DNA from: a virus
Taxonomy: Duplodnaviria; Heunggongvirae; Uroviricota; Caudoviricetes
Virus record (IMG/VR): IMGVR_UViG_3300010373_001364
Location: 1-48,115 of that record
DNA: 48,115 nt
Direction: 5' to 3' (one strand)
This document shows positions 1 to 48,115 of this stretch, in pieces. A program made the translations under genes and the position numbers. The notes below the pieces were generated by a model, which was not told where the DNA came from, did no database searches, and was given only the letters and a program-made list of their open reading frames with translations. Within the stretch, counting starts at the first letter, position 1. Each line of letters starts with the position of its first letter.

Positions 1-402
1 ATGCCCCTAGTAGCAGCAATTTCAGGTGATGTACTATTGCTTGAGTACATGCTGAACGTCACAGCACAAGCAGATTGTGAAGTTCACCTGTACAACAATA
101 ACCACACACCAACGCCCACAGACTCACTCACTAACTACACCGAGTCCCAGGCGAACAACTATTCGGCGTTCCGCTTGTTTGGAGCGCAATGGACGGTTGC
201 TTCTGGTGTTAGTGCTGGTGCTACCGCAAATTATGCCACTCAGAACTTCAACTTCTCAACGGCTGATACGATTTATGGTTATTTCGTCACCAGCCCAAAC
301 AAGGCTGTTCTTCTCTGGGCAGAAATCTTCACAGGAGGTCCATTCGCACTTCCTGCAACAGGCGGCACCATCGCACTCACGCCAAAGATTTCCCTCACCT
401 AA
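1..402 (+). CDS. Virion structural protein (small tail/fibre-associated beta protein)
   Basis: Ala/Thr/Gly-rich 133 aa with HLY...E...Y...W...NF...YGYFV...LLWAE pattern like small phage tail proteins; followed by a terminator. Confidence 0.55.
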   Translation: MPLVAAISGDVLLLEYMLNVTAQADCEVHLYNNNHTPTPTDSLTNYTESQANNYSAFRLFGAQWTVASGVSAGATANYATQNFNFSTADTIYGYFVTSPNKAVLLWAEIFTGGPFALPATGGTIALTPKISLT

Positions 403-410
403 TAGCAACC

Positions 411-439
411 AGGGCAGTGAAAGCTGCCCTTCTTTTTTT
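411..439 (+). terminator. Intrinsic terminator
   Basis: agggcag-tgaaag-ctgccct stem-loop followed by tcttttttt. Confidence 0.85.
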
Positions 440-489
440 GAAAGAAAACGGCTAAGCTTGGTGTGTCGTCCACTTCAGGAGATCACACT

Positions 490-1017
490 ATGTACACTTT
501 GCTTATGCTGGGTTTGTTCCATGCTCAAATCGAGCGTATGGACAGTGATGTTTGGAAGGAACGTGAAGACGCCCACAAGATTGTCAGAGAGATGGCTCTA
601 AAGAGCGACCTCTGTGCCATGCATCTCAGAGATGCTGCTAGAAAGCATCGGAGTTGTGAAGTTCGGCACCGTGCCCGCCGCATCATGAATGTGTATTGCA
701 ACAGTGTTCTTCCCTTCCCTAAAGATATCACCGAGATACCTTGCATTGATATGATTGCGGATCGAGATGTAAGGAAAGCAGCCATCACCAAGTATATCGG
801 CAAGGGGTTTAGGGGTCATTTTCCCGATTATAGTCCATTGCGACATGCTACCTACAACTACGCTTATGACAAGATCAGGGATGGTAGCTGGTCAAAGCAA
901 CAAGCGCAGCAATTTTTGAGAAGAACAAAGGATCATGAAATGGAGTTCTTCCACACCCGTCCTTGGCTAGGTTGTGGGTGTTATGGAGATAACTTTGAGG
1001 AACGTGAAGACCATTAA
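490..1017 (+). CDS. Hypothetical protein with N-terminal hydrophobic stretch and HEAT-like helices
   Basis: ATG at 490 follows a caggag RBS; MDSDVWKEREDA...EVRHRARRIM resembles HEAT/armadillo-like repeats. Confidence 0.6.
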   Translation: MYTLLMLGLFHAQIERMDSDVWKEREDAHKIVREMALKSDLCAMHLRDAARKHRSCEVRHRARRIMNVYCNSVLPFPKDITEIPCIDMIADRDVRKAAITKYIGKGFRGHFPDYSPLRHATYNYAYDKIRDGSWSKQQAQQFLRRTKDHEMEFFHTRPWLGCGCYGDNFEEREDH

Positions 1018-1020
1018 CCG

Positions 1021-1050
1021 AAAATCCACGCCGCAAGGCGTGGATTTTTT
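1021..1050 (+). terminator. Intrinsic terminator
   Basis: aaaatccacgcc-GCAA-ggcgtggatttt perfect stem with GNRA loop and T tract. Confidence 0.9.
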
Positions 1051-1103
1051 CTGCTTTAACACTTCTTTACCATATCTCGGTTCACAAATCATAGGAGAAA
1101 GAA

Positions 1104-1559
1104 ATGGGAAAGAAGACAATCAATCCACACTTGCAGAACGTGGTGAAGAGGGCGGCGGACTTCTTAAACGCTGATGGTGCTGCACATCTCAGCGTAGCTA
1201 AGCCAAAGCAACCACCTGTCAGGGCTGTCAAGCCTCTGGGTGGGCAGATCCTTGTTGAGGTCTATAGCGAAGAGGAGCTTTCTGACTCACCCATTATCCT
1301 TCCAGATAACGCCAAGGGCAAGGCGAGTCTCGGCGTTGGTGGTGCCCCGCAGGGTCGCGTTCTAGACATTGGTCCTGGCTTGCCAGCAGAGTTTGGAATT
1401 AAAGTTGGCGACCGTGTATTGCTTCAGGGCAGCTTCGTGCCACTGCCGAAGTTGAGCGATCAGCGTGATGGCGACCGTGAGCGTGCCCTTGTTGAGCCGC
1501 ACACCATTAAGGCTCTCTTGATCGAGGACAAGCCTGAGACGTTGGTGGTCGGTGGTTGA
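1104..1559 (+). CDS. groES: Co-chaperonin GroES (functional analogue of T4 gp31)
   Basis: VKPLGGQILVE...IILPDNAK...GRVLDIGPG...IKVGDRVL Cpn10 motifs; aggag RBS. Confidence 0.85.
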   Translation: MGKKTINPHLQNVVKRAADFLNADGAAHLSVAKPKQPPVRAVKPLGGQILVEVYSEEELSDSPIILPDNAKGKASLGVGGAPQGRVLDIGPGLPAEFGIKVGDRVLLQGSFVPLPKLSDQRDGDRERALVEPHTIKALLIEDKPETLVVGG

Positions 1560-1610
1560 GTTCGTTAATCATATCCGACCGATGAGCAGGTCTGCTCAAG
1601 GAGAAGGGCA

Positions 1611-2234
1611 ATGAAAGTCAATTACTCTAACCAGTCGCCTGTTAAAGATGTTTATTCCATCTTCCTTGCTGGTCCTACCCCAAGGAAAGAAGAAGTACCA
1701 TCTTGGCGTCCAGATGCTCTCAAGGTTCTTGAAAGTCTTGGCTTTCAGGGCACAGTGTATATTCCAGAACACGAAGGCAGGACCAAGGAGGGATACGACT
1801 ACCTCACTCAAGTGGAATGGGAATACGAGTGCCTGGAGGGGGCTGGCGTGATCTGTTTCTGGGTTCCCCGGAAGACGCCAGACATGCCAGCCTTCACCAC
1901 CAATGTCGAATTCGGCAGATATGTTGGGAGCGGTAGAGCCTTGTACGGGCGTCCTGATTGGGCTGAAAAGAAGGGCTATCTCGATTGGCTGTACAAGAAG
2001 ATCGCAAGAAGAGAGCCTGTCAATAACATGGATAGCCTTTTCAGGGAGGCGATCACTGAGTTAGAAATCCACGACCATATCAGGAGGGTAAAGAACCGAA
2101 TCGGTTCTTTACAGGCGGCTCTTATCTGGCTAAACACTATAGATCCCACCGCTGGCAAAACACCACTAGAATTGATTAAAGAAGGAAAAGGGCATGTTTA
2201 CACTGACCCCAACCTAGACTTTGTAGGAGGATGA
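1611..2234 (+). CDS. Nucleoside 2-deoxyribosyltransferase-like protein with C-terminal MbcA/ParS/Xre-like tail
   Basis: SIFLAGPTPR..SWR, QVEWE, FWVPR, FTTNVEFG motifs; C-terminal WLNT...GKTPLELI. Confidence 0.75.
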   Translation: MKVNYSNQSPVKDVYSIFLAGPTPRKEEVPSWRPDALKVLESLGFQGTVYIPEHEGRTKEGYDYLTQVEWEYECLEGAGVICFWVPRKTPDMPAFTTNVEFGRYVGSGRALYGRPDWAEKKGYLDWLYKKIARREPVNNMDSLFREAITELEIHDHIRRVKNRIGSLQAALIWLNTIDPTAGKTPLELIKEGKGHVYTDPNLDFVGG

Positions 2235-2833
2235 TGCTTTGGTTAACGGCTGATTGGCACCTTGGGGAAGATCGTTTTGAGATCATGCAGCGACCGTTCA
2301 AAACGGTGGAAGATCACATCAGTACACTCATCGAACGACACAATTCTCTGGTCAAGCCAGACGATGACGTGATCGTCGCTGGAGACGCGGTTTATCAGAA
2401 AGCACCTCAATATGTTGATTGTATCCAGCACTTCAACGGCAGAAAGACGTTGATACGCGGCAACCATGATCGCCCCATTGACGACAATACCTACGCCAAA
2501 TACTTCGATATCATCATCGAAGAGGGAGGAGGTATCCCTCTGGAAGCTGGCAGTGTGCCCTGCTGGGTGACACACTACCCCTCACAAGGCAGACAGGATA
2601 TATTCAACCTTGTCGGGCACGTTCACGGTGCTTGGAAATACCAACTCAATATGTTCAACATCGGGGTTGATGCTAATCACTTCTTGCCCGTTGCAGCAGA
2701 TAGAGTTAAATTTCACTTCGACGCTGTATCCCAATACTACGATGGCGATATTTGGATCGCCTACTCACCACTCAATTCTTTTTACTGCGGTAGGCGCGGT
2801 AAGTCCTCCTATTACTACAACAAAACGGACTGA
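2231..2833 (+). CDS. Calcineurin-like metallophosphoesterase
   Basis: DWHLG, GD, GNHD, HYP and GHVH metal-binding motifs. Confidence 0.9.
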   Translation: MMLWLTADWHLGEDRFEIMQRPFKTVEDHISTLIERHNSLVKPDDDVIVAGDAVYQKAPQYVDCIQHFNGRKTLIRGNHDRPIDDNTYAKYFDIIIEEGGGIPLEAGSVPCWVTHYPSQGRQDIFNLVGHVHGAWKYQLNMFNIGVDANHFLPVAADRVKFHFDAVSQYYDGDIWIAYSPLNSFYCGRRGKSSYYYNKTD

Positions 2834-2840
2834 TACTGCC

Positions 2841-2846
2841 TAGATA
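2841..2846 (+). promoter_or_regulatory. Putative late promoter (TAGATA), leaderless
   Basis: TAGATA-5 nt-ATG at 2852; motif recurs before many genes. Confidence 0.6.
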
Positions 2847-2851
2847 GCGGT

Positions 2852-3316
2852 ATGGGACAGTTCAAAGAATTCTACGAAGCTTCCGAAGTAGTTGACTCGC
2901 TCAGTAACGTACTTTGCGAACTAGGCGATGAGACAGATTTTGTTGACCGCTTTGGTGGTGGTCTTGGAGACATCGCCAAGGGCGTAGCTAAAGGCGTGGG
3001 TCAGGGTGTAGCATCTCCCTTCCTTGGTCTTTGGCAAGCAGCACGCCGCATGAGGCACGGAAGTAATAATCTGGAAAAGATCGATGCTGATAGGGCATTC
3101 AAGAAGTCCAAAGAAGACTTGCTCAGGTGGTTGATGACTATGGAACCTGATGTGAGAAGCCAGGAGATTAGTAAACTCATTCAGTCACTGGAATCAATCA
3201 AGACCATCAATAACGCCGATCCACAGGCTCGCGATAACTGGTTGAAGAAACTGCTTATGCACGGAACTTATCGTGGTTTTCCTAAGCCAAGCTACAGGAA
3301 ACTGGCAGGAATGTAA
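2852..3316 (+). CDS. Hypothetical protein, putative internal head protein
   Basis: N-terminus MGQFKEFYEASE resembles the T4 capsid-targeting sequence. Confidence 0.6.
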   Translation: MGQFKEFYEASEVVDSLSNVLCELGDETDFVDRFGGGLGDIAKGVAKGVGQGVASPFLGLWQAARRMRHGSNNLEKIDADRAFKKSKEDLLRWLMTMEPDVRSQEISKLIQSLESIKTINNADPQARDNWLKKLLMHGTYRGFPKPSYRKLAGM

Positions 3317-3325
3317 GGAGAACAA

Positions 3326-3550
3326 ATGCGTGGATTTTTCAAATGGTTAGAAGCAAAAAGCCAAGTTATGCCGCCGATTGACAAAGAAAGGTTCAGCGAA
3401 CTTGGAGGACTAGAAGGTCCATTCCGTTTCCGTAGTGGTAAGGTGCTGTATTATGACCCCAAGGAGGGTAAATACTATGATCGAGAAACTGATATGTACC
3501 TCGATAATGATGAAATGATGCACCATCTGTACCGTAACAATGGCTCATAA
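3326..3550 (+). CDS. Small phage protein, putative internal head protein
   Basis: aaggag RBS; N-terminus MRGFFKWLEA; LEGPF...LYYDPKEG.YYD motif. Confidence 0.65.
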   Translation: MRGFFKWLEAKSQVMPPIDKERFSELGGLEGPFRFRSGKVLYYDPKEGKYYDRETDMYLDNDEMMHHLYRNNGS

Positions 3551-3552
3551 CT

Positions 3553-4089
3553 ATGATTAGAAACCCAGACGGAAGTTGTTATCACCTAGTCGGCAGCATT
3601 CAGCAGTTCGACCCCGAAAATCAAGAGCATAACCTCTTCAACCTTTGGGATGAGGAGGTTATCCAGCAGGGCGGATCTCCCATTTTTTACTATGAGCTTC
3701 TGATCCAGCCTAACACGGTGGACCCGCTTTATGTCGAGGATCGTGGCAAGCTCTGGTCAACTAACGGCATCAAGCTGTGGGGCTTCTATGATCCACAACC
3801 TAACACCAACACGCAGGGTTTGTTTGGTATCGACGCTCCTGATGAGATGGTATTTGAATTCAATTACCGCAACGTATTGAATAAGATCGGTCATGTTCCC
3901 AAGGTGGGTTCTCGACTCTTTACGCCACACAAGGGTGAAAGCTGGGAAATCATTCAAAGGAACGACGGCGAATTCAAAATGTGGGGTCAGTTAAGACTTC
4001 AGTTGATTTGCAGGAAGTTCCAAGAGTCCACCACAACAACGGGCGTCAATCCCCAGCCGATGCCAGATTTCAAACTCAACCCACACTAA
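3553..4089 (+). CDS. Neck protein, T4 gp14-like
   Basis: E.IQ..G..I.YY, DPLY.ED, FGI...DE..F, PKVG..LF.P, WEI and L.C.KF pattern of the gp14 family. Confidence 0.75.
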   Translation: MIRNPDGSCYHLVGSIQQFDPENQEHNLFNLWDEEVIQQGGSPIFYYELLIQPNTVDPLYVEDRGKLWSTNGIKLWGFYDPQPNTNTQGLFGIDAPDEMVFEFNYRNVLNKIGHVPKVGSRLFTPHKGESWEIIQRNDGEFKMWGQLRLQLICRKFQESTTTTGVNPQPMPDFKLNPH

Positions 4090-4093
4090 AATC

Positions 4094-4119
4094 AGCCCCG
4101 CTTCTGGCGGGGCTTTTTT
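4094..4119 (+). terminator. Intrinsic terminator
   Basis: agccccgc-ttctg-gcggggct followed by ttttt. Confidence 0.9.
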
Positions 4120-4132
4120 GTTACCTGTCCTA

Positions 4133-4138
4133 TAGATA
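4133..4138 (+). promoter_or_regulatory. Putative late promoter (TAGATA), leaderless
   Basis: TAGATA-5 nt-ATG at 4144, directly after a terminator, with no SD sequence. Confidence 0.65.
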
Positions 4139-4143
4139 CCTCC

Positions 4144-4725
4144 ATGCACGCACTCTGTTTTAGAGAATGGTTTTTGGAGGATGAGCAAGGTAATGACATC
4201 ATCCCGGTTGGCACGGAGTTCAGAATAGACGTTCCACCCAAATCCGTAATCAGCTTCGACTTTGACGGTACACTTACCAAGTGGAACAAGAAGGGACCGA
4301 ACAACTGGTATGAAGTCCCATTTATCGAAATCATCCGCCGTCTCAAGAAGTGGACGCAGATGGGACACCGTTGCATTATTACCACTCACCGCACCAAGTC
4401 ACTTGAAGGCAATCCCGCTTTCCTCGGTCACGGTAGGGACAAAATGAAAATCCTCGATTTGGTCAAGGATGATGTTCTGCCAGTTGATGCGGGTGGTATC
4501 ATTTATACACACATGGGCGACAAGGGTGAGGTCTTGGCTAATTTGCAGCAAAGAGGTTTGAACGTCGTCATGCACTATGATGACGAAATGAAAAACCTTA
4601 GTTCGGTTGCCAGAGTTGGAATAATTGGCGTCAAGGTAGATCCGGGTCCAGCACCACCTAAATACCATGTGGCGGGCGATGGTCAAACGCCATCTTCAGT
4701 GCAGACACCAGTAATGGCTCATTAA
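4144..4725 (+). CDS. HAD-superfamily phosphatase with CTS-like N-terminus
   Basis: SFDFDGTL (motif I), ITTHR (II), K (III), HYDD (IV); N-terminal FREWFLEDE. Confidence 0.75.
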   Translation: MHALCFREWFLEDEQGNDIIPVGTEFRIDVPPKSVISFDFDGTLTKWNKKGPNNWYEVPFIEIIRRLKKWTQMGHRCIITTHRTKSLEGNPAFLGHGRDKMKILDLVKDDVLPVDAGGIIYTHMGDKGEVLANLQQRGLNVVMHYDDEMKNLSSVARVGIIGVKVDPGPAPPKYHVAGDGQTPSSVQTPVMAH

Positions 4726-4730
4726 GGAGA

Positions 4731-5909
4731 ATGATGAAGAGTTTTTATGAGCTTTACAACGAGAGTCGGAAGTATCGTGGCACCGCCTGGATTGCCGTGT
4801 TCCGCCGCACCCCCAAACTGGAAGTCCTTATTGGCTCTCGTAGAAATGATCCTACTGTAAGAGTCCTTCCAGGTGGAAGACTAGACAAGGGGGAGTCTGG
4901 CAAGGATGCCGCCCTCCGTGAATTGGAAGAGGAAACTGGCATCTCCTTGCGCGATCTAACCAAGATCGGTCATTGGGGAAAATGGGGATACCTCTATGCT
5001 CACATTCTTGATAAGGATGTGAGCCTTCGACCCTCTGACGATATCGGTAATCTGAAGTGGTACAGTATTGAAGAACTACCAGACATGGATGAGGAGCATA
5101 AGGAGATGTTGCTCCACGCCATTCAGAAACTATTCAAAGATCGAGTCGAGGAAGTCTACAGCATCATACCTGATGCCATCTTGAATGAGTCAGAGAAACT
5201 TGATTTGAAGGCGAAGCTCAGAGAAATTCTCAAAGAGAAGCCACGCAAGCAATCTGGTCTTCTTATTGTCATCGAAGGTATCGATGGTGCTGGTAAAAGC
5301 ACACAGATCGATGAGTTGGTCGATTGGCTTATGGGACTCAACTATGATGTGGTCCTAAGTAAATGGAACTCCTCAGAGATTATGAAAAAGGCGATCAAAA
5401 AAGGTAAAGAGAAGAGGATGTTGACACCTCTTGTCTACAGTCTCCTACACGTCTGTGATATGGTTGTCCGCTATGAACACGACATCCTACCGGCTTTGGA
5501 TAAAAATAAGATCGTCGTTTGCGACCGTTACATTTATACCTCAATGGCTCGCGATAAGGTGCGTGGTGTAGACATGGACATGCTCAAAGAGGTCTACAAG
5601 GGCTTCCGTGTTCCTGATGTTGTCTTTCGGCTGAAGGTGCCTATTGAAATTGCCTTCACTCGCGTAATTAGAGACAAGGGCTTGAACTACTACTCTGCTG
5701 GTATGGATCTGAACCTGTCTGACAACAAAGAAGAGAGTTGCATTAAGTATGAGGCAATGGTAGACAAGGTTTATGACGAAATCATGAAAGATGTGCCAAG
5801 CTGCGTGACCATTAGCGCCGACAAGTCCATCGAAGAAATCAAGAAGAAGATCAGAGGAGTTCTCGCCAAGAAGTTCGGAATTGGCAAGTGGAAAGATGTT
5901 AAGATATGA
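4731..5909 (+). CDS. tmk: Nudix hydrolase-thymidylate kinase fusion
   Basis: Nudix box GGRLDKGESGKDAALRELEEETG; P-loop IEGIDGAGKST; DRY motif; N-terminal MMKSFYELYNES. Confidence 0.9.
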   Translation: MMKSFYELYNESRKYRGTAWIAVFRRTPKLEVLIGSRRNDPTVRVLPGGRLDKGESGKDAALRELEEETGISLRDLTKIGHWGKWGYLYAHILDKDVSLRPSDDIGNLKWYSIEELPDMDEEHKEMLLHAIQKLFKDRVEEVYSIIPDAILNESEKLDLKAKLREILKEKPRKQSGLLIVIEGIDGAGKSTQIDELVDWLMGLNYDVVLSKWNSSEIMKKAIKKGKEKRMLTPLVYSLLHVCDMVVRYEHDILPALDKNKIVVCDRYIYTSMARDKVRGVDMDMLKEVYKGFRVPDVVFRLKVPIEIAFTRVIRDKGLNYYSAGMDLNLSDNKEESCIKYEAMVDKVYDEIMKDVPSCVTISADKSIEEIKKKIRGVLAKKFGIGKWKDVKI

Positions 5910-7012
5910 TAGACATCGCTTACACCATTCTTGACGTTTTAGCGACAGACACTTATTTTTGGTTTCTGGCTAACCACAACGAGGAGAATGGCTTGGTCTT
6001 AGATCGCGCTTTCGCTGATGGACCCAAAGGAAGTGTGAAAAGCACTGCCTCCAAGATGTCGTCCATCGCTGCCTGCGGCTATTTCCTCAGTATTCTTCCA
6101 TCAGCACTCCAGCGCCGCAACCAGAGGTTCGGTAAGCAGAAGTGTGAGAGGCTTATTAGTTTTGTTCTGGGGGAAGTTCCCCATTACCTCGGATTGCTGC
6201 CGCACTTCCTACACATGGACACCGGAGAACCTTGGATAGATAGTGAGTTCTCCGTCTTGGATACAGCCATCTTTCTTAACGGCTGCATTGTGGCTGGTGA
6301 AGCCTACAACCTCAGACCACTGGTGAACCGGCTGCTCGACCGAGTAGAGTGGGATAAGCTGGTTATCAATGATCTCCTGTCTTTAGGAGCAAAGGATGGG
6401 CAGTTGCTTTTGGCTTTTCGGGACCATACTTCCGAATCACTAATGCCATATCTCCTGGCAGTAGGTTCCGAGAAGGTCAAACCTGAAATGTGGGAAAATG
6501 TCTCCAACGTAGAAGTACAGACCCTTCCCCTCTTCACCAGTTACTACGGCATGGGCTGGGCGGACCTGAGAAATAGAAAAGACCTCCTCGGTTTCGACTT
6601 CTGTGATAACGCCAAAGAGATGAGCCTCAAACAGAGGCGAGATGGAAGTTGGTGGGGGAGAAGTGCTGGGGATACCCCTCAAGGATATATGGCACAAGGG
6701 CTGACCAACCATGATGGTACAGTTATGCCAACGGCTGCTTTAGCGAGTATGCCCTGGATTCCTAATGAGATCAGAACCGATATCTTATCATGGCACGATG
6801 ATGCTAACTGGAACATGGTGCGCGGCTTGTATGGATTGAAAAACTTCAACCCTAACAAGGGATGGTTTGACGACGAGTTAGTAGCTATTGACCTTGGCAG
6901 TTTCTATCTCGGCTGGGTCAACTATTACTGTAATGGTATCTGGAATCTTTGGATGAGTCATCCCGTTTGTCGCCGAGGCGTAGAGTTACTCTTTCCGTTA
7001 AAGCCCCAATAA
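5906..7012 (+). CDS. Glycoamylase-family (GH144/NdvB-like) glycoside hydrolase
   Basis: NGLVLDR, SIAACG, G.LPHF....TG, EFSVLDTAIFLNG, RVEW, PLF, DGT, G.YG..FN and AIDLG motifs. Confidence 0.8.
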   Translation: MIDIAYTILDVLATDTYFWFLANHNEENGLVLDRAFADGPKGSVKSTASKMSSIAACGYFLSILPSALQRRNQRFGKQKCERLISFVLGEVPHYLGLLPHFLHMDTGEPWIDSEFSVLDTAIFLNGCIVAGEAYNLRPLVNRLLDRVEWDKLVINDLLSLGAKDGQLLLAFRDHTSESLMPYLLAVGSEKVKPEMWENVSNVEVQTLPLFTSYYGMGWADLRNRKDLLGFDFCDNAKEMSLKQRRDGSWWGRSAGDTPQGYMAQGLTNHDGTVMPTAALASMPWIPNEIRTDILSWHDDANWNMVRGLYGLKNFNPNKGWFDDELVAIDLGSFYLGWVNYYCNGIWNLWMSHPVCRRGVELLFPLKPQ

Positions 7013-8291
7013 CGAAATCTTGAACAGAAGTCCAATCGCCCCTCTTCGGTTGACGGAAGATTCGCATGGAAGGATACCAGGGCGAGTCTTCCCGATCCGC
7101 CTGCCACCTCCACTCAGCATCATAAGGTAAAAGCAGCCAGGTCTTTTTACCCATAGCACCAGCCAGGTGAGCTACAGCAGTATCGATAGTTATGATCAGG
7201 TCCATCTGATCCACCAAATCCGCTAGATCGCCAAAATCGTTGATCTTCATCTCCACTGTGCCGTAATGTTCAGCATCTCTTTGAAGATTGTAGAGCCTGA
7301 TGTCACGTCGGTCAATAATGGGATCAAAGAAGTCATGCGGCAACGATCTCTTAAAGGTGGAGAGGTAGGCTAAGCTGGCGGGATGTTGTACAACATTGAT
7401 AGAGCCGTCACACCTTTTGATGACTTGGATGTTGTTATCAAAAGACTTTACGGCGCGAGCTACGACACCGATCTTCATGTGGTCGCCGGGAACTTGAATT
7501 TTCCCAGGAGCCTTGATGTAAGGCTCATTGGGTATCTCATCAAAGAGGGATGGAAGACTCATGATCCGAATCGAGAGGTCTGGATCTGGACAATAGTGGC
7601 AATCATAGAGTTTCTCCAGTGCCCGTGGACAGTTGATATACACGATGGCACCTGCTTTCTCCAAGAGCTTACAGTAGCGGGAGAACATGATGAAATCACC
7701 ATAACCTTGTTCTGCAATTACCCTTACCTTTTTGCCTTTGAGGTCTTGTGGGTAAACAGGTTTTGGAAGATCACAGTGCAGCGGGATTCGCCATTCATAC
7801 TCCCGCCAACCCTTCTTGAAGTCTCCCATAGCCAGAAGAAGCAGGGCGTAGTTGAAGTGGACAAAGGCATTGTCCGGCTCGCACTCCAAAGCAGCTTCGT
7901 AAACATCCTTGGCGCGGTCATATCTCCTCTCGTCGGCAAGGATCATAGCCGCATTGCTTAGGGTCATGGCATCTCTAGGCTTTAGCTCACAGGCGGTACG
8001 GATAGCGCTTACTGCCTCCTGGTAGTTCCCAAGGTTACGATAGATACTCGCTAGGGTGGTGTAGTAAGCGGCATTACAGCGGTAGTGAGTTATTGCTTTC
8101 TTGGCGAGGTCCAGGGCGGTTTTGTGCTTGCCTTGGAGGTTGAGAATAAAGGCTATGGAGTGTAAAGCAGAATCCTCGTTGGGGTCCAGTGTTAGAATCG
8201 CATGGTAGAAATCCAGAGCTATTTGAAACTGATTGTAACAAAGAGCAGTATAGGCATTTTCTGATAGCTGCTTGATCTGTGCCTTACTCAT
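6918..8291 (-). CDS. TPR-repeat glycosyltransferase (GT9/heptosyltransferase-like C-terminus)
   Basis: N-terminal TPRs; GWREYEWR, EQGYGDFIMFSRY, MSLP, DLIITIDTAVAHLAGAMGK, WRW and SPWYPSMRIFRQ. Confidence 0.9.
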   Translation of the reverse strand: MSKAQIKQLSENAYTALCYNQFQIALDFYHAILTLDPNEDSALHSIAFILNLQGKHKTALDLAKKAITHYRCNAAYYTTLASIYRNLGNYQEAVSAIRTACELKPRDAMTLSNAAMILADERRYDRAKDVYEAALECEPDNAFVHFNYALLLLAMGDFKKGWREYEWRIPLHCDLPKPVYPQDLKGKKVRVIAEQGYGDFIMFSRYCKLLEKAGAIVYINCPRALEKLYDCHYCPDPDLSIRIMSLPSLFDEIPNEPYIKAPGKIQVPGDHMKIGVVARAVKSFDNNIQVIKRCDGSINVVQHPASLAYLSTFKRSLPHDFFDPIIDRRDIRLYNLQRDAEHYGTVEMKINDFGDLADLVDQMDLIITIDTAVAHLAGAMGKKTWLLLPYDAEWRWQADREDSPWYPSMRIFRQPKRGDWTSVQDFVIGALTERVTLRLGDKRDDSSKDSRYHYSNS

Positions 8292-8461
8292 ATTTCTCTG
8301 ATCCTCACTTTGTCGGCAATGTGTTTATCCCTCGGCAAAGGATGACAACGAGTTATCAACTTCAGGGGAAGTTTGATGATCTTCTTTTGGGTTATCATCA
8401 CTTCCATAGTGATGTTACTCCAGAGAGATTTCTCTGGTCGCAAAATCTTGTAGGGTTTCAT
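8288..8461 (-). CDS. Small basic hypothetical protein (57 aa, absent from ORF track)
   Basis: MKPYKILRPEKS...RIREI*; its TGA overlaps the ATG of the TPR-GT gene (ATGA coupling). Confidence 0.55.
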   Translation of the reverse strand: MKPYKILRPEKSLWSNITMEVMITQKKIIKLPLKLITRCHPLPRDKHIADKVRIREI

Positions 8462-8484
8462 GGGAAAGTTCCTCGTTCTGTACC

Positions 8485-8490
8485 TAAATA
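8485..8490 (+). promoter_or_regulatory. Putative late promoter (TAAATA) for tail operon
   Basis: Matches the core of the T4 late promoter TATAAATA; 28 nt upstream of the gp15-like gene. Confidence 0.55.
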
Positions 8491-8518
8491 CTAAGAGTTT
8501 GTTTCCTTAAGGATTGAT

Positions 8519-9496
8519 ATGCCGAAACATAACCAAGACGAATGTCTGCCACCTCAAGAAAATCCTAACATCGGTCAGGATGCTACATCTGACCAGTGTT
8601 CCGGTGTTCTACCGCCATCTCTGAAGAACGTCGCGGCAGAAATGCATCCTAAACCAAACCAAAAGGTAGGTTACGGTCACTTCGCCGATTGTGACCCCAT
8701 GCAAACGGGTCAGATCACCGAGAACATGATGAAGGAGCCGGTGCGGACACACGATGGCACCGTTATCTATCGCTACTCCAAGGCAATTCGCGGCGCGGAT
8801 GAAGCCGTCAAAGAGATGTTTAATAACTTGGTCTGCATTGATGAAATGGGCGATGTGGTTCCGGTGCCTATCATTTGGGGCACTCAGGAAAGAGCCGTAG
8901 CTCACGTTTTGCAGAACAACATTCGTCAAGACAGCAGCCTTGTGGTCGTCCGGTTGAAACTGCCCATGTTGTCAATCTACAACAGCGGCATCAGCTTCAA
9001 CCAAGACAGGTACATTTACCACCAGGCTATTGATTACTTCCGAAATATCCGCCCAGACAAAAAACCTGGCTTCACCACAATGGAAAATCGCCATGAACGT
9101 GACACGGTTTTTGGTGTTGCCAGGGGCATACCTATCGACATCAATTACCAGTTGACGGCGTGGACACTTTACGTCGAGGATATGAATCAAATCGTGGAGC
9201 AGGTACTTCTGAAATTCTCCCCTGTTGCATATATACAGGTGCAAGGTGTCCATAATTGGGAAGTCATAGCAAAGCTAGACTCCATTGGCAACAACCTTGA
9301 GACAGAGCCAGGCGACCAACAGTTGAGGTTGGTGAAGTTTCAGTTCGGTATTACCGTTGAGTCCTTCATCCCACAGCCGATTGTTAGGAAGAAGGCTGTG
9401 CTAGACCAGAGGATTGATATCGTCAATGGTCTGAGCGAGGAAGAGATCACGGAAGTGCTGGGCAGATTGGAAAAAACGGTCAGTGACAAAAGTTGA
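8519..9496 (+). CDS. Tail terminator / sheath stabilizer, T4 gp15-like
   Basis: VPIIWG..E, LPMLS, P.DINYQL..WT...EDMNQIVEQVLLKFSP; lies upstream of sheath and tube. Confidence 0.8.
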   Translation: MPKHNQDECLPPQENPNIGQDATSDQCSGVLPPSLKNVAAEMHPKPNQKVGYGHFADCDPMQTGQITENMMKEPVRTHDGTVIYRYSKAIRGADEAVKEMFNNLVCIDEMGDVVPVPIIWGTQERAVAHVLQNNIRQDSSLVVVRLKLPMLSIYNSGISFNQDRYIYHQAIDYFRNIRPDKKPGFTTMENRHERDTVFGVARGIPIDINYQLTAWTLYVEDMNQIVEQVLLKFSPVAYIQVQGVHNWEVIAKLDSIGNNLETEPGDQQLRLVKFQFGITVESFIPQPIVRKKAVLDQRIDIVNGLSEEEITEVLGRLEKTVSDKS

Positions 9497-9502
9497 GGTC
9501 AG

Positions 9503-9712
9503 ATGATTCGCATTGAAAATAGAGGAAGAGGTCCAGTGCAGCTTGTGGTTCGCTCAAAGGTTCACAATGGTGGGTTCACCACACTAAACATCCCTGGAGT
9601 GGGTGCTGGTAAAAACTTCTACGATCTTGAGGACGAACTCATGACGGAATATGTGGAGAGATCCGAGAAAAAGGGCGAGATCACCACTAAGTATGTAAAC
9701 ACTGTTAATTGA
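9503..9712 (+). CDS. Small hypothetical protein in tail operon
   Basis: gaggt RBS; fills the gap between the gp15-like and sheath genes. Confidence 0.7.
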   Translation: MIRIENRGRGPVQLVVRSKVHNGGFTTLNIPGVGAGKNFYDLEDELMTEYVERSEKKGEITTKYVNTVN

Positions 9713-9725
9713 GGGAGAGTAACAC

Positions 9726-12125
9726 ATGGCGATTCTCTTGGGATTCCCACCAACTAATACGATCAGTCCAAGTGTTCGTATTACCGAACTTGACCTTAGC
9801 TTCGTGGCTTCTACCCCTGCTCCGAATATCGCGGGCTTGGTAGGTTTTGCTACGAAGGGTCCGATCAATGTGCCGACCTTGATTACTTCTACTCGACAGT
9901 TGCACAAGGTCTTCGGCTACCCGTTGACGACTTTGACTGCTCCATATCTGATTTATGCAGCGGAGCAGTACCTGTCTGTTTCCACTCAGCTTTATATTGT
10001 CCGTTGCGGCGCAACTGATCCGCTGAGTGGTGACTTGGCGCTAACTGCCGGTATCGAGGTTCCAAGTGCCGGTGGTCCTGTGACCATCGTGTCAAATGCG
10101 GCTTACCCCTATGCACCAAATAACGACAGCTTCTTCCGTTGGAGGTTGAACGGCGCTCTCTCCCAGAAGTTGCTAGTCGTCCTGTCACCAGCCGACCGCC
10201 CCGCTCCGAACACGGGCGTATCTTATGATACTGCTGGCTTGGTAAGTGCCCTGAATGCTCAATTGGTGCCGCAGGATGGTATCACTTTCTACGCCGATCC
10301 AACAACGGGTAACATCGCAGTCAAGACCACTTTCAGCTATGGTCCTACTGCCACGCTTGAATTGGTGTCTGTAAAGAACGCCATGTATGGTCCGACCGTA
10401 ACGGTAAACTCCGGTACTGGTGCTATCACCTTGACCAACAGCGTCTTTGGTTTGGGTTTGGGCATGTTGCCAGCCCAGAACGTCGGTACTTTGAGTAAAT
10501 ACCCGAATAATAGCTACCAGACGGCGGGCACCTACGATCTATCTGGTGTAACGAACCCGAACTTGCAGGTTGTTGTTGATGGAACTGGTTCCAGTGCAAT
10601 TGACCTTGTGGTTCAGACCGTGACTTTGACCGCCAAGTCGTATACGGCAATTACCCTGGCAGCGGCTATCAACAACTATGTGAGTGCCAACCTCCCAGGT
10701 GGCTTCCAGGCATACGTCGTGGGCAACAACGTCGCCTTGACGACGAACAGCAGTGGAAATGATGCCCGCATTTTGGTGAAGTCTTCTAGCACCATCGCCG
10801 CTCTGCTTGGTCTATCCACTGCCACCGTGCTTGGTAGCAGCCCGCAGGGTGCAGCGAGCGATACGACCACCTACAACGATGGTATTGTCACCGGCTCTAC
10901 CAACACGACGAGTGCCGATGTATTCAACTTGACCGCCGAATCTCCTGGTACGACTGGTAACTTAACCCAGGTTGTTATTACCAACAACGTCGCTGCCGGT
11001 AGCTTCAACATTCAGGTTTACTCCAACGGTGCTAACGTCGAGTCTTGGGGCAACTTGGTATTGAACGACCCGACGAGCAGGCTGTACGCCGACGCTTTCT
11101 TGGCTTTGGTTTCCAGCTACGTCCGCACCGTAACCAACACGACTGTGACCGGCTTGCCGGCACCGGGAACTTATTCCCTAAGCGGTGGTACAGACGGTAT
11201 TCCAAGTGATCCAGACTCTCAGGATCAGTTGATCATCGGTAGTGATATCTCTATGACTGGTATGCAGGCTTTCAGCGACCCTGAGCAGGTTGACATCGAC
11301 TTGGTTGCTGTTCCGGGTCATAGCAGCACAGCAGTCGTAACCTCCTTGATCAACCTCTGTGCCCAGAGTCGCCAAGACTGCATGGCAATCATTGATCCCC
11401 CATTCGCCTTCACGGTTGACGAAATTGTTGCATGGCAGAACGGTACTCACCCGTTGAACAATGTTCAATTTGATAGCAGCTATGCAGCACTGTATTGGCC
11501 TTGGGTTAAGGTTCAGGACACCTACAATCAGATCAGTGTCTGGGTGCCACCATCCGGCTCCGTGATTGCAACCTATGTGTTGAACGACCTCCTCGGCGCA
11601 CCTTGGATGGCTCCAGCAGGTTTGAATCGTGGTGCTGTACCTAACGTCGAGGCTGTGTATTCCGCGCCTACCGGCGAGCAGCGTGATGAGATGTACGGTG
11701 GTGTCAACGCCATCAACCCGATCATTCAGTTCCCAGGTACTGTAGGCTTCTACATCTGGGGTCAGAAGACATTGCAGCGTAAGCAGTCGGCTCTGAACCG
11801 CGTCAATGTCCGTCGCTGTATGTTGTACATCGAGAAGACGATCAAGGAACAATCTCGTTTCTTGTTGTTTGAACCAAATGACAGCACCCTTCAGGGTCAG
11901 TTCACAAGGATTGCTGGTCAGGTCTTGGACAATGTTAAGACCCAGCGTGGCTTGTACGACTTCTTCATCAAGTGCGATGCCGAATTGAACACGCCTGATG
12001 TGATTGAACAGAACCAGTTGAGAGCGCAAATTGGTGTACAACCAGTTTACGCCGCAGAATTTATCTTGATTGAGTTCACGGTTAATGCACCGGGAAGCTT
12101 CACTGCACCAGCTAATACCTTCTAA
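9726..12125 (+). CDS. Contractile tail sheath protein (gp18-like)
   Basis: SPSVRITELDLS, GFATKGP, YAALYWPW, VPPSG, PWMAPAGLNRG, WGQKT, RVNVRR, FEPND and AEFI. Confidence 0.97.
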   Translation: MAILLGFPPTNTISPSVRITELDLSFVASTPAPNIAGLVGFATKGPINVPTLITSTRQLHKVFGYPLTTLTAPYLIYAAEQYLSVSTQLYIVRCGATDPLSGDLALTAGIEVPSAGGPVTIVSNAAYPYAPNNDSFFRWRLNGALSQKLLVVLSPADRPAPNTGVSYDTAGLVSALNAQLVPQDGITFYADPTTGNIAVKTTFSYGPTATLELVSVKNAMYGPTVTVNSGTGAITLTNSVFGLGLGMLPAQNVGTLSKYPNNSYQTAGTYDLSGVTNPNLQVVVDGTGSSAIDLVVQTVTLTAKSYTAITLAAAINNYVSANLPGGFQAYVVGNNVALTTNSSGNDARILVKSSSTIAALLGLSTATVLGSSPQGAASDTTTYNDGIVTGSTNTTSADVFNLTAESPGTTGNLTQVVITNNVAAGSFNIQVYSNGANVESWGNLVLNDPTSRLYADAFLALVSSYVRTVTNTTVTGLPAPGTYSLSGGTDGIPSDPDSQDQLIIGSDISMTGMQAFSDPEQVDIDLVAVPGHSSTAVVTSLINLCAQSRQDCMAIIDPPFAFTVDEIVAWQNGTHPLNNVQFDSSYAALYWPWVKVQDTYNQISVWVPPSGSVIATYVLNDLLGAPWMAPAGLNRGAVPNVEAVYSAPTGEQRDEMYGGVNAINPIIQFPGTVGFYIWGQKTLQRKQSALNRVNVRRCMLYIEKTIKEQSRFLLFEPNDSTLQGQFTRIAGQVLDNVKTQRGLYDFFIKCDAELNTPDVIEQNQLRAQIGVQPVYAAEFILIEFTVNAPGSFTAPANTF

Positions 12126-12136
12126 GGAGATGAAAT

Positions 12137-12790
12137 ATGGCAACTAACACTAGCCTTTTTGGTGCGCAACCCACCATTCAAGCGGGGCAAAAAAGGAACA
12201 TGGGTCTGGGTTCTTTGGGACTTGCGACCACCTCTATCAAGAGAAAGTTCCGTTGGACGTTGGTAATTTACCCTTACTGCAATGGTATCGGTCCAGTGGG
12301 TCCGAACTTCTGCAAGGTGGCTTCACGTCCCAACTATGACATTGAGGAGACGGAACTAAACTTCCTTAATGCAAAGACATGGATCGCCGGTAAGTTGACC
12401 TGGCAGTCCATCACGGCGACATTCATTGACGCCGGTGCTGTTGAAATTCAGAACCTGTATATGTGGATTGGAACGAACGCCCGCTTGGATAACAACCAGG
12501 CTTTCTTCCAGGGCACCACATTTCAGGATTACGCAGCCCAGGCAGAGTTGACCCTCTTCACAGGTTGCGGTATGCCGATGGAGTCTTGGCTGCTTGGAAA
12601 CGTATGGCCACAGGCTGTTAACTTCGGTGAATTGGATTACACCTCTTCCGAAGAGGCAACAATTGAATTGACCTTGCGTTACGATAGCGTGAAGTATTTC
12701 AGCTACTGCCCACAGGTCACTTTCGCGTCTTGCTGCAATCCATGCACAGTCGCTCCTGCTACAGGAAATTCCTTGGCTGCCGTTCAGTGA
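12137..12790 (+). CDS. Tail tube protein (gp19-like)
   Basis: KRKFRW, RP, GK.TW, W.L...WP..VNFGELDY and IELTLRYD; follows the sheath with an aaggag RBS. Confidence 0.9.
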   Translation: MATNTSLFGAQPTIQAGQKRNMGLGSLGLATTSIKRKFRWTLVIYPYCNGIGPVGPNFCKVASRPNYDIEETELNFLNAKTWIAGKLTWQSITATFIDAGAVEIQNLYMWIGTNARLDNNQAFFQGTTFQDYAAQAELTLFTGCGMPMESWLLGNVWPQAVNFGELDYTSSEEATIELTLRYDSVKYFSYCPQVTFASCCNPCTVAPATGNSLAAVQ

Positions 12791-12815
12791 TAGTCAAGAA
12801 ATTGAATACTGTAAT

Positions 12816-12849
12816 AAATACGGTAGGTGCCAAACACCTACCGTATTTT
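12816..12849 (+). terminator. Terminator hairpin overlapping a TAAATA late-promoter motif (12815-12820)
   Basis: aaatacggtaggtg-ccaaa-cacctaccgtattt 14 bp stem after the tube gene. Confidence 0.75.
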
Positions 12850-12866
12850 CATTTCTAGGGGAAACA

Positions 12867-13517
12867 ATGGGCGTAAACATGGGAATGCACCCCCTTCTTG
12901 TCAAGGGTGGCGATAAGAGAAAGTTCCGCTGGATGTTTAGTATTCAGCCGTATGTTGGGGATCAGGTTTCCATGTTGCCACCTCTTAAGAGCGCACGCCC
13001 CAACGTCTCCTTCAAGGAATACCAAGCCGAACACATTCACGAAACGATTTACTTCCCAGGAAAAGTGGAATGGCAGACGGTAGACTTGTCTTTGTACGAC
13101 ATCAAATGCAAAGAAAACCCCATCTATGAATGGATGAAGCTGATCTACAACCCGGACCCAGATGCACCTTCCGGGTTTGGGGCGACTGGAGGTTTTTATG
13201 GTCCGTCTCTATCTCAACAATCAGGCGGAACACAGTACAAGACCACGGCGCAGGTGACTATGTACAATGGCTGTGGCGATACTCTGGAGACGTGGATCTA
13301 CATGAACGCATACCCCGCTAAGATTGATTGGGGTGATTTGGATATGTCGTCCAACGACCTGACCACAGCAGATATCACTTTGCGTTTCGACAGGGCTTAC
13401 ATACTTCAGAGTACGCCATTCCAACAGCAGGGTGGAGGTGGCGGTGCATTTGGTGCTGCGCCGTCAATTCCCAAAAACTTGCTGTTAAACAACATAGGTG
13501 GAACGGGAGGGTTTTAA
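12867..13517 (+). CDS. Second tail tube-like protein (gp19/gp54-like initiator)
   Basis: Paralog of 12137..12790: KRKFRW, RPN, GKVEW, YP..IDWGDLD, ITLRFD. Confidence 0.85.
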   Translation: MGVNMGMHPLLVKGGDKRKFRWMFSIQPYVGDQVSMLPPLKSARPNVSFKEYQAEHIHETIYFPGKVEWQTVDLSLYDIKCKENPIYEWMKLIYNPDPDAPSGFGATGGFYGPSLSQQSGGTQYKTTAQVTMYNGCGDTLETWIYMNAYPAKIDWGDLDMSSNDLTTADITLRFDRAYILQSTPFQQQGGGGGAFGAAPSIPKNLLLNNIGGTGGF

Positions 13518-13756
13518 GTCTCCTCATCCTCCCAACCAAGGTCGCCCTGAAGGAGCATTTTGCACTCCTTCAGAGCGTCCTCAAGTTGCTTGGGTTTCCA
13601 TCCCAATTCTCTACAGGCTGCTGATTTGTTGAGCCTACCTTTTTTGGTGTAGCTGTCGTCCATTAAAAGGACATCAACAAGCTGACCATAGCCTCGATCT
13701 ATCAGCTTCTGAATTAGTTCCTGTCTTTCAAGTAGTTCGGTGAATGCTTTTTTCAT
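13514..13756 (-). CDS. Small helix-turn-helix protein downstream of late sigma
   Basis: RLNKSAACRELGWKPKQLEDAL HTH-like segment. Confidence 0.6.
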   Translation of the reverse strand: MKKAFTELLERQELIQKLIDRGYGQLVDVLLMDDSYTKKGRLNKSAACRELGWKPKQLEDALKECKMLLQGDLGWEDEET

Positions 13757-13793
13757 ACTGATACATTAACTATAGATGCCATTTAGCATCTTG

Positions 13794-14255
13794 TCAATCG
13801 TCATGATCGTAGTTGTTGCCACCACGACGGACAGCTTCAGCTATAAGGCTGAAGATGCGATCCTGGTTTATCTTGCTGAGGAAGTCGTAGTAGCGTTCTT
13901 TGAGTTGTTTGTAGTTCTTGGCAGTGCGGTACAGTTGACGGAAGTGGTTTAGTGTGCAGGTAGTGAAATAGTTAAATGCTTTACTTTTGTTGCCAGATTC
14001 GGTAACGTAGTTAGGATCAAAGCAATTCAGCTTCTCAAAGCAAATCATGACGCCTTCTTGCATCATGTCATCGCGGTCGATCAATTGAAACTTGAATGCG
14101 CGGATTATGTTGTCGGCAAGGATATAAAAAGCCTCGGCAAGTTGGTGTTCTGCTTTGCCGAAATCGACTGGCTTTTTCTTGCGGACCCGGTGATACTTCT
14201 TGAAATTGGCAATCAACTCCTCGAAGACTTTGTTGTTGAGATACTCAATAGACAT
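13794..14255 (-). CDS. gp55: Late transcription sigma factor, T4 gp55-like
   Basis: YLNNK, F.ILADNI, DDMMQEG..IC...L.CFDP, AFNYFTT...N.F; start taken at MSIEY (alternative 14309). Confidence 0.88.
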   Translation of the reverse strand: MSIEYLNNKVFEELIANFKKYHRVRKKKPVDFGKAEHQLAEAFYILADNIIRAFKFQLIDRDDMMQEGVMICFEKLNCFDPNYVTESGNKSKAFNYFTTCTLNHFRQLYRTAKNYKQLKERYYDFLSKINQDRIFSLIAEAVRRGGNNYDHDD

Positions 14256-14423
14256 AGAGGTTCCATGTTGCATGGTGACTCGACTGTCTTTCGACGCCCT
14301 TTGAGACACATGCTCAGCGGCGTACTTTCATTCATGCAACACAGGATGGCTCTTGCTTTCGCACCGTGTATATTTCGGTATCTATATGTGTAGTACCCCA
14401 ACTTGAGAAAATGTGAGGGAAAA

Positions 14424-14612
14424 ATGGAACCCATACAAGTTTTCCTTGAGATGCTCCAGTATCCCAACTCTCCTAAAGTATACAGGTCGCTACGCGACCT
14501 GTATCATCAGATAGGAAAGTCTCATGAATCCAAAGCTTTTTCACATCTTTTGGAAGTGAAATTCAACGAGTTGCCAGATGATAACAACACTGATACTCAC
14601 CAAAGACCATGA
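14424..14612 (+). CDS. Small hypothetical protein
   Basis: gaggga RBS then ATG; overlaps the next gene. Confidence 0.55.
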   Translation: MEPIQVFLEMLQYPNSPKVYRSLRDLYHQIGKSHESKAFSHLLEVKFNELPDDNNTDTHQRP

Positions 14613-15543
14613 AGACATCATTCTCTCCACATTAGAAAGTGTCAAAAACCTTGGTCCTATCTTAATTGCCGATCTCGGCAGCAAGGATGAAACACGATCC
14701 GTTTGTGAAAGTACGGGTGCCAAAGTATACAACACACCTTTCAACTACAACTATAGTGCCATCCGCAACAATCTAGCAGCAAAAGCCACTACAGAGTGGT
14801 TGTTTTGGCTTAATCCCGGCGAGCTTCTTGCTTCCGGTCATGAGTATTTCGAGATCGAAAAGCCCGATCCCATGTATAGGGTAATGGTCCTCAAAGACGA
14901 TCTCCTCATGAAACAATCTCGTCTTTTTAGAAAAGGTGTAACAAAGTTTGTAAAGCCGGTCTTTGAGGAAATGGAGCCAGACCTTTCTGAGCAGACACTT
15001 CCCATTGTGATAACAGGGGAAGAGAAGTCTGATCACAAAACAATCACTGACTGCATTTTAAGATGGAGAGATAAAGAACCACTATCACCAGAACCCCTCT
15101 ACTACACCGCCTGTTTACAACTCATGTCCAGGCAGTATGAGCAGTTCCTTGGTACGGCTGAGCAGTTCTTGTTCTTGAAAAGAGGGATTGACGCAAGTGT
15201 AGTATTGACAAAGTATTACATAGCGTCCCTGGTGAGGAAAAGAAATGTGGGCAAGGCACTCCAGTTGACCTTGGAGTGCCTTGCCGCCTACCCTCTGATG
15301 GCAGAATTCTGGTGTATGTTAGGCGATTTATACCTGTTCTTCATCAAGGAGTATGACAGGGCGTACCAGTTTTACGAGAACGCAGTGATCCTTGGCAGTC
15401 AACGTCTGGCTGAGGACACGATGCCGATGGAAATAAGCAAGTACGATGAGTATCCGAAGCGGATGATGGCGGCGATTCAGCAGGTGATCCGCAAGGTCGT
15501 CCAAGTAGATAAAGATTCCTTAAGTGAAGACATAGAAACGTGA
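14578..15543 (+). CDS. Family 2 glycosyltransferase-like protein with C-terminal TPRs
   Basis: LILTKD.E, IADLGSKDET, YSAIRN, WLFWLNPGE (degenerate DxD); TPR helices. Confidence 0.8.
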   Translation: MITTLILTKDHEDIILSTLESVKNLGPILIADLGSKDETRSVCESTGAKVYNTPFNYNYSAIRNNLAAKATTEWLFWLNPGELLASGHEYFEIEKPDPMYRVMVLKDDLLMKQSRLFRKGVTKFVKPVFEEMEPDLSEQTLPIVITGEEKSDHKTITDCILRWRDKEPLSPEPLYYTACLQLMSRQYEQFLGTAEQFLFLKRGIDASVVLTKYYIASLVRKRNVGKALQLTLECLAAYPLMAEFWCMLGDLYLFFIKEYDRAYQFYENAVILGSQRLAEDTMPMEISKYDEYPKRMMAAIQQVIRKVVQVDKDSLSEDIET

Positions 15544-15727
15544 TGTTTGCCACCACGCCGCCACAACTCTGCACCCAGGTATTGAAGACAATACCAAAAC
15601 AAGAAGCAACAGCCCCACAGCAGTAAGAGATTTTCTTATGTTTGCTGCTGAGGAGCCACAGGTTTGTCACCACCAGCAGGAAGATCGCCCAATCCAGACC
15701 CCAATACCTGAAAATGATCTCTATCAT
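15344..15727 (-). CDS. Small membrane protein (short PnuC-like)
   Basis: About three hydrophobic segments in the first 75 aa; coupled to the CoaD-like gene by ATGA overlap. Confidence 0.5.
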   Translation of the reverse strand: MIEIIFRYWGLDWAIFLLVVTNLWLLSSKHKKISYCCGAVASCFGIVFNTWVQSCGGVVANITFLCLHLRNLYLLGRPCGSPAESPPSSASDTHRTCLFPSASCPQPDVDCQGSLRSRKTGTPCHTP

Positions 15728-17163
15728 TCCTTGAAATGCTCCAACACCTTGTCACCTACCCAGGCAAGGATGGTTTTGTCTCCGCGAGCTTTGGCGTCTA
15801 GCCAGCGGTGTTTACCTTCGATCACAATCACCTTACCGAAACCCTGGTAGTAGGGCGGTAATTCATTTTGGTCAATCACAATGGGACCAAGAGAGCGACT
15901 ATGGGGTAGGTGGCGTTTGCCAATGGTTCCTACCCCATCACTGATCGGAATCTCCTTGAGATGATACTTCTCGGACACCGCGACCTTGTGAGGGAAGGGA
16001 TCAAGGAGAGCTTCCACCTGCTCTTTGGTGATGACCTCGCTCCAATTGATTAAGCCGGTGAGCTTCAGCTTGTTCTGGAATTTCATCACCTCCTCATAGA
16101 AAGACTCCTCCAAAATGTCATTGAGCTTGCCCCAGGACGGATCAAAAGGACCGGCATCTGGATCAGCAATCTGTCCAAGAGAGCAATCAAGGTCCGTCCA
16201 CTTAGGGAGGTGACTAGAGGCAGATTTATTCAATCTGCCCTTGGGGGGAGTGGTGCCCTCGTAGATATTCAGGTTGGCATCACCGGATGCTTGTTGCTGA
16301 AGGGTGGTGCCATAGTCGTCGGGGAAGTCTTGGCTGGAGTAGCCCCAACCAACCGGACGAATGTTTTCAGGAAAACCAAGACCAATGGCGGGGTCATGGA
16401 TGTCAGCAACCTTGGGGTGGCATACCAGCCAGTCCTTGCCACTCTTCTCATCCTTCATCTCCACCTTATGACCATTGACGGAAAGGGCAACAATGTCGCG
16501 ATGCTTTTGTATCTCTTCCCTCTGTTTATCGATAGCCTTGTTGAAGCCGACCGGAGCGAAGCCCGCTGTAGTCGTTTCAAAAATGGACACCAGTTCCTTG
16601 TGCTTGACCCAATCCTTACCCTTGTAATGCTGAAGAAGAACCTCAGTCTGGCATCGTCCACACCACTCAAGCACCAAATCCCAGAAGTCCATCTGACAGG
16701 CTTTCTTGACGTTGGTGGAAGATATCTCCTGACGATCAGGAGGAGACATCAAATACATGAACTTGATGCTACCTGATTGGTTCTTCTTGCTCATGCAACG
16801 GTATATCTCCTGTTCATAATTCCAGTCGATATCATTTCTGATACCACGAACAATGAACACGGAGGGCACGTTACTCCAAAAATCAGTTTTCTTGTCGGCG
16901 GCTTTATAAAGACTATTAAGAAGCAGTCTGGAATACTCAACGATGTTGGGTGCATCCAGTTTCTTGATTTTCACCTTGGGCTTCCAATGATAATGCTCAG
17001 TAAGCATGTTCAGACGAACATCTTCTGAGAACACCGGGGTCTTACTATGGTTGGGACCAAGGACAACATGGACCTCATCGAAGATGGACTCCATCTGGTC
17101 AATGATCCAGAAGTGACCGAAATGTGGGGGGTCAAAGTGACCAGAATAGATGCCGATTTTCAT
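15724..17163 (-). CDS. coaD: Phosphopantetheine adenylyltransferase-like domain fused to a linker and a C-terminal ParB/Srx-like domain
   Basis: IYSGHFDPPHFGH, K.PVFS...R, VRGIR...D..YE, ISST.VK; C-terminal PIVID...VIEGKHRW..AKARG. Confidence 0.75.
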   Translation of the reverse strand: MKIGIYSGHFDPPHFGHFWIIDQMESIFDEVHVVLGPNHSKTPVFSEDVRLNMLTEHYHWKPKVKIKKLDAPNIVEYSRLLLNSLYKAADKKTDFWSNVPSVFIVRGIRNDIDWNYEQEIYRCMSKKNQSGSIKFMYLMSPPDRQEISSTNVKKACQMDFWDLVLEWCGRCQTEVLLQHYKGKDWVKHKELVSIFETTTAGFAPVGFNKAIDKQREEIQKHRDIVALSVNGHKVEMKDEKSGKDWLVCHPKVADIHDPAIGLGFPENIRPVGWGYSSQDFPDDYGTTLQQQASGDANLNIYEGTTPPKGRLNKSASSHLPKWTDLDCSLGQIADPDAGPFDPSWGKLNDILEESFYEEVMKFQNKLKLTGLINWSEVITKEQVEALLDPFPHKVAVSEKYHLKEIPISDGVGTIGKRHLPHSRSLGPIVIDQNELPPYYQGFGKVIVIEGKHRWLDAKARGDKTILAWVGDKVLEHFKE

Positions 17164-17546
17164 CAGTAAAGAATGTCCAAGTGGTTGACGATCACCGTGA
17201 CCTGATCTTCATAGCGTGCCACGGCGATTTGTTTTCTTCCTCTAGGGAGCTTACGGAGTCTGCTCTCCAGTTCGCTGATGGGGCAGTTTATCACAATCCA
17301 GTGATTCTCGGCAAGTCGCTCCTTCTCCTGCTCAACAGACTCGACTTCACGATTGGGAAAAAACTGTTCCAGCCTGTCCCTGTACTGAAAGAACTTAAGA
17401 TAGATGGCTCGGTTACATGCGCAGGTCGGATCTTTGACGACCTTCTCAATGTCCTCCCTTAATTCAGGAAAGAGCTTTTGGAAGCGTTCATCAAAGATCG
17501 CCTGCTTCACATCAAGGATACCGAGTTTACGCCTTACCTGTGCCAT
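17163..17546 (-). CDS. Hypothetical protein
   Basis: Start MAQVRRK after an aagga RBS; stop overlaps the next start; CxC motif. Confidence 0.65.
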   Translation of the reverse strand: MAQVRRKLGILDVKQAIFDERFQKLFPELREDIEKVVKDPTCACNRAIYLKFFQYRDRLEQFFPNREVESVEQEKERLAENHWIVINCPISELESRLRKLPRGRKQIAVARYEDQVTVIVNHLDILY

Positions 17547-17946
17547 TGTCCTTCTCATTCTTCTTGGCGGCAGCAGCCATCGCTGGCGCATCAAGCCAGT
17601 TGAGCAGGGCGGCAGCAGCCATCGAAACATAGCTGGTGGCAGCACCAGTAATGACTGGTGTCCATAACAGATAGAACGGGATACTCAACACCAAAGCAAA
17701 CCATCCCCAGAGTACATGGGAAAAAGTGTGATACCAGTAAATAGGCTGAAGAAGCAAGCCCATTACAGCACCAGCCCAGAAACCAGTACATTGATAACAG
17801 GTGATGAGTTCAATGACCCACGGCTGTGTGTCCCTGTACTTCTTGACGAGATCACCGCGCAGCTTTGCAAAGATGTTGCCGTCAACGATTAGGTGAGACA
17901 GCCCAATGCCGGCAACCAAAGCGATCAGAAAAAGTTCTAGTACCAT
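17527..17946 (-). CDS. DUF1360-like membrane protein
   Basis: ggagg RBS; TM helices; ELITCYQCTGFW motif. Confidence 0.75.
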   Translation of the reverse strand: MVLELFLIALVAGIGLSHLIVDGNIFAKLRGDLVKKYRDTQPWVIELITCYQCTGFWAGAVMGLLLQPIYWYHTFSHVLWGWFALVLSIPFYLLWTPVITGAATSYVSMAAAALLNWLDAPAMAAAAKKNEKDNGTGKA

Positions 17947-18001
17947 ATTACCTCCTATAAACAACTTAATCGAATGTTGGAGAAAAATCAACTTTCAAAT
18001 T

Positions 18002-18367
18002 TCACCTCCAAGTGCCTATATACAGATGATTCGCATCTCGGTGTAGGAACATCTCTCCTTCAATACCCAAACATTCAATCTGTTTTTGTGCTTCTGAAAT
18101 GGACACCTTATAGCTCTTGATGAGGGTATAGTCTAGTTTCTCAACTTTAACAGTTGTTCCAAAATGCTTTTCCAGGGTGCGAATGTGTTCGTCACCTAGC
18201 TGGTTCAGAAGGTCGAGTAGGGCTTTTTGCGCCATCGGACGTAACGATGGTGCAATTAGCCCTAACTTCCACTGCTGAAACAGGTCTTTGAATTCCGAGA
18301 GCTTCTTCTGCAACTCAAGGTCTTGGAAGATAAGTTTTTCTACGTTGGAAAAGTCAATGGTGATCAT
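18002..18367 (-). CDS. Hypothetical protein
   Basis: Open frame filling the gap; start MITIDF. Confidence 0.65.
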   Translation of the reverse strand: MITIDFSNVEKLIFQDLELQKKLSEFKDLFQQWKLGLIAPSLRPMAQKALLDLLNQLGDEHIRTLEKHFGTTVKVEKLDYTLIKSYKVSISEAQKQIECLGIEGEMFLHRDANHLYIGTWR

Positions 18368-18430
18368 AATCAAAATCAGCGAACACACACTACGCTTATA
18401 TCATAGTCCTAGTCTTTAAGGAGAACAAGT

Positions 18431-19732
18431 ATGACCGACGACATCTTCCAGCAGCGTCCGGCTATCAACCCACATGAGTTCGACGGGGGTGGCACTGACG
18501 ACGAGGGCAGTGTTGATGCAATGAAGGCTCACCTGCAAGCTGGTATGCAAGCAGCGACGCCAACTCCCTCTACACCACCGCCACCTGTGCAAATGACCGG
18601 AAAGATTCCACCGCAGGTCCAGGCAGCAATGAATCAGCCACAGTTTGCCAATCATCCATTAAACCAGCCACAGACTTTCCAGCAGCAGCAACCACAGCAG
18701 CAGCAACCACAGCAGCAGCAACCACAGCAGCAGCCAATGCAATTTAGACAGGACGATGTTCAGTTGCCACAAGCCATGTCAGACGCCCAGGCAATGTATC
18801 AAAACGCCCGTAAGTTGATGGCTCAACAACAGGATCAGCAGCAGCAACCACAGCAGTTTAACCCTGCCTCCTTCAATCCTCAACAAATAGTGCAGCAGAA
18901 CAAGTACAGCGAGTTCAAAGACCCGCGTTTTGAAGAGGTCATGGACAGGTTGACTCGAAGGGCTGGAAACTTCAGCGAGATCGAGCTTCCATCCAAGGGC
19001 AAGTTCTATCTACGGGGCGAAGGTCCGTCCAATGGCATATTGCACATCCGCCCAATGACAGGTAATGAGGAGCAGATTCTCACCACGCCGCGTTATGTCA
19101 AGAAAAACCAGTCTTTGAACATGATTTTCAAGGAGTGCATTGGCGAACAGATCAACCCAGACCTGTTGTTGTCTGAGGACCGCACCTATCTGTTGATCTT
19201 CCTGCGTGGTATCAGTTACTCACCGCTTTATGATGTGGAAATCAAGTGCCCAGAGTGTACCAAGACCTTCCAGAATCAGATTCACCTGGGCGGCTTGGAC
19301 GTAAATTACTGTCCAGATGACTTCGGACCAAGTGATCTTGTGGACACCTTGCCGAACTCTGGCTTAAAGGTCCAGTATCGGCTCTCTACGGGTCGTGATG
19401 AAACCGTAATTCAAGAACACAGGGAAGACAGAATCAACAAGTGGGGTGCGGATGTTACTGATGACACCACCTTGTTCCGTTCTGCGTTGTTGATTGAAGA
19501 AATTGAGGGCATCACCAACAAGCTTATGATCCAACAGATCGTTAGCCGATTGCCAATTGGCGACATGGCTTACCTTCGTGAGCTTCTGAATGAACCGCCG
19601 TTTGGTGTCGATACGAAGATTGGTATCATTTGCCCCCATTGTTCCCATGAGTTCAAGGTTGATATGCCTATGGAACTCAGTTTTTTCTTCCCCAAGCCGA
19701 ACTTACAGAAGAAGAAAAAGCAGCAGGCGTAA
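18431..19732 (+). CDS. Baseplate hub / tail assembly chaperone, T4 gp26-like, with Gln/Pro-rich N-terminus
   Basis: IELPSKG..Y, IRPMT..EE.IL, DR.YLLI.LR.ISY, CPEC and CPHC, terminal FFFP. Confidence 0.85.
   Translation: MTDDIFQQRPAINPHEFDGGGTDDEGSVDAMKAHLQAGMQAATPTPSTPPPPVQMTGKIPPQVQAAMNQPQFANHPLNQPQTFQQQQPQQQQPQQQQPQQQPMQFRQDDVQLPQAMSDAQAMYQNARKLMAQQQDQQQQPQQFNPASFNPQQIVQQNKYSEFKDPRFEEVMDRLTRRAGNFSEIELPSKGKFYLRGEGPSNGILHIRPMTGNEEQILTTPRYVKKNQSLNMIFKECIGEQINPDLLLSEDRTYLLIFLRGISYSPLYDVEIKCPECTKTFQNQIHLGGLDVNYCPDDFGPSDLVDTLPNSGLKVQYRLSTGRDETVIQEHREDRINKWGADVTDDTTLFRSALLIEEIEGITNKLMIQQIVSRLPIGDMAYLRELLNEPPFGVDTKIGIICPHCSHEFKVDMPMELSFFFPKPNLQKKKKQQA
18680..18736 (+). repeat. Coding 15-nt tandem repeat (QQQQP), about 3.8 copies
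   Basis: cagcagcagcaacca x3 followed by cagcagcagcca. Confidence 0.9.
19681..19687 (+). promoter_or_regulatory. Putative -1 programmed ribosomal frameshift site T TTT TTC
   Basis: X XXY YYZ heptamer in register with the gp26-like frame; the -1 frame stays open to 19950. Confidence 0.75.
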
Positions 19733-19950
19733 TACCAGAAGAGAAGGCTGCGTTTGTTGCTGGAGAGAATCTCAGAGAGGAGATATTTTTCTTCATGTAT
19801 CACATGAATATCCCGAAGAGGGATGTCATGGAGTTGGAACCGGAGGAGAGGAAGTGGATGATCCACCGTTTCGTGGAACAGAAACGCAAAGAGAACGAGG
19901 AAATCGAAAGAGCTAAGGCGAAAGCCAAGTCGCAATCCAAACACAAGTAA
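19681..19950 (+). CDS. Frameshift extension of gp26-like protein (gp51-like / chaperone T domain)
   Basis: -1 frame reads FFLPQAELTEEEKAAG...ENLREEIFFFMYHMNIPKRDVMELEPEERKWMIHRFVEQKRKE; first ATG only at 19795, inside the conserved part. Confidence 0.75.
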   Translation, partial: FFLPQAELTEEEKAAGVIPEEKAAFVAGENLREEIFFFMYHMNIPKRDVMELEPEERKWMIHRFVEQKRKENEEIERAKAKAKSQSKHK

Positions 19951-19959
19951 GGAGAAGAA

Positions 19960-20190
19960 ATGTCAAAGGAAAAGAAGAAGTTGAAAGGCGTGGTGGTGTT
20001 TTACATCGACGTGGGGCAGTTACCACCCAAGAAGGCTCAAGAGTTTGTTGATAAACTCCGAGAGCAGAACAAGGAGTTCCTTGATTCTCTGCCAGAAGAT
20101 GTTGGTGAATTGTGGTTGCCTGTGCGCAATGGCAACACCAGGGTAGAGTCACTATCTTTATGTGGTTGGGGATGTCCAGAAAGCAACTAA
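19960..20190 (+). CDS. Miniature portal-protein fragment (T4 gp20 clip-region homolog)
   Basis: VFYIDVGQLPPKKAQEFV...ELWLPVRNGNTRVESL matches T4-type portal FYIDVGNLP..KAE.Y...WLPRR.G..TE..TL; aaggag RBS. Confidence 0.7.
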   Translation: MSKEKKKLKGVVVFYIDVGQLPPKKAQEFVDKLREQNKEFLDSLPEDVGELWLPVRNGNTRVESLSLCGWGCPESN

Positions 20191-20191
20191 C

Positions 20192-20350
20192 ATGACAAAC
20201 GAAAAAGACCTGGAAGACGTATTCTTCCTGCAATACCACCTTGGCTGGAGTCTTCAATCTATCAAGGCTATGAAGCCTTGGGAGAGAAGGTGGATAATCG
20301 ACAGATTCATCGAGGAAAAGAAAAGGCAAAGAGGTAAAGATGGGGAGTAA
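20192..20350 (+). CDS. Stand-alone gp51-like small protein (paralog of the frameshift extension)
   Basis: EDVFFLQYHLGWS...IKAMKPWERRWIIDRFIEEKK aligns with EEIFFFMYH...ERKWMIHRFVEQKR. Confidence 0.75.
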   Translation: MTNEKDLEDVFFLQYHLGWSLQSIKAMKPWERRWIIDRFIEEKKRQRGKDGE

Positions 20351-20720
20351 TGTTGTTCCAGCAAGGTCGCGGTGGCGGCTTGAGTCTAAGACGTTTCCAG
20401 AGCTTAGTGGATATGTCGTAACTGTTCAAGAAGATTTCTTCTCCAAGACCATTGGTCTTGTGGCACTGGACGCTATTGTCAACGGAAAGCCGGTGGTACA
20501 TGAGTGGATCGTTAAAACGCTCAATAATCCAGGCGAAGAGGTTTTTAACCTCTACCACCATGACGGCAACGGCAATCTCCTTTACAGGAAGATACTGAAG
20601 GGGCTGAAGTTAATTGGTCACAAGTGTAACCACAACTACGAGTGCGAAGGTGATGATTTGCAAGATCATGAACTGTTTTTCACCTTCGAGGAACTCCAGA
20701 CCATCGACAACATTAACTGA
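20340..20720 (+). CDS. Truncated tail tube-like protein
   Basis: RW...IGLVALD...PVVHEWI...DGNGNLL...DDLQDHELFFTFE aligns with tube 12867 RW...VDLSLYD...PIYEWM...NGCGDTL...NDLTTADITLRFD. Confidence 0.6.
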   Translation: MGSNVVPARSRWRLESKTFPELSGYVVTVQEDFFSKTIGLVALDAIVNGKPVVHEWIVKTLNNPGEEVFNLYHHDGNGNLLYRKILKGLKLIGHKCNHNYECEGDDLQDHELFFTFEELQTIDNIN

Positions 20721-20729
20721 AAGGCAAGG

Positions 20730-21239
20730 ATGGGTGATTTCCACGAAGAAGGCAAGGTCTATAAGTATTGTAAGTTACTCCGCAAGACAGACGAGGCGGT
20801 CAAGAGCCTATTCAGCGATCTTGTAGTGGTAAATGAAGAAGGTGATGCACATAAGGTTCCCTGCATATGGGCTGATTATGAGAAGACGAGAGCGTACCTT
20901 GAACAAGGGTCAAATGAATTGAATCTGGATGGCACTCTCAAAATCACCGATAAAATCAAAGCCAGGTTGCCACTAATAAGTGTTTACAGCACTGATATTA
21001 CCATGCCGGCTTCTTTGCCGGTGGTTGGCTACACTGTAAACATCAAAACCCTGTTCCAAGAGGACATGAACCAAATTCTTGAACAGATAATCTTGAAGTT
21101 TGACAACAAGAAGAACTGTAAATTGGCTGGTGTTGCCCGCAATTACAGCGATGGCGAAGTATCTCAACTCAGGGTGCTACAGTCCACATTCGGCATTACC
21201 GTGGAAGGAATTGGCGTGCCGGTGGAAACCCATGAATAA
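20730..21239 (+). CDS. Shortened paralog of the gp15-like tail terminator
   Basis: DEAVK.LF..LV, VP.IW, LP.IS.Y, EDMNQI.EQ..LKF and FGITVE shared with 8519..9496. Confidence 0.85.
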   Translation: MGDFHEEGKVYKYCKLLRKTDEAVKSLFSDLVVVNEEGDAHKVPCIWADYEKTRAYLEQGSNELNLDGTLKITDKIKARLPLISVYSTDITMPASLPVVGYTVNIKTLFQEDMNQILEQIILKFDNKKNCKLAGVARNYSDGEVSQLRVLQSTFGITVEGIGVPVETHE

Positions 21240-21243
21240 GTCC

Positions 21244-21249
21244 TAGATA
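21244..21249 (+). promoter_or_regulatory. Putative late promoter (TAGATA), leaderless
   Basis: TAGATA-4 nt-ATG at 21254. Confidence 0.6.
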
Positions 21250-21253
21250 GAGT

Positions 21254-21997
21254 ATGGGCAACTTAGTACAGAGATACCAGAATCCAGCGGTCAATGACAC
21301 GGTTCGATTGAGGCTTCTCGTCTTCAACTCCAACCAACAACAGAACTTACTTGCCATTAACACGGTAAGTATTTATTACTTTGATCCCACTTCAGTAACA
21401 GAAGATAATCCTCATGGTGCGCTTTTGGTGCAGACGGTGCCGGGCAGCAGTGTTGTGAACGATGCCCCCGGCTCCTACTATTTGGACCTACCTCTTCCGG
21501 GTCCACAATATGTCATTGGCAAGTACAAGGATGTATGGAACGTCGTCTATGAGCCTAATGCACAGGCTACCGACGTAACAAAGCGTTTCGAGATTTATCC
21601 GTCTCTCTGGTACACATCGGAAATACCGATTGTTTACGACTTCAACTTTTGTTATCAGCCATCGAGGATCGTCCAGGGTTCCCAGAAATGGCTCGTCATT
21701 GAGATCATTCCAAAGGTGCCAACTGCCTCTGCCCTGGAGTCTTACTACTACAACCTAGCCATCTCTTCCACATTGTATGTCACCATCGCCAAGAAATGCG
21801 ATCCGTGCTTGCCCCAAGAGCAAGACCTAAGAGTTGTCGTAGATCAAGCGCCGGTAGAACAAAGAGAGAAAGTTTTTGGCTATTATTGGCTTGACACTAC
21901 CGAGATGGATGGGGGTCTATACGACATTTGGTTCACGCTCTATTTCGGGGGCAACACTTACGTTTCCGAAAGGCAACAGCTTCTTCTTTGGTGTTAA
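21254..21997 (+). CDS. Probable virion structural protein (beta-rich, two repeated GxY..W domains)
   Basis: GSYY...GKYKDVW and GYYW...GLYDIWF duplicated pattern; late motif upstream. Confidence 0.55.
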   Translation: MGNLVQRYQNPAVNDTVRLRLLVFNSNQQQNLLAINTVSIYYFDPTSVTEDNPHGALLVQTVPGSSVVNDAPGSYYLDLPLPGPQYVIGKYKDVWNVVYEPNAQATDVTKRFEIYPSLWYTSEIPIVYDFNFCYQPSRIVQGSQKWLVIEIIPKVPTASALESYYYNLAISSTLYVTIAKKCDPCLPQEQDLRVVVDQAPVEQREKVFGYYWLDTTEMDGGLYDIWFTLYFGGNTYVSERQQLLLWC

Positions 21998-22090
21998 TTT
22001 TCGCATAAAACCACTGGAGAAAGCAGCGTATTATGGTATCATAGGGGTGATCTCAACTTGCCCGAAGTGGCGGCTCTGAGGTATCATGCC

Positions 22091-22582
22091 ATGATGCAAG
22101 TCATCTTTGAATTAGAGAACGATATCAATGACGTTCTCATTGAATTCGGGATGCCCGAATTCTCCCTGCTGCCCGATATTGAAGATGCCGAGGACATGGT
22201 AGACAGGGTGATTGAAGGATATCACAAGGAAGTCCGCATCCAGTCAATCTGGGGTGGCATCCGCAATCCAGCGGCGGTCTTGCAAAACAAGATTCGCCAC
22301 GAATTGACCAACTACGACAACGTAAGGGATGCACTAACAAAAGCCTTAAACCTTGGTTTAGATGAGACGATGTTTGTCGATATCCGTGAAGAGTTGGTAA
22401 ATATGTCTTATCAAATGTGCGCTGCAATCATCGAGATGCTACCAGACGTAATCACCGTGACCGATAAGGAAAGAGGTTTGATTGACATCACTAACAAGCA
22501 GCTTCACAAAGCAAACGATGGTTATTGGTACAGGGAGTTCAAGCAAGTCTCCTACGAGAAGAAGCGAATCAATGCCGCTTAG
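22091..22582 (+). CDS. Hypothetical protein
   Basis: gagg RBS; IRHELTNYD motif; helical acidic protein. Confidence 0.65.
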   Translation: MMQVIFELENDINDVLIEFGMPEFSLLPDIEDAEDMVDRVIEGYHKEVRIQSIWGGIRNPAAVLQNKIRHELTNYDNVRDALTKALNLGLDETMFVDIREELVNMSYQMCAAIIEMLPDVITVTDKERGLIDITNKQLHKANDGYWYREFKQVSYEKKRINAA

Positions 22583-22839
22583 TAGCGATCATCCTCATTG
22601 TGAAACCCGTCGTCTGGGGTGGCATCTTCTTCGTCATCCCGGCGGCGGGTTGCGTCGTTGTCCATTCCATTGAACTGCTTAGAGCTTAGCCCGCCAAAAT
22701 CGAAGTCATCACACCAGTGGGCTTCTTCTGGGTTGTCCGTCAAGTTCTGTTTGTAGTAGGCGCGGCGTCTCTTGCCGCCCTCTTTCTTTATACCGCGCTT
22801 CAGTTCGCGGTAGAACTTCTTGTCTTTGCGCTCAGCCAT
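22579..22839 (-). CDS. Small hypothetical protein (basic N-terminus, acidic C-terminus)
   Basis: ORF coupled to the upstream Zn-finger gene. Confidence 0.65.
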   Translation of the reverse strand: MAERKDKKFYRELKRGIKKEGGKRRRAYYKQNLTDNPEEAHWCDDFDFGGLSSKQFNGMDNDATRRRDDEEDATPDDGFHNEDDRY

Positions 22840-23086
22840 TGTACTTCTCTAAAGCGCCAAAAGGACCACAATGGTTACACCATTCCCCAGCCATGTTGGG
22901 GTGGTCAGGGTCTTCTCCCCAATGGTGGTTCGTAACCCTGCCGCCGCAAATATCGCAGATCAAGTGACAAATACAGGTCGGCTGGCTCTTGCCAGGTCGC
23001 ACTAGCTCCCACGGCGTACCACAAGTGGGGCAGTAGGACTCCTCTTCGTATTCCATCCAGGGGGTGTCGTCTAGTTCTTTAGCCAT
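22832..23086 (-). CDS. Small Cys-rich zinc-binding protein
   Basis: Start MAKELDD; CPTCG, CIC, CDICG and CNHCG. Confidence 0.7.
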   Translation of the reverse strand: MAKELDDTPWMEYEEESYCPTCGTPWELVRPGKSQPTCICHLICDICGGRVTNHHWGEDPDHPNMAGEWCNHCGPFGALEKYNG

Positions 23087-23092
23087 ACCCCT

Positions 23093-23121
23093 ATTATACC
23101 ATTCGTACTGAGAATTTCCAA
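23093..23121 (-). promoter_or_regulatory. Sigma70-type promoter, probably leaderless
   Basis: TTGGAA-17 nt-TATAAT with extended TG, 6 nt before the ATG at 23086. Confidence 0.6.
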
Positions 23122-23139
23122 CAAAAAAGGAGATGTGCC

Positions 23140-23145
23140 TAGATA
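23140..23145 (+). promoter_or_regulatory. Putative late promoter (TAGATA), leaderless
   Basis: TAGATA-4 nt-ATG at 23150. Confidence 0.6.
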
Positions 23146-23149
23146 TTAC

Positions 23150-23728
23150 ATGATGAGCTTCCATAAGTGGTTGGTACTCCGCGAGGGCGTCATTAAGACC
23201 CCCGTCCCACCAAAACCACAGGAACTGAGCTTCTCCTGTGGGGCTGGGGCGTTGAGGTCGGTACTCCACTATTTCAACATAAAGAAAACCGAAGAAGAAG
23301 TCAGGAAGGTAGCCAAGACCAACGAAGATGATGGCACCCGCACTCAAAACCTCATCAAGGCAGCACGGCACTTCGGCTTGGAAACCAAGGCGAAGTACAA
23401 CATGGATGAGCAAAACCTTAAGGACTGGCTAGACGAAAAGAAGCCTGTCATCATATGCTTTCAGGCGTGGGGCAACAAGAAGCAATACAAAGATAAAAAA
23501 TCAGGTCACTATGCCGTGGTAATCGGCTATGATGAAGAAAACGTCTACCTCCAAGACCCAGCTATTCACACCAAGCATCGCGGGCACATCCCCTGGAAGG
23601 AATTCATCAAGAGATGGCATGATGTGGATGCTGGCGGCGATGAACGTGACCGCTATGGAATAGCCATGTGGAAGAAGGGCGGGCGCAAGAAGAAGGAGGT
23701 CGTGAAGAGGAGCCAGAAGATCAAATAA
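23150..23728 (+). CDS. Peptidase C39-like cysteine protease with CTS-like N-terminus
   Basis: Q....SCGA..L, GT, GHYAVVIGYD...YLQDP (Q-C-H-D); N-terminal MMSFHKWLVLRE. Confidence 0.88.
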   Translation: MMSFHKWLVLREGVIKTPVPPKPQELSFSCGAGALRSVLHYFNIKKTEEEVRKVAKTNEDDGTRTQNLIKAARHFGLETKAKYNMDEQNLKDWLDEKKPVIICFQAWGNKKQYKDKKSGHYAVVIGYDEENVYLQDPAIHTKHRGHIPWKEFIKRWHDVDAGGDERDRYGIAMWKKGGRKKKEVVKRSQKIK

Positions 23729-23927
23729 GCGACTCTCCGTCGATCTGGCTCATGTTGATCTCCATGATGGTAAGCTTATCAGCAAGCTCAGGAACACCGA
23801 TGGCTTTTACATATTCTTGGGCAGACTCAAGCAATACCTGAGCATCCTCTAGGTCTTCAGAAGCCCAAACACCATCTTTAGGGTGCCTCAAAAATCGGTT
23901 GATCTCTTTGTTGTAAAGCGTGTACAT
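23721..23927 (-). CDS. Small hypothetical protein
   Basis: Starts 1 nt after the upstream stop codon. Confidence 0.6.
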   Translation of the reverse strand: MYTLYNKEINRFLRHPKDGVWASEDLEDAQVLLESAQEYVKAIGVPELADKLTIMEINMSQIDGESLI

Positions 23928-23928
23928 A

Positions 23929-24282
23929 TCACTGTTTCAAGAAGAACTTGCTAACGTCCTGCTGGACCGTAGGGTCAGCCTTTGCCAGCATAGGGTCGTT
24001 TGTTGCTAAATTGGCAACAGTCTTAGGATCAGTTCCCCCTGGAACCAGTTGGGGGTTTTTCTTCATCATAGTGGAGGTCAGGTCATTTACTGCTTTCCTT
24101 TGGGCAATCACCTTTGGATCAGTTGGAGCCATGACCTTGCTAGGTTGATTGGCGTTGCTTTGTCCTGGGGGAGTTGGAGCAGTTGCCATTTCAGTGACCC
24201 GTCTTCTCAACCACTCACGGAACATTTTCCCGCCCGGTGTCAAAGCCTCGCCCTGTAGTTCTTTTTCCCACTCTTGGTTCAT
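23929..24282 (-). CDS. Hypothetical protein with internal CTS-like motif
   Basis: ggagg RBS and TAAATA (24296-24301) upstream; MFREWLRRRVTEM. Confidence 0.65.
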   Translation of the reverse strand: MNQEWEKELQGEALTPGGKMFREWLRRRVTEMATAPTPPGQSNANQPSKVMAPTDPKVIAQRKAVNDLTSTMMKKNPQLVPGGTDPKTVANLATNDPMLAKADPTVQQDVSKFFLKQ

Positions 24283-24294
24283 AGTGCCTCCTCC

Positions 24295-24474
24295 TTATTT
24301 AGTTAACTTCTTCTTTCTTTTCGGCGACTCTGGCACTATAGCTACGCACTTGTGTTCTTCGTCACCTTGAAGAATCTCCTTGAGATTGATTTTGATCTCA
24401 ATAGGCGGTCCTTTGTAACCACTGCCATTTCTGATAGCATCCCAATCTACGACAATCTTATCCGGCAAATTCAC
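24295..24474 (-). CDS. Small hypothetical protein (59 aa, absent from ORF track)
   Basis: GTG start overlaps the nuclease TGA and follows ggagg..ag; MNLPDKIVVDWDAIRNG...KKKLTK*. Confidence 0.55.
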   Translation of the reverse strand: MNLPDKIVVDWDAIRNGSGYKGPPIEIKINLKEILQGDEEHKCVAIVPESPKRKKKLTK

Positions 24475-25220
24475 TTGTTCTCCTCCTGATCGAAGAAGTC
24501 GAGGGGCAGTTGTGGCGTTCTAGCATTATCCACCATCAAGCTAACCTCCAACCTAACCTTGGTCTTCAACTCCCTGATCTCATTCTCACCAATGACCTTG
24601 AACTTCCAGCCGCGCGACTCGCAATGACCTTCACAGGCAACCCACTTTGCCTTGTTCATCTCTAGTTGCTTCTGGTTGTCCGGTTTAACTTCCCAAACCT
24701 CATAACGACCGTCTTTGAAGGAGACAAGGAGATCAGGGAAATACCTCTTGCGGCGACCCTTCCAGTAGTATTCTACAGGGAAGCTTTCGACTTTATAGCC
24801 AGTAACTTCAGACCAGTTCTCCAGACAAATGTAAACATCGCGTTCCCAAGAGGAGCGGTAGTGCATTTGTTGATTGCCATTCTTGAGGGAATTGATGTAA
24901 CCTTCGTGGAACTTGGGCTTTTTCTTTTTGCGGCTCGGCGGCTTATGGTCGGACCAAATCAAAGCCCTCATCTGTCCAGAAGTAGGGCATTTCTCCGTTG
25001 GGTGCTTAACTTTGTAGTGGAGTTTGACATCACGAACGGGCGCTTGACATCTGGCGAGAGGGCACTTGACGTATTCCCTACCTTCTTCATGTGTGGCGAT
25101 AATGTGTTCTTTGTACTCGTAATAGGTGTCGAAAGGTACGCCGCAGACAAAGCAGACGTATTTCCTACTCCCGGCGTTTGGGTTTTCATGTACAGCCTTT
25201 GGCTCAATATCTTCGGTCAT
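24471..25220 (-). CDS. Head-completion nuclease (T4 gp4 / TnsA-N-like) with two N-terminal C2H2 zinc fingers
   Basis: YRSSWE, RYFPD, EVKP, N.AKW, GWKFKVI.E; CFVC..H....H and CPLARC..H....H. Confidence 0.85.
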   Translation of the reverse strand: MTEDIEPKAVHENPNAGSRKYVCFVCGVPFDTYYEYKEHIIATHEEGREYVKCPLARCQAPVRDVKLHYKVKHPTEKCPTSGQMRALIWSDHKPPSRKKKKPKFHEGYINSLKNGNQQMHYRSSWERDVYICLENWSEVTGYKVESFPVEYYWKGRRKRYFPDLLVSFKDGRYEVWEVKPDNQKQLEMNKAKWVACEGHCESRGWKFKVIGENEIRELKTKVRLEVSLMVDNARTPQLPLDFFDQEENK

Positions 25221-25729
25221 CTCAATTCCTCAAAATCCTTGTTCAGCTTATGCCGTCCGTCTTTGGTTCTTTGATCTCGGATGCGACGGTGGGCATCAAT
25301 GTCTCTCATCTTCTGCTCAGTTTCAGAGCCTGTTCCCTTTTTGTGGTGCCCGTGACGCTTCATTAGCAGGTGACGAGCGACATCTTTATTGACCACCTTG
25401 ATGTCATGAATGTCCTTGTAAATGAAAATCTCCTCTTTGGGTTCACCTTTCATAGCGGCACTAAGGTTGGTAGCCGAGAAGCTCATGTCCTCGTACCCAG
25501 GCTCATCCATAGGGTGCTTCATAACAGAGAAGACGGAGCGGGCGTTTTCATTTGCACCATAGATGTTGCCTCGACACATGAAGAAAAATATGAAGTCATG
25601 ACCGTCAACTAGCATCTTGGCTTTAACGAAACGGTCATCCTCTTCCTTCATCACCATCTGGGTGTTCTCCCAGGACAGGATCATCTTCAAGAAGTCGTTA
25701 CCGTCGTGTGACATCACGAAATTGGGCAT
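25217..25729 (-). CDS. Hypothetical protein
   Basis: Start MPNFVMSHD after ggag; TATATA at 25760-25765 upstream. Confidence 0.65.
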   Translation of the reverse strand: MPNFVMSHDGNDFLKMILSWENTQMVMKEEDDRFVKAKMLVDGHDFIFFFMCRGNIYGANENARSVFSVMKHPMDEPGYEDMSFSATNLSAAMKGEPKEEIFIYKDIHDIKVVNKDVARHLLMKRHGHHKKGTGSETEQKMRDIDAHRRIRDQRTKDGRHKLNKDFEELR

Positions 25730-25776
25730 AGCATCTTCTCCGAGTAAAAACCACGCAAGTATATAGTTGTTGCGCA

Positions 25777-25782
25777 TAGATA
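25777..25782 (+). promoter_or_regulatory. Putative late promoter (TAGATA), leaderless
   Basis: TAGATA-5 nt-ATG at 25788. Confidence 0.6.
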
Positions 25783-25787
25783 TCATC

Positions 25788-26429
25788 ATGAGGCAGATGC
25801 GCTTTACCGGCTTTAGACGTTTGTGTGAGCAGGACGGATCGGTGCCCCCTGCGCCGGAACAGGAGCCGGGGAAGAGTAAGCCGAAGCACCATCGCGACTT
25901 TGAGAAGTCCAACGTGACTGGTGTTTTGGCACGCGACTTAAATATCGTGCCAGGTTCTAACGACGAGGCTATGGATATGCCATCGCCGGGCGGTGCTATT
26001 CAGTTTACGACCAATAAAGACCCCAAGAAGAACACGCTCCTAAAGCTCAACAAGCTTTTAGGAATCGAGGGCGAGGATGTTGCAATGAAGTCTATACGCA
26101 TCATTCGCCGTAATAAATATGGTGTTCAAATACAAGATGTAACAGGAAGTTGTGATAAAGATGGCTTGAACCAAGGCAGGGGTCTTGGTCCTTATTCTGA
26201 CCGTCCTTTCCCACACATGCCGTGTAGTCCTACCAGCGGTCGAACGTGGTGGATTAGCGCTGCGGATTGGGACAATATCTGGATGCCGCTACCTCCGGGT
26301 CAAGGAGGAGCGGGAGGCGCTGGAGGTGGAATGGGCGGTCCCGGTGGAGGACTTGGTGGTCCTGCCGGCGGGGGTGCTGCACCCCCTCCACCACCAGGGG
26401 GTGCAGGGGCAGGTGCCCCTCCAGCATAA
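25788..26429 (+). CDS. Hypothetical protein with Gly/Pro-rich tail, putative internal head protein
   Basis: N-terminal MRQMRFTGFRRLCEQD; C-terminal GGPGG/PPPP low complexity. Confidence 0.65.
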   Translation: MRQMRFTGFRRLCEQDGSVPPAPEQEPGKSKPKHHRDFEKSNVTGVLARDLNIVPGSNDEAMDMPSPGGAIQFTTNKDPKKNTLLKLNKLLGIEGEDVAMKSIRIIRRNKYGVQIQDVTGSCDKDGLNQGRGLGPYSDRPFPHMPCSPTSGRTWWISAADWDNIWMPLPPGQGGAGGAGGGMGGPGGGLGGPAGGGAAPPPPPGGAGAGAPPA

Positions 26430-26438
26430 GGGGGAAAT

Positions 26439-26645
26439 ATGATACCAAAACTAGATTTCGCAGAGTGGCTTAAACAAGAGATGACTTCCACAACCAGCAT
26501 CGGTAGTTCAACCTCTACCGCAGACATTGCCAACTTCGCACGACCTCTCTTTTCAGGAGGAGACGTGATCAAGAGGCAGTGGGCTAATACCATCTGTGGG
26601 GATGACGAAGACGAGAGGAAGTGTAAAAAACACAAGAAAGACTAA
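26439..26645 (+). CDS. Small putative internal head protein
   Basis: MIPKLDFAEWLKQEMTST...TADIANFARP. Confidence 0.65.
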   Translation: MIPKLDFAEWLKQEMTSTTSIGSSTSTADIANFARPLFSGGDVIKRQWANTICGDDEDERKCKKHKKD

Positions 26646-26704
26646 GTTATGTGCGGTGGTGGCGTTTCCAATAAAATTGTCACCCATCGTATATATACGG
26701 GGTT

Positions 26705-28198
26705 TTGGTGTACACAAACATACTTAGTCAATTTCTTGAACGATCAGAGTCCAACCGCGTAAAGATTGCAGTAGTTGGCGACTCGATGATTGATGAATAC
26801 TACGCCGTCAGGGTGAACAGAGTGTCTCCTGAGTTCCCAATACCCGTCCTCCTTTCAGAGGATGACAAGCCCATCAGTACCGTCCCAGGAGGTGCTGCCA
26901 ACGTCTGTTATCAAATGAAATACTGGAACGCAGACGTACACCTCCTGAGCGTCCTGACCGACACAGGCTCTCCTACCATTACGTCCCACAACTTCAACTG
27001 CGATTATTCCGTGACGCTGAAGGATGGCTGGAAGATGCCGAGGAAGAAGCGATTCTATGACGGCGACTTTCCACTAGACCGTTGGGATGTGGAAGCCAAA
27101 GGCTCATTCAGAACAAATACTCCAGAATGGTCTGAGGTTCGGCGTAAACTACTTAACAACTTCACCCAGATGGTGAAGAATGTGAAGCCCGATATCGTAA
27201 TTCTTAGCGACTACGGCAAGGGCGTTTTTGTGAGCGGTTCAGAGAACATTTCACGGATGCTTATTGAGTTTTGTGCCAGGAAAGACATTCCCGTTATTGT
27301 GGACCCCAAGTCAATTAGTACCGAGTTGTGGTCCGGTTGCACTGTGATCAAGCCAAATGCTGATTGGGCAAAGGCTTTCTGTAACAAATATGCCGAACAC
27401 CTTGATACCTTAGAAGATTACATGGAGTACATCTCCCAAGCACTCTTTGCCCAGGAGGTTGTCCTCACTCGCAGTGGCGATGGCGTAGGCATTCACGACC
27501 GATACAAAGAGGAGACAGATTTTTACCCTTCTGCTTTCCTCTCCAAAAAGCGACCCATCATCCGTAGCGTCATAGGCGCTGGAGATTGTTTCTGTGCCTT
27601 CTTCGCTATGGCGAAAGCCCTTGGTATCCCTCTGAAAGGAGCCGTATCGGTAGCCTTCAATGGCTCCAGTGCTTACATCGAGGACAAGCACAATTCCCCG
27701 GTGACTCCCTATCGATTCCAAAAGTGGTTCGACCCCATTGGTGCCAAGAGGGTGTCCTTGGAAAAGCTCTTGGCGATTAAGAAGCAAACACCAAACCAGA
27801 CTTGGGTATGGACAAACGGCTGCTTTGATATCATGCACGCTGGTCATTTGAAGACCTTTGAAGAAGCCAAGAAGTTAGGTGACAAGTTGATTGTTGGCAT
27901 CAACACTGATGAAAGCGTAAAGATGCTGAAAGGTGACAATAGACCGATTTTACCCTATAATCAAAGAGAAGCACTGATATCTAGTCTAGAGCATGTTGAC
28001 TTCGTAGTACCCATCAGCGACAAGAAGCCGGGAGGCATTATTAGACAATTGATGCCCAACATGATTGTGAAGGGTGGTGACTACAAGGTGGAGGAGATCG
28101 ACGGTTGGGAAGTGGTAGGCAAAGACAACGTGTACACCGTATCTTTGCTGCCCGGCGTGTCTACCAGTAAGATCATCGAGAGGATTAAAAATGGATGA
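26705..28198 (+). CDS. hldE: Bifunctional heptose-7-phosphate kinase / heptose-1-phosphate nucleotidyltransferase
   Basis: VGDSMIDEY, RVSPEFPIPV, GGAANV, LSDYGKG, VDPK, GAGD; TNGCFDIMHAGH, GINTDESV..LKG..RP, KGGDY and STSKII. Confidence 0.93.
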   Translation: MVYTNILSQFLERSESNRVKIAVVGDSMIDEYYAVRVNRVSPEFPIPVLLSEDDKPISTVPGGAANVCYQMKYWNADVHLLSVLTDTGSPTITSHNFNCDYSVTLKDGWKMPRKKRFYDGDFPLDRWDVEAKGSFRTNTPEWSEVRRKLLNNFTQMVKNVKPDIVILSDYGKGVFVSGSENISRMLIEFCARKDIPVIVDPKSISTELWSGCTVIKPNADWAKAFCNKYAEHLDTLEDYMEYISQALFAQEVVLTRSGDGVGIHDRYKEETDFYPSAFLSKKRPIIRSVIGAGDCFCAFFAMAKALGIPLKGAVSVAFNGSSAYIEDKHNSPVTPYRFQKWFDPIGAKRVSLEKLLAIKKQTPNQTWVWTNGCFDIMHAGHLKTFEEAKKLGDKLIVGINTDESVKMLKGDNRPILPYNQREALISSLEHVDFVVPISDKKPGGIIRQLMPNMIVKGGDYKVEEIDGWEVVGKDNVYTVSLLPGVSTSKIIERIKNG

Positions 28199-28775
28199 CA
28201 ATTACGAGGACTACGACACTGACAATGTTCTGGACAACTTCAACAACAAGAAGAAAAAGAAGAACTCTGGTCGCAAGGGCAAACGCGGTGAGCGAAGTTT
28301 AATCGAAGAACTGGAAGAGAGGTTTCCTGGCAAACCTTTTTCGCGCACCATTGGCAGTGGTAATCGCTGGTCCCAGGCTAGGTTGACGGAAGCCGCCAAG
28401 AAGGTTTTCACCGGGGATATTGTGACCCCGGAGGATTTTCTTTTTGCTCTGGAGTGCAAACACGGATATAATCATATCAGTCTGGAGCGTGCAGTCAAGC
28501 GAGTAGTCGAAGGCAAAAGTGGTAACAAACAGCTTGATGGGTTTCTGGAGCAAGCCAATAAGGATGGTGAGCGGGTCAGCAAAATGCCCATGATGTGCTG
28601 GAAGAAGGATTACAAGCCCTGGCTTGCCTTCTTGAAGACAGAACATCTTCCACGCGAGCTTCAGGATCTACCGGAACTAATTATATACCATGAGTGGAGT
28701 GTCCTCCCTCTGGTGAAGGTTCTGGAAAGACCTGATGGCTTCTTTTTCAAGGTGGTGGAAGATGGAGATGCTTAG
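28191..28775 (+). CDS. Holliday junction resolvase-like PD-(D/E)xK nuclease
   Basis: SGRKGKRGER, SG, GDI, LECK, QA..D and P.M.WK..YKPW. Confidence 0.8.
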   Translation: MDDNYEDYDTDNVLDNFNNKKKKKNSGRKGKRGERSLIEELEERFPGKPFSRTIGSGNRWSQARLTEAAKKVFTGDIVTPEDFLFALECKHGYNHISLERAVKRVVEGKSGNKQLDGFLEQANKDGERVSKMPMMCWKKDYKPWLAFLKTEHLPRELQDLPELIIYHEWSVLPLVKVLERPDGFFFKVVEDGDA

Positions 28776-29331
28776 TTTTTACGAGTGGATGACGAGGAAT
28801 AACTTGAATACAAAGCAAGCGAGAAGAAAGTTGTTGGAGTCTGTACCGGCGCTCACAGAGAAGCCAAAGTCTTCTGAGATTCTTTATGTTGCGGCTATCT
28901 TGACGAGAGATGCCCAGGAATCACTTTGGAAATCCATTACCAGCCGGGTCGCCATTCCTACCGATTGGAAGGCGTACTGTCATCATATGACAATTCGCTT
29001 CAAGCCAACTGACGATAGTCAATTGCCGATCCTTGGTGAGGATATTACCCTTATCGTAACCAACATCTTCGCTGACGATAAGGGCGTGGCGGTTAGTGTA
29101 GAGCCAAACACCAACAGACGTGAACTTCACATGCCGGCTGAACAGAAGCCTCACATCACAGTGGCTACCGCCCCAGGCACGCCTCCTGTTTATAGTAATG
29201 AGTTGTTACGCAAGGGCGAAAGCATGAAGATGCCCCAGGCACTGCCGCTGGAAGCGTTCATTGGAGCCAAGCTTCTGTATGGTCCCATCATGCCCGAACG
29301 AGGTGATGCTGCAAGAGAGAGCTTCACTTAA
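28768..29331 (+). CDS. 2H phosphoesterase with CTS-like N-terminus
   Basis: HHMTI and PHITVA HxT motifs; P.YSN.LL; N-terminal MLSFYEWM. Confidence 0.82.
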   Translation: MLSFYEWMTRNNLNTKQARRKLLESVPALTEKPKSSEILYVAAILTRDAQESLWKSITSRVAIPTDWKAYCHHMTIRFKPTDDSQLPILGEDITLIVTNIFADDKGVAVSVEPNTNRRELHMPAEQKPHITVATAPGTPPVYSNELLRKGESMKMPQALPLEAFIGAKLLYGPIMPERGDAARESFT

Positions 29332-30601
29332 TTAGGTACTTAGTATTCTCTATATCCGACACTATGTTCGTTAGGGAGTCAATAATGTCATTAACTTCCG
29401 AAGACCACATGCTGCCCTCGGTTACAGAATTCTGAGCTTTTGTAGAAATCTCACGAAGCAGTTCAGCCCCCTTGTCACACAAAGTTGTGATACCGTCTGC
29501 GTCCTGGGCAATAGTTTTGTTTTGGTCTTCCTCTTCTTCGTAAAAGATGTTGTTGCCTTGAAAGGAAGTCTTCATTTTCGTCTTCACGTTCAAGGAACCC
29601 ATTTCACAAACCACACCACTCTTTAAGCGGCTGCTTCGGTCATTAACTACTTCCTCATCCTCGTCAAGGCGCGTGACAACCTCTACAGGAGATCGCGTCA
29701 GCCTATCTCCTTTTGGGGCAGTTGACTCCTCCTCTTGAGACTCACCCCAATATCCATACTTCCTTGTTCGATTTACTTTGATCTTCTCCCACTCGATCTC
29801 GCCGCTGTCATTCATACGAAAGTGATACACCCAATCAGCCGGCAGTTTAATAACTCCCTGGTTCATGGGGATCAGCTTTTGGCTGATCTTTGCCTCATCT
29901 ACAGCGGCACGGAACAACTCCTGGGTAGAGCAGAAGAAGAACTGTCCCATCGTTTCGCGGAGATCAACAAGGCAAAGGGGTCGGAATTCGTTATGGAACA
30001 GCCATAACGCACGACCACTGTCAAGATGTTCGCCCAAGGCAACAGCCATAGCACCGTAGTTTACCTCAGAGAATATCTTTTTCAAACCGTAAACACGGTA
30101 GAGGCTTGAGATGCTGGTGTCAGCCTTCTGAAGTTGAGACTTCAGGAACTCCTCTTGCTCATGGAAATCTTCACCGGATTCAAAGATCCTAAGAAGGACT
30201 TCACTATCGCAGTCGGTGCTAACCGGGTACTGTTTCTTGAGGTAGGGGTACTCCGGTATCCTACCGTTGTGGACAAGCGCCACCCGGAAGTCCTTGCTGA
30301 CATGGGGATGATTGTTCTTGTTAAACTTTTCATCACCGCTGCCGGAACTGGTATACCGACAATGACCAAGCATCAGGTCAATCTTGTGTTTCGCCGTATC
30401 CTTCCAGATTTCTCTGGTGATGAACTCACTCGCCTTGACCGGCTCTTTGTGGTAGAAAATCTTGTTCTTATCGTTAACACAAGCCCAGAAGCCAGTTGCG
30501 TCTATGCCGCGAATTTCTGTCTTGTCCATCAAGGCGTTGGTTAGATCGAATGTTGCCTTGTGGTCTTTCGGCTTACCAATGTAACCAAGCAGTCCACACA
30601 T
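29324..30601 (-). CDS. Class II glutamine amidotransferase
   Basis: MCGLLG N-terminal nucleophile, RG.DATG, GHCR, NNHP, HNG and DSE. Confidence 0.9.
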   Translation of the reverse strand: MCGLLGYIGKPKDHKATFDLTNALMDKTEIRGIDATGFWACVNDKNKIFYHKEPVKASEFITREIWKDTAKHKIDLMLGHCRYTSSGSGDEKFNKNNHPHVSKDFRVALVHNGRIPEYPYLKKQYPVSTDCDSEVLLRIFESGEDFHEQEEFLKSQLQKADTSISSLYRVYGLKKIFSEVNYGAMAVALGEHLDSGRALWLFHNEFRPLCLVDLRETMGQFFFCSTQELFRAAVDEAKISQKLIPMNQGVIKLPADWVYHFRMNDSGEIEWEKIKVNRTRKYGYWGESQEEESTAPKGDRLTRSPVEVVTRLDEDEEVVNDRSSRLKSGVVCEMGSLNVKTKMKTSFQGNNIFYEEEEDQNKTIAQDADGITTLCDKGAELLREISTKAQNSVTEGSMWSSEVNDIIDSLTNIVSDIENTKYLIK

Positions 30602-30619
30602 TGTTCTCCTTCTAGAAAC

Positions 30620-30651
30620 AGCCCCAGATACAACCTAGCGTATCTGGGGCT
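30620..30651 (-). terminator. Stem-loop, probable terminator
   Basis: agccccagatac / gtatctggggct 12 bp inverted repeat between genes; weak U tract. Confidence 0.55.
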
Positions 30652-30656
30652 TAATG

Positions 30657-30941
30657 TCAATCAGGGAAGGGTTTATCTTCGTTGAGTTCCTGACCAGACA
30701 TCCTGTAGTACCAGTCTTTGTAGCTTTCGTGAGGTTTCCCTAGAAGGTATTTGGTATTAAGGGTAATCACCTCCCTCCCTTCCGCGTGCATGACCATCGA
30801 GGTAAGCACATCTTCCCCATCTTCATAACGGGGGTGGTTGTAGACCCTACCCATCAAATGAATAACCTTTTGTTCAGGTGGCTTGTAAGGATTTACACTC
30901 AAGCCGATAACCGACCAATCCTCTAGATTTGCATGATTCAT
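30657..30941 (-). CDS. Conserved phage hypothetical protein
   Basis: LEDW...L.GRVYNHPRY.DG..V.TS...T.NT.Y.LG; gaggtg RBS. Confidence 0.7.
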   Translation of the reverse strand: MNHANLEDWSVIGLSVNPYKPPEQKVIHLMGRVYNHPRYEDGEDVLTSMVMHAEGREVITLNTKYLLGKPHESYKDWYYRMSGQELNEDKPFPD

Positions 30942-30942
30942 A

Positions 30943-31995
30943 TCACCTCGCTAAACGCTTAAAGGCGTCAAGCCAGATTTGCTTCCTACTCTGGCTTTGC
31001 CAGGAGTATTGTTCGTAAACCTTTTGTCTGGCGTTGGACGCCATCACCATACGAAGGTTCTCGTCTTCAATTAACGTCTTCATTGCCTTATACCAACCTT
31101 CATCATCATACGGCTCGATAAGTAATCCATCAACTCCATCTTCAATACACTCATAAGGCGGCAACTTGGTAGCAATGGTTGCCGCACCTGCCATCGTGTA
31201 TTCAAGAAACTTAAGGTTGCTCTTGCTGTCGTTGAACTTGCAGTCATAGAGGGGAGCCAATCCAATGTAAGGACCGATCTTAACGAGACGGTCAAAGTAA
31301 AGCTTAAAGGGCAGACCTTCAAGAAATAGAATTCTTTGTTTGAAGTTTTTTTGGGTGAGTACCGCCAAGTTCTGACCGGGAACCCTTTGGAAGTCCGCAA
31401 AGGCGGTGGGAAGACACCCCCAGAAGAGGAATTGCACCTTCTCGCCGTACTCCTCCACAATTCTCAAAACGGGGTTGACCAGTTGTTCTAAGTCCTTGTC
31501 GTGCCATTGTGAACCCATCCACAAAATACGAATCGGTTGTGTAGGTGCCACCACTGGATCAAGGAAGGTGTTGAAGTCCACAAGGTTAGGTAGGACGTGG
31601 GTTTTTTCAGGCAAGTTCAGAGAGTCGGCAAGGGGTTTGGTAGAAACCCAAACCTCATCTGCCATTTCAAGTCCTTTTTTAAGGGACCACTTGGAGTTTT
31701 TGAACTCCTCAGATGGCATCCACTCTGGAATGTTGAAAAGATCATCGTCCATCTCCAAGACTAACTTGGCACCCTTCTCCTTCATGTTCTGCATCATGAA
31801 GATCGAATTGTCGAACGGTATGCGATGGAGGATGTAAGCGTCATAGTAAATTTCATCGGAAGTGAGTCCCTTGTCAAGGTGAAGATAAACCCCCTCCTTG
31901 CACAGATCGGAGTAGCACTGATACACCGGCATCTTGGCACGGTAATAGCCACAGCCCCAATCATCGAAACTGTTCACATAGATCCTTGACATCAT
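30943..31995 (-). CDS. GT-B glycosyltransferase (GT4-like)
   Basis: GCGYYR..P, EMDDDLF, VST..LA, VLPN, W.GS..H..DL, IGLAPL...FN..KSNLKFLEY. Confidence 0.9.
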   Translation of the reverse strand: MMSRIYVNSFDDWGCGYYRAKMPVYQCYSDLCKEGVYLHLDKGLTSDEIYYDAYILHRIPFDNSIFMMQNMKEKGAKLVLEMDDDLFNIPEWMPSEEFKNSKWSLKKGLEMADEVWVSTKPLADSLNLPEKTHVLPNLVDFNTFLDPVVAPTQPIRILWMGSQWHDKDLEQLVNPVLRIVEEYGEKVQFLFWGCLPTAFADFQRVPGQNLAVLTQKNFKQRILFLEGLPFKLYFDRLVKIGPYIGLAPLYDCKFNDSKSNLKFLEYTMAGAATIATKLPPYECIEDGVDGLLIEPYDDEGWYKAMKTLIEDENLRMVMASNARQKVYEQYSWQSQSRKQIWLDAFKRLAR

Positions 31996-32019
31996 TCCTC
32001 CAGGGTAAGTTGTTCTCAT

Positions 32020-32057
32020 AAAAAAGTAAACCCCAGGCGTTTTGGTGCGCCTGGGGT
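32020..32057 (-). terminator. Intrinsic terminator
   Basis: accccaggcg / cgcctggggt stem followed on the minus strand by ttactttttt. Confidence 0.8.
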
Positions 32058-32079
32058 CATGGTGTTTAGATGAGGTGGA

Positions 32080-32601
32080 TTAGATGGTATCGAGGATATT
32101 GGCGAGTTCACGGTTCGCCACCTTTTCGGCTTCCTGAGAAGCAATCTGCTGCTTAGCCTGAACCTTTGCTTTTTCTTTACGCAGACGCTTATTGAAAGCC
32201 TCTAGAAGAAGACCCTGGTCTAGTTCAGGCTCTTGACTGTTATTGGCGAGGCTGATGGTGGTGTTCTTGTGGCACACGGTAACAGTATCAGCCCACTTGC
32301 TAAAGCTCAAGTTGCTATAGTGCAAGACGGGGTTGTTGAGGTCAAATCCATAGCCCATCGCCCAACCACTGTCCTGCTCATTCAACAGCTTGAGCAACTT
32401 GAGAACAGTTTCGCTCGGTACATACGGTACGGTAATAGGACTGATGACTTCCTGAACCGCAGCGCTCTTGAACATCCGGCGGATAACAAGCGCCATGTTG
32501 ACGATCATCAGAATGCCGGAAAGAATCCAGCCGCCGACCGTGGCTTCGGGGCAATTATTTGCCCAGCGAGTAGCCTCAATACACATCTCATGAAAAGTCA
32601 T
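32080..32601 (-). CDS. Hypothetical membrane-anchored protein
   Basis: ggagg RBS; one TM helix near the N-terminus; C-terminal coiled coil. Confidence 0.7.
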   Translation of the reverse strand: MTFHEMCIEATRWANNCPEATVGGWILSGILMIVNMALVIRRMFKSAAVQEVISPITVPYVPSETVLKLLKLLNEQDSGWAMGYGFDLNNPVLHYSNLSFSKWADTVTVCHKNTTISLANNSQEPELDQGLLLEAFNKRLRKEKAKVQAKQQIASQEAEKVANRELANILDTI

Positions 32602-32671
32602 TCTATGACCTCCAAGCAGCCAATGTTGGGGCGATAGCCCAATCTAGCGTGGCTCTAGAATAAAGGCAAAC

Positions 32672-32705
32672 AAAAAACCCCAAGCCAAGAAGCCTGGGGT
32701 TTTTG
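32672..32705 (-). terminator. Intrinsic (possibly bidirectional) terminator
   Basis: aaaaaacccca...tggggtttttg inverted repeat after 32731..33135. Confidence 0.75.
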
Positions 32706-32730
32706 GGTGGAAATCAGGGTGTCAGGATTA

Positions 32731-33135
32731 TTAGCCCTCAGCACCAACGCCACCAGAGACGCCAGTCTGACCGCCAGCAACGGCAGCGCCGTCAGGGCTG
32801 TAGACCAAGAACCAGTTGAAAGTTTGGGTGGAAGTGTTCGGACCAGTGACAGTGAAGCCAGTGGTGGAAACCTGAGAAACAGCCAAACCAACAGCACCAG
32901 CACCAGAAGTAGTGCCAACTGCGTTTACGTCAGCATAGTAGCCAACGGCGGAAGCCAGTGGCTGAGTGAACGGTACGTTCACCTGGGACGGGGTGCCGGA
33001 AACCAAAGATGCCTGACCAGCATCAACAAGGCGAGGACCGATCAAATGATCTACACCAAGGTGCATGTGCTGACTGCCCTTGTTAACGCGATCCGCAGAT
33101 CCTTGACCAATTCCAGTAACAGAACTTGCTGCCAT
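32731..33135 (-). CDS. Probable virion decoration or fibre protein (beta-sandwich, H-lectin-like)
   Basis: Ala/Gly/Ser/Thr/Val-rich; VSTTGFTV...FNW; own TAGATA (33169-33174), aggag RBS and terminator. Confidence 0.6.
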   Translation of the reverse strand: MAASSVTGIGQGSADRVNKGSQHMHLGVDHLIGPRLVDAGQASLVSGTPSQVNVPFTQPLASAVGYYADVNAVGTTSGAGAVGLAVSQVSTTGFTVTGPNTSTQTFNWFLVYSPDGAAVAGGQTGVSGGVGAEG

Positions 33136-33240
33136 GTTATTCTCCTATGTTAAGGACAAAGTTGAAGTTATCTATTCATTGGTAGGGGAAAACATGGTGG
33201 CAAAGTTCACTTTTTGTACTGAAAATTCGTACTGAATCAC

Positions 33241-33246
33241 TACATA
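33241..33246 (+). promoter_or_regulatory. Putative late promoter (TACATA), leaderless
   Basis: TACATA-5 nt-ATG at 33252. Confidence 0.5.
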
Positions 33247-33251
33247 GCTGT

Positions 33252-33935
33252 ATGAAGAAAGAACAGAAGAGAAAACTACGGGCGATATGCCTGGACGATT
33301 GGGAAAGGCAGATCATTTATGGTGCATTGCTTGGCAATGCTTTCATAGTAGATCCCCCAAAGGGACTACACTGCTACCTAGTGATGCGCCAAAGCAAAAA
33401 ACAAGACTACAACTCTTTCTTATACAAGACGAGTGAGTTGCGTGCATTTGCACGTCAATCTGCGGTTTATTCCGATACACATGATTATCGTTGGACATCA
33501 ATATCCCATCAGGATTTCGATCTGATACGGGACTTCTGTTACAAGGAAAGAAAAAAACACGTCACAATGGAGTGGCTAGATACGCTAAGAGATGTGTCGT
33601 TGATGGTTTGGTATCTCGACCGGGGCTTCTATAAAGGCGGCAAACTTGGCATCAATACAGTGAATCTCAAGGGAGCGCAGGACGTGATCCACCAGTATTT
33701 CAACGAAGTGGGTATGCCATGTCGTTTAGATGGATGCAAGGTCGTCTTCGATGACAAAGGGAAGGATGAGTTCCTTAGAGTAATCGCTCACCGTGTACCA
33801 CCCTCACTCTATTACAGACTGACGGAAGTACGCGACATTAAGATGTCAAAGTCCTTGGTCTACAACATAGAATCGGATGCCGAAGAGGTAGATAATAATC
33901 ATGAAGAACCATTTCAGAATGTTTCTCCTAACTGA
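33252..33935 (+). CDS. LAGLIDADG endonuclease-like protein, catalytically degenerate
   Basis: QIIYGALLGNA (canonical LLGDG) and LMVWYLDRG (canonical WFMDDG); two-domain I-SceI-type layout. Confidence 0.75.
   Translation: MKKEQKRKLRAICLDDWERQIIYGALLGNAFIVDPPKGLHCYLVMRQSKKQDYNSFLYKTSELRAFARQSAVYSDTHDYRWTSISHQDFDLIRDFCYKERKKHVTMEWLDTLRDVSLMVWYLDRGFYKGGKLGINTVNLKGAQDVIHQYFNEVGMPCRLDGCKVVFDDKGKDEFLRVIAHRVPPSLYYRLTEVRDIKMSKSLVYNIESDAEEVDNNHEEPFQNVSPN
33889..33894 (+). promoter_or_regulatory. Putative late promoter (TAGATA), leaderless
   Basis: TAGATA-6 nt-ATG at 33901. Confidence 0.55.
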
Positions 33936-34299
33936 GGAGCGTGTCTACCTGGGCACGAAGGTCGGCGATATCTTAACTTCACTACAGGAACTCAACAAGG
34001 ATGCTCCCAACATGGGTAAGCGCCACTTGATGAGACTCATCAAAAACATTGTTCGTCAAATCCGCCGCATACTGCACAGCAGTTGGACATTCGAGGAAGA
34101 GGACTACCTAAAGGTGCTACAAAAGGTTGGTGTAGCCCTAATGAAAGGGCTAGACACCAACGAAGATTTGCCAACACTTATTAGCAGTGCGACCACTGAA
34201 GTCGAGAGTCTGAGCGAGAAGATTGATGAACCTATCAACAATCTAGCCGCGCCTGCTGTTGACAGAGATAGTGGTGGTGCCGACGAAGATAACGATTAA
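33901..34299 (+). CDS. Helical hypothetical protein, putative internal head protein
   Basis: N-terminal MKNHFRMFLLTEE. Confidence 0.65.
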   Translation: MKNHFRMFLLTEERVYLGTKVGDILTSLQELNKDAPNMGKRHLMRLIKNIVRQIRRILHSSWTFEEEDYLKVLQKVGVALMKGLDTNEDLPTLISSATTEVESLSEKIDEPINNLAAPAVDRDSGGADEDND

Positions 34300-34505
34300 G
34301 CGCTATGGGTCAAGCACGACAGGACTGTCTTGAGTTCTGGATTATCACCACAAGTCTCGATTAGGGTTTTGACGCCCTTCAACAGGTAGTCATCAAGCTG
34401 GAATCTGTCTCTGAGTTGTGCCCAATCCTGCTCACGCAGCGTTGGATTCGCAAGGGCTACAGCAAGTCTTACTGCCTGCTGGACGTTCTTTGGGTTAAAT
34501 GCCAT
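34296..34505 (-). CDS. Small hypothetical protein
   Basis: aaggag RBS; start MAFNPK. Confidence 0.65.
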   Translation of the reverse strand: MAFNPKNVQQAVRLAVALANPTLREQDWAQLRDRFQLDDYLLKGVKTLIETCGDNPELKTVLSCLTHSA

Positions 34506-34704
34506 TCTTCTCCTTCTTGATATTCGTATCTTCGATATATACCACGCACTCACTAAATTCGTGGTATTCATAGGTTTGTGGATAATCGCCGCCCCGTTTG
34601 CCTACCTCAAAGGAACAACTGGTGACGGTTTCCCCATTCTTAGAGAAGTAATCCTTGATCATTTCTCTCAGGTCATCAGGCGAAAGATGATAGCTCTTTC
34701 TCAT
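34495..34704 (-). CDS. Small hypothetical protein
   Basis: ggag RBS; ATGA overlap with the upstream gene; start MRKSY. Confidence 0.65.
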   Translation of the reverse strand: MRKSYHLSPDDLREMIKDYFSKNGETVTSCSFEVGKRGGDYPQTYEYHEFSECVVYIEDTNIKKEKNGI

Positions 34705-34961
34705 GCTGGTGTCTCCGGTGCATCTTTGGTGTGCTTGTCCCAATCCTTAAGAACCGTCTCAAAGAAGTTCGCACACGCTTTGAGGTTTTCAATGTGCATG
34801 TAGATGCACTTCAACTGACGCAAGCACTCATAAGGTGACATATTTAGGTTGGGTGACTTTCTCATCACCACTTCGTTTTTGTCACTGAAGAATACCTGTG
34901 CGCCAGCTTGGTATGTGATCTCACGCCTTTTGATCAGGCTGTCACCCAAGATGTCGGACAT
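34701..34961 (-). CDS. Small hypothetical protein
   Basis: gaggg RBS; start MSDILG. Confidence 0.6.
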   Translation of the reverse strand: MSDILGDSLIKRREITYQAGAQVFFSDKNEVVMRKSPNLNMSPYECLRQLKCIYMHIENLKACANFFETVLKDWDKHTKDAPETPA

Positions 34962-34971
34962 GCGATTGCCC

Positions 34972-35208
34972 TCATAATACCTTTGGTTGCAAGCCTGGGA
35001 CGAACGGGCGGGAGTAGGAGTGGCCACTCCAGATGGCTTTCCCTTCTGGATTTTTAAGGCTCCGCATCCTAATCCTGCCGTTCTCTTCGAGGCTTCGGAA
35101 GTAAGAGATTGCTTCCTTATCGGAGGGGTGGAGCGAACTTCCGAGGTAGCCGACACCCCTGCCGTCGATGTACTCGTATTGGTAGTTCCTGTGGTGCTGC
35201 TCATTCAT
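34972..35208 (-). CDS. Small hypothetical protein
   Basis: In an operon with the UvsY-like gene; gagg RBS. Confidence 0.6.
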   Translation of the reverse strand: MNEQHHRNYQYEYIDGRGVGYLGSSLHPSDKEAISYFRSLEENGRIRMRSLKNPEGKAIWSGHSYSRPFVPGLQPKVL

Positions 35209-35224
35209 CCTCTTAGTCCTCTTG

Positions 35225-35707
35225 TTACGAATCTTGGGCTATGGCGGCAGCAACTCTTTCATTCGGGTCATCATCCAAACTGTCGCCCCGAATGTCATGG
35301 TTCAGTTTGTCCATTTCCTTACGTTTATTATAACCATAATTCATTGCTGCTTGGAAGGCTTTGTCGATGGATTTCAAAAAGCCGCCAATCAAATCCTTGT
35401 TGAGTCGCGCAGCCAGCATCTTGCTGTGAGCTTCAACAACTTCCGGGTCAGACTTGGTAGCTGCTTCAGCGAGGGGAATAGAGATGCCGCTCCCCGAACC
35501 CTTCAACTCGCGGAATCTTTTGCCATAAACCTCATCGTACTTCTGTTCGTACAAACCGAGAATCCATACGGAGTCGGCGTGTTTTTCTGCAAAGTAGGCA
35601 TGATGACCGCCTACTTTTTGCAGAAACTCATTGAGGTTGGTTTCCCCGAAATCAAGGATTGAAGGGTCCATCGTTACATCTTCTTCACCGATCTTGACTA
35701 CTCGCAT
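35225..35707 (-). CDS. Recombination mediator, UvsY-like
   Basis: Helical protein with AEA...SDPEV...L..ID...A...G...R.E pattern; directly downstream of the helicase. Confidence 0.6.
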   Translation of the reverse strand: MRVVKIGEEDVTMDPSILDFGETNLNEFLQKVGGHHAYFAEKHADSVWILGLYEQKYDEVYGKRFRELKGSGSGISIPLAEAATKSDPEVVEAHSKMLAARLNKDLIGGFLKSIDKAFQAAMNYGYNKRKEMDKLNHDIRGDSLDDDPNERVAAAIAQDS

Positions 35708-37263
35708 TAAGCCTCCTCGCCGCCGTGGTTTGGTACAAATTTATCTGCCGATTCAATTTCAAGGGCTTCCATAGGGCTTTCGTTGTCCTTCAGTTCCTTG
35801 ACTGCACTTACCTTGTCCTTCCACTCGTCCTCAGTGATAGCTCTGATAGCGAGTGTAACAGGATCTTGAGAATAACAAAAGTGGTATCTGCTCTTTCCAT
35901 TACGATTCTTTACGATGAAGATGCGTCCGACGTTTGCCATCTTCTCTTTTTTGGTTTGGTTGATTGACCAGCAAGCATCCATGTTACGAATCTGACCATA
36001 GCTGTCACCAATCTCAGAGTCATCAATAAAACCGCCATCTTGGGCAAAGCGACCGGATCGATTCGCCTGCAAAGCAGTGATGGTGCAGTGGTCTTCATCC
36101 TCGCCGAAGGCACGAAGGTCGCGCATCAACCGCTGGCGACTTTCGTATGTCTTTAGTCCTGGGAAGTCCCTAAACTCGCCAATGTAGTCAACGATTAGCA
36201 GGTCGGGTTTGAAACCATGTAGAGCCAGTTGGGAGTAGTAGGCACGGATAGTGTTGACATCCGCACTTCCAGCAGAGAAGTGCTTGATCATCAGGCGGCG
36301 CTTGTCGTTTCCAACCAGGGCTTCAAGGTGCGCGAGAGCGGCTTTGATCTCGGCATCCAGCTTCCGCTTAACATACTTCTCTTCCTTGAGAAGGTTATCC
36401 ATATTGATGCCGGTAAACAAAGTGTCAAAGCGTTCTGCCGTCTTATCCTGATTCATTTCCAGGGTGACAAGGAGAATGCGATGACCGATTCGCACGTTCT
36501 CGATGGCACACTTGCAAAGCATCCATGATTTACCAGCACCAGACATGGCTTCATAGCCGGCAATTTCACCACGACTCAAACCCTTACCAACGATACCTTC
36601 GTCAATTTGCGAGAAGCCAGAACTAAAGCGATCTTTGCCACTACGATCCTCTGCCATGCGTCTGTAGCGTTCTTCGATATCTTCAAAGTAATTCAAGCCC
36701 AGGTCCATCTGAGGTCCAACCAGTAAAGCTTTGTCCCAGCGGTGTTTGATCTTATCGTACTTATTCTCCTCGCCACGCTTCTGCAACAAATCAACAGTAT
36801 CAGCGATGGCTAATCTGATCTCTTGATCCCTGGCGAAGTTAACCACCTTCTCCAAGCAATAAGAACGGCTAGTCAATCCCTGAACATAGCAGTCAAGAAT
36901 AGTTTGTAGCTCAGCGGTGTAATAGAGCCTGGCGGGGTTGTCCTTGAGTTGCTCATTCAACTGATCGCGGACGTACTTCTCCTGAACCCACTTTTCACTT
37001 TCGCCAGTGATGTGTTTGATATGCTTCTCAAACCACTGTAACAAGATGCTACAAATCTCTCTGTGTGCTTTGTCCACAAAGTAGTGAGGTTTGATCAAGT
37101 GCATAGCTTGCACCATGAAGGAGCGTTCGTGTAGCATCAAGGACAAAATGTCCTGCTGAACACTTTTGTCGAACTCGTAGTGAACCTGCTTGGGGGCGGC
37201 GTCGGGATCTCTCAGTTTCCCAAGGCTCGCCTGTTCTTCAGGTGATAGATCAAAGTCTTCCAT
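35707..37263 (-). CDS. Replicative DNA helicase (DnaB / T4 gp41-like)
   Basis: Walker A AMSGAGKS, VTLEM, LLIVDY, TALQANR, K.RNG. Confidence 0.93.
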   Translation of the reverse strand: MEDFDLSPEEQASLGKLRDPDAAPKQVHYEFDKSVQQDILSLMLHERSFMVQAMHLIKPHYFVDKAHREICSILLQWFEKHIKHITGESEKWVQEKYVRDQLNEQLKDNPARLYYTAELQTILDCYVQGLTSRSYCLEKVVNFARDQEIRLAIADTVDLLQKRGEENKYDKIKHRWDKALLVGPQMDLGLNYFEDIEERYRRMAEDRSGKDRFSSGFSQIDEGIVGKGLSRGEIAGYEAMSGAGKSWMLCKCAIENVRIGHRILLVTLEMNQDKTAERFDTLFTGINMDNLLKEEKYVKRKLDAEIKAALAHLEALVGNDKRRLMIKHFSAGSADVNTIRAYYSQLALHGFKPDLLIVDYIGEFRDFPGLKTYESRQRLMRDLRAFGEDEDHCTITALQANRSGRFAQDGGFIDDSEIGDSYGQIRNMDACWSINQTKKEKMANVGRIFIVKNRNGKSRYHFCYSQDPVTLAIRAITEDEWKDKVSAVKELKDNESPMEALEIESADKFVPNHGGEEA

Positions 37264-37311
37264 CCAGCCTCCTATGTTGTTTCTCCCAACTATAGGCTGG
37301 GGAATCTAATT

Positions 37312-37962
37312 TCACAACCCTGGAAAGCCTTCACTTCCGACTAAGTACGAATGTTCCGATAAGGATACCAGTCCAGAACGGATGCTTCGCTCTCTGGTGA
37401 TTTTTTTGCCCAAATTTTTACCGCAGTTCCAGATGATTGCCTTGCAGTAGACGGAGAATCTCTTGTCGATCTCCAGTTTGGATTGCTTGTTAGGTCGTTT
37501 GTCTTCTGGCACATATGTCTTGAGAAGTGTGTCAAGAATCTGCTCCTGATATGCACCAAACTTCTGTTTGTTTGCACCGTGACGGGTTCGGTTATCCCAG
37601 AGGTCAAGTAATTGTTCTAGCACCAGTGCGACGAAAACGTACTTTGGATTATTTGTTTTAACGAACCACTCATCGTCCGGTTCTTCTCCTTCTCGATTGA
37701 CGGTGATGTCACAGTGAGACGCAACCGCAGCCATTGAAGCCTCTATGTACCTCTGTCTTTTTGTGTAGATGCAAGCCCGGCTCATCGACCACCTGAGATC
37801 CTGTACGATATCTTCGATCTCGTCGGTGTAATTGTTCCTGAAGTTTTTCTTCTTCAGTTCCCATGCTGCCTTATAACACAAATTGCCAAACTCCTTGTCT
37901 AGCTCCTCATACTCCTCCTCTGTGATTCTAAACTCGTCAAAAATGTAATCAACCGTTACCAT
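37312..37962 (-). CDS. Sigma region 2-like protein with insertion
   Basis: F.NL....AW...EDIVQDL.....RA and KRFSVYCKAIIWN, similar to DLIQEG...KFSTYA...I. Confidence 0.45.
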   Translation of the reverse strand: MVTVDYIFDEFRITEEEYEELDKEFGNLCYKAAWELKKKNFRNNYTDEIEDIVQDLRWSMSRACIYTKRQRYIEASMAAVASHCDITVNREGEEPDDEWFVKTNNPKYVFVALVLEQLLDLWDNRTRHGANKQKFGAYQEQILDTLLKTYVPEDKRPNKQSKLEIDKRFSVYCKAIIWNCGKNLGKKITRERSIRSGLVSLSEHSYLVGSEGFPGL

Positions 37963-39286
37963 TCCTCTCCTTGCTTGTCGGGATCTGTTTCAGGTGGGAA
38001 AGGCGGACACCAATAGAACATGCCACTTTGATACTAAGTCCATTGCACATTTTGCTTTCACTTTGGAGTGCCTTTAACCCACTAACTACAACTCTATTCA
38101 GATTTTCTTGATTTGCAACTAGCACATAGCCATCATGGATACTATAAAGCAGGTTGCCATAACCAGATATAGAGTTGTGAAGCTCAATTAACTTCTCCTG
38201 ACAGAAGACCGCTGATGCTGCTTGCACCATAAAGCCACGCACACTAAGGGGTTTTTCGGCAAATGATCTAATACGACCGAAGTAATCCTTCGTGGTTGGG
38301 GCAGATTTCACCCCTTCGTAGTGATCCTCCATATACTTCCAGGCGGTCGGGAATCTTTCCTTGATCAACCAGTGAATTTGATTTGCCGCGTGACTAGAAA
38401 CACCATACTCCTTCTCAAGCCCATGTGGAGTTTGACCAAACATGATGGGGAGAAAGAGGTTTTTGATCACTTCACGTTTGGTGTCGGTATCACACGGTTC
38501 GCCGAATACCACTTGGTAGATACCACGGTACAGGTCGGTGCCCATACCCATCGCTTTCTTGAGAGTTTCATCTCCCGTAAGCCACTGCAACATGGACACT
38601 TCCATGTGCTTAAAGTCGAAGTGGATGAAGAAGTCTTTTTCCCCACTTAGTCTGAGAACTTCTTTTCTTTCATCGCCGATGCTGTGTGGTGTGATGCAGT
38701 TCTCAAACTCCTTGTGGCAGTTCAAGCGACCGAACGTCTGTCCTTCGATCTCGTAGCTGGGATAGACGTACTTGTTCATCTCCGTATCAATGACACCCTG
38801 GTACGTCTCCATGCAGGGGATGACTTGGAGCGCAAGGGGTTTGTGGATTTTGTTGTGGATGGTCTTGGCTTCTTCACTGTTGACATAGGGACTTAATCTA
38901 TGCAAGGTTTCACCAAGAGAAGCGGGTGCGCCCTGTTTCACTCCTAAAAATGCTTCCACCAGATTCAGATCAATCACCTTAGAACCAAGGGGCGTCATCT
39001 TAGGGCAGCGGAATTTGAGAAAACTGATCAGGTTCTTCACATTCCAAAAGATTGTCGTCATCCCCTCTGCGAAAACGGAGTCTCGCAACTGGTTGTAGAT
39101 GTTTATGGTGTCTTCGATTCGAGGAGGGAATTTGACGGTGAGTCGTCTTTTTCCTCCGTAAATTAGGAGGTTGCCGTCGAAGGGACGGGTAAAGTTGGTG
39201 ATCTCCGGTTCTGTTTTGAGAAAGAGGATCTTATCATGGTTGCATAGCCCACCCAACTCTTCGGCAGTCTTGATTAGATCAACCAC
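37949..39286 (-). CDS. Divergent family A DNA polymerase
   Basis: TFGRL, motif A FDFKHME, motif B R...K.......FG, YFGRIR, VQ, motif C IHDG; GTG start chosen to avoid overlap with 39310. Confidence 0.85.
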   Translation of the reverse strand: MVDLIKTAEELGGLCNHDKILFLKTEPEITNFTRPFDGNLLIYGGKRRLTVKFPPRIEDTINIYNQLRDSVFAEGMTTIFWNVKNLISFLKFRCPKMTPLGSKVIDLNLVEAFLGVKQGAPASLGETLHRLSPYVNSEEAKTIHNKIHKPLALQVIPCMETYQGVIDTEMNKYVYPSYEIEGQTFGRLNCHKEFENCITPHSIGDERKEVLRLSGEKDFFIHFDFKHMEVSMLQWLTGDETLKKAMGMGTDLYRGIYQVVFGEPCDTDTKREVIKNLFLPIMFGQTPHGLEKEYGVSSHAANQIHWLIKERFPTAWKYMEDHYEGVKSAPTTKDYFGRIRSFAEKPLSVRGFMVQAASAVFCQEKLIELHNSISGYGNLLYSIHDGYVLVANQENLNRVVVSGLKALQSESKMCNGLSIKVACSIGVRLSHLKQIPTSKERNGNG

Positions 39287-39295
39287 ACGGCACCC

Positions 39296-39301
39296 TAGAT
39301 A
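39296..39301 (+). promoter_or_regulatory. Putative late promoter (TAGATA)
   Basis: TAGATA-8 nt-ATG at 39310. Confidence 0.5.
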
Positions 39302-39309
39302 CAAAGACC

Positions 39310-40038
39310 ATGATTCCAAGCGAAGAAGACAAAGCCCTGGAACTCATTCTGCAATACAGCATGGATGAAATCGAGACGAAGGCGTTCAAAATCGCCTGCG
39401 TCTACCTGGCGAAGGCGAAGAAGTTCTTTCCCGACTACAAGCACTACCGCCTCCCCAAGGGTGATCCTCGTAAAAGTGACCTCTTCCGTCACTGCTATAA
39501 GTTACTGCGAGAGAAAGGGGATAAAATTGCAGACGAAGATTATACACTCTATGTCCACGCTCAGATGGATATCCTAAGAGGCATCAAGAAGGGTGATCTT
39601 CACCCCTTCATTACGCCTGCCTGCATTTCGGGCGAGAAGGCTTGGAAGAGGTGGCTCCTCTGGAAGGGGAAGTATGACAAGCTCATCGATTCCAAGATGT
39701 CAGCTAACGTCGCCAGTAAGGTCAATGTCCATTCTCCTGAAAAGATCAAGAAGGATCTATGGAAGACCAAACAGTTCTTCATTGCCTGGTTTGACCGCCT
39801 TGATCCATCCGATGTATTAGAATCTCTTAATGATTCAAACATCTTTCGTTGGTATCAGACAGGCAACATCTGCGGTTATTACTTTATCCTCTCATCTCTT
39901 GTGCAAAACTGGCTAAAGAAAAATCCCATTGATCTAAAAAAGGAGTTCAATCTCGACCTCGCTCTATATATGGAAGCCAATCAAAAGGAAGTCATCGATT
40001 ACTTCTACCTAGAGTTCCCCTATGAAAAAGGCACTTAA
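39310..40038 (+). CDS. Hypothetical protein
   Basis: 242 aa ORF divergent from PolA. Confidence 0.75.
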   Translation: MIPSEEDKALELILQYSMDEIETKAFKIACVYLAKAKKFFPDYKHYRLPKGDPRKSDLFRHCYKLLREKGDKIADEDYTLYVHAQMDILRGIKKGDLHPFITPACISGEKAWKRWLLWKGKYDKLIDSKMSANVASKVNVHSPEKIKKDLWKTKQFFIAWFDRLDPSDVLESLNDSNIFRWYQTGNICGYYFILSSLVQNWLKKNPIDLKKEFNLDLALYMEANQKEVIDYFYLEFPYEKGT

Positions 40039-40897
40039 CCTTCTTACCACCATTGTTCTTATCATCTCTTGTCTTGGCATAGGATATCTACTAAGCCCCC
40101 ATGAGGAGGTGCGACCCGACGTACAGATGATTCAAATGCCACTAGCGAGAGAAGACCACAACACAGTCAGGGTTTTGTCCAGCATACCATACGGAAATGA
40201 CAAGCGGCAATCCCTGGACGTTTACCTACCGCGAGGTAAAGACAACTTTCCGGTGATGTTTTTCATTTACGGAGGTGCCTGGTCTGCCGGCAACAAGGAG
40301 ATGTATGGTAGCGTAGGGTATTTTTACGCCAAAAATGGATATGCCACCGTCATTGCGGATCACAGATTGTCGCCAGAAGTAATCCACCCCGCACACATCG
40401 AAGACGTGGCAAGAGCGTTCGCGTGGACGAAGAATAACATCGCCGTTCACGGCGGAAACCCTGGCAAGATATATGTTTGTGGTCATTCCTCTGGTGCCCA
40501 TTTGGTGTCATTACTCGCCACCAACACCAAATATCTAACCAAAGAAGGGGCTGATCGAACCGACATTAAGGGCGTTGTCGCCATCAGTGGCATCTACAGT
40601 TTGGGAGCCAACATCAACTTTGCCGGTTATGGTCATATCTTTCCGACCAAGGAAGACAAATACGACGCCTCCCCCATTAACTTTCTTGAAAAAGGCGTGC
40701 CGCCTTTTGTGGTATTATACGCTGACAACGACATGAAGACCTTGGGTAGTCAAGCGACAAGGTTTCATAGAGCGCTTCAGGTACAAGGAATAACATCTTC
40801 CCTTCACTGCGTCAAGGAAAAAGATCACACCACCATTCTCCTTGATTGCGTCACACCTGACCACTCCAGTAAGATTGTCCTCGACTTTATGAAGTAA
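40022..40897 (+). CDS. Membrane-anchored alpha/beta hydrolase (HSL-type esterase)
   Basis: N-terminal TM; LDVYLP, YGGAW..G.K, HRLSP, DVARA..W, GHSSG, SP, D and H. Confidence 0.9.
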   Translation: MKKALNLLTTIVLIISCLGIGYLLSPHEEVRPDVQMIQMPLAREDHNTVRVLSSIPYGNDKRQSLDVYLPRGKDNFPVMFFIYGGAWSAGNKEMYGSVGYFYAKNGYATVIADHRLSPEVIHPAHIEDVARAFAWTKNNIAVHGGNPGKIYVCGHSSGAHLVSLLATNTKYLTKEGADRTDIKGVVAISGIYSLGANINFAGYGHIFPTKEDKYDASPINFLEKGVPPFVVLYADNDMKTLGSQATRFHRALQVQGITSSLHCVKEKDHTTILLDCVTPDHSSKIVLDFMK

Positions 40898-40915
40898 GTG
40901 CTTTAGACTCTGATC

Positions 40916-41305
40916 ATGGATAGCGACTTCAAGCGTCTTGGAAACATTAACAAGACAGCCTTTCAACGTGTTATTGACACCCTCGATGGGTGCATCAACG
41001 CACAAGGCATTAAGGTGAAGTTCCCTGCCTGGATGGTAATGGGGTCGAAGGAGTGGGATGCCACTCCCGACCAGATCAAAGCATATGCTTATCAAGCTGC
41101 TTTGGTGACGGGTTGGACGGATAAATCCCTCATTCAAGCGGTTTGTAGCGTTTATGAATTCATAGACGCTCATGCAGCAAGCTTTACCATTAGGTTGTTG
41201 GAAGACCTTGCAAAACAGTATCCATTGGAGGTTAAGGAGAAAAAGAAAGAGCTACCAAAAGTAACTCTTTCTGATGGCGACGGGGCGAGGGAGTTGGTGA
41301 TATGA
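40916..41305 (+). CDS. Hypothetical protein
   Basis: ORF coupled to the next gene by ATGA overlap. Confidence 0.65.
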   Translation: MDSDFKRLGNINKTAFQRVIDTLDGCINAQGIKVKFPAWMVMGSKEWDATPDQIKAYAYQAALVTGWTDKSLIQAVCSVYEFIDAHAASFTIRLLEDLAKQYPLEVKEKKKELPKVTLSDGDGARELVI

Positions 41306-42075
41306 GGAAGTTGATTGGTCTAACGGGACCAAGCGCCTTCAGCGATGAGTGCAAGATCGTGATTGAGAAATACCTAAAACAAAACTTCGTATTCCTCTCT
41401 CACGACGACATGGAAAACCTTGAGGGTTGGCTGGAGAAGTGTGATGCCTTCTTGGTTTCTGGTGGTGTGGATGTCCATCCCTCGCTTTATGAGCGAGATA
41501 TACCCAATCACCAAAACATGAGTAAGTTTGATTTCCAGAGGGACTTACGGGAAACCGTAGTTATTGATCACGCCATCACCCAGAAGAAGCCGATGCTGGG
41601 TATCTGTCGCGGGCATCAGATGATAGGACTCTATCATGGTGTTAAAGCTGACTTCTGTCTGGACCTCAGCAGCAGCCACACTGTACATCAACCTACCAAA
41701 TCCAACGTCAGTATCAGCAAGGGAGAGCCGGTTCACTATGTTGAACTACTAGACCCCAAAGCCTTTCCTGTGGATGCTCCACAGGAGCGCGAGATACTGA
41801 AGAGAATTATGGAGGAGGATCAGCAAAAGCGATTGTGGGTCAATAGCTTCCATCATCAAGGAATCTATTACAACCCACAGGGCTTCGATTACATGGGCAG
41901 GGGTATTGAAGTTCTTGGTATTTCCCCCGCTGATCAAAACAACAAACAGTTCAAAATCATTGAGCTTATGCGTGGTGAGACTTGGATCTCGGCGCAGTGG
42001 CATCCTGAGTGGGACTATGAATCTAACACCCCATCCAGGGCAGTGATCGATTACTTTAAGAGGATGGTTCAATGA
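41302..42075 (+). CDS. Peptidase C26 / gamma-glutamyl hydrolase (class I GATase, PuuD-like)
   Basis: SGGVDV.P..Y, RD..E, LGICRGHQ, VNSFHHQ and QWHPE. Confidence 0.92.
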   Translation: MRKLIGLTGPSAFSDECKIVIEKYLKQNFVFLSHDDMENLEGWLEKCDAFLVSGGVDVHPSLYERDIPNHQNMSKFDFQRDLRETVVIDHAITQKKPMLGICRGHQMIGLYHGVKADFCLDLSSSHTVHQPTKSNVSISKGEPVHYVELLDPKAFPVDAPQEREILKRIMEEDQQKRLWVNSFHHQGIYYNPQGFDYMGRGIEVLGISPADQNNKQFKIIELMRGETWISAQWHPEWDYESNTPSRAVIDYFKRMVQ

Positions 42076-42359
42076 TTTTTGTCATGTTGCTTTGTTTGGG
42101 CTTGTCATTGTGGTGGGCATATTATGGCGTTGAATGCTTCATCAACGGAGCATTCGGCGGCGTTTGGATGCCATTTCGGTGTTGGTGGGAGGAGTTCACT
42201 TGGAACATTCCCATTATCGGTAAATACTACCGACTAAAGTTCACCCAAGGAGACAAGGAGTGGGCGAAGATGTTACCTGGACCAATTCACTTTGGACTCG
42301 TCTGCGTTGTTTTACCCCTTCTTCCGCTACTTGTGTATTATGTAGTACGACAACTGTAA
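42072..42359 (+). CDS. Small membrane protein
   Basis: Two hydrophobic segments; coupled start. Confidence 0.65.
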   Translation: MIFVMLLCLGLSLWWAYYGVECFINGAFGGVWMPFRCWWEEFTWNIPIIGKYYRLKFTQGDKEWAKMLPGPIHFGLVCVVLPLLPLLVYYVVRQL

Positions 42360-42372
42360 GGAGCAAAAAGTA

Positions 42373-43509
42373 ATGAAGTATGCAAAGATCGTCTGGGACG
42401 GCAAGAAGTTGGAGGTTCCCTCCGACATGGGCTGTCCCAAGGAAAACCAGTTGAAGGGTTCTGATCTCGACAACCTCACCGAACTTGCTGGGCGTGTTTG
42501 TTATGACTCGCTTGGTAGTGGTAGGGATTCCGTTGAGTACCACAAGCACATCATTGAAGTTGGTCACGGTAGTGTTCAAGAGCATCCCAACCTGACGTTT
42601 GCGGTTGCTCTTGATGTACCTACCTACCTGGGCACCATTGAAGCACTCATCAATCGCCCCGGTTTGTGGATTTGCAAGGAAGTACCCACTATCATCACCA
42701 CCAATACTTCTGCCGCCTTCAACCTACGCATCACGGCGAACATGCGTACCATCCGTGAATGGTTTGAGTTCCCGCCGCTGAATAAGCTCAGCATCATCCT
42801 TGGTCAGCAAATCCAGTATCTTGCCAAACAGAAGGCTCCCTTGCTGTTCCAAGACCTGTCGCCCGCTGATACCGGAATGCCTTTGCAAGTTGTGGAACCG
42901 AAGTACGAAGACGAGATGTGGGTGAGCGTGTTCTTCACCAACGTCAGTCGTGGCTTCAGCCATGAACTCGTCCGTCACAAGTTCCGCACCGCCGTCAGCC
43001 AGCGCTCTACCCGCTATGTTGATGAAGGCGAGTCTCCCTGGTGCTGGCATCCGCTGATCCTCAATAACATCGATCTGGATGCACCCATTCAAGTTGATGA
43101 AGAGGGTGTAGAAAACTGGTGCAACTACAGCCTCAATGAGCTTCGCGAACTCTGCCAGGACGGTTACAGGGCTTTGGTTGACAAGCTCCAGGCGAAATTG
43201 ATCTCTGAGGGCAGCGACAAGTTCACTGCCAGAAAACAAGCTCGCGGTGCTGCCCGTGGTCTTCTGGGCAATGCTTTGAACACCGAGTTGATCTTCAGTG
43301 CCAGTCTTGCACAGTGGAAGTGGATATTCCATCTCCGCGCCGCTGCGCCGGCTGACGCTGAGATCCGCGTCGTCATGAACGAGGTCTACGAGCAGTTTCT
43401 TGAAAGATTCCCCAATCACTTCAAGGGCTATGAAAAAGTTGAGTGTCCCGACAAGATTGGTTACGGCTTGAAGGAGCCTGAGATCATGACCGGGGATTCT
43501 CAGGGTTAG
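42373..43509 (+). CDS. thyX: Flavin-dependent thymidylate synthase (extended, duplicated-domain form)
   Basis: AGRVCY, GH.SV.EH, SRGFSHELVRH...SQRSTRYV, AR..L, LR....AD.EIR. Confidence 0.92.
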   Translation: MKYAKIVWDGKKLEVPSDMGCPKENQLKGSDLDNLTELAGRVCYDSLGSGRDSVEYHKHIIEVGHGSVQEHPNLTFAVALDVPTYLGTIEALINRPGLWICKEVPTIITTNTSAAFNLRITANMRTIREWFEFPPLNKLSIILGQQIQYLAKQKAPLLFQDLSPADTGMPLQVVEPKYEDEMWVSVFFTNVSRGFSHELVRHKFRTAVSQRSTRYVDEGESPWCWHPLILNNIDLDAPIQVDEEGVENWCNYSLNELRELCQDGYRALVDKLQAKLISEGSDKFTARKQARGAARGLLGNALNTELIFSASLAQWKWIFHLRAAAPADAEIRVVMNEVYEQFLERFPNHFKGYEKVECPDKIGYGLKEPEIMTGDSQG

Positions 43510-43777
43510 TGTACTTGTTCCAGTCACTAATGACTTTATGCTCCTTGGAAGGCGTGGTGAGCAACTTGCTTGCCACGCCTCTTCCACATCCAGGGCACTT
43601 GAACATCCTCCTGCGTGCCTGCATAGGCGGCATCTTCACCTTGCCATCTTCTTTATCAACGTAGGGAATACCGCCTGGCACGTCGTTCAGTTTAATCTCA
43701 ATAATGTTCTCATCTAGTAGAGACTTGCGACCGCACGCCTGACAGTACAAGAATGTAGGTTCTGGTTGTTTCTTCAT
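43484..43777 (-). CDS. Zinc-ribbon protein
   Basis: CQACG...CPGCG; ggag RBS; start MKKQPE. Confidence 0.7.
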   Translation of the reverse strand: MKKQPEPTFLYCQACGRKSLLDENIIEIKLNDVPGGIPYVDKEDGKVKMPPMQARRRMFKCPGCGRGVASKLLTTPSKEHKVISDWNKYTNPENPRS

Positions 43778-43785
43778 AACACTCC

Positions 43786-43791
43786 TATATA
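43786..43791. promoter_or_regulatory. Palindromic TATATA, putative bidirectional late promoter
   Basis: 5 nt before ATG 43797 (+) and 8 nt before ATG 43777 (-). Confidence 0.5.
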
Positions 43792-43796
43792 TCGCT

Positions 43797-44078
43797 ATGA
43801 GCAAAAAGAAAGCCAAGAAGAAAATATCTCTGAAGCAGATCAAGGAAATGAGAAAAAAGAAGCCTCTGGTCTGCAAGAATTGTAAACTCTACAATGCCAA
43901 GCAGGGTATCTGCTCTGTTGTGGTCCTTGATAAGGGCGAGAAGTTTGAATTGATGACAAAACCCAACGACCGCTGTAAGTGGGAACAAATGGGTGTACCA
44001 GTTCAACGTATCCGAGCCTGGTCAGACGGCGAGAATGGTTATGTTGAATGGACGGAAGAGAAGAAGTCAGATGAATAA
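43797..44078 (+). CDS. Small basic Cys-containing protein
   Basis: Lys-rich N-terminus; CKNC...C...C. Confidence 0.7.
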   Translation: MSKKKAKKKISLKQIKEMRKKKPLVCKNCKLYNAKQGICSVVVLDKGEKFELMTKPNDRCKWEQMGVPVQRIRAWSDGENGYVEWTEEKKSDE

Positions 44079-44306
44079 GGGGTATCGAGTGTCAATGTAC
44101 CTCTTCTCGTCACCCTGCACTGTTAGCTTGTAATTGGGTCTGCTTATCTTGGAAACGAAGTTATCAGTCAGGGTGGCAGTTAATGGCGTACCACCTGAAC
44201 CCGAAGTGTAAGTTTGGGTAACAGAAATGCTGAGACTACCCTTGCACCCTGTCGGGGAGGTAGTACATGGGCAACAGGAACCTTTAACTGTGCAACTACA
44301 CGCCAT
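44067..44306 (-). CDS. Small Cys-rich protein, probably late
   Basis: MACSC...CCPC...C; TAAATA (44311-44316) 4 nt before the ATG. Confidence 0.6.
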   Translation of the reverse strand: MACSCTVKGSCCPCTTSPTGCKGSLSISVTQTYTSGSGGTPLTATLTDNFVSKISRPNYKLTVQGDEKRYIDTRYPLFI

Positions 44307-44310
44307 ACCC

Positions 44311-44334
44311 TATTTACGGTCCTGGGGCTATATA
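44311..44334. promoter_or_regulatory. Back-to-back late promoters (TAAATA minus, TATATA plus)
   Basis: TAAATA-4 nt-ATG 44306 (-); TATATA-5 nt-ATG 44340 (+). Confidence 0.55.
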
Positions 44335-44339
44335 TTCAC

Positions 44340-44555
44340 ATGAAAAGGTTCAGTGAGTGGTTTAATGATGCCGAGAAGGAACGAAAAGGTAAATTGATAG
44401 CCATGCGCAGATGGCTTTGGAATCAAGAACACGGTAGCGAGCAACAAAAGAAAGCTCCTCCGCCAATTTCTGAAGGAGATCCTGATTTCGAGTGGATCAG
44501 AAGGAAAGCCGCCCGGCTAGGCGCTCTTGACCCCAATAAGCAAGTGAATGCCTAA
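44340..44555 (+). CDS. Small putative internal head protein
   Basis: N-terminal MKRFSEWFNDAE. Confidence 0.65.
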   Translation: MKRFSEWFNDAEKERKGKLIAMRRWLWNQEHGSEQQKKAPPPISEGDPDFEWIRRKAARLGALDPNKQVNA

Positions 44556-44570
44556 ACGAGCGGCTTGACC

Positions 44571-44873
44571 TTAGTTGTCCTTTACCTCCTTCTTGTCACC
44601 TTTCGATGGACGACCCCTCTTCTTAGCTTCTTCTTGGATATGCTTGTCGATGATGTCGGCGATCTCATAAACAGCATCGGCGTTAGGGGTATTAGCGAGG
44701 ACGCGGTTCAGGTCGTTGTAGTGGTCTTGAATCAAAAGCAAAGCTTCTGCAAGATCACTACCGACACGCTCTCTGAACCTGATGGAAAGCCAGCGCAGAT
44801 CCTCGTCAGAGATTTTCTTAACGCACTCCTTTACCTGATGATCAACGGACTTCACCGTACTACGAACAGCCAT
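44571..44873 (-). CDS. Hypothetical helical protein
   Basis: aggtgg RBS; 100 aa. Confidence 0.7.
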   Translation of the reverse strand: MAVRSTVKSVDHQVKECVKKISDEDLRWLSIRFRERVGSDLAEALLLIQDHYNDLNRVLANTPNADAVYEIADIIDKHIQEEAKKRGRPSKGDKKEVKDN

Positions 44874-45230
44874 ATGTCACCACCTGCTCAAATGGTTAAC
44901 CTTGATGAGTTCGAGCGGCTCTTGCTGACCCACTGGACCTCATTTATCAACCCGCAAAGATTGATTGCATTTGTCCTAGCCAACGTGAGAGACGCCGAAT
45001 TAACAGCCCAGAAGGGAACTCTCCCTTCACAAAATAAATCCCTAAAGATCACGATTTCTCACTTCCGTGCTACCCATGACCGTACCTTTATCGTCTGGGT
45101 CGAATTCGTGATACCCAGGCTCACAGGACTTGCGGTCGGAACCTGTGAACTGAGATTCGATCCGTTGACCGGAGCCATAGAGCATCTACAGACTCTGGGC
45201 AACTTGTTATCAATTGATTCTACCAGCTAG
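44874..45230 (+). CDS. Hypothetical protein (start 44874 or 44892)
   Basis: Only the 3' part of the 44565 ORF is plausible, because the 5' part is antisense to 44571..44873. Confidence 0.6.
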   Translation: MSPPAQMVNLDEFERLLLTHWTSFINPQRLIAFVLANVRDAELTAQKGTLPSQNKSLKITISHFRATHDRTFIVWVEFVIPRLTGLAVGTCELRFDPLTGAIEHLQTLGNLLSIDSTS

Positions 45231-45237
45231 GTTAACA

Positions 45238-45702
45238 TCACTCAACTTCAGATGTGACTTCCTGCTCGCTGCTTGTATCACCACGGAAGAAGTCAAAGCC
45301 ATTATAGTTCTCTTTCTTGGCTCTGTCGGTATGATGGTTCCCCACTGGTTTATCTCTGTTGAACAAAACCATCCAACTGTAAATCTTTGATCCGCCTTTC
45401 GTGTATTCAAACAACGTCAGATTCTCAGTTCCCAGGAACATCCTGGCAACCTTGCAAACGACTGTGAATGGAATGAATGGTGCGTTTTTACATCCTATGG
45501 TCAAGACGGCGGGCTTGAGATCGCCGTGGTCTGACTCTGAGTAGTGGACGATCATAGGAATGCCATCGACAATGATCTCCCTGCTCTTTAGCCAAGAAAT
45601 GTCATCATCTTTCGGAAGCTTTGGAGGAGAGTAGGGCTGAAGAACTCTAGCCGCTGCCTTCATCTCCCGTACATGGTCTTTTGGTTTCGTAATGTAAAGC
45701 AT
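45238..45702 (-). CDS. Hypothetical protein
   Basis: aggtgg RBS; TATATA at 45730-45735 upstream. Confidence 0.7.
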   Translation of the reverse strand: MLYITKPKDHVREMKAAARVLQPYSPPKLPKDDDISWLKSREIIVDGIPMIVHYSESDHGDLKPAVLTIGCKNAPFIPFTVVCKVARMFLGTENLTLFEYTKGGSKIYSWMVLFNRDKPVGNHHTDRAKKENYNGFDFFRGDTSSEQEVTSEVE

Positions 45703-45770
45703 CTAACCACCTTCATTCCACTGCTGTATTATATAGAATGATGCCGAGGTTTTTGCCTTACGTCCTAAAA

Positions 45771-46826
45771 TCAGAAGCGGTAGTTGTCATTGTACAAAGC
45801 CTCATTGAGGTCAGTGGGTGACAAATGTTCTCTCGGATCGACAATGACACCGCTCTTTTGAAACGTCTCCATGACATCCCTTAATTCAAGGTAGGACCGC
45901 CAGCGAGGACCGTAGTCTGTGTCGGGCGTCATGTACTTATACAATCTAGCGAGCATCCAGTTGCGAGTTTGGGTCAGACCATTGCTCAACTCATACTGTC
46001 CAGGGTAGAAGCCCAGCACCCGAAGAACATCAGCCGTGTCTAGCATACAAACCCAGGACCATTGATTTCCAGGCTGGTAAGGATTGGGCAAAGGACTATT
46101 CGCCGTCATCTCGATAAAGTGAAGAATCAGACGTAACCAGTTTTTCATTAGGTAGGGGTCTTTACACCCCTCGCCCTCGATGATGCGGAACTCCAGAGTC
46201 TTCCTCTTGCCCTCCGTCCTCCTCCATTGGTCAGCATTGGCTGTGTAATACTTTACGTCACCAATCGCAGAGATGATCTCCTCTGGCTTCAGGTAAACCT
46301 CCGTGTCAAAGTTATCCCTTACGCACATAAACTGGCAGTAGCGGTTAGATTTACGCCAGGGCGGAACCATGTCGAGGAAGACTGCTTCACATTTTACCCA
46401 ATAAACAATTATGGATGCAACCTGTTCTGGCGACAAGTCTGATACGTCTACATGAACGTGAACGGAACAGCGCTGGTCCACCTGTACCTTGGGGTCTTTG
46501 CCAAAGGCGTCAACCACCTGACACACCTTGCGAATACCTCGCCAGTTGCGGTAGACTGGTGTGCAGATTTCAAGACCGCAACTGGAGTCCGGTTTTACCA
46601 CCCACCAATCGTTGTTATGGGTGTGTTCATAGACTCGCCACTCTACGTTTTCGTCCGTATGACCCTTAACCAAAGTGACAATATAGTCTGTACCCGCCGG
46701 CTTCTCCTTCTCCCCCCCTGCGGGGCGATTCTTGCCGTCGAACGCCAAAATCTCAAGCTCAACACCAAAGCGGCGGTCGGATTTGAAACTCAACGAAGGT
46801 ATTCTGTCAGTAAACGGTTCTCCCAT
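45771..46826 (-). CDS. Putative amidoligase (COOH-NH2 ligase, Amidoligase_2)
   Basis: RFGVELE, W.VKPDSS, LEICTP, CSVHVHVD, KYY..N and KTLEFR. Confidence 0.88.
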   Translation of the reverse strand: MGEPFTDRIPSLSFKSDRRFGVELEILAFDGKNRPAGGEKEKPAGTDYIVTLVKGHTDENVEWRVYEHTHNNDWWVVKPDSSCGLEICTPVYRNWRGIRKVCQVVDAFGKDPKVQVDQRCSVHVHVDVSDLSPEQVASIIVYWVKCEAVFLDMVPPWRKSNRYCQFMCVRDNFDTEVYLKPEEIISAIGDVKYYTANADQWRRTEGKRKTLEFRIIEGEGCKDPYLMKNWLRLILHFIEMTANSPLPNPYQPGNQWSWVCMLDTADVLRVLGFYPGQYELSNGLTQTRNWMLARLYKYMTPDTDYGPRWRSYLELRDVMETFQKSGVIVDPREHLSPTDLNEALYNDNYRF

Positions 46827-46899
46827 ATCGCCCCCAAGGGTTGCCTTAGTCTCAATACGATACTAGAATATGTAAAGTAACAAATCAACCGGAGTTACC

Positions 46900-47400
46900 A
46901 TGCCAAAAAGATGTCTTCTGCTTAGGTTGCCTGATAGTAGAGAAGTTTTTACTCATGAAAAACACCATCACACACTTCTCGAATTTGCCAAATCTCTTGG
47001 GGTCAAGATTCTGACCGTGGAGGCGGATTACCCCACGTTGCTCACTCCCAAGGAGATAGCCAGGACTTTCTGTGACCAAAGCCGAGAAGATTTCAACACC
47101 TGTAGCTATCGCATCATCAATCCGCAGACATCGGGTAGGATGTTGAACCAACATACTTCTTTCAGTAGTTCAGGTGCTAGGGAAAAGATGCTACAAAAGG
47201 TTTCTGATGTACGCTCGTATATAGAATCACAGTTTTTAGACGGGAACATCGTTAGGATAAAAGAATTACATCACCGCTTTCAGAAGCACAACATTGCGGT
47301 CAGTACCCTTTACCGACACCTGGCTTATGTCAAGGAGAACCTGAAAAACGAGGGTAAGCAGGTGGTCAAGGTGGCGGCGGGATGCTATCGACTTGCTTGA
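46900..47400 (+). CDS. Hypothetical protein with C-terminal winged helix
   Basis: ggag RBS; IKELHHRF...IAVSTLYRHL..V...L...G..V.KV..GCYRL. Confidence 0.65.
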   Translation: MPKRCLLLRLPDSREVFTHEKHHHTLLEFAKSLGVKILTVEADYPTLLTPKEIARTFCDQSREDFNTCSYRIINPQTSGRMLNQHTSFSSSGAREKMLQKVSDVRSYIESQFLDGNIVRIKELHHRFQKHNIAVSTLYRHLAYVKENLKNEGKQVVKVAAGCYRLA

Positions 47401-47424
47401 TCGGCAAGAATAGTTTGGTATAAT
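47397..47424 (+). promoter_or_regulatory. Sigma70-type (early) promoter
   Basis: TTGATC-16 nt-TATAAT with extended TG. Confidence 0.6.
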
Positions 47425-47454
47425 GTACTGAGGAACACAAGAGAGAAAGGCACA

Positions 47455-47844
47455 ATGAAAGCAAAAGAATGGGTAGCAAAACTACAAAACGTACCTGAGC
47501 CTGAGTCAGAGCAACCCGTCGAGGAGCGATTTGCCAGTTTCATCGATGAATACGGTAAAGAGATTGTCGATTTGGTTGAATTCCGAACCAAGTTCTCTAA
47601 ACCGGAAAGCAGGTTCTCAGCTTCGGAAGGCGCGGTCAGAGAACAGCGTGAGAAGTTCCGAGTCATCTGTAACTCGTTCCCGGCTCTGACGGGATTATTC
47701 GATCCCATTCTGGAAAAGGTATTCCCAGAGTGGAAAAAGATGCTGGAATCCCACCAGAAGCAACAACAGAAAAAGAAGGAAGAAGACGACCGCCCCAGGA
47801 AAAACAACCGTGGGCGTCAGTTTGGCAACAACAAAAGAAGGTAG
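47455..47844 (+). CDS. Hypothetical protein
   Basis: ORF downstream of a promoter; basic C-terminus. Confidence 0.7.
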   Translation: MKAKEWVAKLQNVPEPESEQPVEERFASFIDEYGKEIVDLVEFRTKFSKPESRFSASEGAVREQREKFRVICNSFPALTGLFDPILEKVFPEWKKMLESHQKQQQKKKEEDDRPRKNNRGRQFGNNKRR

Positions 47845-47848
47845 TTCC

Positions 47849-47876
47849 TTGATCGGGACTCGTTCGTTGCTATAAT
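47849..47876 (+). promoter_or_regulatory. Sigma70-type (early) promoter
   Basis: TTGATC-16 nt-TATAAT with extended TG; same architecture as 47397. Confidence 0.6.
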
Positions 47877-47895
47877 GGGAGCAGGAGGAAGGAAC

Positions 47896-48115
47896 ATGGA
47901 GCCACCTGCTCCCCGGAAGTACGACATTCTGATCACCAACCACGCGCGAGAGCGGTGGGTGGAGAGAGTAGTTGACCCCAAGCGATATGAACACTTGCAC
48001 AAGTGCCGTGGCGAAGGATGCGAACAATGCGTTACTCTGCTACATGATCTTCGGAATGCTGTAAAGATTTGCGGACGTGGGATTGATGGAAAGATAGCTG
48101 CCGCCTATCGAATCG
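47896..48115 (+). CDS. Hypothetical protein, truncated by window end
   Basis: aggagg RBS; MEPPAPRKYDILITNHARERWVERV... (T.HA.ER..ER motif); no stop before the end. Confidence 0.7.
   Translation, partial: MEPPAPRKYDILITNHARERWVERVVDPKRYEHLHKCRGEGCEQCVTLLHDLRNAVKICGRGIDGKIAAAYRI

What the first reader, a model, noticed from the sequence alone, without database searches (positions are those of the whole stretch)
19960..21239. Operon of four miniature, loop-deleted copies of virion assembly proteins: candidate decoy or assembly-interference system
Seen: four tightly packed, intact ORFs (76, 52, 126 and 169 aa) that are RBS-led or translationally coupled. Each is a shortened homolog of a different assembly protein: portal clip, gp51-like chaperone extension, tail tube and gp15-like terminator. 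Full-length counterparts of three of them are in this window (19681-19950, 12137/12867, 8519). The parents are not adjacent in this order, so one segmental duplication does not explain the cassette. The portal, tube and terminator copies keep their fold cores and lose internal loops, which fits selection better than decay. Known: proteins that block virion assembly exist (prophage Tab, satellite capsid and terminase interference), and host Avs/STAND sensors recognise portal and other structural folds. Inference: the cassette encodes dominant-negative poisons against competing related phages, decoys that titrate host pattern-recognition sensors, or assembly regulators. I know of no described system like this.
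Basis: partly seen in the sequence, partly recalled or inferred. Interest (0 to 1): 0.88.

Follow-up and report, generated by a model that had tools for sequence, protein, structure and literature searches.

The report
Interface-deleted copies of phage assembly genes
A huge soil phage carries four small intact genes copied from its portal, tail-chaperone, tail-tube and tail-cap genes, each missing parts predicted to join it into the virion; related phages keep similar shrunken copies, which likely act as spoilers of virion assembly, though no function has been tested.

Summary
The four ORFs are real, intact and derived from assembly genes. A is the portal clip minus 15 residues. B is a free copy of the frameshift-only T domain of a G/GT tail chaperone. 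C has the tail-tube fold without the ring-stacking hairpin. D is a gp15 terminator lacking two internal segments and the sheath-binding C-terminus. They are not a conserved four-gene system: none of 34 relatives has the block at this site, and the two nearest DNA relatives lack A+B or D. Instead each gene belongs to its own family in this huge-phage clade, with low dN/dS where testable and faster divergence than the parents. The same record also holds shrunken capsid, neck and portal copies outside the window, and a 595-kb relative holds about ten, some with twin-arginine-like leaders. Such copies are enriched among virion-assembly genes (5 of 12 versus 9 of 110). Best reading (0.40): one-faced dominant-negative spoilers of competing relatives' assembly. 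Rivals: helpers of the phage's own assembly (0.25), sensor decoys (0.20; B and C lack the epitopes modelled for Avs17 and Avs16), co-opted debris (0.15). No binding or function was shown.

The parts
19960..20190 (+). ORF A, 76 aa: portal clip core (strand-helix-strand-strand) with about 15 residues of the clip's internal loop removed
   Evidence: PF07230 23.9 bits, cut-off 22.9; 27 of 53 aligned residues identical to a clade portal; about 20 stand-alone clip-only genes in relatives
20192..20350 (+). ORF B, 52 aa: free copy of the T (post-frameshift) domain of the tail assembly chaperone
   Evidence: T-domain profile E 2e-11; phrog_634 and DUF6760 hits; free T copies elsewhere in 5 of 22 other records
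20340..20720 (+). ORF C, 126 aa: tail-tube fold lacking the long beta2-beta3 hairpin and most of the loop after the helix
   Evidence: 18 homologues at 54-80% identity
20730..21239 (+). ORF D, 169 aa: gp15-like tail terminator core lacking a 41-aa and a 12-aa internal segment, the N-terminal extension and the C-terminal domain
   Evidence: 8 short homologues at 42-67% identity
18431..19732 (+). gp26-like hub/tail assembly chaperone (G part); the cassette follows it on the same strand
   Evidence: PF12322 E 6e-15, phrog_150
19681..19687 (+). slippery heptamer T TTT TTC, in register for a predicted -1 frameshift
   Evidence: in register in 36 of 36 loci holding the gene's end, window included
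19681..19950 (+). -1 frame T extension of the chaperone; parent family of ORF B
   Evidence: 11 of 11 differences in a divergent contig fall on third positions of this frame
8519..9496 (+). full-length gp15-like tail terminator; parent family of ORF D
   Evidence: PF16724 E 7e-15
12137..13517 (+). two full-length tail tube genes (217 and 216 aa) that keep the hairpin; parent family of ORF C
21254..21997 (+). conserved 247-aa gene of unknown function; directly follows the chaperone in relatives and is often followed by hairpin-less tube genes

Best explanation
The four genes are intact, shortened copies of portal, tail-chaperone, tail-tube and tail-terminator genes, and they likely work as one-faced spoilers that would bind an assembly partner but could not complete the joint, thereby likely lowering the yield of co-infecting related phages. 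Shown: homology, the position of each deletion, family-wide recurrence and low dN/dS for the C and clip families. Inferred from solved T4, lambda and SPP1 biology: A would occupy the terminase or neck adaptor without a head; B would bind tube subunits without tethering them to the tape measure; C would form rings that accept but cannot donate the stacking hairpin; D would keep the neck-facing loops but could not cap the sheath. The window block is a local cluster of a genome-wide repertoire, not a fixed system. The target (competitor versus self) is inferred.
For: (1) Deletions fall on joining elements. Removing loop beta2-beta3 abolishes tube growth in T5 and SPP1 and gives bare hexamer rings in YSD1 (PMC8718954, passages), and C lacks that loop. 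T4 gp15 binds the neck through loops 28-74 and 176-184 and the sheath through residues 209-272 (PMC12929629 section 11); the short family aligns to gp15 residues 18-196 and skips 91-115 and 145-160. The T4 clip binds terminase and gp13, and a 24-residue clip peptide inhibits packaging (PMC4493910, passages). Lambda's T domain binds the tube subunit while G binds the tape measure (PMC5009743, passages). (2) Recurrence: the same 41-aa gap is in the short gp15 of the 595-kb relative; short gp15 also occurs in G005 and G039; clip-only genes occur in several forms; free T copies in 5 of 22 records. (3) Selection with fast change: dN/dS 0.13 for C versus L003, 0.07-0.15 for three other hairpin-less pairs, 0.18-0.30 for three clip pairs; hairpin-less tubes are 18-36% identical between genomes whose tubes are 42-58% identical (10 pairs). 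(4) Bias to assembly genes: 5 of 12 virion-assembly genes versus 9 of 110 other conserved genes have a short paralogue, Fisher p 0.005; RecA and DnaB have none. (5) D, free T and clip-only genes are patchy, as accessory genes are. (6) Precedent: the SaPI capsid paralogue Ccm blocks helper phage (PMC5052747, abstract and section 16).
Against: The block sits co-oriented directly behind the phage's own chaperone gene, with no + strand terminator-like site before 21348, so it would likely be made with the phage's own tail proteins and should poison them; no antidote gene was identified. No copy is closer to another phage's part than to its own: the short gp15 rows form their own long-branched group. 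Hairpin-less tubes occur in 11 of 11 records of 84 kb or more (at least 7 were seeds) and lie just downstream of the 247-aa gene in 20 of 30 loci, which suits a core assembly role. The 15 residues missing from A may overlap the region of the inhibitory T4 peptide (inferred). dS is near or at saturation in most pairs, dN/dS could not be computed for B or D, and one contig has a one-base deletion early in D. The enrichment test is post hoc, uses my own gene classes and unequal profile depth, and gives p 0.013 if three artefact rows are kept.
Confidence: 0.4

Rival explanations
1. Helpers of the phage's own morphogenesis: C is a bottom (initiator) ring or transient nucleator that needs no downward hairpin, B tunes the G:GT balance or buffers tube subunits, and A and D are transient caps that time neck and tail joining.
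For: Placement in the tail operon behind the chaperone. Hairpin-less tubes in 11 of 11 larger records and beside the 247-aa gene in 20 of 30 loci. An older clip-only family lies just upstream of the chaperone gene in 9 of 31 loci holding its start. A B-like segment precedes C in frame in 2 of 18 C homologues. C's close relatives are conserved about as well as the neighbouring 247-aa gene (dN/dS 0.13 for both).
Against: C-family proteins diverge about twice as fast as tubes and vary from one to two copies, with fusions and export-like leaders. T4's natural top cap gp3 keeps its long loop (PMC12929629 section 12), so C is not gp3-like. Short gp15 was not found in the 459-kb, 91%-complete G042. 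Capsid fragments of 75-227 aa scattered far from the structural genes fit poorly.
Confidence: 0.25
2. Decoys that bind host sensors of structural folds (Avs/STAND and similar) without firing them.
For: The parent set (portal, neck adaptor, head-tail connector, terminator, tube, chaperone, capsid) overlaps the published Avs targets (10.64898/2026.01.04.697583, passages). Fast divergence and patchiness fit a host arms race. D keeps the globular core that Avs12-15 are modelled to envelop.
Against: Avs16 is modelled on the tube beta-hairpin, which C lacks, and Avs17 on the chaperone's N-terminal core, which B lacks. Sensors respond to core folds of monomers, so a kept core would more likely trigger than block (inference). 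RecA and helicase are also Avs targets yet have no short copy. The host and its sensors are unknown.
Confidence: 0.2
3. By-products of duplication and shuffling in a recombinogenic huge genome, some later co-opted for unrelated jobs; the four-gene cluster is a chance gathering at an insertion-tolerant site.
For: The block is not conserved. The same site holds an HNH-like gene in L012. Mosaics join unrelated fragments, such as leader + clip + neck piece. One contig has a frameshift in D. Giant phages are known to carry truncated paralogues (SPN3US gp117, PMC5694885, passages), and an earlier scan note judged three head-gene copies in a cyanophage to be ordinary (unchecked).
Against: Intact frames with low dN/dS at saturated dS; conserved termini across D homologues at 47-68% identity; identical deletion boundaries in distant genomes; bias to assembly genes.
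Confidence: 0.15

Closest known systems
SaPIbov5 Ccm (satellite capsid paralogue)
   Same: A paralogue of a structural protein that cannot replace its parent and interferes with phage assembly (PMC5052747, abstract and section 16).
   Different: Ccm is a near-full HK97-fold protein on a satellite that redirects capsid size. Here the copies are small, interface-deleted, aimed at portal, neck and tail steps, and carried by a huge phage with its own full set.
Prophage Tab and the Tai systems (tail assembly blockers)
   Same: Small phage-borne proteins that block tail assembly of other phages (PMC10884400, passages; PMC11364771, search listing only).
   Different: In the passages read Tab is made constitutively from a prophage, senses the tape measure and has an anti-Tab partner. 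No antidote or separate promoter was found here, and these ORFs are homologues of the assembly proteins themselves.
Lambda gpG/gpGT tail assembly chaperone
   Same: The upstream gene has a conserved in-register -1 slippery site and a T extension; B is homologous to T.
   Different: B is a separate gene with no G part. The review read names T4 as the exception lacking this frameshift (PMC5009743), whereas this clade's gp26/gp51-like pair appears to use one.
T4 gp15, gp3, gp19 and the gp20 clip
   Same: Folds and motifs of D, C and A.
   Different: D lacks the sheath-binding domain, C lacks the long loop that gp3 uses to grip the tube, and A is about 55 residues of an 850-residue portal.
SPN3US gp117 cryptic protease and giant-phage paralogue families
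   Same: Truncated paralogue of a morphogenesis gene in a giant phage (PMC5694885, passages).
   Different: That is one gene read as a remnant; here at least seven assembly genes have short copies, with shared deletion points and selection shown for two families.

Membership tests
T4-like portal (PF07230) | clip-region sequence motif | tested here: met
   23.9 bits over cut-off 22.9; E 2e-12 to a clade portal
T4-like portal (PF07230) | stem, wing and crown domains | tested here: not met
   76 aa; only model positions 208-233 of 433 match
Tail tube protein (gp19/Hcp fold) | beta-sandwich plus helix core | tested here: met
   Z 12.1, rmsd 3.8 A, 123 aligned; Foldseek E 1e-4; Atlas TM 0.73-0.77
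Tail tube protein (gp19/Hcp fold) | long beta2-beta3 loop for ring stacking | tested here: not met
   short turn between E26-32 and E37-44 in the model; gap against full tubes
T4 gp15 tail terminator (PF16724) | terminator core fold | tested here: met
   35.5 bits over cut-off 25; Foldseek E 1e-9
T4 gp15 tail terminator (PF16724) | C-terminal sheath-binding domain | tested here: not met
   D ends about 35 aa before the window's gp15; match to T4 gp15 ends at residue 196 of 272
G/GT tail assembly chaperone | T-domain homology (ORF B) | tested here: met
   E 2e-11 to a profile of 22 true -1 extensions
G/GT tail assembly chaperone | G domain joined by a slippery site (ORF B) | tested here: not met
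   B follows the clip ORF and has its own ATG
G/GT tail assembly chaperone | actual ribosomal frameshifting at 19681 | not testable with these tools
   only conservation of the site was shown
Tab-type assembly-blocking defence | blocks assembly of an invading phage | not testable with these tools
   needs infection assays
Tab-type assembly-blocking defence | own constitutive promoter and linked antidote | tested here: inconclusive
   promoter-like sites at chance level, 6 versus 4.7 expected; no antidote identified
Ccm-type structural-paralogue interference | paralogue of a virion protein | tested here: met
Ccm-type structural-paralogue interference | encoded by a satellite that needs a helper | tested here: not met
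   the record encodes its own sheath, tubes and terminator
Decoy of Avs structural-fold sensors | retains the sensed surface | tested here: inconclusive
   lost for B (Avs17) and C (Avs16), core kept for D; other sensors not examined
Decoy of Avs structural-fold sensors | binds without activating | not testable with these tools
   host and sensors unknown

The most novel reading that the evidence does not exclude
A clade of roughly 500-kb phages keeps a genome-wide arsenal of interface-deleted copies of its own virion genes (portal clip, chaperone T domain, hairpin-less tube, sheath-less terminator, capsid and neck fragments, some with membrane- or export-like leaders) as dominant-negative weapons against competing relatives or as shields against fold-sensing host immunity; the window holds four of them side by side.
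Probability: 0.45. Interest if true: 0.88.

Novelty: new variant of a known kind. Interest (0 to 1): 0.66.

Why it matters
If true, huge phages turn their own morphogenesis genes into natural dominant-negative alleles, covering most steps of virion assembly. That would extend assembly interference from satellites and prophages to phage-phage competition and explain a share of the small unknown genes in huge genomes. Even on the milder readings, these genes are naturally selected deletion mutants that mark which surfaces of portal, tube, terminator and chaperone can be separated, and they are easy to clone and test against defined Avs sensors. The conserved slippery site also suggests that a gp26/gp51-like pair is a G/GT chaperone in this clade.

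Tried and rejected
Four-gene conserved operon: rejected. Assembly artefact: rejected. C as a gp3-like top cap: disfavoured because gp3 keeps its long loop. Pairwise BLAST and profile-profile comparison of close C homologues with the tubes were weak or empty (hhalign probability 13% at best). Complex prediction of B with C gave no verdict (score 0.00, controls not run). The all-protein representative search was never available, so family sizes outside the fetched loci are unknown. Word-based homologue search for A found only itself, and the Atlas gave no usable hit for A. Single-protein locus scans for C and D in viral contigs, and for the D alignment in prokaryote genomes, found nothing. A profile of the older clip-only family alone hits A (E 9e-6) but not full portals, so its portal origin rests on A as a bridge. 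Promoter and terminator scans were at chance level. No RNA holder was listed. Strain variants in the cassette were too few for dN/dS (2 substitutions, 1 deletion). The careful gp15 tree did not finish; the quick tree was used. Literature searches for such a system returned nothing relevant; two papers read for it were off topic. Supplements of the bioRxiv Avs preprint could not be seen and may hold further sensor-target detail.

Full report
Setting. The window is the first 48 kb of a 176-kb virus record estimated 35% complete. Near-identical DNA occurs in soil and mine-drainage metagenomes from 10 studies, one of them a possible source. The closest annotated-collection record is a 595-kb uncultured phage, LR756511.1. 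The host is unknown. The region from 8519 is a T4-like tail module: terminator, sheath, two tubes and, at 18431, a gp26-like gene.

The four ORFs are intact and have neighbour-like codon bias, and one independent contig spans nearly all of the block. A aligns to clade portals in two pieces around a 15-residue gap, with 27 of 53 aligned residues identical; the only portal-family match in the record is A itself. D matches the window's terminator at E 2e-23 with 41-aa and 12-aa internal gaps and no C-terminal domain, and its model matches T4 gp15. C shows nothing by BLAST or Pfam, but its model is a tube fold, and more distant relatives keep tube motifs on both sides of a missing hairpin.

B needs a correction. 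The gp26-like gene ends over an in-register T TTT TTC heptamer at 19681-19687, present in 36 of 36 loci holding the gene's end (37 examined, several near-identical). The -1 frame encodes the gp51-like segment. This is the layout of a G/GT tail assembly chaperone; the frameshift itself is inferred. B is a free copy of T (E 2e-11).

It is not a conserved four-gene system. The distance from T to the 247-aa gene is 1304 nt here and 12-959 nt in 34 relatives, at most 447 nt in 30 of them (where the -1 translation hit an early stop the figure includes T itself). Profiles found no A, C or D homologue in that gap; one lineage has a weak second T-like ORF there (E about 0.1). Of two short contigs with close C homologues, L003 runs chaperone-T-C and L004 runs C, an HNH-like gene, then the 247-aa gene.

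Each gene belongs to a wider family. Hairpin-less tubes lie within 1.5 kb downstream of the 247-aa gene in 20 of 30 loci. Among 22 chosen records they were found in all 11 of 84 kb or more and in none of 11 shorter ones (at least 7 positives were seeds, and I chose the short records partly because they lacked the gene at the usual place). About 20 stand-alone clip genes were found among 152 loci: an older divergent family upstream of the chaperone in 9 of 31 loci, and portal-like forms in three other records. Free T genes away from the chaperone occur in 5 of 22 records. Short gp15 genes occur in 3 of 47 records plus 8 database proteins; in a quick tree of 41 rows the 11 short rows separate from the 30 full rows at SH-aLRT 98, on long branches that may attract each other.

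Selection. dN/dS is 0.13 for C versus L003, with dS 2.9; the same value holds for the 247-aa gene versus L004. Three other hairpin-less pairs give 0.07-0.15 and three clip pairs 0.18-0.30; the remaining 4 of 12 short-family pairs... were saturated in dS (15 pairs run in all, 3 of them core controls; 5 of the 12 short-family pairs saturated). No suitable DNA pair existed for B or D. Between genomes, hairpin-less tubes are 18-36% identical where tubes are 42-58% (10 pairs). One contig of depth 5.8 has a one-base deletion in codon 7 of D (1 of 8 runs laid).

The pattern is genome-wide. Outside the window the record holds capsid-derived ORFs of 315, 178 and 75 aa, two neck-derived ORFs and a portal fragment. 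LR756511.1 holds five capsid fragments, two clip genes, and short gp14, gp15 and tube copies, scattered over 125-590 kb. Seven of its ORFs have twin-arginine-like leaders against 1.1 in shuffles, three of them structural copies; the window's record has none. Of 122 conserved proteins of 180 aa or more, 5 of 12 virion-assembly genes and 9 of 110 others have a paralogue of at most 70% length (p 0.005; three artefact rows dropped, p 0.013 if kept). The gene classes are mine, partly checked by Pfam, and the test is post hoc.

Mechanism. Papers read as passages or named sections give the roles of the lost and kept parts. The tube's beta2-beta3 loop makes the main ring-to-ring contact and its deletion stops tube growth (PMC8718954, passages). 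T4 gp15 meets the neck through its top loops and the sheath through its C-terminal domain (PMC12929629, sections 11 and 12); D keeps the first and lacks the second. The clip binds terminase and neck, and a clip peptide inhibits packaging (PMC4493910, passages). T binds the tube subunit while G holds the tape measure (PMC5009743, passages). Each ORF therefore looks able to engage one partner and unable to finish the joint; this is inference, and no binding was shown. I favour interference with competing relatives (0.40) because the copies are patchy, fast-changing, recurrent and biased to self-assembling proteins. The main difficulty is self-poisoning from a late-operon position, which keeps the own-assembly-helper reading at 0.25, strongest for C. 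Decoy (0.20) gains from the overlap with Avs targets but loses on epitopes: Avs16 is modelled on the hairpin C lacks and Avs17 on the G core B lacks (10.64898/2026.01.04.697583, passages and sections 11 and 12). Debris with co-option takes 0.15.

Known and new. Ccm shows that a structural paralogue can block phage assembly (PMC5052747, abstract and section 16). Tab shows phage-borne assembly blocking with an antidote (PMC10884400, passages); Tai was seen only as a listing. SPN3US gp117 is a truncated protease paralogue (PMC5694885, passages). Four searches of the open-access library for a repertoire of this kind found none; subscription journals are not covered. I file this as a new variant of structural-paralogue interference, with the anatomy well supported and the function untested.

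Noticed in passing
window 19681-19687: Conserved -1 slippery site joining a gp26-like gene to a gp51-like extension in 36 of 36 loci, although the review read names T4 as lacking the G-T frameshift.
   Followed up: yes
G000 C1 120205-121152, 143175-143711, 125309-125536: Three capsid-derived ORFs (315, 178, 75 aa); the 315-aa one matches both ends of the capsid protein and lacks the middle insertion.
   Followed up: partly
G000 C1 87006-87416, 56582-56998 (-), 128086-128553: Two neck (gp13-like) fragments and an ORF ending in a portal fragment, outside the window.
   Followed up: partly
L014 1495-1755, L018 1423-2061, L027 4453-5196, L050 9902-10552, L191 9788-10390, L192 9714-10301 and 18924-19253: Short clip, terminator, tube and portal-tail copies that begin with twin-arginine-like hydrophobic leaders, suggesting membrane anchoring or export.
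   Followed up: partly
L015 1297-1902; L131 940-1827: Mosaic ORFs built from one or two clip motifs plus a portal C-terminal motif.
   Followed up: partly
L148 1417-2283; L179 2138-3160; L023 1468-1965: Hairpin-less tube domains followed in frame by the missing hairpin motif or by a second partial tube domain.
   Followed up: no
window 21254-21997: Conserved 247-aa gene with no Pfam or PHROG hit, found in 30 of 46 records and linked to the chaperone gene; likely a core tail gene of this clade.
   Followed up: partly
window 13794-14309 (-); L031 576-950; L050 18005-18337: A sigma-factor-like gene sits in the tail cluster, and shorter paralogues of it occur elsewhere in relatives.
   Followed up: no
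L200 6378-7283: A 301-aa N-terminal copy of the large terminase lies directly before the full terminase gene in G012.
   Followed up: no
L006 11928-13527: In LR756511.1 the terminator is followed directly by the tube genes, with no sheath gene between them as in the window.
   Followed up: no
window 32731-33135 (-) and G000 C1 89576-89800: A 134-aa ORF and a 74-aa ORF share their N-terminal 60 residues (E 1e-7); possibly another short copy of a virion gene.
   Followed up: no
window 18570-18900: The chaperone's N-terminus has a glutamine/proline-rich repeat region at which short-read contigs break.
   Followed up: no
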